NCBI RefSeq assembly: GCF_963676685.1
Contig: NC_092351.1
Coordinates: 81,530,001 to 81,594,000, forward strand
Reading direction: 5' to 3'
From: Mytilus edulis
Taxonomy: Eukaryota
DNA: 64,000 bases
The notes under the pieces were generated by a model that was given only the letters and a program-made list of their open reading frames with translations, had not been told where the DNA came from and searched no databases. Below are positions 1-64,000 of this stretch, in pieces. How positions within the stretch are numbered: the stretch's first letter is position 1; every line of letters starts with the position of its first letter. Both the position numbers and the translations under genes were made by a program.

Positions 1-58
1 GAGATATTATTGTTCCGTATTTGCATTTTGTTATTTGAACATTTTTAAGTTATCGTAC

Positions 59-3000
59 GACAATCGACTTTTGGCAAACTAAAAGAACACAGGTACATCC
101 AGTCAGAATGGGGCGTGTAAAGAGAAGCCACAGTGTCAGCTGCATGATGATTTTTTTCCATTTTTTGCCACACACCAATGTTGTTCTCGAAAAACCAGTA
201 CAATGTAAAAGTAAAGAATTCAACTATGGAACGCTGAAAACTAAAATTTGAAAGTCAAGAAAAATAAGAACCGAAAAAAATTGAAGAGGTTTTGGCCAAA
301 GTGAAGTTAAAACATACCAAAATCCATCTATAAGGGCTACTTTGACCGAGAGAGTTGGATCCTAAGTTTCTTCGTAATTTGTACGTAAACAACCTATTTT
401 AAATTATCTATTTTTTGTTGCCAGTGACGCATATTTCATGAATGTTCCGGAACAAATTAGCAATAAATACAACAGGGAGAGAGTGTGCATAATGAAGACA
501 TAACCTTTCAATCAGTTTAATTGAGGTCTGGAACTGGCGTATGGCAGTAACTGCTAGCTTTATATATAGTATATATTAGTCCTTTGTTAATTTATTATCA
601 TTGTCATTTTGATCAGTTTCGTTTGTTTCCTATTCTGACATAGGACTTGTATTTCCTTTTCAAGTGCGTTTTACTGTTCGTATTACTGTGTGTTTTTAAT
701 TCTTTATTGGCTAGAGGTATAGAGGAGGGTTGTGATCTCACGAAACATGTTTAACCCCGTCGCATTTGTGCGCCTGTCCCAATTCAGAAGCCTCTGTCCT
801 TTTAAGTCTTGTATGATTTTAATTTTAGTTCATTGTTATATTTCGAAGTTTAGTATGACGTCTATAATCACTGAACCAGTACACTTTATTGTCTAGGGGC
901 CAGCTGAAGCGCGCCTAGCACAACGTTCATTGCGACGCTATACATTAAGTACTCCTTCCGTGTTATTTCTTGGAACTGAAATAAATCATAAAAGGCAATA
1001 TATTATCGTCATGCAATCGATAAAAAAGAAAACAAAACGTTTAAAGCTGCATGCGACCGAATCGCTTTTTCTGGATCTACCTTCATCAGGAACATCAAAA
1101 AGGCGAATAATACTATTTGGTTTACTGAGAGTTGGTCAGTTTTCACTGTTACTTCTAAATGTTGGGCACTGGGAACACCAAATAGCTCTGAATTATTTAT
1201 CTCAAACGGTAACCTTATATAAGAGATTTAAATCAACTTATTAATTCCGGTTTAAATAGGTTTAACAAATTTTTTTTTGATAGTTGCACAACCATAAAAT
1301 TTCAGGATACTGTTATCCCATGTGATGTCTAATATGTTTTATATATATAAAAAAAAAAAGCTTCTTCTTTCCATCATTTATTTTGTAATTAAAAATGATT
1401 TGATATATTTTGTGCTATTTATTTATAACTAAGAATGATTGTTATCAGAGCCGTGTTTACATCAGTGTTTACAGGTACCCCTCTTTTCGCCCCTTTTCTA
1501 TTTTTGATATTTTAATCAAAAATTTAAAAAATCAAACTTTCAAAAAGTGAAATAATCAAAATTGCACGTTAGGTTTAGTATTTTAAAAGTTTGATAAAAT
1601 TCCTAAACTATCAAATTTATAAACGATATTTAGAATTTTAATATTTTGATAATTTGGTTAAAATTTCAAAATTTCAAAACTTTTACACAATTTGAAATTT
1701 TGATATTTTAAAACTTTGATCAAAATTCCAAAAATCTAAAGTTTCAAAACTTTTTAAAACTTTGAAATGATAAGTGTTACACGGACCAGTAAGACACATG
1801 GTATATAAAATTTGTAATATAAATAAAATGATTGACAGCTTCAAGACCTTCAACTAATATTGGAAATTGATCACGTTACAGTTTTATCCAATGAAATGGA
1901 AGCTCGCGCAAGTCACTTTTGCGCTTCGTGTATGATCGTCTGTATATTTCATGTAATAGAACCCCTGAATTTGCAGAAAGTAAAGAATGTCGGATTTTCC
2001 CGATTTTTTTTTTTAGTTTTGCGCCCCCTGTATGATTGTAGGCGCAGGTAATTTCATAATGTCATCAGACTGTAGTGGCGGATCCAGGGGGGAGGGGTTC
2101 CGGGGGTTGGAACCCCCCTTTTTTTTTGCCGATCAATGCATTTGAATGGGAGCATATAGTTGGAATCCCCCCCACCCCCTTTTACTCTGGGTTGGGACCC
2201 CCCCCCCCCCCCCCACCCCTTTTTTTAAATGGCTGGATCCGCCACTGGACTGAGGTAAACAAAAATGTCGGATTCCAGCGACAAGGATTAAACAATTATT
2301 CTAATGACGGTGAGAATTAGTTTTTTTTTTCAATGTATCATACAGATTAATCATACTTTACAGAATTTTCATCTAATTGAAAAATGCTTTTCTTCTGTTA
2401 TTTTATTAGATTATTTATTAAAACACAATTTTAATGATAAAACAATATTTTAACAGTGGCGGATCCAGGAGCGTGGAAAGTGTACGTCCCCTAATCATGT
2501 TTTTTTCACAGATATTTGTAGCCGATATTTATTCCTTTTGTATAGATACCCCCTTTTTAAATCGAAATTTAATTGAATTTTCGCAAAGGAAATGATAGTT
2601 TTACATTTTATTTTTTTCAAAACTGAAAGAAGAAACATTTAGTAATTTTCCAAAATTAAGGGAATTCGTAACAATCCTTTATAGTTTGAAAAGGGTTTCT
2701 TGAAATGTGGTACACATAATTTATTGCTTTTTCTTATAAAATGAAAACAAACGAAGACTTGACCTTTTATAGTACGTTTTACAGTTTCCTAATTATTTTA
2801 AAGGCGGATACATTTAAAAAAAAAAAAAAAAGGTGGAGCTTCAGCCATGGAATAACATGAAAATGAATATGCTATACCATGGCTGAAGCTCCGCCTTTTT
2901 TCCTTTGGATTCTAGTCGAGCTGCATATTTAATTAGCAAAGTATGGTACAACATAAATTTGCATATAATATACCATGGTTTTCCCTCACCACACTTTTCA

Positions 3001-3633
3001 AGCCAATTGTTTCATAAAAACATCAAAGGAAAAAATCCAATTTATGTTACAACATAGAAAACTACATACTGAGCAAGTGCAACATGAAACTAAAAATAGG
3101 TACAACATAGAAAAGTACATACTGAGCAAGCGCAACATGACTAAAAATAGGCACAACACGAACTCAAACCAAAATACGGCGTCCTAAGCTATACAACGCC
3201 TCAATCAAATACTGAACAAGTCATATGTGCTTATGATGGACTGCTTCCTTAAAAAAACGAAATGTATTATCCTTAGGATTGTAAGAGTTTCAGCTTTTTT
3301 TAATGATTCGCATGTTATTCTGAAATCTTGATAATTCAGATATGGTTCAAACAAACTTATAGTTTTTACATATTTTTCATGTGGAAGTTTTATATAAATA
3401 CGACTGTACGATATGATTTTTTTCTCATTGTTGAAGGCCTTATGGTTAATTATCAGAGAGAACGTCAAACTCATAAGTAACAAAGCAATCAGGAGCTCCG
3501 GATAATGAAAAATATGAAATCACTTACCTCGTATATTCTTTATACTATTACATCCTACAAGCACCACTAGGGCTGCACACAGGAATGTAAATTCTACAAT
3601 ATATTTTAAAAAATTAAAGATACCCTCCTTCAT
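59..3633 (-). CDS. Speculative 5' part of a secreted/membrane protein gene continuing off the left edge (candidate exons 3633-3528, 1964-1880, 1213-1126, 233-59)
   Basis: 3633-3528 reads MKEGIFNFLKYIVEFTFLCAALVVLVGCNSIKNIR (signal-peptide-like) and ends at a strong donor G|GTAAGT. The three downstream candidate exons chain in phase (1,2,0,1) without stops, but two donors and one acceptor are weak. No family recognised. Confidence 0.3.
486..920 (+). mobile_element. Non-autonomous, diverged copy of the Naiad PLE 3' UTR
   Basis: Matches the reverse complement of ~56035-56445 (atgaagacataa..tttcaatcagtttaattgaggtctgga..ggctagaggtata..tttaacccc..cctgtccc..gggccagctgaag). Starts within the 3' arm of the SECIS hairpin. 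Confidence 0.85.
1053..1095 (-). ncRNA. Degenerate minimal hammerhead-ribozyme-like motif (repeat-derived)
   Basis: Minus strand: gatgttc CTGATGA agg tagat cc a GAAA aagcgatt c ggtcgc. Core CUGANGA/GAAA present; stem III near-palindromic; stem I has mismatches. Confidence 0.4.
2073..2247. mobile_element. MITE with (C/T)AGTGGCGGATCCAG TIRs and 5-bp TSD GACTG (hAT-like ends)
   Basis: tagtggcggatccag ... ctggatccgccactg; gactg at 2068-2072 and 2248-2252. Confidence 0.85.
2827..2900. repeat. Short inverted repeat / hairpin
   Basis: aaaaggtggagcttcagccatgg ... ccatggctgaagctccgcctttt around a ~26-nt partly paired spacer. Confidence 0.75.
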
Positions 3634-4050
3634 GTTTTTCTTTGCCTTCGTATTTGAAAATGTATACACTGTTTGAAAAGGACAGGACTGATGGTAGCCT
3701 TTTTAGAGTTGACCAATTGCTAACACTGATCCAAAGCCTAAACGACACTTGAAGTACTTTCATTATGATATTCAGAAAAAATGTGAAAATGCACTGTGTT
3801 TGGTCGTCTTCTCTTAGTATTTTATAATCACATAAGCTACTAGTAGTGCTGTGTGGCCTTTTAATGTATATATATAGTTCAACATCTTAATAAATATATA
3901 CATAGGTACTCAACATGTATTACATAGAAAGAGTTATGCCTTTCCGTCATTGCTTAGGATAATTATGATTGATTAAAAATAAGGGTAACGATTTATATAA
4001 TGTCTTCTATGACGTTATGCTTAAGAAGTTTTGATAATGCAAATTAAGAT

Positions 4051-4336
4051 AAACAAGAATGTGTCCATAGTACACGGATGCCCCATCCGCACTTTATTTT
4101 TCTATATTCAGTTGTCCGTGAAAATGAGGTAAAATCTCTAATTTGGCATTAGAATTAGAAAATCATCATTTTGATATCATTTGGAACATGTGTACTAAGT
4201 TTTAAGTTGGTTCGACTTCAACTTCATCAAACACTACCCCGAACAAAAACTTTAACCTGAAGAGGAACAGACGAACGAACGATCAAACGGACGCACAGAC
4301 AAGAAAACATAATGCCCATAAATGGGACATAAAAAA
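4051..4336 (-). mobile_element. Helentron-associated (HINE/pearl-like) non-autonomous element
   Basis: acaagaatgtgtcc...ggatgccccatccgcact at one end, (GACG/GAAC)n-like microsatellite, terminal gcccataaatggg stem-loop and A-run. Homologous, oppositely oriented copy at 58631-58946. Confidence 0.7.
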
Positions 4337-4610
4337 TTATCCAGTTACAAAAAACAACATATTTATGATATATTTTCTACATTATTTGACAATATTCAAC
4401 ACAAGGTCTTACCTTTCATAACTGCGATGTCAGGATTTTTCGTAACATGTATGTGATAAATGTATTTTATACTATAGAGATAAAGAAATTTTAGGTAGTC
4501 AAACTGTATAACATATTATTTATAAGTGATCCAATACCTATGCACTACATTATCACTGGTCATTATATTATCTCGGAGTAAAACATTTTTAAAATGCGAA
4601 CAATATGAAA

Positions 4611-5180
4611 AGGTGTATGTCCAGTAAGACCCCTTTTTGGCCCCAAAATATAGCAGTTTTACAAAATTGTTAAAATGGTTTATTTTGGTTATTTATTGGA
4701 TAGTAGAATGCTTCTGCTACATAAATATGGGCTGTTTTTGACAATACAATGCACATATATTGGGTACTAGCACCATGAAGTCATGCTAAATTACTGAAAT
4801 CTTCACAATTCTAGCATTTAAGTTAAATTTTATATGGTTTTCGTGTAAAACGGAAGTGGCCGCATTCGTGTTCATCCTTAATATTGAAATGCAAGTTGTA
4901 TTTTATGATAATACATAACGTATATAAAGGTTGAGGATAAACACGGATGCGGCCACTTTCATTTTTGACAAAAACCATCTGAAAAGTGACATTTTTCTGC
5001 ACATTTGGTAGATTTTTCATATTTGAGCTTGAATCAGATCATTTTTTCTGACTAAATCAGTCAAAATCGTTCACATTAACTTGAAATAGACACTTTTAAA
5101 AGTGTTTAAAAAGTGGTCAAAATCTTTCGTCAGATGAACCTGAAATTTGGCCAAAATCGGTCCATACCGGACCTACTTCT
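4611..5180. mobile_element. MITE with imperfect AGGAGTAGGTCCGGTAAG-type TIRs
   Basis: aggtgtatgtccagtaagacccctttttggcc ... ggccaaaatcggtccataccggacctacttct. Confidence 0.6.
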
Positions 5181-5239
5181 TTATTAACCAACTAAGTACA
5201 TTATTGCCAAAAATGACTGTTTATTAAAAATAACATATT

Positions 5240-5830
5240 TTCTGCAATGGCCCTGTTTTTCTGAAATGGCCCTGTTATTTCTGTAATGGCCCTGTATTAA
5301 TGCCAAGCTTGTCTGTATTAAGCCCAGTTAGGGTTTTTAATAAATTTAATAAAATTAAGCTGTAAAGAGTATAATACCTTTTTGTATTTCATTTAATTTA
5401 GTAACCAGCAACAAATATTAAAGAACCATATAAAGGGATCACTATTCATCCTGTTTTTCAACACATTACTTCTTTCAACTTAATATCTTGGATATTTGGT
5501 ATATTTAAAGCTTGATCACGGTGAAGTACAAATTATTTTTTTTCAAACTAAACTGTCATTAAAAGAGTAAGAGAGTACATCAAGTTGACAACAACACATA
5601 CACCTTTTTTTCAGTTGGTTAATAAATGTATTTTTCAGTTGGTTAATAAATGTATTAAGAAATGGGTGTTTTTATAATGGCCCTGTTATATGTCCTTGGT
5701 CAGTAATAATGGCCTCGGATGTCTGTAATGGACCTTGGCGTTGCCTCGGGCCATTACAGACTTCCTCGACCATTATTACAGACCTTGGACATATAACAGG
5801 GCCATTATAAAAATACCCATTCATTAATAC
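5240..5830. mobile_element. Palindromic (foldback) non-autonomous element with AATGGCCCTGT subrepeats
   Basis: ~180-bp imperfect palindrome at 5652-5830 centred on ggcgttgcc; three aatggccctgt repeats at 5246-5296 match the palindrome arm. Confidence 0.7.
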
Positions 5831-6558
5831 TATAATATAAAAAAGGGTTTTTCCAAAAATAAAATCATTTTAATATCACCCAAAACAATCCGAAAAAGTC
5901 ATAAAACCACCAAAATACAAAAAAAAACTGAAACTCTGTACCCTTCATACCAGAGAAGTTTGATATTTATGTTGATGGGGTTGAGGGAGCACCCAGAGAA
6001 AATAATGTCGTGAGTCAGTTGGCTACATGTTTAGGTGTGTATGTGTTACTAAAAACCCTTAACTGAATTAATTTGTATAATTTTGAGAAAAACGGGTAAT
6101 ATCACAGTTTCGTTTGCGTAATTTTGATCAGTTAATATATATACGAAACGGAAATTTATCTATGAACAACAAATTGTTTTAAAAATTAAATCTATGAATT
6201 GAAATTAAAGATTTGATATATAATTAAAGACAAATTTCATAACAATGATTAATCCACGAAATCGAACAAATGTTATGGAATTAAAGATTGATTCATGACA
6301 GATGCGTCCAGTGCCAATATTTCATGCACATCCACAACCGGAAAAAATTGCTATTCCGCAACACATTTGACAATAACAAGAATTGTTATAACTAGTTAAG
6401 TTTTATAATATCTGTTAATGAATGCAATTTCTATGACGCGTATCTATAAAAATAAAATACTATTAAAAAACGAACTTTGAATTTTTCATAAATAAAACTA
6501 TTGCATTATTTTGGATTTGTAAGGAACAAACTACTTTGCTGACATGTGACCTACACTA

Positions 6559-7310
6559 AGACCCCGTTCACACTAGCATTTTTTTTTTCAATCGATCTAA
6601 ATAAAAACAGTTAGCGTTCACATTATCATAATAATCTCTATCGGTCTAAACCGATCCACTGCGTTCACACTACAATTCAAAACGCAATCGATCTAACCTT
6701 TTTACCCGTAAAACTGTAAACATTGTGTATAAATAGAACTGATTTATTAAATTCATCTATTGATACTCTGACACACACACTTGAAAAAAAAATGGACAAA
6801 GTTATTGTTTCTCCTGAATCAGAAGTTAACATTTTGGTACATATGTTATTGTCGTTTTCTTTAATTTTGAAAAAAATATCTGTAGTAACGAAGTTACAAC
6901 ACGACGAAATATTGCAGTTCCTGAAAAGAAAAAAAAATCATCGAAAGAAAAGAAGACACAGATTTCGCAAATCTATGCGATGGCGAAGACAAAATGTTTT
7001 CAGTTTGTTTTAAATGTCTGTAAACAGAGAAATATGGGTTAAACAATGAACATCTGAGATAGTTTTGGCGCTGTACATGCGCATAAGTTATTTTCGATTC
7101 AATCGTACTAGTTTAAACCGATCTCTGCGTTCACATTTAAAGTAAGATCGGTTTACTTTAGATCGATTCAAACTAAACTACCTCTTTTTGGTGTTTTAGT
7201 TTAGACCGATTGAAGATCGATTCAAAGCGTTCACATTGGCCCTTAAATCGATCTAAAGTGAACCGGTCTAGTTCAAATCGATAAAAAATGTCCTAGTGTG
7301 AACGGGGTCT
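6559..7310. mobile_element. MITE (Harbinger-like ends) with AGACCCCGTTCACACTAG TIRs
   Basis: ta|agaccccgttcacactag ... ctagtgtgaacggggtct|ta; many internal atcgatcta/gcgttcaca subrepeats. Confidence 0.85.
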
Positions 7311-7617
7311 TACACACAATTAAAATTCTGTATTGATTTTCGTTCTCCTAATTGAACCGGACAAGAAAAAGAATGCCTCTTCCACCCCTTAAGGCGGGCT
7401 TAATAACAATCTTGAAATGTTTGTTTTTTATTAAATTAGTCTGAATTAAAATGAAATCTGTTTTAAATAAATCTGTTTATTTTATCTATCTAATTGCAGC
7501 CATGGTATTATAAATTATAAAACCCAGCATGTAGCATATATTACGGTGCTATAACCATAACTGTTAATTCAACTGAAGCGGTTGGTTCTCATTTTAACCA
7601 ACGAATTAGTGTTAGAG

Positions 7618-9578
7618 TCAACTGTTTGCTTCGCCGGTCCTTCTAATTTTCCATGTGAATTCATATGTTTTAGCAGCATCTTCATAAGAACTCCTAATTC
7701 CAGTGTGGTCCTCAGTTCTGACTGCATTTATAAAGGCCGATAACTCATTTAAGAATGAATCTTGTTCGTTAAAGGTATAATTGGTATCTCTGTTTGGATC
7801 GTCTGCTTTGATACTACGGACGACCAATGAACTGTCTTCTTCGACAGGTTTGAACAGAGACATCTGTAGTCCATCCATTTGAACCTCGATTGATATTTCA
7901 TGTCTACTCCCTGGTAGAGCAATAGTGTGCATAAGAGTCCCTATTCCTCCGTTTACAAATCTCCATTGACTAAATGTAACTCTTGGGACTTTATCGGCAG
8001 GTTGTATATTATTTTCTCCATCATGAGGCAGATGTGAAAGATGTCCGGCACCAGATGGGTCGCTATCTTTCAGCATGATGGTCTGAACTGAGTCTATATT
8101 GATATCTCCAGCAAGATATCTAGCCAAATCGCAAACATGTGTTGCCTGTTCGACAATTGGTCCTCCAGTTATTTTGTTGTTATAGGAGTCTCGACCTTTA
8201 TGACCTCTAGAATAAGCAAGACTGAACTTTGCCCTACATGCCATCACTTTCCCGCCATGGTCAATGATTAATTCCTTCATTTTATCTATTCCAGCATGGT
8301 ACCTAAAATAAATAAACAATCTTATTTATGAATTTATTTGAAACAATTGAACCATTTCATATCAAATACTAAAACAAAACAAATTAGAACATACGTTTCT
8401 ACATGATAATAAAATCAATGATTGCATACTTGTGAAAGTTAGCTGTTGTAGAATATCTATATTATAGATGAACATAGAACAGTTCTTATTATCGTACCAA
8501 CACCTACCCTGTCCTGTGTTCACTTGTAATAACACAATCGAATGCGACAAACACCGAATGTATACTTGCCATGAACATCACTGCGGGTGCCATTAACGGA
8601 GCAGGATCTGCTTACCCCTTCTGTAGCATCCGAAATCTCTTCTGATTGTTGGCGAGGTTCTTTTTACTAACAATTTAGTTTTCTATGTAGTTTCTTGTAG
8701 ATAGTTGTCTAACTGTTCATCGCGTTTATTTAGCCATGCATTCTGTATGCATGTGTGTGTCCCAAGTCGGGAGCATGAAATTCAGTGGTTGTCGTTCGTT
8801 GATGTGTTACATACTTGTTTTTCGTTCATATTTTGTTACATAAATTGGGCCGTTAGTTTTCTAGCTTGAATACATTTCTCAATTAGGGAGTTTTATAACT
8901 GACTATGCGGTATGGGATTTGTTCGTTTTTGAAGGCGATACGATGACCTATACATTGTAGTTGTTAATTTATGTGTCATTTTGGTCTCGTGTGGAGAGTT
9001 CTCTCATTGGCAATAATACCACATCTTCTTCTTTAAATGATGTTGTCTGATTGGTGTTTTTTTTTTCTATTTACAGATGTGTTCCATTTATTCACCCCCG
9101 ATATCATATAATACCTGAACATGTATCCAACAGATACAACGACATTGTTTTTAATGCTGATTTTTCTAACTTCCTCTACATAGTTATCAAACTCTTCGGG
9201 TGGTACTACCGATGGAGATTTCTCCACAAAAACGTGTATTCCAGCCTTCACAAACTGAAGTTCAATGTCCATCTCCAGTGAACCTCTATATATAGGGGGA
9301 ATTCCTATAAAGACTGCATCTGGTTTCTGAGCAAGTAACTCTTTGAAGTGAGTAAAAACTTGGCAATCGGTATAAAAGTGTTTTACTTGGTCTGATGAAA
9401 GTTTTGCCTTGAGAACATCTTCTGCAAGCTTTATGTCAGTGTCTACGATTGCCACAACTTTAATGTTTCCAATCTTTTCAAGTCTCGTTGCATGAGCCCA
9501 TGGCAACTTGGAGCCAGGCCTACCGAAATGGATACCACCAGCTCCAATGAAGCCAATCCTAAGTTTTTTATGTTCCAT
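7618..9578 (-). CDS. Gfo/Idh/MocA-family NAD(P)-dependent oxidoreductase with fungal-type ox_reductase_C domain; coding exons 9578-9115 and 8302-7618
   Basis: Rossmann motif RIGFIGAGGIHFG, PWAHATRLE, DIELQ, VFVEK, VGYMFR|YH across a phase-2 GT-AG intron (9114-8303), and GGPIVEQATHVCDLARY. An acceptor-like tttcag just before ATG 9578 suggests a non-coding first exon (possible donor near 11376). Alternative start at 9593. Confidence 0.9.
8740..9035 (+). mobile_element. Abundant non-autonomous retro-like repeat ending ...gagttctctcattggcaataataccacatcttc (intronic)
   Basis: Homologous to 35800-36190; further fragments at ~15762-15880, 20300-20500, 32280-32400, 36565-36670, 38410-38520, 41405-41520 and 54830-54915. 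Confidence 0.7.
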
Positions 9579-9639
9579 TGATCTGAAATTCATTAATCGA
9601 ACTCATATCAAAAAAATATTTAAGTATCAATATGTTGAC

Positions 9640-10620
9640 TTTTTTGTCGAGCCTGCAACTTTTGTTGCAGAAAGCTCGACATAGGGATAGTGATCCGGCG
9701 GCGGCAGCGTCGGCGGCGTTAGCTAACTTCTTAAAAGCTTTATATTTCAGAAGGTGGAAGAACTGGATGCTTCATAATTTGTATATAGATGCCTCATGTT
9801 ACGAAGTTTCTGTCAGTCACATGTCCAATGTCCTTGATCTCATTTTTATAGTTCAGTGACCACTTGAAAAAAAAGTTCAGAATTTTTGTAATGTTGCATT
9901 CTCTCTTATTATAAGAAATAGGATAACTATATTTGGTATAATCAATAGGGCTAGTATATTAGGTGTATGGAAGGACTGTAAGGTGTACATGTCCAACTGG
10001 CAGGTGTCATTTGACCTTGACCTCATTTTCATGGTTCAGTGGTTATAGTTAAGTTTTTGTGTTTTTGTCTGTTTTTCTCATAATTTATGCAATAAGTCTA
10101 CTATATTTGTTGTATGGAATGATTGTAAGGTGTACATATCTAGTGGGCAGATGTCATCTGACCTTGACCTCATTTTCATGGTTCAGTGGTCAAAGTTAAG
10201 TTTTTGAGTTTTGGTCTTTTTATCTACTAGTATTATTATATTCCAAAGGTCAACTATATTTGGTGTATGGAAATATTTTATGATCTATATGTAAGTCCCG
10301 CAGGTTTTATTTGACCATGACCTCAATTTCACGGTTCATTGCACAGTGTTAAGTTTTTGTGTTTTTGTCTGTTTTTCTTAAACTATAAGTAATAGGTCAA
10401 CTATATTTGTTGTATGGAAGCATTGTTAGCTGTACATGTCTGCCTGGCATGGTTCATCTGACCTTGACTTTATTTTCATGGTTCATTGGTCTTTGTTTAG
10501 CTATCTTGGTTAATGTTAAGTTTATGTGGCAGTTGTAATAAAGATTTATACTTAGGACTATCAACATAATATCAATGATTAGTAAAGAATGCGAGACATT
10601 TCAGTGTGTGCACTCTTGTT
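9640..10620 (+). mobile_element. HINE/Helentron-like element with internal ~146-154 bp tandem repeats
   Basis: 5' hairpin gtcgagc...gctcgac after a T-run, GGC-rich microsatellite, four repeats containing tgaccttgacctcattttcatggttca (~10012, 10158, 10312, 10458), and end gcgagacatttcagtgtgtgcactcttgtt. Confidence 0.75.
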
Positions 10621-10841
10621 TAAGTATATAGAATACTTCATTCATCATTTGAATAACAAGTGGAATATATCGGTGACTGTACAGCAGGAATGCTACGTTA
10701 GACTTGGATGTTCCGAAAAGGTTCAGCAGTTTCTATTCAAATGCAAAATGCATTTTAACGGATATTCGGTAAGGGAATGCAACCCCTTTAGAGCGAATTT
10801 CACCAAAACTAACTGGTGTGACTGTTTTTTGCGCATTTACT

Positions 10842-10973
10842 NNNNNNNNNNNNNNNNNNNNNNNNNNNNNNNNNNNNNNNNNNNNNNNNNNNNNNNNNNN
10901 NNNNNNNNNNNNNNNNNNNNNNNNNNNNNNNNNNNNNNNNNNNNNNNNNNNNNNNNNNNNNNNNNNNNNNNNN
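10842..10973. other. Assembly gap (132 N)
   Basis: Run of n characters. Confidence 1.
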
Positions 10974-11682
10974 GAAACTTTCGACCTATTAAGTCGAAAA
11001 GATACACAACAGCACACAAAACACAGCATATACAATTAAAGATTTAGCAACACGAACCTCAACAAAAACCGAAGGGGTGTTCTTAGGTGCTCCGGGAAGG
11101 AAAAGAACATGTAAGCGACACAGCAATAAATTCCTACGAGTATTAACAACTATATGGATTGAAACAGTCTAAATATATTAAAGAATCAAGTCCGGGTGCG
11201 GGATTTTCTAGCTGTGTTGAAAACCTAGCTATTGGTGGCCTTCGTGTGTATATGTTTACTCTTTGGTCGGGTTGTTGGCTCGACACTTTCCCAATTTTAT
11301 CCTAGTGCAAAATTAATGGAGGGTGTTTATTGACGAAATATCCAACTAAATGTATAAAGTTTAGTAAATGATTTACCTGACGTAGTTCTTCTATATACAT
11401 AATACACAAAGTTGACACAGTCACTATGATTATTCACATTTATGATAAGTCATGCAGTGTACAAAGATAAAAATAATTTAGTGTATAGCTATATATGTAA
11501 TCACTATACACTGTTCACTTGAGATTTTGTTCATCTTCAATAGTTTAACAATATGGGATGTTTGACCACCAAAAAAAAACCGACCGGTCCCCTCAGACAA
11601 ATATTGTCTTTTACAGGTCCTCCAATGTATATTACATTCCTTCCGATATGTCCTATTACAGGGTTTGTTGCTTTTTAATTAG

Positions 11683-12024
11683 TTTGAACATATTTATTTA
11701 TATTGGATTGGGAAACAAGTTTTGCAACTTATATTAATCCCTTTCCACTTTGCGGGTGCGAGTGCTGCCTTGTAGCGGCATTAGCCTACTCTTAAGAAAT
11801 CTACAAGGGTGTCTTTAACGTGCAAGAGATATGGCTCTCTCTTAACACGGGTCATCCATTTATCGTCCCCTTTCGACGGACTATTATCGTTTCCTCAAGA
11901 CCATACTCACAGATGGTGTCAAGGGAGAGCCGAAAATTGAGTTCCTGAAATTTTCATCCAAAACGGGAATCGAACCAGGAACCTTTGTGTTAGTAGTCCG
12001 ATGCAATAACCACTACACCACGGC
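11683..12024 (-). mobile_element. tRNA-derived SINE with Nin/Deu-like core
   Basis: Minus strand: A box gtggtgtagtgg, B box ggttcgattcc, core ggggacgataaatgg..cccgtgtt..cacgttaaagacaccc..gagtagg, AT-rich tail. Second copy at 17151-17483. Confidence 0.85.
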
Positions 12025-12699
12025 TTGCTTGTTTTTTTTTAAATTAACCTTCTGCTTTCATTTTGGGGACATTTTGATAGTACAAGATCATTTATATTTC
12101 ACAGAAAATGCGACCAAGATTCCTGTAAATTCTGACAGTAAGAGCAATGTTGGTTTTATTTATTTTGTCAGCTCATATTTGGTTTCACTAACTTTTCATT
12201 TCCGATTAGTGTGACACATGCATGTCATCGCCGTTGAAAAGGACATTTTATTGTGTTCTTTTGTTGTAGTGTTACACCCCTGTTCCATGTTAGGGGAGGA
12301 TTGGCATGGCTTCAGACGATTGAACCCCGCCACATTCTCAGGCTATGTATGTACCTGTTCCAAGTCAGGAGTGAGCCTGTTATCCATTTTTTGTCTTGCT
12401 GTTGCTACATATATCATGATTGTTTTTCGTTCATTATTTCATACATAGTTAGTTGTCCCGTTTAGATTTTTTTAACATTTGTCGCTTATCTATAGCTAAC
12501 TATTCTGTATTGGTAAATAAAAGCTATCGATATACTTATATATAGCTGTTCAATAGTCATAAATTCAGCGAAAACAAACTAAATCCGAGTCCGAGGGAAA
12601 CACATCGATTATAAGAGGATGATGTATAGCCATACATTTAGATTGTAAATTTCAAATGAAAAAAAGTATATATTACTTGAAAATTCATAATCTATACAA

Positions 12700-13250
12700 T
12701 TAAATCAAAGTTCCGAACATATTTCTTGAAAATTCTTAAATAGAAGTAAATCAAATCTATAATTTCGAATTCAAAATGCTTAGATAGTAATAACTTTAAA
12801 ATTCTTCGATATAAGTTAAGCAAAGCTATCAATTCAAAATTCTTAGATAACTATAACTTTAAAATTCTTAAATTCTTAGATAGAAGTTAATTAAAGCTAC
12901 CACTTCAAAATTCTTTAATAGCTATTACTTCAAAATTCTTAAATAGAAGTAAATCAAAGCTATTACTTCAAAATTCTTATATAACTCTTACTTCAAAATT
13001 CTTATATAACTATTACTTCAAAATTCTTATATAACTATTACTTCAAAATTCTTATATAACTATTACTTCAAAATTCTAAAATAGCTTTTACTTCAAAATT
13101 CTTAAATAGAAGTAAATTAAAGCTATAATTTCTTGAAAATTCGTATATAAAGAGGTCGGAAATCATAGAAGTAAATCAAAGCTATTACTTCCAAACTATT
13201 AGATAGAAGTACAGCAAAGCTTTTCAAAATTGTTAGATACAATTACATCA
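12700..13250. repeat. AT-rich degenerate minisatellite (ttcaaaattcttatataactattac, 25-bp core with longer variants)
   Basis: Repeated cttcaaaattctta(t/g/a)ata(a/g) units, most regular at 12960-13100. Confidence 0.85.
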
Positions 13251-13623
13251 AAACACAAACTAATAAAAAGAATATCTATCATAAATGACAAAAACAGAAG
13301 AAGGATTTTTCAAATAAATCAGCAAATATATATAATGTGTCCACAAAATTCAAATTGAAAGTAATGGTAACAATTATTATTAAAATGATCTTAGTATGGT
13401 GAATAAGTCGTACCATGGCCGAAGTATTATATCTAAATATTACTTCCATGGTCGGACATAGGGAAGAAAATCGGGGTCCGAAATGTCCGGAAAATATTAT
13501 TGATGAGCGACCCTTTTTAACAACGGATTTAAACCTTGAATCTGAAATTCAAAACATGTGACCAAACATGCACATGTTGTAAGTTCCTGTACTTCACGCT
13601 GCTATCTTTTATATATACATTTG

Positions 13624-14237
13624 TAAATAATTTAATTTTGGATGTAACGCGTCTTCTGATTGGCTGGAATTATTTTGTTATGAGCCCATAGACATAATTT
13701 AGTCATGTGACCGTAACGTCGTCAACGTTTTTTCATGGTTTTCTACGGTTTAAAATAGAATTTAGAATTAAATTATAAGAAATGACTGAAATATTTTTTC
13801 TGTCTATTCGAAATAACATAAAAAATGTGGTGCACACTGTTAAATAACCCGCTACGCGCGTTATTCAGTGTGCACCAAATTTTTTATGTTATTTCTTCAT
13901 AGACAGAAAAAATATTACAGTCATTCCTTAAATAATTTAGTTTTGGATGTAACGCGTCTTCTGATTGGCTGAGGTTATTTTGTTATGGGCCCATAGACAT
14001 AATTTAGTCATGTGACCGTGACGTTATCAACGTTTTTTCATGGTTTTCTACGGTTTAAAATGAAATTAAGAATTAAATTATAAGAACTGACTGTAATATT
14101 TTTTCTGTCTATTCGAAATAACATTAAAAAAATGTGGTGCACACTGTTAAATAACCCGCTACGCGCGTTATTCAGTGTGCACCAAATTTTTAATGTTATT
14201 TCTTCATAGACAGAAAAATATTACAGTCATTCCTTAA
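13624..14237. mobile_element. Head-to-tail dimer of a ~305-bp palindromic element (Crypton-like non-autonomous architecture)
   Basis: Units 13624-13928 and 13929-14237 are highly similar. Each has a tctgattggc module followed by a ~150-bp palindrome centred on ccgctacgcgcg. Confidence 0.8.
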
Positions 14238-15305
14238 TTAGAAAACATGATACTAAGTAATCGAAACCGCAGGATCGCACACATAAACCTACAGTTTACA
14301 ATCATATGTGTATAATTTACAAATACAGATTATCTTAATTGTTAATTAAATTAATAAGAATTTCTGCAAGAAATACAAACATGTAAAGTAATCCACGTTA
14401 CATTAGCATTAAAAAATAATTAAAATGTTTGTCCGTTCTGGATCTCTCACCAGAGACAAATAATATATTGGTTATTTTCAAATAATAACGAATTTTAAAA
14501 GTGAAAAATTGAATTAAAGTTACTAATCTAAACAATCCGCCTCTTCGTAGTAAATCAAATCACACATTATCTATAGAATAATTATTATATATAAAAAGAT
14601 GTAATTTTGATAAGGTTTTACAAGGATATATTGAAATCATTTGTGGCGGGTGGTTCATTATTTGTGGTTGATAAAAAAGAGAACATAAGTAAACTCGACG
14701 TTCAACGATCTTCAACAAATCTAGCTGTTAGAAATTAACTAGGACTTCTGCCCTTGGAAACTTTTACAAAAACCCAAACATTAATGCACCTATCTAGATT
14801 ATAAATATTGTCAATTTTAAATTGTAAATCCACTTCTTATAATGAAGCTTTTAACCTAGCTAAGAATACTAAAGGAACATAATGTTGGTATATTTTTTCA
14901 AAAAAAAACTCAATGTCATAAAAAAATCATGAAACATTTACATCAAACTAATTGAAGAAACTAAAATTATATAGATTTATATAAATTTCTTAACTGAATC
15001 AAATATAAATGACCAACTAGAATACTACCTATCTTACCTAAATATTAAGGGCATACGATACAGATAGTCACGGTAGTGTCAATAAATATGGATCCGGAAT
15101 TTTAATCGACAGATGGGTTACGGTGTTGGTTTTAAATTTATTATCGCCAGTCGTTAATGACAACATTGGGAACTGTCATGGCGCTAAAACTGTCTCGAGG
15201 TCATAATTAACTGTCCAGTGTTGCGAAAAGACCACTGTTGTTTTACGTTGTTATTGTTATTATTAATTGTTTAAAGATAAATTGGCGAATCTGTTAAGTT
15301 TGACA

Positions 15306-18300
15306 ATGAGTACAAGCACAAGGTGAGCGCAATTGTAAAAGTAGGTCAGGTGAAATTTGAATTCGTAATTTGAAAAAGTACTCAATTCTGTAAGTTTTAT
15401 CCTATAACATTTGCACTTATGTTTGTCATTGTATTTTTCTGCATGTATATACTTGCTATCTCTTCTTCTTCTTTAGGTTTCTAGCGATCCTTCAATTATT
15501 GAAGATTATTCGCCGGGCGTCGACTATAAAATTTATAATTTACATTTTAGCAGGAAAAAATCAAAAATAACAATATCAAGAAAAAACAAAATAACGTATG
15601 TACATTAAAAACTACTTGCTATCTATGTATGAATTCAGCACCAAACATTCAACTTAAATTTGTTATGCAAAAAGAAAACTAAATTATATATAGCAACAAT
15701 GTCAATGTTTACAAAATCTTACACACAATTATATTTTGGCATATAAGATCATATAATGGATGTAAGAAGATGTGGTGTGAGTGCCAAAGAGACAACTCTC
15801 CATCCAAATAACAATTTATAAAAGTTAACCATTATAGGTCAATGTATGGCCTTCAAGTTCAACACAGAGCCTTGGCTCACATAGTCAGAGGTTTCTCTGA
15901 CATCCAACGGCTGTTTTGCCAGACAAGCCGGGGCTGTGGGACGTCAGAGCTCATCCCATATAAAAAAATGGATATTTGCCATACCCAAAATAGATGCGCT
16001 GCTTCGTGGCTTCCGGTGCCGACGGGCAGCCTTGGAATTATATAAATCGGACATCAATCTGTTCATCTTTCATTTATCTCTTCATTTATATAAGTTTCAC
16101 CTACCTGCCACCCTTTATTTTCTCATATTTAGACAGATTTCACAGTGACCCATCTGGGACAGTGTTATAACAACACAAATGAAGAAGAAGTCAATCTGTA
16201 ACAATCTGTTTAAAAAAAAGCTACAACGTATTCAGTGAAAAGTGCTATGAAATTGCAGAGATACATGTACCTGAATTTTGTATTTTATTTAAGCAGAACA
16301 CAATCAATGCTTTGATGATATAAATGTACATGGTAATCATAATATTCTTTTTTTTCCAGCTTAGTACCTTACAGTGCAAGGCAGAAAACTAATAGAGTTC
16401 CTACAATTGATGCTAATAATGATATAGTAGCACCATTAGATTTTTCTTTCTATAGGGTATCTAATGTGGGAGGTAAGAAAGTTTTCATAAATGTACATGA
16501 AAATAAAATTTGACATGTGGCGATGTGTGATGACAATTAAAAAATTTTACTTTTACTTTTCTTTGTCTTCTTGAGGTAATTCATTATTGGTTTCTATTGA
16601 TGGGGAAAAGAATTTTTTTTTTTGGCATGTCAACAAAATGCCGAAAAATTCAGATCTTGCTTCACAGAACATGCATAATGTAAAATCTAGTAATTTAAGC
16701 ATAGATGCGGTCAATTTGTAATTTCCAATGTTCTGATTTTGGTCAAGTTACAATTCTACAATTCTATTAAAAATTTGACTATATTCCAGCAGAAATAGGA
16801 TTTATAATTTACTATAAAAAAAAAATGACATAAAAATCTAAAATGTTTGGAAAAGCAATATTTTATCGTGTGTATAATATCTTTTAGAGTTGTTTGAAAG
16901 ACAGGAAACAAACTTGAATTATGGTTTGCCTTATACATGTACCATAGAGGGAAAAAAGATACCAGTGTGATTTTGAAACTCATAGCTATATATAGATTGA
17001 AAATAAGCTGACCATATCATGGCTAAAAAAGAAAAAGACAAACAGACAAACAATAGTACACAAAACACAACATAGAAAACTAAAGACTAATAAGCAACAC
17101 AAACCCCATCAAAAACTTTATTGACTATAGACGAGATAAGAAAGAAAACAGATTCGTGTTGTAGTGGTTAGTGCATCGGACTACTAACACAAAGGTTCCT
17201 GGTTCGATTCCCGTTTGGGATGAAAATTCCAGGAACTCAATTTTCGGCTCTCCCTTGACACCATCTGCAAGTATGGTCTTGAGGAAACGATGATAGTCCT
17301 TCAGAAGGGGACGATAAATGGCTGACCCGTGTTCAGACACGTTAAAGACACCCTTGAAGATTTCGATAAAGAGTAGGCTAATACCACTACAAGGCAGCAC
17401 TCGCACCCGCAAAGTGGAAAGGGATTAATATAAGTTGCAAAATTTGTTTCCCAATCCACTATAAATAAAAAAAATATGTTTAAACTAAAGAAAACAGATA
17501 ACTACCATGACTACCCTTCTAATTAATTTACAAGATACTATAACATGTATAACATTTTACCCTTTTTTTTTAATAGATGTAAAGGAAGAAGAACCCAGAG
17601 AATCACCCAGAAAAGGGAAACAGCCAGAACCAGAAGGAGGGAAATCATCCAGTAAATGTCTACGTCTTAATAACAATAGTTTAACAGAGGTCGGACCATT
17701 GATGGAACTGGTTGTCACAAAGTTTCAGAATCCATCTTTATTAGCCTGGCTTGATTTGTCCTTTAATGAGTTGACCAATATTCACCCTGTAAGTTTATAA
17801 GATAAAAGAGAAAAATGGAAAAAATGTGCACTTATTTGTACCCTTAATATAAACAAATTATGTATTATGTTTGTATCCTATTATTAAATCAATGAAATGA
17901 ACAATTTTGAAAGGATTGAACGATTCTATGATTTAGCACTATTTTAAGGGGTCAGATAAAGACTCCTTAGGGAGCTACCATTTGATTTTTATGGGGGGGG
18001 GGCTTGGATGAAAAATTTTGTCCTGCTTTTTTTTTTAGCTGTAATCTCTGTCCTGCCTTTTTATTTTTCACTCTGTTTGGTCCTGCCCCTTTTTTTTTAG
18101 TTTATCCTGACTTTTTTTTACCTAAATTGTCGTCCTGACTTTTTTTTTTTTGCAAGTGTCTCATCCTGCCTTTTTTTTTTACTAAAAACTCCTGTCCTGC
18201 CTATTTTTTTCAAATTTCATCCTAGCCCCCTCATAAAAATGAAATGGTAGCTCCCTTATATATAAGTATCATAGATTGTACCACCACTTGTTTATGGATA

Positions 18301-21300
18301 ATTTATCTCAAATTGCCAACAGAAACAAAGTTAAATGTGTACTTAACATTTTTGACTAAACCTATCAATCATAGCATTGTTTTTTAACCAATGGAAAAAA
18401 TCAACTGACAGTGGTGGATGATAATTTAAGAATGGCAGGGATCATTTAATGATGGCATAAGATAATTTAACATTGGTAGTGTGCCATCATGAAACAGTTC
18501 ATGGAGATCCCTGGTATGAACACCTTTGTTTATTTGAAGGAATTCTCAAGGACTTAATTGAAATAGACCTTACCATAGGGCTTAAGGGGGTACCTAACAC
18601 TACAGGGAGATAACTCTGTAAAATCAGCTAAACGTTTTAATTACGTTGTGTTGTTAATGGAATATTAAGCTTCTCAATGATCAAAATTAGTGTTTGTCAA
18701 ACTGCTATATACATGATATAACCAGTGTAATTTTTCTGATAAATTTGTTGGTTCAAATTTTTAGAAATTTTGATATTTTTGTCAAACGGTCAAAATAAAA
18801 ACTTTGTCAAAGTTTTATGAAAATTAAACGAGCCAAATTAATTTTAGTGAAAGTGTTGGGTACCACCTTAATGTCTCTTCATCTTCTTTTTTGAAGACTT
18901 ATGATTTATTATTTTCAGGTTATCACAGAATTTGAAAATTTACAAATTTTATATCTCCATGGAAACGTGATTAAGGATTTAAAAGAAATTGAGAAACTAA
19001 GTGTTATGAAAAGCTTAAGGAAGCTTACATTCCATGGCAATCCAGTAGAAAATTCTAAGGTAAATATATGAGTTGCCACGGTTATTGTTAAGATTATTGC
19101 AGGAACATATAACATCCATATTGTAATACTTGTGTCCTTTGTCAACGTCTTATTGTCAGTTACATTGCCTTGAACGAAAATTTTGATACATAAATAGTAA
19201 TCAAGATATATACAGTAAATTACACAAATATGAATGCACACAAATACACTTTACTGTTTGTTAAATTTTGTAAAAAAATTTCAACTTGAAAATAGACACA
19301 GGTATCTTCCTTGAGGGCAGATGGACACATCCTTTATCCGACATAAGTTTGCTCAAACAAATGAAACATGTATGACAGATTGTGTTTGAATTTGGTGGCA
19401 TCACCTAAAAGTTCTGGAGATGAGTTACGGGCCCCTTCATAACATTATGTGTGTCCAATGGATATATTCTTTATTTATTTTGTTAAGAATCTAAAGCCCC
19501 AGTCCCACTAGACCACGATCGCACCACGCTGATGAGGTGGTGAGGTCGCGGTATGAGCGGCATGAAAATGTTAATTTTCGTTGCTTTCACGATGCTACTA
19601 CGTCCTACCACGATTATACTACGTTCATACCGCGATCTTACTACGTTCTCAGCAATACCGTCAATATCGTGTTTCATATCAATATAGTTCCATGCCTTCT
19701 ATTTCTGATTAAAACGGAGATTTCTCGGAAACAATACAGTCATGCCACCAAAATCTACTAGAACACATGGGCGTGGTGGTAGGGGTTGATGTAGGGGCAG
19801 AGGGAGCAAAGAATGAACGCCATACTAAACTCCAAATAGTACACAAGAAACTAAAATTAAAAATAGTACAAGACTAACAAAGGCCAGAGGCTCCTGACTT
19901 GGGACAGGCGCAAAAATAGTGGGGTAAAACATGTTTGTGAGATCTCAACCCTCCCCCTATACCTCTAGCCAATGAAGAAAAGTAATCGCAGAACAATACG
20001 CACATTAAAATTCATTTTAAGAGAAGTCCGAGTCTGATGTCAGAAGATGTGACTAAAGAAAATAAACAAAATGACAATAATACATAAATAACAACAGACT
20101 ACTAGCAGTTAACTGACATGCCAGCTCCAGACTTCAATTAAACTGATACTATACACATAAGTAGTATAATACTTATCATCAAGAGATGTCGGAAAGACCA
20201 ATCAAACCTAAATTACAACCTATTGCTGGTCCATAAAGCTCAAATGACGAAATGTTAGTGAACCATAGCAGAGATGACACAGATGTGTCAATATATATAT
20301 AGGAAGATGTGGTATGAGTGCCAATGAGACAACTCTCCATCAACGTAAAAATCTATAAAAGTAAACCATTATAGGCCAATGTACGGCCTACAATACGGAG
20401 CCTTGGCTCACACCGAACAGCACGCTATAAAGGGCCCAAAAAATACTAATGTTAAACCATTTAAACGGGAAAAACCAACGGTCTATTCTATATAAAAACG
20501 AGAAGCATGGTTGAGTCGTTAGAGCAAATGGATAAATACATTCAAACAAACAAAATCTAGGGAGTTTTTTTTTATATATTTTATGTGAAAATGACAATAA
20601 AAATGATGGTCGTAGTGTGAACGTAGTAAGGTCGTGAGAAGAGCGTGATGAGGACTGCAAGGGGGTGCTAGAATCGTACTATGGGCGTGAACAGCGTGGA
20701 AAAGTCGTAGTGGAAGCGTAGTTGGGTCGCGGTGAGAACGTGATGGTCGTAGTAAGGTCGTAATAACGTCGCTGTGAGATCGTAGCACAATCTCTCCAAA
20801 TAGAATCACGCTCTCGCTACGATTGTACAGCGACCTTTGCGATCTTACTACGATCTTAGTGCGCTCTCACTAGGCTTATACTACGACCTAATTTCGCCAC
20901 GACCGCACCACGATTGTTTTGAACATGTTCAAAGTTGGTCACGCTCTTCACGATCTTGAAGACCTCACCACGACCGTGGTACGACCTTACTGCGACCTAC
21001 ACGATCGTACCACGATCATCAAAATTTCCATTTTTTTCACAGATCGTAGTGGGATCGTGGTCTAGTGGGACTAGGGTATAACGACTAGTAGATAAGCAAT
21101 TCTAATGCAACAACGTTTGCAACGTTCATTTTGATTGGATAACGTCACTTATTTACATGGCATCATTGACAATTGATGCTGTGGGACGTACACCCAAGCG
21201 CAGACGGCATATGACAGATTTTAAATACATGTTTTAACATTGTTTTCTATCAGTTTCATTAGAATGAAGATAACAATATTGTATTTTAAGCTCCAACTGC

Positions 21301-21634
21301 ATCGATTGGGGATTTGATGGTCACAAATATTCGTTTACTGTCTGCGCTACAGCGTCGCCAGTAAACTTAATTTGCGACCATCAAATTCCCAATTGATGCC
21401 ATGAGAGCTTTAAATTCAATACAGTTATCTCCTAATTAGCTTTTACACGATTTGAATGTGCATTATATCTTTCATTTGTAGGGATACAGACAAAATGTCT
21501 TGTCAATGCTTCCACGGTTAGAGAATTTGGACTTTAGCAGAGTGACAAAGGCTGATAGAATGACAGCAAATACCTGGGCTCACATGAATGCTAATGCTAA
21601 ACATAAGAAGAAGAAAAATACTGATGATGATTGA
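15306..21634 (+). CDS. LRRC51: Leucine-rich repeat-containing protein 51; exons 15306-15322, 16360-16472, 17577-17788, 18919-19059, 21482-21634 (211 aa)
   Basis: Spliced protein contains APLDFSF, EEPR, CLRLNNNSL, LAWLDLSFNELTNIHPVI, LYLHGNVI, LRKLTFHGNPVENSKGYRQ and LDFSRVTKADR, matching the LRRC51 pattern throughout. All introns are GT-AG and in phase. The 17-nt first exon is the least certain. Confidence 0.93.
17151..17483 (+). mobile_element. tRNA-derived SINE with Nin/Deu-like core (LRRC51 intron 2)
   Basis: A/B boxes (tagtggtta, ggttcgattcc) and body nearly identical to 11683-12024. Confidence 0.85.
17969..18256. mobile_element. MITE with AGGGAGCTACCATTTGATTTTT TIRs
   Basis: Inverted termini and internal tcctgc + T-run repeats. 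Copy at 43020-43227; degraded copy at ~42480-42770. Confidence 0.85.
18586..18867. mobile_element. TTAA-flanked MITE with GG(T/G)GGTACC ends (Kolobok/piggyBac-type target)
   Basis: ttaa|gggggtacctaacact ... agtgttgggtaccacc|ttaa. Copies at 33603-33876 and 34847-35220. Confidence 0.85.
19495..21078. mobile_element. PIF/Harbinger-type MITE with TAA TSD and nested retro-derived fragments
   Basis: taa|agccccagtcccactagaccacgatc ... gatcgtggtctagtgggactagggta|taa; cacga/tcgtag subrepeats. Nested Naiad 3' UTR fragment (19822-20147) and second repeat (20300-20500). Confidence 0.85.
19822..20147 (-). mobile_element. Naiad PLE 3' UTR fragment nested in a MITE
   Basis: Highly similar to 56095-56425. 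Confidence 0.85.
21090..21436. mobile_element. Palindromic element (tgattgg module + ~170-bp palindrome)
   Basis: ggggatttgatggtcacaaat..gtttactg ... cagtaaac..atttgcgaccatcaaattccc, centred on gcgctacagcgtcgc. Ends ~45 nt before LRRC51 exon 5. Confidence 0.7.
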
Positions 21635-24164
21635 GAAAACAATATTTCAAATTAATCATATACTTTGTGTTGAATTTGACCTTTAAGAATTTAATGCATT
21701 CTGGGTAATTTTTTCAAAAGTGTACACTGAATCACTTTGATTAGCTTACAACTTATAAAACATTTGAAATTCGCCCAATGATATACATTGCTTTAAATTT
21801 GGGGTATGAATAATGAAATTATCCAGAATGCATTAGATTCTAAAACAGTGAATTGTTTGTTAATTATCATGAGCATGAAGTACTTATGGGATTATTAAGA
21901 AAATGAACAATGTCTGTTATATTTGAATTAGCTTTGTGGAATTTTGAATATGTTATATACATGCACATGTGTATATTTATAAAAATTCATGAGTTCAAAA
22001 AACTAATTTATCATGTTTATCACACCTGAAAGGGAAACATGTTGTTGAATTGAATTGAATAATATTTTTTTTAAATTTTCATTCAGTTTCCCTTTCAGTT
22101 GAAGATCCCAATTACATGTACTTAGATAAGGTTTAAAGAGTATCACCTAAAAAATTATGGTAGCTTAGATATGATATGGTAAAAAAGAATCATACTCATG
22201 ACAATAACATGGACTTATGTACACACCATCAACCTTGTGTAGTTAAGAACAGATTTGCTAACTTATTTATTTGCATTTAGCAAAAGATCTAGGTAAATTA
22301 TGGAGAGTACAGAATTTCAAGTAGATAGAATCACAGCAGTTATAAAATCATATTTTAATACCCTTTAGTTTTTCAAAAAATTTAACAAATTTAAAAGTTT
22401 TATTTTGAATATTTATGTTAAATTTCCATATATTGTCAAAAAAGGACAAATTTGACACTTTTTATTATTATTCTTCTATTATAATATTTTAGTATGGATA
22501 AGACATCATGCTACATTAAAATGTTAATATTATGATTTTGTTACTTTCAACATATTCAGATTTGCATTTGAAATGAACTAAGCTATTTATAATTTGGGGT
22601 ATGATACAGAACTTTGTAAAATATGTATTATTAATTGTAAGATAAGATGTGACAGTTTATATACTTTGGTTTGTTATTATTTATTATTTTTCTTTGTGAT
22701 TTAAGTTATAAAGTAGAATTCTTTATTTGAAAGGATTTGTTTTTACAGAATAGTTTGAACATTATAAGAGTTATAAAGTTGATCCTAAAATGACAATTAC
22801 CAGATTTATTTGTTTAATAGGATATCGAACAATTCTTTTGATATTTGTTTAATTGTATTTGCTGCCTTATTTAATTCTTTATTATAGCTATATCTTTACA
22901 ACAATTTGATATTTTTCCCTTTCAAATTTTTTTTTTGTATGAAATTATGTACTGCTAAGTGTAAGATTATTATGTCCTCAATTTAAAAAAAAATCATGGT
23001 TATATAATTATTATATATTAATATATACCTACATTTACCTTGTATAAGTTAGATTTCTTTGATGAAAAAAAGATTGAAACATGTTTTTAAGGTTGTAAAT
23101 TTTCATACACCCATTACCTCAGATATGAAAAAAAAATCTAAATTACAACAACTGCAAAATATGCAAAACGAACTACTATCTACTGGTTTTGATGTAACAT
23201 GCATTATGCCCCCTTTTTTAAAGAATGAATCATTGATAATGTTGCATTGAAACTATTTTTTATTATAATTTTTTTAGTGCATTTTTATTTGATATTCTGT
23301 GATAAAGGCAGTGCTTTCTTTGTATTATAATATAATTTTAATAATGACATTAATGCAGCTTATGCTGAGTTATGTCCAAAGACATTCCATTTTGTTTATA
23401 TAAATATCTTATTATTTCTTGATTGTTCAAAGAAGAATGTCATGAACTGGTGGGTCTATAATGAGTAAAAATTGACCCCCTACAGAGTGATATTTGTTTT
23501 TATGAAATAATTTCATGTGACACTAAAGTTTCAGAGAACCATATTTTTTTTTAATCTTAAATGGTGTTTTTTTTTTTTATTTTTTTTTTTTATCTATATA
23601 ACTACTATTATCAGATAATTCAAACTTTACAGAGTCACAAATCAATTTTTTATCATGATTTATATATTGAACTGATTGAGTGATTCTTAATGATCATTGT
23701 TTATTGTTATATAGAACAGTAATAAATCTCTTTATGAGTGATGTAATTATGTTTTTATAAGAAGCAGGGCCTTTTTGGCCTACTGGTCTTATAGTCCAAC
23801 TACTGTATCATCAATCTGTCAACACAGATGTTGTGATTTAGAATCCTGCTCATGTCAAGTGCGCTCAGCTACTGTAACAATTTAAATTGGCTAGGATTGT
23901 CAGTTTTCATACTGAAGGTCTTGTGACTCTCTGCAAGCATTCTGGTTTTCAATATTTATTAAAAATGTTAAATATTTAAAGTCTGAAGAAGAGAGACTGC
24001 ACTGGTTTATATAGAATAAGGAGATAAAGTATAATTGCCTATGAGATAACTATCAAACACAACCGAAATGACATTTATTTAAGCAAATTCGGTCACTGTA
24101 ATGCCCTCAACAATTAGCCAAATCAATACTGTATACAGTTTGTCAACAATTATACATGACAAAT

Positions 24165-24323
24165 TCTTTAGGAATTTTGGTTGTCAAAGCTCTTCAACAT
24201 AGTTCTTTATTTGGCCTTTTTACCTTTTTTGAATTCAAGCATCACTGATGAGTCTTTTGTAGACGAAGGGCTCGTCTGGTGTAAATACAAAATTTAAATC
24301 ATGGTATCTATGATGAGTTTATT
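24165..24323 (+). mobile_element. Retrozyme-like repeat fragment with degenerate type I hammerhead
   Basis: catca CTGATGA gtc ttttgta gac GAAG ggctc GTC tggtg: stems I and II pair, but GAAA is mutated. Related degenerate copy at ~38262-38290. Confidence 0.55.
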
Positions 24324-26914
24324 GTTAAAGAAGTCATGCAACAGCTCTTCAAGTATTCTATAGGTGACATGTCTATTTGCAAAATTTATGTCAAATAATC
24401 AGATGTAAGATGTGGTAGGAGTCCCAATGAGACAAAGAGGGACGAAAGATACCAGAGGGACAGTCAATCCAAGTCACAATTTGTACAATCAACTTTTAGT
24501 AAAATGTCACGTTTTCATTTTGGTCTATTTGCTTTTCTGAACCTACCTATTGGATTATGTTTAAATTGTTTTCATCTGGAATATGCAGGAAATGTTTGCC
24601 ACAGGATTTAAAGATAGAAACAGTTAATCGATTGTTTTTTTAGGGCCGGAATGATTTAAATAGTTGGTGTTTCAAATTAATAGTTGACTGAAAATAAAGT
24701 GGCTGAGCGGAATACAATAGAAATACCAACTTTTGTGTTTGCATTCATCCTGGTGTAAAACCCTAAAGGACCATTTCCTTTTAAACGATTCAAAAGTGTG
24801 TCTGCAGGCTCAAAACAGTCTCATTGAATGCAAACAATTATAATAGCCAAGTAACAATTAGCAATAATGAACCATCAGTTATTCTTCAGCTATGGGGGTA
24901 AATCAAGGAAAGGCGTATATGGCCCCTCTTTGATTTTCATTTATTTGTTTTACTTTCATGTTTTTCAGTATGTTTAGTAAAAAAATCGTCTAATTTTTGG
25001 CCTCAAACAGCTAGGCGGTCATATTCATTTATCGATAATATTGCTCCTTTTGGAAAACTTGGATCCTCCCCTGAGTTCAAAGCAAAAAATGATATGATTT
25101 CCATTAATCACATTTTTTGAAAAACCTTCGTGTACACTTGAGATCAAAATTTTGGAGAGCTATATAGCCAATGAGGTAGAGTAAAACCTCTTTTTAACGC
25201 AACACAAATTAATACTTTCAGAAAGGTTACAATATAAGAACTGTTTTAGTACTTTTGAAACATTTCAATCTTCTGAGTTAGCGTCCTTGCCAATATGATG
25301 GTAATTTAAATTTACACTTCAATTTGGTCAAAATCTTTCAAATCTAAGAAAAAATAAAAAATAAACCACGAAAAAACTCAAGGAAGCCCCTTAATTCATA
25401 GACCAACAATGATAACGATACACATGAAAACCTCTAAATAAATTATAGAATATAGTTTAATATAAAAAAAAAATAATTGATTATTATTGCGTTAAAAAAC
25501 TGAAAAACACTAATGTGTATTTGATATATGCAGGAGATATTATAAAACACCACATTGTTATTTTACAAATCAGGAAACAGAAAATATTCCATGGATAATA
25601 AACAACAGCTATTTTATAAAATTAATATTTTTAAAGATATAAATAAAGGCAACAGTAGTATACCGTAGTTCGAAATTCATAAATTGATGGAGAGAAAACA
25701 ATCCGGGTAACAAACTAAAACTGAGGTAAACACATCAACTATAAGAGGAAAACTACAAAACAACAGAAACACTAAAGTGCAACAAAAAACAAAAACGACA
25801 ATACAACACACATAAAAACGAACTGTAGGATAACAAGTGCCATTTTTTTGACTTGGCACAGGACATTAAATGATCCATTGAAACATCTCACTCCACAAGT
25901 AACCTATAGCTATAGTAAACTGCAATAGTTTAATAATTTACGTCTGTGGTACAAGTATTCGATTTCGAGAAATTACATTCTCAAAGAATCTATACTGTGT
26001 TGTTTAGGTTTGGTTTTTTTTGGGGGGGGAGGGGGGTCAAGCTGGCGAAAAAACGTCACAATGTGGGGTGACATAAGGATGCTTATCATACATTGTGAGA
26101 TATTTCAGATCATTGTTTTTATCTCACCTCTTGTCGCAGAATTCATATGAAACGGATGCTAAACCTACAGCGTAAACTATTTTCATAAAGCTTCATAATG
26201 TAGATGGTAAAAGAACTAGATGCTTAATACTTTGTATACACGTACCTTGTGTACTAGTTTCTGTCTGCCATTGGTTTATTGTCACTGACCTCATTTGGAT
26301 GGTTTAGCGACTGCTTAACAACCATATTTCCTTTTTTTGCGACGTGAATTGACCTCATGTTTTTTTTACGTTTTGCTTAAATTTGTCAAAATAAGCTCAA
26401 AAATATCGCTGGTGTATTACTGACTTGCAAGTGAATAATCCGACCTCATCACGACAGATCCGTATTAAATGTGAATTGCTGGTGTGACATCTTCATCATA
26501 TTTGTTATGATGTATAACTTGCCTTGGAAATAAATCATGCATTTGTTAACTTGTTTGAATTGTTTTATATTTTTCATGTCGGTCCTTTTTTAACTTTCCA
26601 TGCTGTGTGGGTTTTGAAAATTTATATAGGGCCTTTACGGAAATGTAAATATGACGCACAGAATGATGAATGGACGGTCAAGGGTAGCACTTAATGTACC
26701 CTCCGATAGATGCTGTCGTGATTTGATTATTAATTGTGAGTTAATTCATTTGACCATAAATACAGTCAACGAACTTAAAACAAATGATAGCATCCATACA
26801 ATTAAACATATATATGCTTAGCATTTTATTATTTTAAATTACATTTTTTAATGTACAAAACCTAAAACAAAACATGAAAGACAAATGGTGTTCATACACA
26901 ATGGACTAAATATT

Positions 26915-27360
26915 ATAATAAAATTGAGAATGGAAATGGGGAATGTGTCAAAGAGACAACAACCCGACCATAGAAAAAACAACAGCAGAAGGTCACCAAC
27001 AGGTCTTCAATGTAGCGAGACATTCCCGCACCCGGAAGGCGCCCTTCAGCTGGCCCCTAAACAAATATATACTTGTTCAGTGATAATGAACGCCATTCTA
27101 GTTTCCGAATTGTACACAAGAAACTAAAATTTAAAAAAAATACAAGACTAACAATTAAGGCCAGAGGCTCCTGACTTGGGACAGGCGCATAAATGCGGTG
27201 GGGTTAAACATGTTTATGAGATCTCAACCCTCCCCTATACCTCTAGTCAATGTAGAAAAGTAAATGCATAACAATACGCACATTAAAATTCAATTCAAGA
27301 GAAGTCCGAGTCTGATGTCAGAAGATGTAACCAAAGAAAATAAACAAAATGACAATAATA
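26915..27360 (-). mobile_element. Non-autonomous copy of the Naiad PLE 3' end
   Basis: Highly similar to 55925-56360, including the terminal ...ttctcaatttt. Confidence 0.88.
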
Positions 27361-27984
27361 CATTATATGATTTTTTGGTCATTTATAGCAAGATACATTA
27401 ATTAACATTTTGAATTGTTTTGATGATATTATATGACAAACCTAGATTTTTGAAGGTAGTAGGATTTCGGAAATCCAACTCAGAAAAATCTATTGCAGAA
27501 TATGTACAAAATGTAAACATAAAAATTATATATCTATCAAAGAACTTTAGCTCAGCAACATTCACCTCAAATATTTGTCCACAATGCCCTCTCGGAGACC
27601 ATGTTACATGTTATTAAATGCTATATTTAAATGAGAAAAAAAAGAACAAACATTAAAGAGTCATAATAGGTTAATACTGGGTTTTTAATATTGATTGACT
27701 ACTCTATGATTTTCAATTAACTTAAACTATTAATTCTATTGAACAATTATACTATAAACTATAAGAATGTGCTAGATATATACAAATCCCAGCAGACATG
27801 TGTGTCTATGTAAGTATTTCGATGTCAGAATATGAGACCAAGTGGTTTTAGTCTAAACATCGAGTCATGCATGATTGTATCCTGGATATTTCAAACCCTC
27901 CTACAATATAATCGAGACTATATATATCTAAACTTAGTGCAAAATAAGAGTTGTCTTCTCCAAGTGTGATGAGGTTTTGTTAGT

Positions 27985-30900
27985 TTAAGATTTCGTCTGT
28001 GATATTGATGGAAGCTTTGGTTTCATACTGTATTTTGATGATGGTCGAAGCAAAACAGTAGATGCTTTAGGTATTGGTTTCAATCTTCTCTTACGCTTTC
28101 CTGATTCTTCGTCGCTGCTAGAACTACTAGATGATGACGATGACGATCGTCTGCTTCTCAAAGACAATGTAGATCCAAGACCACCTGATTTTAGTTTCGG
28201 AATTATTACTTTTTTAAATAGTAAAAACATGAGAACTCCAAATACAATTACTCCGATAACTATACCAATTATCATGCCAACTATTTGTTTGGTAGTCAAT
28301 CCACTTGTTGTTACTGAAAATATAAAGTAAAGTGTTACATACTTAAAAACGTAGAACAGTGACATGATCACCAAGGCTTCATTATGTGATGTAAATAAAG
28401 ATAAAACAAAATGAACTCTTTTAGAAAAGAAAAAAAACTATTAATGCTTTCAAGTTATGTTCAAGATGTCAATTATACTCATGTCAACAAAAAGAGGAGG
28501 TTCGCATTCCTTTAAACGCGACGGTCGTCACATGAGGAGCAGGATCTACATACCAATCATGATTCATGAGCATTTGGACAATCCCCGGTTTTGGTGGGGC
28601 TTGTATGGTCCAATGTTATGATTTTTCAAACTGTTTTTGTCTTTAGGTCGTTGTATGACATGGCGTTGTCAGTTTGTTCGACCTATGTGTCTGAATGTCC
28701 CTTTGGTATTTGTCGCATCTCTATGAGTGTAACCATAATGATCAATTATCATTAAGCATAAAAGATTTCATCCGCAGGAAATAAAATAAATTCATATGAT
28801 ATAACTCTTTCTAGAAAATGAAAGAAATTTGTAATGTATTCCAAAAAAAAGTAAAATGAACGCAGAGGAAAATTCAGAACAGAAAGTCACTAATAAAATG
28901 GAAAAATCAAAAGCACAAAAACATCAAATGAATGGATAACAATTGATATTCAGTTACAACATGTTTTTCGGAAATTGTTCAATGATTAATAGGGTACTAA
29001 CCTTCTCGTAAATAATAGGATATATTGAATCCTCTGTAGAAGGCTGAATCATCAGTTGTGAAGACTACTAGCACATATAGACCATTAGACTGTGTGTATG
29101 TGGGTGTTACTACTCCACAAAATGTCGCTAATGTAGAATATGTTGTACATGGACCTTATTGGAGAGAAAACGCAATTTTTATACCACTTCTCAATATTAA
29201 AAAAAGAGAAGGAAGAAAATTGAGAAAATGTTTAAATTTAATTTCTCTATATCTTTATGTGGTTTTTTTACTTCATTAAGTATGATATTTCAAGTGGTTG
29301 TGAGTGATTGTATCTTTGTGATTGTTTTCTTTAAAATAATAAGGTATTGTACGATGGGTTGTTCTCACTTTGAAGACGTTTGCACATGTGTTTACCTTTC
29401 ATACGTTTGTGTTCTTTTGTGTATTATGTTTTGTTTTTTTTTGAGGGGGGGGGGGGGTGAAATGTGGGGTTCATTGTTTTCAAAACTTATTATGAGTGTA
29501 TGCTGTGCTTATAGTGTAAAATTTTGTATTTTGTTCTAAAAGTGTCTTTGTGTGTTATGTTGGGCTTATTGTTCTCAAAAGTCATTTTATGTGTTATGTT
29601 GGGCTTATTGTTCTCAAAAGTCATTTTATGTGTTATGTATGACGGCTTATTATTATAAAAGCCCATTGTGAGTTATGTTGGGTTTATTCACGGTTCTCAA
29701 AAACTCGTCAGGTTTATACGATGCTGGGATTATTGTTGTTATAAGTTTTTTTGAGTGTTATGTTTTACTTACTGTTCTTAAAACATTTTTTTGAATGTTA
29801 TGTTGGGCGTATTGTTCTTCAAAAATTCTTTTTGATACCGTGATATGAATGGGTAATCGTTCATAGACATTTCTTTGGTTCTAAAATATTGAGTTTTGCT
29901 TGATTGAATGTTGCTTTGTGGACTCGAATTCATAAAACAACATGTTACAAATCGAATAATGCAACATTGGAAGACAGGTATGAATGACGGGAAATATATA
30001 TGTGAATGAAATTCGAAACTAAACTGATAGTGTATAAAGTAGGGGCTGATACGAAGCATTACCACACGCCATATAGGAACAACTAATGTATTGTTAAAAT
30101 TACCTTCATAAAGTTTAACTTTATCGAATTCGCAGTTGACACTATCTTCGATTCTAGAATCTACTGTTTCTATCACTATCTCGTAGTCATATGACAATGT
30201 GTTGTATATTAACCACTGCTCTGTTATTCCACTAAAATGTACATTGAATTTGAAACACGTACACAAAAGGAACTTCTTTTTTTATTTATATTTGATAGAA
30301 GAAGAAAAACTGTAATTGAACGATCACTGTCATTATCCTGATATAAACCTGTCATAATATGTTTTAGTTAAAATTCAAGTTGGAAAAGTAACATCACTTG
30401 ATTTTAAATGCTAACCCAAGTAAAAGCGTGTTTGAACCTCAAAGTTGCTATTTCAAATACACGTAAAATCTAAAGGTCTTATTTCGTAACTATATACATT
30501 TTTCTCATAGATACAATCAATTCAAGAAAAAATAATAATGACAACATGACTTACTTGAAACTCAATTATAACATAACTCTAGTGGCACTAATACTTAAAT
30601 TTGAATGTCAGTTTGCACAGTTTGTAATGAGAAAAAAACAGCTTTAACACTGTATAGTGAAAGTCAATGTTGGTATACCAACCTTCCGTAGTTACTTGGA
30701 TAAGTAGCTGAATTAAAATACTGCCGTTCAAGCGTGGCGTTCAAGTCTGTTGGGTTACCATTGACACAGTCTGGGGTACCTGTGGTAATATTTGACATTA
30801 AGATATTACTTAATATTATTTTAACAAAACAATACATTAAGTCATGTTTGTCTGATTTGAAAATCAAATATCAGTTTGTTTCAAGATTTAAGCTAATTAG

Positions 30901-33900
30901 GTATCTGTGACATATATATACGGTTTGTCAGCGATCATCCATTACCTTTGTGGAGAATATCAGTCAATTTCGATTTACCCTTTTTGTAGAAAATTTTGTT
31001 ATTTCATTTTTTTTCCATTTAATTTGGTTTTGGCAAATTTCTGTTTAGTTTTGTTTCGATCTTTGCGTTTTGAATTAGTTTCCCATTTTAGCACAACCCC
31101 TTTTTTCTCAAGAGATTAAAAATCATTTATTTATGGTGTCCAAAAAGTTGGAAATGAAATATAAATAAGACTTGAAGACACAAACCTGAACCAATGGCCT
31201 CTATCTGGTACTTAAACCCCCGTGCACTTGTCGATCCATCACTCTTAAATGCTAACATCGCTATGTTACCAGTCGAGTTAACGTCAGTTCCTATTTCCCC
31301 ACAAGAAAGAGCCAATCGAGAATAAGCTGATGTTGGACCTGTAATAGGATAATTTGTATACATTATACTAGTTTCTATTGTCATTATTATAACTTATGAC
31401 GAGGATTTTGTTTTGACTTTGAATCAATTGATATCTATTAAGATAAATGCATAATTGAATGTTTGGGGTGGAAAAATTAACACGTACTAGTTGTTAGAAG
31501 ATACAAATTTGAAACTGTTAATGTCTCTGTACCATTATACTCTATATGTAAAAAGGTCAATTGTGATTCAATGCTCTTCAACTTCGTACTTTTTCTACAT
31601 TTGAAAATGCCTGTACCAAGTCAGGAATATGACAGTTCTTGTCCATTCGTTTATGATGCATTTTGTTATTTGATTTTGCCATGTGATTATGGACTTTCCG
31701 AATTGATTTTCCTCTAAGTTCAGTATTTTTGTGATCTTACTTTTTGCTATCAAAATAATGTAAATCTCCATACCATCATAGATTTTAACGTTGTCACCAA
31801 AGCATTCTTCGCTGTTTTCCAAGAAGAAATCTAACACTTTTATCTGCAAAACAGATCCCTGTGGTCCTGTTACCTGCCATTCACAATTGAGGTTACTGAA
31901 ACATAAAATGAACTTTTTTCTTATTATTCAAGTGGATAAATTTGATGCGACTGTTTATCATTCAAAATAATGATTTATTACGTCATAAAATATGGTACAC
32001 AAGGCAATGAGACAGCAACTGATCATCAGAACAAAAAAAGATGTGAAAGTAAATGTAGTAAATTATAAACTAGAGGCACTAAATAGCCTGTGTCGCTCAC
32101 CTTGGTCTATGTGAATATTAAACAAAGCAAAAGATGAATTCATGACAAAATTGTGTTTTGGTGATGGTGATGTGTTTGTAGATCTTACTTTACTAAGCAT
32201 TCTTGCTGCTAACAATTATCTCTATCTATTATAAACTTGGCCCAGTAGTTTCAGTGGCTTTGGGCCAGGTGAGCTAAAAAGATGATGTGGTATGATTGCT
32301 AATGAGATAACTATCCACAAAAAACCAAAATGACACAGAAATTAACAACTATAGGTCACCGTACGGCCTTCAACAATGATCAAAGCCCATACTGCAGAAT
32401 AATTAAATAAAAAAAAAAATGATAAAATTGTCAACTTGAGAATGAAAATGGGAGGTGTGTCAAAGAGACAACAACCCGTCAAATGGCAGAAAACAGCCGA
32501 ACAAACAGCGAGAAAATCAATCAGGAACGATGAGGCGTGCCTCAGCCTGCCCATAACAAAAAAGAATGATGAACTTGTATTTTACCATTTAAATCTTTTT
32601 TTATTTGATTATTTTATCGCGAGTAAGAAACGTTTAATATTGTATTGAAAACAGCACCAACAGAAAATTAATAAGAAGGTAGATCATTAGATTCTCTTTG
32701 AGGAGAATTCGAAGCATGTTTCCCGATTTCGTTTCCTGTGTTTTTTATAGCAGAATATTCATTTCCATTATGTTCTATGCAGCTAGGTTTTTTTTATTTT
32801 AAGCTCTTACCAGGCCAGGATATTCTTTCTTCAAAACTCTCCTAACCAACCATCCCTCTGAAAATTCAATGGCCTTCCCCTGAACTACTTACCTTGAATA
32901 AAAGATGGGATAATCTGGCGTGGTGATATAAAGAGGTGTAGATAAGTTGGTAATTGTCAGGCTTATCGATCCACACGTACTGAAAGTTGTCGAAGGGGTA
33001 GTTGATGGAACAGCTACAACTGCAAAGAAACATATTCTCATCAGGTGCAGTAGTGTTGTTGCGAGTTATAATAACTCAATATACACTACTAACTGCATAG
33101 TATTGATTAATCAAACATGGTACTTCAGATATTCCTCTGCTTTCATGTGTTTCGGGTGAATAAGGTACGTTATGTGCATATACGTAGTTACAATTCCGTC
33201 CCTTTTACCCGCGAATGTGACCTACCGTATTAGACCATTTACCAGGTTTGTACTAACATGAGCAACTTTATTTGTCTGTTAGTCTTTTTTCTCTTTTAGC
33301 CATGGCGTTGATAGTATATTTTCTACTTGTGAGTTAGAATGTCCCTCTGGTATCTTTCGTCTCCCTGTTGCCACCTTGGGATACACGTTTGCATTTCTAA
33401 TGTTGTATAATTCTAACTTTTTCTTTTACTGTTAATGATATGAACCAAAACTGTATAATACGATTTAAAAAAATTATATATATTCATTAGAAAATAAATA
33501 TAGGATCCAGTAGTTGACCGCTGTTCAAGTCATAATTCAATAAAGCAAAAACTAATCTAGGTATTGCTGAAGATTCATTGATTTTCGTGGGTACCACTTT
33601 AAGGTGGTACCTAACACTACAGGGAGATAACTCTGTAAAGTCAGCTTAACGTTTTAATTACGTTGTGTTGTAAAAGGAATATTAAGCTTCTCAATGATCA
33701 AAATTGGTGTTTGTCAAATTGCTATATAACCAGTGTAATTTTTCTAAAAAAAACGGTTGGTTCAATTTTTTTGATATTTTTATATTATTGTTAAAAGGTC
33801 AAAGTAAATACTTTGACAAAATTTTATGAAAATTAAACGAGCCAAATTAATTTAAGTGAAAGTGTTGGGTACCACTTTAACTGGTGTTAAATTTTGTAGA

Positions 33901-36900
33901 AATAGAAAATGTGTTATTCGTGATTAGAAGATGAAGATCAATGTTCACTGTTCACTTTTCAATTAATGTATCAAATAAAATTTTGAGATAGGGCTCAAAG
34001 TTTTCCCAGTAAAAACTCACAATTTGACAATGTTTTTAAAAGCATTCACTGACAAAAAGTACTTTTAAAATAAGGTATGTCCTACAATGCAATTCCTGGT
34101 TACTTTCTACTATAATTATATTGAGATCAACTTTAGATTGGGCTATTGTTGCTTTTTTCGTTTTTAATTGAGTTGGTGTTTCTTTGACACATTTTTCCTT
34201 TTCATTATTTATAAACAGATATTCTACTCAGCAGTATATCAGAGCTACATTATACCCTCCAAGCAAGGAAATATACTTGAATATGATTTAATATACCTGT
34301 ATCTGTTTCGTTATATGCTATTAGAAATCCTCTTCGATTTCTTCCAGATAGTAGACTCTTAAAATTAATAAATGCGTTGTTTCCTGTAGAGTAATATGCC
34401 TCAGAATCAATAAAGGTTGCAGAACTATCGCATATTTCTGCCAGTTTAGTGCCACTTGAGTCAGGCCCTGCAATATAAAAAATCAGGCGTATGTAGATTT
34501 AATCATAAATATTAAATATATATACATGTATAAAGTCTCAACATTAACCCAACAGTTTTAGAAAAATATGTTTATTCTGACAACTTTTTGTTCCCCAACG
34601 GGATTTGAACTCGCATCTTTGATACACTAAGCATTAATCGCTTAGCCTCGTGTACAGCGCTCTACACCACTCGACCAAATCCGCTTTATATAAATATTTC
34701 TTCAATAGTCATAGTGTTACCTTGTCACGTAAGGCGAATCTAGAGATAGTATATGATTGACAACACCGCATGCACCGTGTCAAGCGACAAAGACTACTTG
34801 ACATTCGAGGCTACATAACAAATCTATATATACTAGTATATGTTAAGGTGGTACCTAATAACCTCGCCATTTGTTTGCTTTGTTGGTATAAATAAACTGA
34901 TTTTTATCCTTCGTATAAGTCTTTTTCAACAGATTTTTACAATTCGTTCTTGTGCTGTACTCACTACAGGGAGATAACTCTTTAAAAATCAGCTAAACGT
35001 TTTAATCACATTGTATTGTTAAAGAATCATTATGCTTCTCGATTATCAAAATAAGTGTTTGTCAAACTACTATATAACCAATGAAACTTTCTGATAAAGT
35101 GGTTGGATCAAATTTTTTGAAATTTTTATATCTTTGTCAAAGGGTCAAAGTTAACATTGTCAAAATTTTATGAAAATTAAACAAGCCAAATCAAAATAAG
35201 TCCAGGTGTTGGGTACCACCTTAATACTAAATAAGTAGCAATCAAAAACTGTTATTCATTACCATCATATATTAAAAGCTGGTCTGAGTAACAAACTTCA
35301 CCATCTAACATGTCTGCGAATATGACCTCTATCCGGAGAGATTTACTTGCTGACGTTATTGTCCATTCACAATCGTTAGCACTGGAATAACAATGTTGAT
35401 CTTTCAGAAAACATAGTATGGTAAAAGTATAATGCATAAAATCATGGAGATTGTCGTGAGAGAGATAAAATGAAGATAAAGCTAACTCAGGATAAAGAGT
35501 CTATGCAATTTTTGGAATCCTCGAATAACGCTTAAACAGTCTACGTCATGAAACAAAATTTAATGGTACCAATTTGACTATAATTACACTATTCGACAAT
35601 TAATGTCTCTTCGGAAAACCTCGAAAGCAAAATATTTGAAAATCTAAAAACAGTCATTTATGATTCAACTATTCTAAGTTATTCAAACATGTATTGTTGA
35701 TTTGACGAAAAGTGCAGATAATTCAAGTACTACATAACCTTGCCATTTGTTTGCTTTGTTGGTATAAATAAACTAATTTTTATCCTTCGAATAAGTCTTT
35801 TTCAACAGATTTTTACAATTCGTTCTTGTGTTGTACTGTTACACCGCTATCCCAGGTTAGGGAGGGTTGGTATCCCGCTAACATGTTTAACCCCGCCACA
35901 TTCTGTATGTTTGACCAAAGTCAGGGGCCTGTAATTCAGTGGTTGTCGTTTGTTTATGTGTAACATAATTGTTTTTCGTTAATTTTTTTTGTACATAAAT
36001 TAGGCCGTTAGTTTTCACGTTTGAATTGTTTTACATTGTCATTTCGGTGCCTTTTATAGCTGACTATGCGATATGGGCTTTGACCATTGTTCAAGGCCGT
36101 ACGGTGACCTATACTTGCTAATTTCTGGGTCATTTTGGTCTCTTGTGGAGAGTTGTCTCATTGGCAACCATACCACATCTTCTTTTTTATATCATCATCA
36201 TAGATAAAATGATCATTTTCGAAAATACTGAATTCCTAGAAATTATGCAGGGACATCAATTAATGCAAAAAGTATAAATCATAACTTTAGTTGTAAGAAA
36301 AAAGTGTAACAAAAATATCGGGCTCTAATGTACATTAAAAAGGGGGAAGTCTCAAGACCATAAAAACAGACCAATTCAAAATATCAATTTTGCAACATAA
36401 AATTACCTGTCATATTCATCAGGAAAATTTGGCGATGATAGATATTGTACAGTAGATGTTGCAGTCAATGTTTGCATGGCAGTACACCCTGTTCCAGCTG
36501 TACAAAATAAAGAAAACAATTTTGCACAAGTATAAATTACACTTTGTAAAATGCATAAATTTAAAAATAAGAAAATATGGTATAACTGCCAATGAGACAA
36601 CTTTCCACCAGTCACCAAAAGGCATTAAAGTTAACAACTATTTATAAGTCATTGTACAACCTCCAACAACGATCAAAATACAAGTTCTCGAGCTTAGGAC
36701 TTTGTATACATGAGGCAATCTGGTTGAAATGCAGAGCCTGTATTTACGCTGAACCTAAACATCGAGGTATTTTTCACTTGTTTAACGTACGTGTATACGA
36801 GCTAGACTATGCAAAAAGTAAATCCTTTCGATGCCTTTACAAAATGCATACAAGTTTAATTGTTAGTATCTAACATTCTGGGGTTTTTTTTCTCATCGAA

Positions 36901-39241
36901 CAAAGATGAATAACCAAAGATTGATTATATTATATTCGATTTAAATTGACTATCTTTTTTTATTTGGTTTAAAATATGCTAGTTTGTAAGAAGTTAAATA
37001 ATTACTTATCTAATGTCGGAAGAAAAATATGTTCACTCTTACGTGAGTTTGTTCCAATAAAAGATCTGAGATAGAATCTTTAAAAAAAAAAGTAACTTTT
37101 TATTCTTACCGTAATCTGTTCCTATAAAATATCTGAGAGAGAATCCAGGATAATTTACACTGAAGTCACTTTTGAGTCTTAGCATGACGTTCGGTCCGCT
37201 CGACACAAACAATTGGCCGCTACGCAAATTATTACACAATTTGGTTGCTGTACTACTCAGGGAATTTCCTGTAATACAAGAAAAATGTCCAACCGAAGAA
37301 CTATGAAAAAAATATTTTAATCAAGAACCATATTCGTTTCTGTGACGTTAAGATATTTTTTATAAAATGAAACTGCTTCCAAATGATATATAAATAACAC
37401 ATTTGACGTTAACTTTGTGTGAATGTATCTATCTGTCTGGAGTATTGGTTCTGTTTAGCTTTGTTTTATCCGTTTGCTTGTATTTTGTACATTTTCTATA
37501 ACTTAAGGGGGTAGACCTTGGATCAGGGAGATAACTCTTTAAATCAGTCAAGCGTTTGTAAAAGTCAAGTTCATCAATGTTTTTAAAGCACTTACCTGAA
37601 ACAGATTAAAACTAATCTATGTAACCTAGAAGCTTAGAATATGTTTTTGAAAATGGTTGACACAAACGTACTGATGATTTTAAGAGTTATTTCCCTTAAC
37701 CTAGGTCTACCTCCTTAATATGGATTATCAGTGTTAGTCTCACGTCGAAATGGCAAGTCTTCGATTCACAGTTTTAAATAATTATTTTGTTTCACGATCG
37801 ACAAAAATCATAAAAATGACTTATTTTTTTCGCAGTTGAAAATTGCTAATTTCGATTCCACTTAAAACTTTAATAATGTTGAGTTTTTAATTTGCAAATC
37901 ATTCTTTATTTACCGTCATAAATGCCCAGATAGTCATATGAGCACCCAGGGCTTCCTTCAAAATATGACTCCATGACATCCACAACTATCTTATGTGAAA
38001 CATCTGTTACTGATAATGTCCATCGACAGTCAGTGTTGCTGGTAAAAGAAATTGAAATACCTTATTTTTTACAATTTGTTAATTAATGTGATTTATGGGT
38101 AATTATAAAAAAATGGGTTTGTACCCTTTTTTGTGGTTTGAGAAAACGTGATAAATCGAGGATATCTCCAATTATATGGTTTCGGCATTTGTTCCTATCC
38201 AAGTAGTTACACTAAATTCGTCTTGTAGTTTGTTTTTCTCAAAATATTTTTGATCCGAATGTAACTGATGAATCTTTGGTAGACGAAACGAAAAGCACGC
38301 AAATTGGTATCCAACAAGTTTTGGTGAATCCTCTGAGCAAGCATTATCAGAAGTAAGGAAATTGAAAAATATTGTTCTTATTGAATGGATGTGTGATGGG
38401 TAAAATATATCATTGTTGAAGGCCATACGGTGACCAATAGTTGTTAACGTCTAATTAATTTGGTCTACGATGGGGAGTTGTCTCATTGATTGACAGTTAT
38501 ACTCATATCACATGTTTTTATTTTTAAAGTCACTTTATAACAAAATTGTTTATTACATCCTTATTCTTTTCATTGGCTTGCAAAAGTGGCAGATTCAAAA
38601 ACAGAAAAACAAACAGTTTTAACTTTAGCTAATCATCATCAAAGTATGTGTTCGCACCTGTAATATGCTGTTTTCCATCCTGGCGATGTCAGATATGTTG
38701 GTTCTGCATTTACAGTGTCAGTCTCAGTTGCACGTCTACTGGTGGCTGAACATTGGCTGTTAACTATGATTAAAAATTTCATGCATAATTGTTATATGAA
38801 TATTGACAAAATACAATAAAATACATATGTATATGATATCTTTGCGAGTAGTACATTTTTTTAGTATATTAACTGAATAACTATAGACAACCACAACAAA
38901 TATTCATAACAGAAAACATTTACACATTTTGTTCCATATTAACTGAAATTTGTGAAAAGAAATGTTAAAAGTAAAAACGTTTAGGTAAAATAATACTAGA
39001 GTTTATTACAAACAATAATAGAATTTAAACTAAAGACAGACAGTTTCCTTAAATAATGTTCAGTATTTTATTGTATGATGGTTGCATATACAAGTTGCAA
39101 TCCAAACGTTGGTTAGCCACCCACCCCCTTTCAAAATCCTGGTTCCGCAACTGACAAATTAAAAACTATATCAAGGTATAACTTACCTTTGTGTGCTAGC
39201 ATTAACACACAGGCAATGACTAAACAGATTTTCCTGGCCAT
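27985..39241 (-). CDS. Type I transmembrane protein with four CUB domains (644 aa); exons 39241-39187, 38763-38658, 38038-37914, 37268-37110, 36497-36407, 35381-35263, 34467-34297, 33019-32893, 31895-31774, 31338-31186, 30779-30683, 30231-30104, 29154-29002, 28313-27985
   Basis: Signal peptide MARKICLVIACVLMLA; four repeats of CUB motifs (YLTSPGW/YLSSPNFP, DCxW, CxxDxLxIYDG, LC, FxSDxSxxxxGF); TM IVGMIIGIVIGVIVFGVLMFLLF; Ser-rich tail. All 13 introns are GT-AG with consistent phases; total 1935 nt. Probable 5' UTR exon ending at 39526. Confidence 0.9.
29550..29822. repeat. ~39-bp degenerate intronic tandem repeat
   Basis: tgtgttatgttgggcttattgttctcaaaagtcatttta repeated about 6-7 times with divergence. 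Confidence 0.8.
32069..32280 (-). mobile_element. Internally deleted HINE-like element
   Basis: actagaggc..gcctgtgtcgctcacct at one end and ggctttgggccaggtgagctaaaaa at the other (gctcacct/aggtgagc subterminal inverted repeat). Confidence 0.6.
33603..33876. mobile_element. TTAA-flanked MITE (same family as 18586-18867)
   Basis: Near-identical body; TTAA flanks. Confidence 0.85.
34515..34840 (-). mobile_element. Diverged TA-associated element with internal tRNA-like module (same family as 44899-45214)
   Basis: Minus strand: ctagatt..acgtgacaaggtaacac .. tggtcgagtggt (A box) .. gagttcaaatccc (B box) .. tgttgggttaatgtt; TA-rich flanks. Confidence 0.6.
34847..35220. mobile_element. TTAA-flanked MITE carrying a 103-bp locally templated insertion (34859-34961)
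   Basis: Same family as 18586-18867; the insert matches 35735-35837. Confidence 0.85.
35800..36190 (+). mobile_element. Near-complete non-autonomous retro-like repeat sharing the Naiad 3' structured modules
   Basis: gggagggttgg..aacatgtttaaccccgcc..aagtcagg..cctg, then aaggccgtacggtgacctat and terminal gagttgtctcattggc..ataccacatcttctttt. Confidence 0.8.
37507..37714. mobile_element. TTAA-flanked MITE
   Basis: ttaa|gggggtagacct..agggagataactctt ... aagagttatttccct..aggtctacctcc|ttaa. Confidence 0.75.
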
Positions 39242-40494
39242 TTAGCTTCAAGGATGATCTGGAAAAAAATCTTTTGTTTTGAAGCATGTATGTTTAATAA
39301 GCCAAACATTTGAAATCCGCGGTACTACTGAAATAATAGGAGTAAACAAATCGTTGCTAATTATTGTATATAGTCTTAGTAACAATTATAAGTACTTTTG
39401 TTTTTTCATATTTTTTTTAATTAATTATATATCTTGCATTTATCTTGAGAAAAAGTATATAAATAAAATCTTTCTTAATGTCGAATAGCTTAATAAGTAA
39501 TGCTTTGAATCTTTGAAGTGCTTACCTTTCGCGGTCACGTGCTTTGATCCATTACTATGACCATAAAGAAGTCCAAGGAACATGAACTTTCACCACCGAG
39601 TTACTATGCACATTAAAAAGCAATTAATATATGAAATTTGTTCACTTTTGTATATTTTTTTCTAAAGTTGAATCTTTGAAATATAAGTTAAAAGACTTGA
39701 ACGTTATGACCCGTGTAATTATTATTGAAAACATCATCATAATGATTATTCAATTTTACAAAAATCATGGGGGACTTTAAGGGCTTTACTTTGAAATGAT
39801 AACAATTAGAATATGAATTTTCTCTGTTCAAGCATATCTGTGTATAAATTAGTATTTGCATGCTTGTTGAATCTTTAATTTTCACAGTTTGGATATTTTT
39901 TTTATTCATATAGCACATTTTATTTGTGTAAAATATTAATCCCCTCTTGTTACCCAATAATATTTGGAATCATTCATTTGCAACGGATTATTAACTATTG
40001 ATTTTAGTTTCATTGTTAGTAAACAACTGTTTACCAATACATTAGAAACCATTCTTCATGTTCACAGTGGTTTAAATGTCCAACAGCCTGTTGTTAAAAT
40101 CGTATTTCAAAGGATTTTACAAGCCATTTATATACATGTACAAATCAATTATTTCAATCCATACACCGAGTACGCTGAATATTTTTGAAAATATATTCAT
40201 ATGTTTTCTTTTTTACCCATGCACCCCAAATAAGTATATCTCCATGCGAACACATAGAAATGCTTAGAATGCATACATGTATAAGTATAAACATGTATCA
40301 TGCAGTACGTCTCCTTTAATTTGTTTGACTCTTATATTGATTATCGAAATTAAGTACTTTGACATATATACTAATAGTGACTACTACTACATGTATATTC
40401 ATGGTTTAACACTAGTATTTTTTTTGATTTTTTTTCTTTGGGGGGGGGGGGGGGGGGGGGGGGCTTTTATATCTTGCTGTTTGGTGAAAGCCAG

Positions 40495-41404
40495 GGGCTG
40501 TGTCAACGAAGCTGTCCCAGGACTAGGACATGTCTTAGGATGGTCTTAGAACACGTCTTAGTCCAAAGTCAGGTTAACGAAAGTCTCCTAAAATAAGATA
40601 TGTCCTAAAGTTGGTCCTAAATTTAGGATATACAAATAGGTGCCTTAGGATAGTGCTAAAGGGTACAATGTCCTAAATCGTAACAAAAACAACAAATATA
40701 GCACAAACTCAATTCTAAATATACTAATACAATATTAAACTATCATACTATTATTAGAATTGAATTAATAAATCAAAATAGTTTCAATATTTGATAAAGA
40801 TTCAATTATATTACATTAAATTATTTCGTGCTGTTTATTTTGAAGCCTAAACAATACTATCATTAAAAGCAAAAATGTTTGCGACCAACCAAAATGGTGC
40901 ACTATTAATATTTTAAAATATGGGAAAAAGTTTACTTCTTTTTTTTTAACAAATCCTGATTCGATACATGTAATGAAATCAAGTGGACCTAAGTACAAAA
41001 CTAGTTTATGTACTAAAATTTCAGCACGAATATCGCATTTAACAAAGTTTTGTGACTATTACTTTTGTTTTCGTATTAAATTCATATATATTTTTTATCA
41101 TATTTAACGTATTTATTAGTATAATTTTATTACGTTAAAACTTAAACTTTTATTTTGAGTTAATTGTTTCAATATAAGAGTAGATACTAAAATACCATTA
41201 AATCTATGACATAGAAATTTCTACATTTTTTTCAATTACATAAATGTGTAAGGATGGTCCTAGGACTATCGTAGTTAAGACTGTCCTAAGACAGCTTTGT
41301 TTTACATCCTGAGACAGGTCTTAGACACGTCCTAAGACCATCCTAAATAATGTCCTAAGAAATATTTTAGGACATATCCTAGGTTACTTTCATTGACCCG
41401 GCGC
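40495..41404. mobile_element. Harbinger-like MITE with cttagg/cctaag subterminal repeats
   Basis: gggctgtgtcaacgaag ... ctttcattgacccggcgc imperfect TIRs; AT-rich core. Confidence 0.7.
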
Positions 41405-41521
41405 ATGGCTTTGTGTTACATTAATTTGTAAAAGCCGTACTTTGACTTATAATTGTGAACTTTTTATACATTGTGACTTGGATGAAAAGTTGTTTCATTG
41501 GTACTCATACTTCATCTTCTT

Positions 41522-42994
41522 GGGCCTGTTTATCGAAACTGTCCTAAGATCGGTCCTAAGAATTTCTTAGGACAGAAGTTAGGATAAAGTTAGGACCGAC
41601 TTACGTCACGTCTCAGCATGCACATCGAAGCTATCTTAGGCCTGATTATCTTAGCTAGGACGTCCTAACCGCTGTCCTAAGTATTGGCGGAAAAGAACAT
41701 TTTTATAATGAAAATATTTTATCAAATTTAACCAATTACTATAATTTGAAAAAAGATTAATACTAGTAATTATAGAATAATTATTAGTTTAAAATTAAAG
41801 GTAATAAGTAGTTTTTATATTATAATTGTACATTTTAACTTTATTAAACAAAACATATGACAACAAAGTATAATAACTTTGTATATAAAAATTGAACAGT
41901 TAAAATGAAATATGTAATCGGTAAAATCACTATTAGACAGTTTCGATAAACAGGCCCAAGAAGATGAAGTATGAGTACCAATGAAACAACTTTTCATCCA
42001 AGTCACAATGTATAAAAAGTTCACAGTTATAAGTCAAAGTACGTCTTTTACAAAAAAATGTAACACAAAGCCATGCGCCGGGTCAATGAAAGTAACCTAG
42101 GATATGTCCTAAAATATTTCTTAGGACATTATTTAGGATGGTCTTAGGACGTGTCTAAGACCTGTCTCAGGATGTAAAACAAAGCTGTCTTAGGACAGTC
42201 TTAACTACGATAGTCCTAGGACCATCCTTATACATTTATGTAATTGAAAAAATGTAGAAATTTCTATGTCATAGATTTAATGGTATTTTAGTATCTACTC
42301 TTATATTGAAACAATTAGAGTGAGCTGAATTCGAAGTGTCATGGTTTCATACTTTAAAGTTCAAAGGCAAATCTCGTGCATCTTTCATTTAAATACAGAG
42401 TACTTCAACAATTGTATTACGTATGTATGAGCAAGAGACGAAATCCGAATTTTACCGATGCAAAACTACAGACTCTCCTGGACGACTTGATAAAAGAGTA
42501 AACTTTTGATTTTTTTTGGGGGGGAGAGGTGAAAAAGAGGGGGGGCTAGGATGAAATTTGATAAAGGCTGGACAGGAGTTTGAAATAAAATAAAACAGGA
42601 TGGACAATTTTGCAAAATAAAAGGCGGATAACAATTTATGTAAAAAAAACACAATACATTAATAAATAAAAATGAAAGATACAGATAACAACCAAAAGAA
42701 AACATGGCAATATTTTTCATCCTAGACCCCCCTCCCCTTTCATCCCGCCATAAAAATGAAATGGAACCTATAAAAACCATATTTGTTTAGAAAATAACCA
42801 TCCTAAATATATCCTAAAGTTAGGACCACCTTAAGACCATCTTAAGACACCTAATTTGGTATCCTAAAGTTAGGACAATTCCTAGGATTTTCCTAAGTTG
42901 CGACATGTTTGATAAACCCACTTAGGACTAAGATATGTCCTAAGTTGGTCTGAGGACACGTCTTATTCCTAAGAGAGCTTCGATAAACAGGCCC
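41522..42994. mobile_element. Harbinger-like MITE (GGGCCTGTTTATCGAA TIRs) containing an inverted copy of its own left flank
   Basis: gggcctgtttatcgaa at 41522 and ttcgataaacaggccc ending 42994; 41936-42317 is the reverse complement of 41161-41543. Confidence 0.8.
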
Positions 42995-43019
42995 CTGATT
43001 TATATTGCAAAATAATGTA

Positions 43020-43227
43020 AGGGAGCTACCATTTGATTTTTAGGGGGGGTGGGGGGCTAGGATGAAATTTGAAAAAAATAGGCAGGACAGGAGTTTTTAG
43101 TAAAAAAAAAGGCAGGATGAGACACTAACAAAAAAAAAGGCAGGACGACAATTTAGGTAAAAAAACAATAGGATAAACTAAAAAAAAAAAAAGACAAGAC
43201 CGAATAAAAATCAAATGGTTGCTCCCT
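43020..43227. mobile_element. MITE with AGGGAGCTACCATTTGA TIRs
   Basis: Same family as 17969-18256. Confidence 0.8.
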
Positions 43228-44898
43228 AATGCAACTTGTCGTTATATTACATGTATTTGCAAAAATATAGAAAAAAATGTATGCTAGTTCTGAAATTCAT
43301 GTTGACCAAGCCCATGCATAACTATAACAAAAGAGAGACAAAACTACAATCATTTTGTACCGTTTATCTAATAGAAACAACGATGAAACGACACACAACA
43401 ATAACAAAACATACACAGAAAACTATAAGATTAAACAACACGAACCAAAACAAAATCTGAGAGTGAACGCGGGTCTCTTAGAGGGTCAGCAGTCAGTAGA
43501 GAACTTCTAGCTAAGCTAGTACCACCCCACTGTGATCTATGGTTGAAACACGAAGATGGTGCATATGAGGTAAGTACGCATAATATACTAGTATGAAAGC
43601 AGATCTGTGTAGTTCTCTTTTCTGCAACCCAAAACATCGTTTATTAATAACTGTTACAAAACAACAAAATGTGAAATTTTGATATAAATCTACAGTTTTT
43701 AGGACAAAGAATGAACACGACTGTTATCCTAAAGAAACAACACAGATATTTCGAATTAATATAGGACAAAATAAAACACTGAAAACTTAACCAAAAGCAA
43801 CATCCGTAAAGATTACGAAGGAACGACTCTACCATTCGGACCCATTGATGCAACAGCTTTCTTGTAAGAAACATTTCCCAAAATCAAGAAAATAGTGATA
43901 CGAAACGCAAGCCTTGTAATAACGTATCGTATTTTCAATATGCAGGGGATGGATTGTTGCTGCACAGAAAATCGAAAATCGAAAACCATCGCTCTTGTTG
44001 TAATGTTTAACTTACAATTTACAGATGTAAGACAAGTGAAAACAGAGGCCGACTTAAATATAACAGTTACTGTGACATATCCTCAATTGCAAGTGCAATT
44101 AACAGTTAGTCCGAGACCACAATTATTTCGTAGTGCATTTCTTTTAGAACATAAATGAAAATAAAAAAAATCCCACCTGCGCTTTCTCAAAGAAACTTTT
44201 AACATGTGTTGTACTACTTTTGGGACAAATTATATCAAAATTATAGAAAACTTCATCGCCTCTAACTCAAAATATGGACAATTTTATCTTTAGGGCGTCC
44301 TGAAATCTATTGACAGCTTCCGAAGTACTATTTTTCAACCTTTGTCACCTGGACCAAATCACTACTTTCCTTTAAAATTCTGGACCCATTTTTTTTTTAC
44401 TTTTTACATTAAACATGGAGAAATAAATTTGGAAGGGTTATAAAAATTAATGGCAAGTAACTCACTGTCAACACTAGGGACTAGATAATCGCCGTATTTT
44501 CATTTACTCGTTCTTCACACATAAATATAGGATTAACACAATACATTTCTCCGTATAATTAAATGATAAATTGTTTTGATTATCATTTGAATCCAAATCA
44601 AATAAAAACTGGTGGTTTGGATTCAATGTTATGGTTATATTATCTAATTCAGCGATGATTTCGTGTGCAGGCATGTAGTTCCGTCATTATCGTGTAAGAC
44701 GTACATTGAAAATTTTATTTTTTTTAGTACGAACTTGAAAATATCTTTTTAATGAATTTGGAAAAAGAATTCAAAATTAAAATGTGCCAAAATTATTAAA
44801 AGCTATCTATCTAACGCTATATAATAATAATCTTTTATTCGTAAGCAATACAACGTATAGAATATATAGCGAAACAGATTTCGAAAATATATATATAT

Positions 44899-45212
44899 TA
44901 CATTAATTTGTAGGATCCTTTACTATAGATAATTTAGCTGATCTGTAACAATAACATCTTCATGCCTTATATATCATGTACTGTAGTACGCCGCTAGATT
45001 AAAACTGACGTGGAAAGGTAACACACGGCCAGCGAAAGCTCTTTTTTTGAGAGCCCAGGTGGTCGTGTGGTCTAGCGGGACTTCTGCAGTGCAGGCGATT
45101 TGGTGTCACGATATCACAGTAGCATGGGTTCGAATCCCGGCGAGGGAAGAACCAAAAATTTGCGAAAGCAAATTTACAGATCTAACATTGTTGGGTTGAT
45201 GTTTAGACGAGT

Positions 45213-45214
<2 letters not shown>
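44899..45214 (+). mobile_element. (TA)n-flanked element with internal tRNA(Leu/Ser)-like Pol III module
   Basis: Flanked by (TA)n at ~44888-44898 and 45215-45243; tggtcgtgtggtcta (A box) and ggttcgaatccc (B box) at ~45060-45138. Confidence 0.65.
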
Positions 45215-45245
<31 letters not shown>

Positions 45246-45402
45246 AACGTCTGAATAATAGTCAACGATTTTCCTCACGTGGGAGCTGGATCGTTACAAG
45301 TAACGATACATGTACACAATGAAATAAATTATATAAACGCCTAAAAAGTGTACATAACAACACCAATGATATAAAAAGGAACTATAAATGTAATTATTTA
45401 TA

Positions 45403-45433
45403 AATATTTCGGATAACAGATATCCTTCGTCAG
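45403..45433 (-). ncRNA. Minimal hammerhead-like core in the PLE pLTR (second copy 48742-48772, + strand)
   Basis: CTGACGA a ggata tctgt tatcc GAAA tatt: 5-bp stem II and palindromic AUAU stem III. Stem I is not convincing. Confidence 0.5.
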
Positions 45434-46020
45434 TCAGATTCTGATGTTAAATGAATCATCTTTAAGTCTTTTTAGATTAAACTTTTACTAAATCTGGAAA
45501 TTTATACAATAAAAAAAGGCAAACCGAACATCAGTTAAGACGCTTGCACCATTCTAAAAATTTGTTAAATATGACATAGGTTATATGACTAATTACATCA
45601 GAGAGTTCAAATATATGCTTTAAATAAAAATATTAATGTGCGATGTGAACTAGCACAATTTTAAAGCTTTAACGGTGTCGATATTATGATGTTACAAGAA
45701 AGATTGCGTCAATAAGAATTCCAAATAAACAGCTCTGAACGGTCTAAATTTCTAAATATTTCAGATTTGACAACTGTAGTGTAGTTAAATTAGAGTCTGC
45801 GATGTTTAAAACAAACGGCCGTTAAAATATGATAACAAATTTTGACTAAAATAAAATAGTTGGACGTGGCTTGGTACTTATACATCCCTCAAAAAATTAA
45901 GCAATTGAAATTGTTATATTCAACAGATTTATTTTAGAGATGAGTAAGGTAAAGAAATAGAAACGGAGACTGTAATAATAAGTAATATAACCCAGATGTG
46001 AAGCACTGCATGGTGTCGAA

Positions 46021-48570
46021 CTACATCTTTTCATTTATCCCATTTGGTGCCAAAGTTGTTAATTTTCTTATCCAAAATCTTTCCCGAGTAAGTCTATCCT
46101 CCCTAGACCAAGCAGAGTTGTGATCAATGATAGTAATGGTCAGTCGATTGAGATCTGCCTTAGTGTGGCCAGAGCATCTCAAATGTCGACTAAGAGGGAG
46201 GTCTGGCTTGCATTGGTAGTCGCTACGATGACCGTTCATTCGTTTGTGAAACGGCTGTTCTGACTCGCCTACATACTGTTTACCACATTTACACTGTAGG
46301 AGATACACAACATTTGTAGTCTTGCAATTAACATTGCAAAATATGGTGTATTCTGTACCAGTGGAGTGACTGTTAAAAGTCTGGGTATCCAGTATTTGTT
46401 TGCAAGTCAGACATCGTTTGTTTCCACAACCCTTACAAGAGCCCACTGACGTAGAGCCTGCTTGAGAAAATAACTCAGCTCTCACCAGTAAGTCTTTAAG
46501 GCTTTTGGGCCTGCGGAAAGCCAGTACAGGTGGCTCGGGAAAGATCTTGGATAGTTTAGGATGTTTTTCGATATCTTTCCAACTTTCGCGGATAAGGTGA
46601 GACAAGTTGTCAAATTTTGGATGGTAAGTCAACACAAAAGGCACCCTCCTGTTGACCTTTTTGACTTTATATTGTAAAAGTTCATCTCGGCTGATGTTGC
46701 TAGCACGAGAAAAACCTTTATCAATGTCTTTCCTTTTGTAGCCTCGATGTTTTAGGTGACCGCGAAGTTCTTGTAGTCGTTTTTTGGCAACATCGTTGGT
46801 GGAGCAAATCCTTTTTATTCGTATGGCCTGGCTGTAGGGAATGCTCTTGGTGCAATGTTTAGGGTGACAACTTGAAGGAGACAGATATTGATGTTTGTCT
46901 GTGGGCTTGCAATACAATCTGTAAATATACTAGTCAACAAAAGAAACGATACAAGACTTTTTTTCAAATTAAAGATAAAGTTTTCCGTTCATTGGACCAA
47001 TATTGAAGGTAGTAATACTTAATCATTATGGAAATATAAATCCGTGAAATTTTTTTTTTTGCTTTTGTGACGTTTTTTCGCAATTTTTTTTTTTTTACAA
47101 AATTTACATAAAACAACAATTTTAAAAAACAGAAGTTCCAACTAATGATGTCAACCTCTCATTTAAAGGTAAAGACAGTGTTTGCCATCAATTTGTTTTT
47201 AAAAATCATACAGTTTCTTCGTTTATTTGTTAAGCAAAGTTTGGTCCTACGAGAAATCGTTAAAATGTATACATTATCAACTGATTTACCATAGACAGTA
47301 TGTGTAAAGTGATATTCAAAATAGGCAACAATCTTAAAACTAATCCGAAAGGTTCCAAATTTACTGTGTGTTGTTTTCATATCTAAAGCATTGATTTGAG
47401 ACGAAAATAAAAAAAAAACAATTTGCATTTTTTGAGATTTCAAAAAACACTTTTTTTCCCAAAAATTTGAAAAATCAATATTTCAACCCATTAGTTACAT
47501 CATGAACATAACTTGATTATCATATTGAATATTTTCAAACAAATTTGAAATTTAATTTAGTGCTTAGAAAATTATGTGTCGATTTTTTTTTCAACTTTCC
47601 GCAAAACTAATTTGCACCCTTTGATCATTTACACGGAATTTAGATACTTTCCGACGAGTTTTGATTTTCATTATCACATGTGCATACATTGCAAATGAAA
47701 GCTTTTTAAAATAGTATATCTCATTTTTTTTTTTTATTAAATACTTTTTGATGAATTTTATTTCAAAGTCGTGTATCGTTTCTTTTGTTGACTAGTATAT
47801 GTTTCCATCTCTCACTTGCGTTGTAGTGTCAAGAAATGTGATCTTAGAGTCAGAGATTTCATATGTTAATTTTATTGAGGGATGGGCATCGTTGGCATGT
47901 TGAATAAACAAATCTAGTTCTTGTTCAGTATTATCCCACTTCATGTCAATATCGTCAATAAATCGGAACCAAGAGAGGGGTTGATAAAGGAAAGAATTGA
48001 GAATTCTCTGTTCTAATTTCCCCATAAAAATATTGGCATAAGACGGGGCCATCTTTGTTCCCATTGCTGTTCCATTAACTTGGAGAAAGTGTTCACCATT
48101 GAATGTGAAGTTATTGCATTTTAATACCAAAGTTAGAAGCTGGATGAGACATTCAGTTGGTGGATGTAAGGTGTTACGAGAGTTCCAGACTTCCCTACAG
48201 GCTTCAATACCATCGTCATGGGGGATATTAGTATAGAGGGAGGTAACATCAAGCGAGACAAGGATCGTTTCAGGTGGGAGAGGGTTCAAAGATTCCATTT
48301 TTTTTAGATAATGTGTTGTGTCTTGTATATATGATGGTAAATTTTCTACGTGTGGTCGGAGATGAAAGTCAATAAATTCTGATATTTTCTCTGTAGGGTG
48401 GTCATTGGCGGAAACAATTGGTCTACCTGGATTATTGACTTTATGTATTTTGGGCAGAAGATAGAAACGCCCCGGCTTTGATTTTTCCGGTTTTAGATAT
48501 TTAAATGTGGTTTCATCAATATGTCCCTGTTCACACATGTTTTTCAGGTTTGTGGTGATCTCTTTTGAAC
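46021..48570 (-). pseudogene. PLE RT-GIY-YIG polyprotein, disrupted by a MITE and 5'-truncated (segments ~48570-47798 and 46925-46021)
   Basis: ORFs 47792-48538 and 46021-46917 are consecutive parts of one PLE protein (..DGNI | ..LYCKPTDKHQYL). Confidence 0.88.
46928..47797. mobile_element. Tc1/mariner-type MITE (TA TSD) inserted in the PLE ORF
   Basis: tactagtcaacaaaagaaacgatacaagacttt ... aaagtcgtgtatcgtttcttttgttgactagta (33-bp TIR, 1 mismatch) flanked by ta. Confidence 0.92.
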
Positions 48571-51500
48571 TCTTTGATGTAATTAGTCATATAACCTATG
48601 TCATATTCAACAAATTTTTAGAATGGTGCAAGCGTCTTAACTGATGTTCGGTTTGCCTTTTTTTATTGTATAAATTTCAAGATTTAGTAAAAGTTTAATC
48701 TAAGAAGACTTAAAGATGATTCATTTAACATCAGAATCTGACTGACGAAGGATATCTGTTATCCGAAATATTTATAAATAATTACATTTATAGTTCCTTT
48801 TTATATCATTGGTGTTGTTATGTACACTTTTTAGGCGTTTATATATATATATATAATTGTGACACCATCTGATATATAGAGGTGGAAGATGAATTCAATT
48901 CAAAACAACTCAATAACACTAGAATAGACATGTAATAGTTCATTGAAATGTCTGCTATTGTTTTTTGTTCTATTTGATTCATTAGTTTAAAAAATCTGTT
49001 GTTTTGATATACATTGACGATTACTGTTAATGGCATATTAGTGATATGTACAGCATTGCCAGTTGTGCATTTTTTTACATGTACGGTCTGAAATGAATAT
49101 CTTTTTTCTTTTTAGATATAGTAGTCTGCTCTACGATAAGGTTGTTGTCGCTTTGACACATTCCCCATTTCCATTCTCAATTTTATATGATTAAATATTT
49201 ACATTCTTTTTGTATCACTGTTTTCCCTTTTTTTTTTTTGGAGTTGTTATTCTGGAATAATAAACATGCCTATTTTTAAAGAGGCATGTTTATTATTCCC
49301 GAGTTACAAAAAAAAATGAAAAAATTGGTGCTATTTATAGTTTTTGTTGTTGTACTATTTATCATTCCTATCATTCCTATTGTTTGAATTTTATACTTAT
49401 AAATCTAATCTTATCCTTTGGAACTGAAACGTTTCGTTAGGATAAGCCTCTTGAATATGTTCTAATTTCAGCTTATTATATATGACAAAAGTGTGAATAT
49501 GTAATAAGGAACCATAATAAATCCCATATTGTTTACATAATTTATATTTTAAATATCAATTTTTTTAGCATGTGACGCTAATCCTAATAACTGTCTTATT
49601 CATTCATTTTGATCAAATGATATAAGTTATACATGCACTGTGAAATGTGCCTTGCCATTTAGTATTTTCGGTACTTTTTAATAAAGAGTCCATTTTAATT
49701 TTGTTTACTGAAACCGTACAACAAAATATTGCTGGTTTTGTACTGTATACATATTGAAACCAGTATACCGAGAATTGGAATAGACCGGACGGACAACAAA
49801 TACATGTCAGGTATGATTTTTCTATAATCTTTAATCAATTTATGAAGCTACATTACAAGAGAAAAATGGGTCCTAAAATGATATGATACAAGATCTCTAT
49901 CTCCTAATACTCACCGATTTGCGGATCTAGGATTCTGAAAGGGTCCCTATCAATACAAGTTTTGGTAGATACTTGTAAAAAGTCTGCGCTTGGCTGCCAT
50001 TTCCCCTTCTCCCATCTTTAAACCGCCTCTGCTATATCATGAGGTATCAAAGAATGCTAGTAGTGATGCATTTTTAAAGTGAGCAAAACAATACCACATA
50101 ACAGGCAATCATGGAAACGAACTTGAAACCGGGAATAACAAACTGTAGTTAAAAAACCAGGATGAGTACAAACAGATATATACTACTAATTTCGCTGGTG
50201 CGTTCTAGTACATGTATAGCTGTAAGAGGTGACAAAAGGCATACCGCAAACAAAAACAAAAACAATATAGAAAGAAAACTCGTTCCTTTTGTGGTATAAT
50301 TTTTTTTTTAAGATTTCTAGAGTAACACTTAAACATCTTAATGTAGGAAAGGAAATTTTATACTGTTTACATTTGATCATTTTGAAGTAAGTTCCTTTTT
50401 CTTAATATCTATGAAATAACTTAGCAGTGGTACTTTGCAGTAATATGTGGTAACGAAATGCTTGACTTAATAATTTAATAGTAATATATAGATTACGTTC
50501 ACTGAAATCTTAAAATAAAATAGGCTTATTCAAGACGATTGGAAGTTTCAAATTACTTTGAACTGATACTTACGTCGGAACAAAGGGGAACATGCATGTT
50601 TTAATATATCCCTTTAAAAACGACGAACTCTGTATGGAGTGTGAAGCACGTTTTTTGTCTTTAATGTTAGTTTCTATTAATATCAAAATAAGCAGAGATG
50701 GTATGATTGCTAATGAGGCAACTGTCCAACCAGTTCAAAAAGAAGATGTGAGCAAAAGATTTAAGTAGCACATAAATAAGGGGAGCTGAATGATACAGCT
50801 ATTCAAAAACTATAGCAACCCTCAAATGTACATAGCTGCTGATTGAAATATATCAAATATATATGAGCTACTTAGTCAAAAATGCAAAACGGTTTTGATT
50901 TTACTTTTGAAAAATTCAAATTAATGATGTATTTAGGTGAGGTTTTGGAAATTGATGGTAGATGTTCGGACTCCCTTGTTTTTTCATCAATACAGGGTAA
51001 AATATTTTGCCCCATAACACCAATTTTTCTTTTCATAGTAGTCTTCAGTAGCTCGTAAAAGGCCATTTTCCAAAATTCAAGCAGATTCTTAATTTTTGTT
51101 CTTTCGATTTGAGACCAAAATAATACCAATGCAAATGTAAGGTAAAAGTCCGAGTTAGCCTTTTCCCGCCATTTTTTAAAACTGAAATATTTCGAAAAGG
51201 ATCTCCATGACCTATCAATATTTTTAGCTTATTTTGTTCCTTGACTGGTGCTCTTTCGACATGTAGTATCAATTTTAATTTCTTGATTTTTTAAATTTCA
51301 CCTAAGTACAGCCTTAGGCAAATTCTGATAATATATGTATGAAAATTTCACTAAATACACTGAGATGATATGTATTAAGATGTAAGATTCTTGAAATTGT
51401 AACAAATAAACAAAGTGTAGTCTCTCTATCGTGTCTTGTATAATTGGTTTTTGTACATTTGCCCCTAAAACTTAATTAAATTTGAGGAAGTTCGTTTACA

Positions 51501-52332
51501 AATTTAAAAAAGACTAGAAATAAGTAAATGAATATATTATAGAATTGACTAATTCTTTATCTATATGCATAGGTTTTAAATCGTGTATTGTCGAAGTGAA
51601 GATTTACACCAAAGATAATTTAAAAGTAAGCAATAAAGTAAACTTTAATTATTTTACGACACGCTGCTATTGTAAAAATGTACAACTTATTTGTTTTTTA
51701 ACCTTAAATTAGAAAAAAAAACAAATATCTTTGCGACACTTAAAGCAGTTCAAACCGAGATTACAGTAAATTAAAGTTTTGGTACGATCATGGTGTATTA
51801 AAATCGTTCTTTTGCAAAATTTGCATCGTGTGAAAAATGTCTGGAAAATAAGATATACATTTTCTACAAGTAAGTATATTTTTTGATAATCTCAATTTTT
51901 TTTTTTTATCTTTTAAATAAAAGAAAAGAGAGATAAACCACATGACGTCCGTTTGAATCATATTTGTTTAACACACAGTGAGCGCTGTGATTGACTTGTA
52001 GACTAGTCTGTTTGATTGCTAATGACGTCTTTACACTAAATCCATCTGATGTAAAGCTAGGTTCACACTGCCAATCAGATCAACTCGATGTTTCCGATTG
52101 TCCAAATTTCCACGACCAAGCAAGATTAAATTCTTGATCTGATTTACGACTATACACGAACTAAGCTCGAACACTCACGACTCCTTGGTGACTCCATCAC
52201 GACTCCAACCCGACCACTAATTTAATACATATTTGATAGTTCCGACCAATTCACGATCTCTACACGATTTTTACTCGACTAGCTAGACCAAATCGACTAT
52301 ACTCGATCTCAGCCTGATGTCGGCCAGACCTG

Positions 52333-53213
52333 GGGCCTGGTTTTCGAAAGTATCTTATGACTAAGACATGTCTTATGATGGTCTTAGGACATGTCATAGT
52401 CGAAAGATATGTTTTCGAAAGTGTCCTTAGTTACGATTTGTCATAACTTTTGTCGTAAACTTAAGACCCCTCGCGACATGACTTATGATGATCTTATGAT
52501 TGTCAACTAAAATTTTAATTACTTTTCATGTATAATTTCATGTTAATTGCAATAAAAATATTTATTGTGTTTCTCAGTTAGCTAAATAGTAAATATTTTA
52601 TTTTTTCTCAACTACGTGAATTAAAATTTGAATCTCCTGCGACATACAATTAGGAATTATTTTCTAACTCATGGTTTTGTATAATAAATCAACATATTAT
52701 TTCATTCCTAGCTATAGTACTATATTAACGTTTGTGCACGGGCATTTCGTTAAGCGGGTACAGTACTCGATGTACCGAATCTAAAAGGTATTCACAGTTA
52801 AATAACAATGCATGTCTGGTAATACACGGAAGCGAAGTTCAAGATTTATTATATATTACAAAATAAATTTAAAGGAATTATCAACTCATATTTCAATTCC
52901 TTTTTGTATAAAATTTTATGTTCATTATAAAGAAAAAAAAGAAATATTCGTAAATATTAAGAATGGTAATAATTAATATGTTCATATTTTTCATTTTCAT
53001 TTTTATATTTATCACTTTTTAATCATTATTTAAAATAATAGAAAATGATGTTCACCTAAATGACAGTCATAAGAGCATCATAGCTATGACTTTCGTAAGA
53101 CAGCTTTGATTTACATCCTATGACATATCATATGATAGTCATAAGATGATCATAAAATATGTCCTAAGATATATCCTACGACATATCTTATGATACTTTC
53201 GAAAACCAGGCCC
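52333..53213. mobile_element. Harbinger-like MITE (GGGCCTGGTTTTCGAAAGTATC TIRs, CWG flanks), nested
   Basis: ctg|gggcctggttttcgaaagtatc ... gatactttcgaaaaccaggccc|cag. Confidence 0.88.
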
Positions 53214-54327
53214 CAGATCGACTTGGTCGTAAATGTGTCGTATGGATAGGGGCATTGGTCGGGTATGTACAATTTCAGCAAAAAAACGTCTGCAGCAGAA
53301 GAGGCATTAATTGTCACCATTGTCCGTCCGTGAGTACGTATACGTCTGTCCCAACAATTAGTTTCCGTTCTCTAATTTTATTTTGCCTCAAACTAATTTT
53401 ATAAAACGTATACACAATGCTTAAAAACACAGAGTAAGTGCGAATTAGGGTGGCGTTACTTCGTTTTTGGGTAATAACTCTTTATAACACTTTATGCCAG
53501 CAAGGATTTTATCTGTGTTCCATGGACACATTTCCCGTTTATTATGGTTAGATTTAGTAGTTCAGAGATGGTCTGAGTAAAAATATACATTAAAAATATT
53601 TACATGGGAATAAAGCAGTTGGATTATTTGGCAAGGTGGTTAGAGCTCAGATAGACAGGTTAATATAGCTGTGACGGAGGTTGAAGAGAGCGTAGAAGAA
53701 GAACAAAAAGGGTAGACAACAAAAGGAGTGGAGAAATATAGGTGATTCAGTGACTGAGTGTGTGGGCAGTATAAATTACAATCACAAAAATACTGAACTC
53801 CGAAGAAAATTAAAAACGGAAAGTACCTAATCAAATGACAAAATTAAAAGTATGAGAGATTATCAAGAGCTGAACAAAAAGGACCCCAATGGTTATAAAA
53901 ACTTCTTACAAGTAAAGTAAGACGCAGATTTAATTTTTTATGGGAGTTTTACTTCTTTTTTCTTCAAAATGTGATTTGTCACTGGATTAGAACTGATGTT
54001 AGATAGCAATATACATACATTTTACCATCCTCTTTTCCTTGCTTTTTTACAAATTAAGCATACATATACTGTTGGTGTCATATACAAGCATATGTATGTA
54101 ATCAGTAATCTCCATATATCTGATACACAGTAGTTGAATGATTCAAGATATTTCTTTTTGGTGTATCCATGGCTTCAACCAGTTTTGTTTAACTAATAAT
54201 ATTGCAAAAAGGGGTTAAAAATATTACATATTTTACCAAAATTTGTCAAAAGTAGAAACTGTTTACATAAATCTATCACGAATTCAAATAAAAATCATTC
54301 GTCTTTCGTCTCGTATTTTTTTTAATA

Positions 54328-54774
54328 TAGAATGAAATGCAAAACAGTGTGGCTGTGGCCATTGATTGACACATTAAATTCATCCATTGACTGGGACAAT
54401 TTAGGTGAACGTTTGTATGTAACGATCACTGCTCACTATGTACTTTTTAAAGACACTTAAACTATGGGGTCACCAAAGGTTCTCAACACCTTAATAAAGT
54501 AATTCGAAAAATTAATGAGAAATAACACGAAGTTTTGATTTATATCAATTATATAAATCAAAACATAAAGGTTATTCCTGATTAATTTTTCGAATTATTT
54601 TATAATTAAAGGCGTTAAGAAACCTTTGGTGACCCCACAGTTTAAATGTCTATCGTAGGTACGTCGTGAACAGTGGTCGTTACAGACAAACGTTCACGTA
54701 AATTGTCCCAGTCAGTGGATGAATTTAATGTGTCAATCAAAGGCCACAGCCACACTGTTTTGAATTTCATTCTA
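54328..54774. repeat. 447-bp whole-length palindrome (foldback MITE)
   Basis: Arms pair from tagaatgaaat..aaaacagtgtggctgtggcc to a centre at tatatcaattatata (~54548). Confidence 0.9.
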
Positions 54775-56431
54775 AAATTGCGTCAAAAAGCATACGAAAA
54801 AAATTGTTTGTTAACAATCGACCATACAGTGCCATGTATTTGTTAATTTCTGTGTCATTTGGTGTCCTGTTTGAGTTGTCCCATGAACAATAATACCATA
54901 CCTTTTTATTTTTATACAAAAAAAAATTCTGGACATACAAAAATAGCCCATTAAACAGGAAATATAATATTGAGGTTAAATAAGACATCAACTGTCAATG
55001 AAGAATTTAAATGCACAGTTAATTTCAAATTTGAAAACTCTTTTGGGGCCGAAATGCAGGACCAACTTCCCTTCCGGAACACTTGAGATCATCCCAGGTT
55101 TTAGTGGGTTTCGTGTTGCTAAGTTTTTAGTTTTCTATGTTGGGATATGTAGACTGCTGTGTGTCTTCTTGTCGGTTTTCCTTTTTCGCTTTGGCTGTGT
55201 CGGTTTGTTTTCGACCTATGAATTTGGTTGTTCCTTTGGTCTCTCTTTTGAAATTTTACACCTCCTTGCAAATGTACAGACCCGTACTGTACACAGAGGA
55301 ATTTGTGTACAGTTAAAACTAAAGTGACAATATATTTTTGCAGAAGCAAAGTTATGAGAGTTTATCAGAGCTGCACACATTTTTAGAGAATCGTGTAACA
55401 GTCATGTATACTCGAGTATGGCCGACTAGAGATCGAAGAGTGGTCGAATGTGGTCGCGTAGAGATCTGGTATTGGTCGAGTTGGTCTTGGATTAAAAACA
55501 TATAGAAGTCGTAGTGATCATGAAGCAATCGGGCATTGGTCGAGTTAATCAGGACCACATGTCGAATAGGTTGGCGTTGATCGGGAAATGATCGGATATT
55601 AGTCGACCAAAGATCGGAATGATCGAGTACTGATCGGTAAATTATGTGTATCCCAAGCTCGATCTCTACACGATCCTTTCCCGATCAATTCGACCGCTAC
55701 TCGACGAATTATCGATCTCTTCTCGAGTGACTAGATTGTTTTTGACATATAAAAACCTCTCGGGTAGAAAGACAGATGGATGGCGACCAAGGTAGCCTCC
55801 CACCCCCGAACATTTTTGTCGATTGGGTCAGACCGGTCTCCCGATCACTTAATTTGTCTTGATCGAGTTGGTCTGATCGGCTTAAAGCTGGGTGTACTGA
55901 TTGATATTTTAGTCTTTTAATTGTAAAATTGAGAAAGGAAATGGTGAATATGTCAAAGCGACAACCACCCGACCATAGAGCAAACAACAGCCGAAGGCAA
56001 CCAATGGGTCTTCAATGTAGCGAGAATTCCCGCACCCGTAGGTGTCCTTCAGCTGGCCCCTAAAATATGCATAATAGTACAGTGATAATGGACGTCATAC
56101 TAAACTCCGAATTATACACAAGAAACTAAAATTTAAAATCATACAAGACTAACAAAGGCCAGAGGCTCCTGACTTGGGACAGGCGCAAAATTGCGGCGGG
56201 GTTAAACATGTTTATGAGATCTCAACCCTCCCCCTATACCTCTAGCCAATGTAGAAAAGTAAAAGAATAACAATACGCACATTAAAATTCAGTTCAAGAG
56301 AAGTCCGAGTCTGATGTCAAAAGATGTAACAAAAGAAAATAAATAAAATGACAATAATACATAAATAACAACAGACTACTAGCAGTTAACTGACATGCCA
56401 GCTCCAGACCTCAATTAAACTGATTGAAAGA

Positions 56432-56520
56432 TTATGTCTTCATCATATGAATATCAGGTACAATCCCTCCCGTTAGGGGTTTAGTATCATACTATCATAA
56501 AATATATGAGAAGAACATAA
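56432..56520 (-). promoter_or_regulatory. SECIS element (type 2) in the Naiad 3' UTR
   Basis: Helix I ttatgttcttctcatat / atatgatgaagacataa; core ATGA (56498-56495) opposite TGAT (56456-56453); helix II gtatgat/attgtac; AAA 12 nt after ATGA; apical ministem ccc..ggg. Confidence 0.8.
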
Positions 56521-56562
56521 CCCGTGTCATGCCAACAACTGTTTTTTTAGAAGTAAATGTGT

Positions 56563-58320
56563 TTAGTTCCGATGCAAAGACCCTATCAGTGAATCAATGT
56601 TAAAGCCAAAATATGCAATCTTTAATGACCTGACAACAGTATCGTAACTATATCCCCTTTTAATAAGTCTATTTAAAGGTTTTGTTAGTTTCTGAGGAGA
56701 ATACTGACATTTTTGTGCTTTATAAAGAATATTTCCATAAAATTTTGGATGTGAAATACCTGAACGTATAAGATGTCTGCATGTTGAGTTATATTTACGA
56801 ATTATTTCCTTATACCGGTGATAAAATTTAGTAAATGTTTTGACCAGTTTGTGATATCGAAAACCCTGGTGTAATAATTTTTCAGTAATACATAAATTTC
56901 TCTCGCTAAAATCTAATACATTGTTACATACACGAGCGAATCGTACAAGTTGAGATATATAAACACCATAAGATGGTGACAAGGGAACGTCACCATCTAA
57001 AAATGGATAATTAACAATAGGAAATGAAAAATCATCTCTTTTATCATAAATTTTTGTATTAAGCTTCCCGTTTATGATATAGATATCAAGATCGAGGAAA
57101 GGGCAGTGGTCATTGTTATCATTAGCTTTATTTAAAGTAAGTTCTACAGGATAAATTTCTTTAGTATACATACTGAAGTCGTCATTATTTAGAGCCAATA
57201 TATCATCCAAATATCTAAAAGTATTGTTAAATTTTTGTATCAAATGTTGTTTTGATGGGTCTTTGCTAATTTTAGTCATAAATTGTAACTCATAACAATA
57301 CAAAAACAGGTCCGCAATAAGTGGTGCACAGTTAGTCCCCATTGGAATTCCAATAACTTGACGATATACGGAATCTCCAAAGCGAACAAAAATGTTATCA
57401 AGTAAAAATTCAAGTGCATAAATAGTATCAAAGCATGTCCAATTGACATAGTTCTTTTGTTTATTGCTACTAAAAAATGATCTAAAAGAGTTTGAACATA
57501 TGTACTCGCATTCCGACTTTTTAAATGCCCAGTTAATTAGGGATGTGAATTTTTTCTTAATAAGAATATGAGGCAAAGTGGTATATAGGGTAGAAAAATC
57601 AAAACTTTGAACAGATTCAAAATCACCAATATATGCATGCAATTTATCAAGTACTTCCAACGAGTTTTTGACACTCCAAAAGTAATTAATTCCACTATTT
57701 TCAAAGGCCTTATTTGAACAATTTATTATCAGGTTTTTTATTGTACCAAGTGTACTAGTAAGTAAAACAGACAATTTAGTAGTTGAACAATGGCTGGAAG
57801 ATGAAATAAATCTATATTTGTAAGGTTTTTTGTGCAGCTTCGGAAGCCAGTACATAGTTGGGACTTTCATTGTGTTTGGTTCTGCTTGTAAAGAAGTAGC
57901 TAAAAGTTTATGTTTGTTACAGATGTCGTTTTCTGAAAATGAAGTCAGTTGGAATGTTGGTGAATTCGTGATTTCCTTTTGCAGAACCTCTATATAAAAT
58001 TTACGTCAAACAATAATGATATTATTAGCAGCTTTATCAGCCGGGACAAAAACAAATTCCTTGGCTAGTTCTGTTAGTTTATTTTTGATACGCGAAATAG
58101 GGTTTTTATAGTTTTTGTTGAGGGTAAAATGTTCTTTAAAATGTTGTATTCGAATATCAACTATCTTCATTACTGAATTAATAAAAGAGTCCAAAGATTT
58201 TTTGTCAGCTTTTTCCCGTTTTACCCATTTCAAACAGTAGGCGCGGAGTGAGTCGTTGATGATATTACGACACTCATTCCAGTTAATAGTTGACGGGGGA
58301 CGATATTTAGGTCCTTTACT
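56563..58320 (-). CDS. Naiad PLE reverse transcriptase (5'-partial), probable selenoprotein with in-frame TGA at 58008-58006
   Basis: ORFs 58006-58410 and 56563-57870 are in the same frame, joined by NNIIIV-TGA-RKFYIEVLQKEI...; no other stop or frameshift in 586 codons. Confidence 0.8.
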
Positions 58321-58630
58321 GTGTTTGGCTTTGAACAAGCTATCAGTACTCTTAGATTTGTACTTTGCGTCTTTTGAGTTTTGAGAGATGTATAAAAAAC
58401 CATACCACATGTTGTCTGTGTTTTTATTTGATTTTTATCTGGTTTGTATCGATTTATTCAACTGATTCTTATTATTTTGGGTACATGCTTTCTCGTTCCA
58501 ACGCCGTCCAGGGTTAAAGACAGGGCTGGCGCCCTCCAACATGTTCAACCCCGCCACATTGTTGAAGTGCTTGTCCGAATTTTAATAGTTGTCATCGATT
58601 CATGTCTATCATGTTTGTTTTCCTTATTAT

Positions 58631-58946
58631 TTTTATGAACCATTTAAGGGCATCATGTTTTCTGGTCTGTGCGTCCGTTCGTCTGTTCGAAAGTGTTGAC
58701 CCAAATTTCAAGGTCCACTGAACATGGAAATTGATAGTGCGAACTTCAGGTTAAAGTTTTTGGTCAAGGTAGTTTTTGATGAAGTTGAAGTCCAATCAAT
58801 TTGAAACTTAGTACAATTGTTTCCTATGATATGATCTTTCTAATTTTATTGTCAAATTAGAGTTTTTATCCCATATTCACCGTCCACTGAACGTAGAAAA
58901 TTGTAGTGCGGATGGGGCATCTGTGTACTAGGGACACTTTCTTGTT
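58631..58946 (+). mobile_element. HINE/pearl-like element (family of 4051-4336)
   Basis: Reverse-complement homology to 4051-4336. Confidence 0.7.
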
Positions 58947-59423
58947 GGTTATGAATTTGGTATCCTGTTAAGAACATCATCCATTAGCTTGCCTTATTCT
59001 GTGATTAGATATTATACAGTTACATGAAACAGTTTTTAAAAATCAGTATCAAGTTAAAAACCATGTGAATAGCTTAATTGTTTAAAAAAAAAATATGCAT
59101 CAATTCAAACTTAATAATTTAGCCCTAACATGACTTATGAAACTTTCTCCTTTAGTCATATTAATATTTGTTTTAATCCCAACCTTTCACAATGTTTCTA
59201 TGTTTTACAGAGACATTCCGACTGATGTTTAGACGAACCAGCATGGTAGTAAAATACATCGTATTAATTTTCTTAGTTTTGGTTACTAATAAAGTTCATC
59301 CGACATTTGCATTAACCGGTAAGTTATTTTTATGACAATTAATTATGATAATCTTAGAATTAATTCCTTTCCCAACAATTTACGTATTTATTGAGGTTTC
59401 TATACTTTTATGGACGTCAAGTT

Positions 59424-59687
59424 GGTTACCTATTCCCTATTCCCTATTCGTTACCTATTCGTTACCTATTCCCTATTCCCTATTCGTTACCTATTCGTTA
59501 CCTATTCCCTATTCCCTATTCGTTACCTATTCGTTACCTATTCCCTATTCCCTATTCGTTACCTATTCGTTACCTATTCCCTATTCCCTATTCGTTACCT
59601 ATTCGTTACATATTCCCTATTCCCTATTCGTTACCTATTCGTTACTTATTCCCCATTCCCTATCGTTACCTATGCGTTACTTATTCG
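59424..59687. repeat. 36-bp minisatellite, (tcgttacctat)2(tccctat)2, about 7 copies
   Basis: Direct inspection; gives the 12-aa repeating spurious ORFs in three frames. Confidence 0.95.
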
Positions 59688-59718
59688 ATTTTTAATATCC
59701 TTCCCCCTTTTTAATTAA

Positions 59719-62437
59719 TTATGGCACCCTCAACGGAGTTGGGGTGACATATTGTTATTCTACGTTTCTTTTTATGGCACCCTCAACGGAGTTGGGGTGA
59801 CGTATTGTTATTCTACGTTTCTTTTTATGGCACCCTAAACGGAGTTTGGGTGACATATTGTTATTCTACGTTTCTTTTTGTTTTTATTTTTATTATTATT
59901 TTTCTTCCACACATTTTTGTCCAGTCTGGAACTCTAATGTGAATGGACCCAAGAAGATGGAACTATACCATAATGTTAACCACCAGATGAAGATTTGCTT
60001 TTTGGGGGTGGCACTTTCAAGATGGCTGCCGTTACCATGGAAACGGAACAAATGTGAAAAAATCCCGTTTTTTGTTTTGGGGAACTATTTGGATACTATT
60101 TAACTCAGAATCATTATATTTTAATACAATGTAGGTGCCCACTATATACAGGTGTTGGATGATTTTGGCACTCATTGGAACTACTATGTTGCCATGGAAA
60201 CTTCTCCAAAAAATTCAAAAATCTCAAAATGTTCCAAACTTAATGAAACTTCACAGTAACGATGAGCAACATTGGAAGATGTGGAATTTGGCGTTGGAAT
60301 TTCCAAAATCGCTCTTGTTACCATGGAAAAATGCAAAAAGGTCAAAACTTTGAATTTTCACAGAACATTCTAGAACATCAATGTTTAATTTATTCTAGAG
60401 ACATTAAATGGTATATGATTGTGGAGGGAAAAAATTGCAGCGGGGGTTTGACTTTGGAATATTCAAAATGGCCGCCGTTACCATGGAAACAGCAAAAATA
60501 CGAAAAAATTCAAAATGCTTCAAATTTATTGAAACTTATAACAAATGTTGCTCAGCTAATGTAGACTTGACTTTTGAGTTTGGAATTTCCAAAATGGCCG
60601 CCGTTACCATGGCTACCGCTCACCTGGCAATAGGGGAAGGGTGCCATCCGCTATTGCTTGCAATCGCAAATCTAGTTTTTCTTATTATTTTTATTAATCT
60701 TCTTCCACACTTTTTGTCCACGCTAGTTCTCAGAATCTAATAGGTCAATGATGATGGAACTCTACTATAATAAGGACCCCCATATGAAGTTGTGCATCTT
60801 GCTATGGAATGGTTTAAGATGGCCACCGTTTCCATGGAAACAGAACAAATTCCAGTTTTTGGTTTTGGTGAACTGTTTGGATATGCTTTAACTCAGAATC
60901 ATTATATTTTAATACAATGTAGGTGCCCACTATATACAGGTGTTGGGTGATTTTGGCACTCATTGGAACTACTATGTTGCCATGGAAACAACACCAAAAA
61001 TCTCAAAATGCTCCAAACTATCTGAAACTTCACAAAAACGATGAGCAACATTAGAAGATGTGGCATTTGGAGTTGGAATTTCCAAAATAGCTATCGTTAC
61101 CATGGAAACAATGCAAAAAGGTCAAAAATTTCAAAAAAAAATAAAAATGCTGCAAACTGGATGAAACTTGACATAAATGGTCACTGGCATAAACAGATTT
61201 GACTTTTGAAGTTGGAATTTTTCAAATGGCCTCCGTTACCATGGAAACAGAAAAATCGTTCAAAATATCAAAATGCTCCAAACTTAATAAAACTTCACAG
61301 TAACGATTAGCAACATTGGAAGATGTAAATTTTAAAGTTTGAATTTTCAAAATGGCCGCCGTAACCATAGAAACAGCTAAAATATCCAAAATTTCAAAAT
61401 GCTCCCATCTTAATGAAACTTTACAAAAATGATCATTTGAATGTGTAGATGCACTCTTTGACTTTGGAATCTTCTAGATTGTTGCCGCTCGCCTATCAAT
61501 AGGGGAAGGGTGCCATCCGCTATTGCTTGCAATGGCAAATCTAGTTTTTCTTATTTTTCTTCCACACATTTTGTCCGCGCGAGTTCTTGGAATCCTAGCG
61601 ACCAATGTTGATGGAACTCTACTATAATGAGGACCACCATCTGAAGTTGTGCACCTTGCTATGGAATGGTAAAAAATGGCCGCCGTTTCCATGGAAACGG
61701 CACAAATGCGAAAAAAATCAAAGTGGTCCAAACAGGAAGAAACTCCTCAGGAATGTTAACTAGCATGTGCTGATTTCCAGTTTGACTTTGGAATTTTCAA
61801 AATGGCTGCCGTTACCATGGAAACAGCTAAAATATCAAAAATTCTAACTCTTTCGTTATAAGATCCAACTGGATGAAACTTTATGAAAATGTTCTCCAGT
61901 ATGCCAAGTTGTCAAGACAATATTTGGATAGTTCAAAATGGCCGACGTTGTCATGGAAACTGGGGCCAAGTTTTGCATTGACCCTATGGAAAAATGCATA
62001 AAATCAGCATTTTCTCAAAGAGCAGTGCACCAAAGTAAATGAAACTGTATTGATATATAACATGACATGTGACAATGAGATGTCTGCTTTTAGAATTTTG
62101 GAATTATCTACTGTAACCATGGTTGCAGCACAAATGTTCAAAATTTCCAAAAAAAATTAAGTGCTGCAAACTGGATGAAACTTTACAGGAATAGTGACTG
62201 ACATGTGCGGAGCTGCATTTTGAAGTTGGAATTTCCAAAATGGCCGCCGTAACCATGGAAACAGCAAAATTGTCCAAAATTTCAAAATGCTCCAAACTTA
62301 ATGAAATTTTGCAAAAATGATAACTTGCAGGTGTAGATGCACTCTTTGACTTCGGAATTTCCAAAATGGCTGCCGCTCGCCTGGCAATGGGCGAACGAGG
62401 GTGCCATCCGTTATTGCTAGCAATTACAAATCTAGTT
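59719..62437 (+). mobile_element. Tandem array of Helentron/HINE-like elements (three 5' heads, three bodies with 3' ends)
   Basis: 53-bp heads with atggcaccct + stem-loop x3; bodies rich in ccgttaccatggaaac; 3' ends agggtgccat + hairpin + ctag at 60672, 61541 and 62432. Confidence 0.8.
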
Positions 62438-62439
62438 GT

Positions 62440-64000
62440 TATTCTTCTTCTTCCTCTTCTTCCTCTTCTTCTTCCGCCACTTTAAAAATGAACTTGTCCG
62501 CAGCATTTCTCCAAAACTACTTGTCAGATTTACTTAGGGTTTCATAAAATGTTAGACTAATATGTCTAGGTGAGCCATCAATCGCTCATTTGTGCATTGG
62601 GGTCTATAAAGGGGTATTTTGGGGGGCAGACAAAAGAGAGGGGTTTACTATAGAACCCTATGGGATTTTATTTTCTAAAATTTTCAAATGAATATAACTT
62701 GAAAACTGTAAGTGATAGATACATGCAGTCTTCAGAAATGATTAAAGGACAATAAAACAAATCACATGAAATATAGGGGACTCCCTGGGGGGTCATCCCT
62801 ACCCCCTTCAATTCGAGAATATGCTTTTAACTTGTAAACGGTCCAGATCCCCACCCCTAAACCATGTATATTCTTGTATGGGACAATAAAACTAATCAAA
62901 TGAAATTAAATAAAAGTTCCTGGGGGTCACCCCACCCCGTTCAATTTGAGAATGTACTATTATCTTGTAAACGGTCCAGATCCCCACCCCTAAACCATAT
63001 ATGTTCTTGAATAGGACGATAAAACCAATCAAATGAAATTAAATGGAAGTTCCCGGGGGTCATCCCCACCCCGTTCAATTTTAGAATGTGCTATTATCTT
63101 GTAAACGGTCCAGATCATCACCCCAAAACCATATATATTCTTGTAGGGGACAATAAAACTAATCAAATGAAATTAAATGGAAAATCCTGGGGGTCACCCC
63201 CATCCCGTTCAATTTGAGAATGTACTATTATCTTGTAAATGGTCCAGATCCCCACCCCTAAACCATATATTTTCTTGTAGGGGACAATAAAACAAATGAA
63301 ATGAAATAAAAGGAAAGTCCCTAGGGGGTCACCCCACCCCCTCTTGTTTGAAAACTTATAAACGGTCAACATCCCCACGCCGAAACTATATATATTCTTG
63401 TAAGGGACAATAAACTAATCAAATGAAATTAAATGGAAGTTCTTGGGGGTCACCCCCACCCCGTTCAATTTGAGAATGTACTATTATCTTGTAAATGGTC
63501 CAGATCCCCACCCCTAAACCATATATATTCTTGTAGGGGACAATAAAACAAATGAAATGAAATAAAAGGAAAGTCCCTAGGGGGTCAGCCCACCCCCTCT
63601 TGTTTGAAAACTTGTAAACGGTCAACATCCCCACCCCTAAACTATATATATTCTTGTAAGAGACAATAAAACTAATCAAATGAAATTAAATGGAAGTTCC
63701 TTGGGGTCACCCCACCCCGTTCAATTTGAGAATGTACTATTATCTTGTAAATGGTCCAGATCCCCACCCATAAACCATATATAATCTTGTAGGGGACAAT
63801 AAAACAAATAAAATGAGATAAAAGGGAAGTCCTGAGGGGGTCATCCCACCCCTCTTGTTTGAAAACTTGTAGACGGTTAACATCCCCACCCCTAAACCAT
63901 ATATATTCTTGTAGGGGACAATAAAAAAATAAACTGAAATGTAGGTAAAGTCCCTGGGGGTCACCACCACCCCTCCTGTTTGAATACTTGTAAATGGTGG
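62440..64000 (+). repeat. (CTT)n-headed element body with ~134/122-bp satellite forming a 256-bp dimer; runs off the window end
   Basis: A-type units at 62807, 62940, 63074, 63208, 63464, 63720; B-type units (ctcttgtttgaaaac) at ~63341, 63598, 63852, 63973. Confidence 0.85.

What the first reader, a model, noticed from the sequence alone, without database searches (positions are those of the whole stretch)
56563..58320. Retrotransposon RT with a single in-frame UGA at a conserved Cys position: probable selenocysteine-encoding Naiad element
Seen: the two ORF-track fragments form one frame, broken only by TGA at 58008-58006 (FVFVPADKAANNIIIV*RKFYIEVL); the other 584 sense codons have no stop or frameshift. 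Established: in this RT family the motif usually reads DKAxNNxxxVCKxxY, so the TGA replaces a Cys; the Naiad clade of Penelope-like elements has been reported to use UGA-Sec. Inference: the element depends on host Sec machinery, which could tie retrotransposition to selenium availability. The clade-level phenomenon is known; this copy and the role of Sec in the RT N-terminal extension may not be described.
Basis: partly seen in the sequence, partly recalled or inferred. Interest (0 to 1): 0.9.

Follow-up and report, generated by a model that had tools for sequence, protein, structure and literature searches.

The report
Selenocysteine-coding Naiad retrotransposon, truncated copy
This is a dead, front-truncated copy of a very young, high-copy "Naiad" retrotransposon whose intact copies appear to read four UGA stop codons as selenocysteine, a trick published in 2021 for clams and spiders and here extended to a mussel-type genome and many marine relatives.

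Summary
Window 58320..56563 (minus strand) is one frame of 584 sense codons, one TGA (58008-58006) and a terminal TAA.

- This copy is 5'-truncated (window 58321..55924). It lacks the start codon and the endonuclease, so it is dead.
- Full-length copies (4.03 kb period, 190-bp pseudo-LTRs) carry a 1002-codon ORF with four in-frame stops, all TGA.
- The site 8 residues after DKA is already described as UGA in Craig et al. 2021.

Main evidence for selenocysteine:
- All four TGAs sit in columns that are Cys in 33-34 of 34 full-length relatives.
- TGA was present in every young copy examined (33/33 at this codon).
- An older subfamily copy (dS 0.27) keeps the TGA, with omega 0.29 upstream and 0.12 downstream.
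- About 40 marine-metagenome relatives at 36-63% protein identity also keep it.
- A SECIS lies about 55 nt after the stop. It is the only SECIS hit in the 64-kb window, and its structure covaries across 16 diverged elements.
- SECIS presence tracks TGA-bearing elements (18/25 against 1/24).
- The host has tRNA-Sec and SepSecS.

Relatives carry 1-5 TGAs, including a fifth site in the CxC motif. This scan had already found the family elsewhere in this genome. No RNA or protein evidence could be obtained.

The parts
55924..58321 (-). 5'-truncated copy (2398 bp) of a young Naiad Penelope-like retroelement. It corresponds to positions 1819-4216 of a 4220-bp full-length copy.
   Evidence: blastn to a full-length copy gave 99.92% identity over 2398 bp. 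Other copies share the same 3' end but have different 5' truncation points.
56566..58320 (-). ORF remnant, codons 418-1002 of the 1002-codon EN-RT ORF. It holds the GxKF/Y motif (KGPKYR), the DKA motif and the RT core (YLDD). It has no start codon, no GIY-YIG endonuclease and no CxC motif.
   Evidence: Translation and alignment to 34 full-length relatives.
58006..58008 (-). In-frame TGA, codon 522 of the full ORF and 8th residue after DKA. Predicted selenocysteine codon.
   Evidence: Cys in 34/34 relatives. TGA in 33/33 young copies, in the older subfamily copy L064 and in 40 metagenome loci.
56563..56565 (-). Terminal TAA stop codon of the ORF.
   Evidence: The same TAA is kept in the older subfamily.
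56444..56508 (-). SECIS element in the 3' UTR, about 55 nt after the stop. It has an AUGA core, an AAA bulge, a GA on the 3' side and a small apical helix (type-II-like).
   Evidence: Rfam SECIS_1 scored 30.9 bits (gathering score 35). It is the only SECIS hit in the 64-kb window. Fold. Own covariance models scored 71.3 and 67.6 bits. Covariation.
55924..56109 (-). 3'-terminal 186 bp, homologous to the 190-bp pseudo-LTR that brackets full-length and tandem copies.
   Evidence: blastn gave 99.5% identity to the 5' pseudo-LTR of full-length copies.

Best explanation
The window holds a dead-on-arrival, 5'-truncated insertion of a recently active, high-copy Naiad (N-terminal GIY-YIG endonuclease plus RT) Penelope-like retrotransposon. 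The family encodes a selenoprotein. Its single 1002-codon ORF has four UGA codons: the 2nd Cys of the CX4CxxC finger, the Cys before GIY, the first Cys of CCHH, and the Cys 8 residues after DKA. These are read as selenocysteine by the host machinery (tRNA-Sec, eEFSec, SBP2), directed by one SECIS about 55 nt after the UAA stop. Shown here: the anatomy, the Cys/UGA correspondence, conservation of UGA under purifying selection, a covarying SECIS that tracks the UGA-bearing lineages, and host tRNA-Sec and SepSecS genes. Inferred, not shown: that Sec is actually inserted, that one SECIS serves all four UGAs processively, and that element activity depends on selenium supply. The truncated window copy keeps only the fourth UGA and the SECIS and does nothing by itself.
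For: (1) The copy is truncated at 58321. Full-length copies have 190-bp pseudo-LTRs and a 4030-bp tandem period. (2) The full ORF runs from its Met to TAA over 1002 codons, with four internal stops, all TGA. Copies covering each site have TGA in 21/21, 24/24, 25/25 and 33/33 cases. Sixteen copies span the whole ORF in one frame, and 14 of them have no other stop or indel. (3) The four columns are Cys in 33-34 of 34 relatives of 28-37% identity. Only nine Cys columns are conserved in the whole protein. (4) An older subfamily copy (91.7% nucleotide identity, dS 0.27) keeps TGA-522 and the TAA stop. Nei-Gojobori omega is 0.29 over the 146 codons upstream and 0.12 over the 480 codons downstream of the TGA. 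(5) In 80 metagenome loci, TGA occupies column 522 in 40, and 116 of the 164 in-frame stops seen are TGA at five conserved Cys columns. (6) The SECIS is the only SECIS_1 hit in 64 kb. Rfam hits fall in the same place in 6 diverged relatives. Across 16 elements, 93.5% of cells pair and 17 of 18 pairs show double-sided changes. None of 500 shuffles reaches this, and slid controls pair at 37-51%. (7) A SECIS is found in 18/25 assessable TGA-bearing loci against 1/24 Cys-only loci. (8) All TGA-bearing elements form one clade with SH-aLRT 98. (9) The host has five tRNA-Sec genes scoring at least 77 bits, and SepSecS exons. (10) The site pattern matches published Naiad selenoproteins (PMC8557442).
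Against: Rfam's SECIS_1 score (30.9 bits) is below the curated gathering score of 35. The covariation counts come from alignments fitted to my own model, and 7 of the 16 sequences trained it. The loci are phylogenetically related, so the Fisher test overstates independence. Seven TGA-bearing loci gave no significant SECIS. Young copies are near-identical, so their unanimity alone says little. The upstream omega rests on one older copy. An intact Cys-type Naiad family coexists in the genome, so trans-mobilisation is physically possible.
Confidence: 0.9

Rival explanations
1. The TGA is an ordinary nonsense mutation, either private to this copy or inherited from one broken master, and the frame downstream is a decaying pseudogene.
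For: Cys codons (TGT/TGC) turn into TGA by one transversion. The young copies are 99.3-99.9% identical, so their shared TGA could be a single event.
Against: TGA sits at the same column in an older subfamily with dS 0.27 and in 40 loci of 36-63% protein identity. All four internal stops are TGA at conserved Cys columns, and there is no TAA or TAG. Omega downstream is 0.12. A SECIS follows the stop.
Confidence: 0.01
2. The UGA-bearing family is non-autonomous. Its UGAs terminate translation, and its thousands of copies are made in trans by the intact Cys-type Naiad family of the same genome.
For: A Cys-type Naiad family with uninterrupted ORFs of about 1000 aa and many copies is present in this genome.
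Against: A passenger would not keep a 1002-codon frame free of other stops, nor omega 0.12-0.29 on both sides of the UGA. It would not keep the UGA/Cys correspondence across a whole clade. It would not keep a covarying SECIS tied to the UGA-bearing lineages.
Confidence: 0.04
3. The UGAs are bypassed without selenocysteine, either by near-cognate read-through (Trp, Cys or Arg) or by re-initiation at a downstream Met giving an RT-only product. The hairpin after the stop would then have another role.
For: No direct evidence of Sec insertion. An in-frame Met lies 46 codons after the fourth UGA. The SECIS score is below Rfam's cut-off.
Against: The hairpin has the full AUGA / AAA / GA SECIS signature, kept through compensatory changes in 16 diverged elements. 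It is absent from Cys-only relatives. UGA is found only at Cys columns, as expected for Cys/Sec exchange. Re-initiation would not explain the three UGAs inside the endonuclease.
Confidence: 0.05

Closest known systems
Naiad selenoprotein families of clams (Naiad_Scon, Naiad_Mmer; Craig et al. 2021, PMC8557442)
   Same: Same architecture: N-terminal GIY-YIG endonuclease, CxC linker, DKA motif, RT and pseudo-LTRs. UGA sits at the Cys before GIY-YIG, at the first Cys of CCHH and at the Cys 8 residues after DKA. A SECIS lies in the 3' UTR close to a UAA/UAG stop. The hosts are bivalves.
   Different: The host here is a mussel-type genome, which the paper does not list as having a Sec family. The fourth UGA is the second Cys of the CX2-5CxxC finger, a site the paper reports only in a spider family; Naiad_Scon's fourth is in RT6(D). 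The SECIS lies about 55 nt after the stop, against 1-21 nt in the paper. The published sequences were not on hand, so direct relatedness was not tested.
Naiad selenoprotein families of spiders (Naiad_Sdum, Naiad_Smim)
   Same: UGA in the CX2-5CxxC finger, at the Cys before GIY-YIG and after DKA; three or four UGAs per ORF.
   Different: The paper says these arose independently of the clam families. It also says spider Naiads lack the IFD. The hosts are arthropods.
Cys-type Naiads (for example the extended Penelope-2_CGi of oysters, and the intact Cys-type family in this genome)
   Same: Same domain order, the same nine conserved Cys columns, high copy numbers in bivalves, 5' truncation and pseudo-LTRs.
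   Different: All nine columns are TGT/TGC and no SECIS was detected (0 of 23 clear Cys-type loci).
Selenoprotein P (multi-Sec host selenoprotein; Baclaocos et al. 2019, as cited in PMC8557442)
   Same: Several UGAs in one ORF must be decoded processively as Sec from 3'-UTR SECIS elements. It is especially Sec-rich in bivalves.
   Different: It is a host gene, not a mobile element, and is unrelated in sequence. Its Sec residues are mostly in a C-terminal Se-transport tail rather than at conserved Cys of enzyme domains.

Membership tests
Naiad clade of Penelope-like elements | Single ORF with the GIY-YIG endonuclease N-terminal to the RT | tested here: met
   Full-length copies carry ...SIIYLLT[U]NKPGCGIQYVGETG... 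at codons 90-110 and the RT (YLDD) in the C-terminal half. Aligned relatives P0009, P0011, P0016 and P0026 hit Pfam GIY-YIG PF01541 over its cut-off at their N-termini. The window copy itself has lost this part by truncation.
Naiad clade of Penelope-like elements | CX2-5CxxC and CCHH Zn-finger-like motifs in the endonuclease | tested here: met
   C-x4-[U]-x2-C lies at codons 50-58. Conserved Cys columns 86, 97 and 102 are followed by His residues.
Naiad clade of Penelope-like elements | CxC motif in the linker, followed by GxKF/Y | tested here: met
   SCNC lies at codons 384-387 and KGPKYR follows; both Cys are invariant in alignment A1. Only GPKY survives in the window copy (58320 onward).
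Naiad clade of Penelope-like elements | DKG motif of PLEs modified to DKA | tested here: met
   PADKAANN is in the window copy, and DKA is in all 34 aligned relatives.
Naiad clade of Penelope-like elements | Insertion-in-fingers domain (about 20 extra residues between RT3(A) and RT4(B)) | tested here: inconclusive
   About 84 residues separate the FDF motif from GIPMG in the translation. No canonical PLE was aligned for comparison.
Naiad clade of Penelope-like elements | Pseudo-LTRs, partial tandem insertions and frequent 5' truncation | tested here: met
   A 190-bp repeat brackets full-length copies. Head-to-tail copies have a 4030-bp period (L031, L032). Truncation points range from 319 to 1819 with a common 3' end.
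Naiad clade of Penelope-like elements | No canonical hammerhead ribozyme | tested here: met
   No Hammerhead family hit in 54000-61000 at E<=10, nor in the whole window at E<=1.
Naiad clade of Penelope-like elements | Insertion bias for (TA)n or other microsatellites (a tendency, not strictly defining) | tested here: not met
   None of about 29 young copies has a microsatellite at its 3' junction.
Naiad clade of Penelope-like elements | Phylogenetic placement with named Naiad reference families | not testable with these tools
   The paper's consensus sequences (supplementary file S1) are not held. Only unnamed database relatives could be used.
Eukaryotic selenoprotein gene | In-frame UGA aligned with Cys in homologues | tested here: met
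   All four UGAs align to columns that are Cys in 33-34 of 34 relatives.
Eukaryotic selenoprotein gene | SECIS with AUGA / AA / GA core in the 3' UTR | tested here: met
   Rfam SECIS_1 scored 30.9 bits (below the gathering score of 35) and is the only hit in 64 kb. The structure is supported by covariation in 16 diverged elements. The core is kept in both subfamilies.
Eukaryotic selenoprotein gene | UGA and the downstream frame conserved under purifying selection | tested here: met
   Omega is 0.12 downstream and 0.29 upstream at dS 0.27. TGA is kept in 40 diverged loci.
Eukaryotic selenoprotein gene | Host has the Sec machinery | tested here: met
   Five tRNA-Sec genes score 77-80 bits, and SepSecS exons lie on contig C4. 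SBP2, eEFSec, PSTK and SPS2 were not searched.
Eukaryotic selenoprotein gene | Sec incorporation demonstrated | not testable with these tools
   This needs 75Se labelling, mass spectrometry or ribosome profiling.

The most novel reading that the evidence does not exclude
Sec-coding Naiads may be one large marine radiation rather than four odd families. In it, selenocysteine has replaced between one and five of the protein's nine conserved cysteines, always one Cys of a motif (UxxC, UxC, U...C). This includes the first Cys of the CxC motif, a site not reported in 2021, and Cys/Sec have switched repeatedly. In this genome thousands of young copies each carry a working SECIS. Truncated insertions like this one would then scatter SECIS elements that could found new host selenoprotein genes, and the family's activity would be gated by selenium supply.
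Probability: 0.3. Interest if true: 0.7.

Novelty: new member of a known kind. Interest (0 to 1): 0.45.

Why it matters
Selenoprotein-encoding transposons were first reported in 2021 from four families. This finding shows the same system in a genome where it is young and present in thousands of copies. The follow-up also shows a whole clade of such elements in marine metagenomes, with a graded series of 1-5 Sec codons.

Three consequences follow.
- It gives a natural series for asking why Sec replaces particular cysteines in the endonuclease, linker and RT motifs.
- It gives annotators a practical warning: these ORFs are split at UGA and called as fragments. Database proteins end exactly at the UGA columns.
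- It identifies a plentiful genomic source of ready-made SECIS elements.

The claim that retrotransposition is coupled to selenium status would be new biology, but it is untested.

Tried and rejected
- Pfam on the ORF pieces of the element found nothing significant. Domain identity had to come from alignment to relatives and from Pfam hits on those relatives.
A second family in this genome, with one TGA inside the region homologous to P0001, and the Cys-type family therefore could not be read.
- The paper's supplementary consensus sequences are not held.
- Covariation between the young and old subfamily SECIS alone was uninformative: four one-sided changes, two of them structure-preserving.
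- The first MAFFT alignments of SECIS elements mis-registered helix I. This was corrected by aligning to a covariance model.
- No microsatellite target preference was seen.
- A private nonsense mutation, trans-mobilised passenger status and non-Sec read-through were considered and judged unlikely (see rival explanations).
Stops were read as X in scripts only.

Full report
OBSERVATION. On the minus strand, window 58320..56563 is a single reading frame of 584 sense codons. It is interrupted once by TGA at 58008-58006 (...PADKAANNIIIV[TGA]RKFYIEVL...) and closed by TAA at 56565-56563.

WHAT THIS COPY IS. A DNA search of the window's own genome (1.37 Gb; window = contig C8:81530001-81594000) found more than 4,000 first-look candidates. 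The 40 that were scored were about 100% identical from window 58321 downward. Comparison with a full-length copy shows that the window copy spans 58321..55924 (2398 bp, 99.92% identical) and matches positions 1819-4216 of a 4220-bp element.

Full-length copies are bracketed by a 190-bp direct repeat (pseudo-LTR) and occur head-to-tail with a 4030-bp period. Other copies share the 3' end but are cut at many different 5' positions. The window copy is therefore a 5'-truncated, dead-on-arrival insertion. It has no start codon, no endonuclease and no CxC linker. The apparent ATG at 58410 lies in flanking host DNA.

THE INTACT ELEMENT. In full-length copies the same frame runs from a Met to the TAA over 1002 codons and contains four internal stops, all TGA:
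- codon 55, in C-HAKK-[U]-LT-C;
- codon 86, just before the GIY motif;
- codon 97, in IIYLLT[U]NKPGCGIQYVGET;
- codon 522, the one in the window.

Among the young copies fetched, every copy covering a site has TGA there (21/21, 24/24, 25/25, 33/33). Sixteen copies span the whole ORF in one frame, and 14 of those have no other stop or indel.

CYS CORRESPONDENCE. A HMMER search of 1.84 billion representative proteins with the 424-residue piece between the third and fourth TGA found 2,741 relatives. I aligned 34 full-length relatives (28-37% identity) to the ORF, reading each TGA as X. The four X columns are Cys in 33, 34, 34 and 34 of them.

The whole protein has only nine conserved Cys columns: 50, 55, 58, 86, 97, 102, 385, 387 and 522. 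Four random codons would all fall in those nine columns with probability of about 6.5e-9. The closest database proteins (40-54% identity, four separate clusters) all end exactly at the residue before column 522. This is what a gene caller does at a stop codon.

CONSERVATION OF THE UGA. An older subfamily copy in the same genome (L064, 91.7% nucleotide identity) keeps TGA-522 and the TAA stop and has no frameshift. Nei-Gojobori estimates against the young family are as follows.

| Segment | Codons | dS | Omega | One-sided p |
|---|---|---|---|---|
| Upstream of the TGA | 146 | 0.29 | 0.29 | 3e-4 |
| Downstream of the TGA | 480 | 0.26 | 0.12 | 8e-22 |

The frame beyond the UGA was therefore under protein-level selection while the UGA was retained.

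A scan of metagenome contigs returned 80 loci. tblastn with the X-joined ORF shows TGA at column 522 in 40 loci of 36-63% protein identity. The more distant relatives have TGT/TGC at all columns. Of the 164 in-frame stops inside all alignments, 116 are TGA at five conserved Cys columns. Most of the rest lie in a few visibly decayed contigs.

SECIS. Rfam finds one SECIS_1 match in the entire 64-kb window. It lies at 56508..56444 on the element's strand, about 55 nt after the TAA (30.9 bits against a gathering score of 35). It folds into the expected long helix, AUGA/GA internal loop, AAA bulge and small apical helix.

Rfam also hits the same place in 6 of 15 diverged TGA-bearing loci, against 1 of 16 loci with Cys at column 522. 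I built a covariance model from seven of these and found nine more. On the 16-sequence alignment:
- 93.5% of cells form standard pairs;
- 17 of 18 pairs show double-sided changes;
- none of 500 shuffles reaches the observed values;
- sliding the partner by 1-3 columns drops pairing to 37-51%.

The alignment is fitted to the model, which favours the structure.

A second model found four further elements. In most families the SECIS starts at the second base of the terminal TAA/TAG. In the window's family it sits 53-57 nt downstream. Among loci where the ORF end and at least 150 nt downstream are present, 18 of 25 TGA-bearing loci have a SECIS, against 1 of 24 Cys-only loci. Fisher's test gives 8e-7, but the rows are related and not independent. 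The single exception, L139, is a truncated contig of the window family's closest relative (78% identity). Its upstream Cys columns are not visible.

PHYLOGENY AND SITE PATTERNS. In a maximum-likelihood tree of residues 400-925 (50 rows, quick IQ-TREE search), every TGA-bearing element falls in one clade (SH-aLRT 98), sister to Cys-only clades.

Within that clade the number of TGA codons ranges from one (column 522 only) to five. Column 522 is almost always U, then 97, 86, 385 and 55 in falling frequency. The fifth column, the first Cys of the CxC motif (position 385), is TGA in 28 loci but Cys in the window's family. The main text of the 2021 paper does not mention this site.

Two relatives (L110, L143) have U at 385 but Cys at 522. 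The window family's nearest relative, L139, also has Cys at 522. Cys/Sec exchange has therefore gone both ways or happened repeatedly.

HOST CONTEXT. The genome has five tRNA-Sec genes scoring 77-80 bits, and SepSecS exons. It also holds a Cys-type Naiad family with uninterrupted ORFs of about 1000 aa. A second family related to database protein P0001 has one TGA inside the linker region.

I did not verify the species. The genome size and 14 large contigs are compatible with it, from my own knowledge.

MECHANISM AND RIVALS. The best-supported reading is that the element's mRNA is translated through four UGAs as selenocysteine under the control of its own 3'-UTR SECIS. This yields an endonuclease-RT protein with Sec at one cysteine of each of four Cys motifs. 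The truncated window copy is a by-product.

A private or master-copy nonsense mutation is excluded by the deep conservation. Trans-mobilisation of a broken passenger conflicts with omega 0.12-0.29, the clean frame and the covarying SECIS. Non-Sec read-through or re-initiation cannot be excluded without experiments, but it leaves the SECIS and its tight association with UGA unexplained.

COMPARISON WITH WHAT IS KNOWN. Craig, Yushenova, Rodriguez and Arkhipova (2021, PMC8557442) defined Naiads and reported selenoprotein families in two clams and two spiders, with three or four UGAs. The sites they list are the Cys before GIY-YIG, the Cys 8 residues after DKA, the first Cys of CCHH (clams) and the CX2-5CxxC finger (spiders). 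Their SECIS elements lie 1-21 nt after the stop. The present family meets the testable Naiad criteria; the IFD test was inconclusive and no microsatellite target bias was seen. It uses the three 'clam' sites plus one 'spider' site.

Compared with that paper, four things are new:
- the host;
- this combination of sites;
- the size of the Sec clade;
- the fifth (CxC) site in relatives.

I found no later open-access paper on the subject. This scan had already reported the same family from another part of this genome (s1-830508), and another note marks the SECIS of this window (s1-834724). Both agree with what I tested independently.

LIMITS. Copy numbers are rough lower bounds.

Noticed in passing
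metagenome loci L066, L067, L070-L072, L076, L077, L081-L087 and others (column = residue 385 of the window family's ORF): A fifth recurrent in-frame TGA replaces the first Cys of the Naiad CxC motif ([U]xC) in 28 loci. Elements L076, L077, L082 and L083 thus carry five TGAs at conserved Cys columns. The main text of the 2021 paper does not mention this site. The window's family has Cys here.
   Followed up: partly
own genome, e.g. C10:55717572-55718549, C1:34555947-34556924: A second Naiad family in the same genome is 60% identical to database protein P0001 and has one TGA inside the linker region. It may be the CxC-site Sec.
   Followed up: no
own genome, e.g. C12:30942048-30944729: A Cys-type Naiad family with uninterrupted ORFs of about 1000 aa and very many candidates (38,292 at first look) coexists with the Sec-type family.
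   Followed up: no
window 19812-20147 and 26917-27363 (minus strand): Two older 3'-end fragments of a related subfamily (92% and 89% identity to the young family). That subfamily also has thousands of candidates genome-wide.
   Followed up: partly
window 59400-59720: Tandem repeat built on units like TAACGAATAGG / GAATAGGG, about 1.1 kb upstream of the truncated copy. It is not adjacent to the insertion junction.
   Followed up: no
own genome C10:14401393-14442259 and contig C945: A long tandem array (895-bp period, at least 47 units) of a tRNA-like gene scores 45.9 bits against the tRNA-Sec model, just under its 47-bit cut-off. It is probably another long-arm tRNA in a satellite-like array.
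   Followed up: no
window 4829-4983: A hairpin matches the plant MIR161 model on both strands (43 and 32 bits, far below the gathering score of 90). It is most likely a palindromic repeat or MITE, not a miRNA.
   Followed up: no
L139:1856-1977: The closest relative of the window family (78% protein identity) has TGT (Cys) at column 522 yet keeps a good SECIS 55 nt after its stop. Either it is a recent Sec-to-Cys reversion at this site, or Sec is retained only at upstream sites that lie off the contig.
   Followed up: partly
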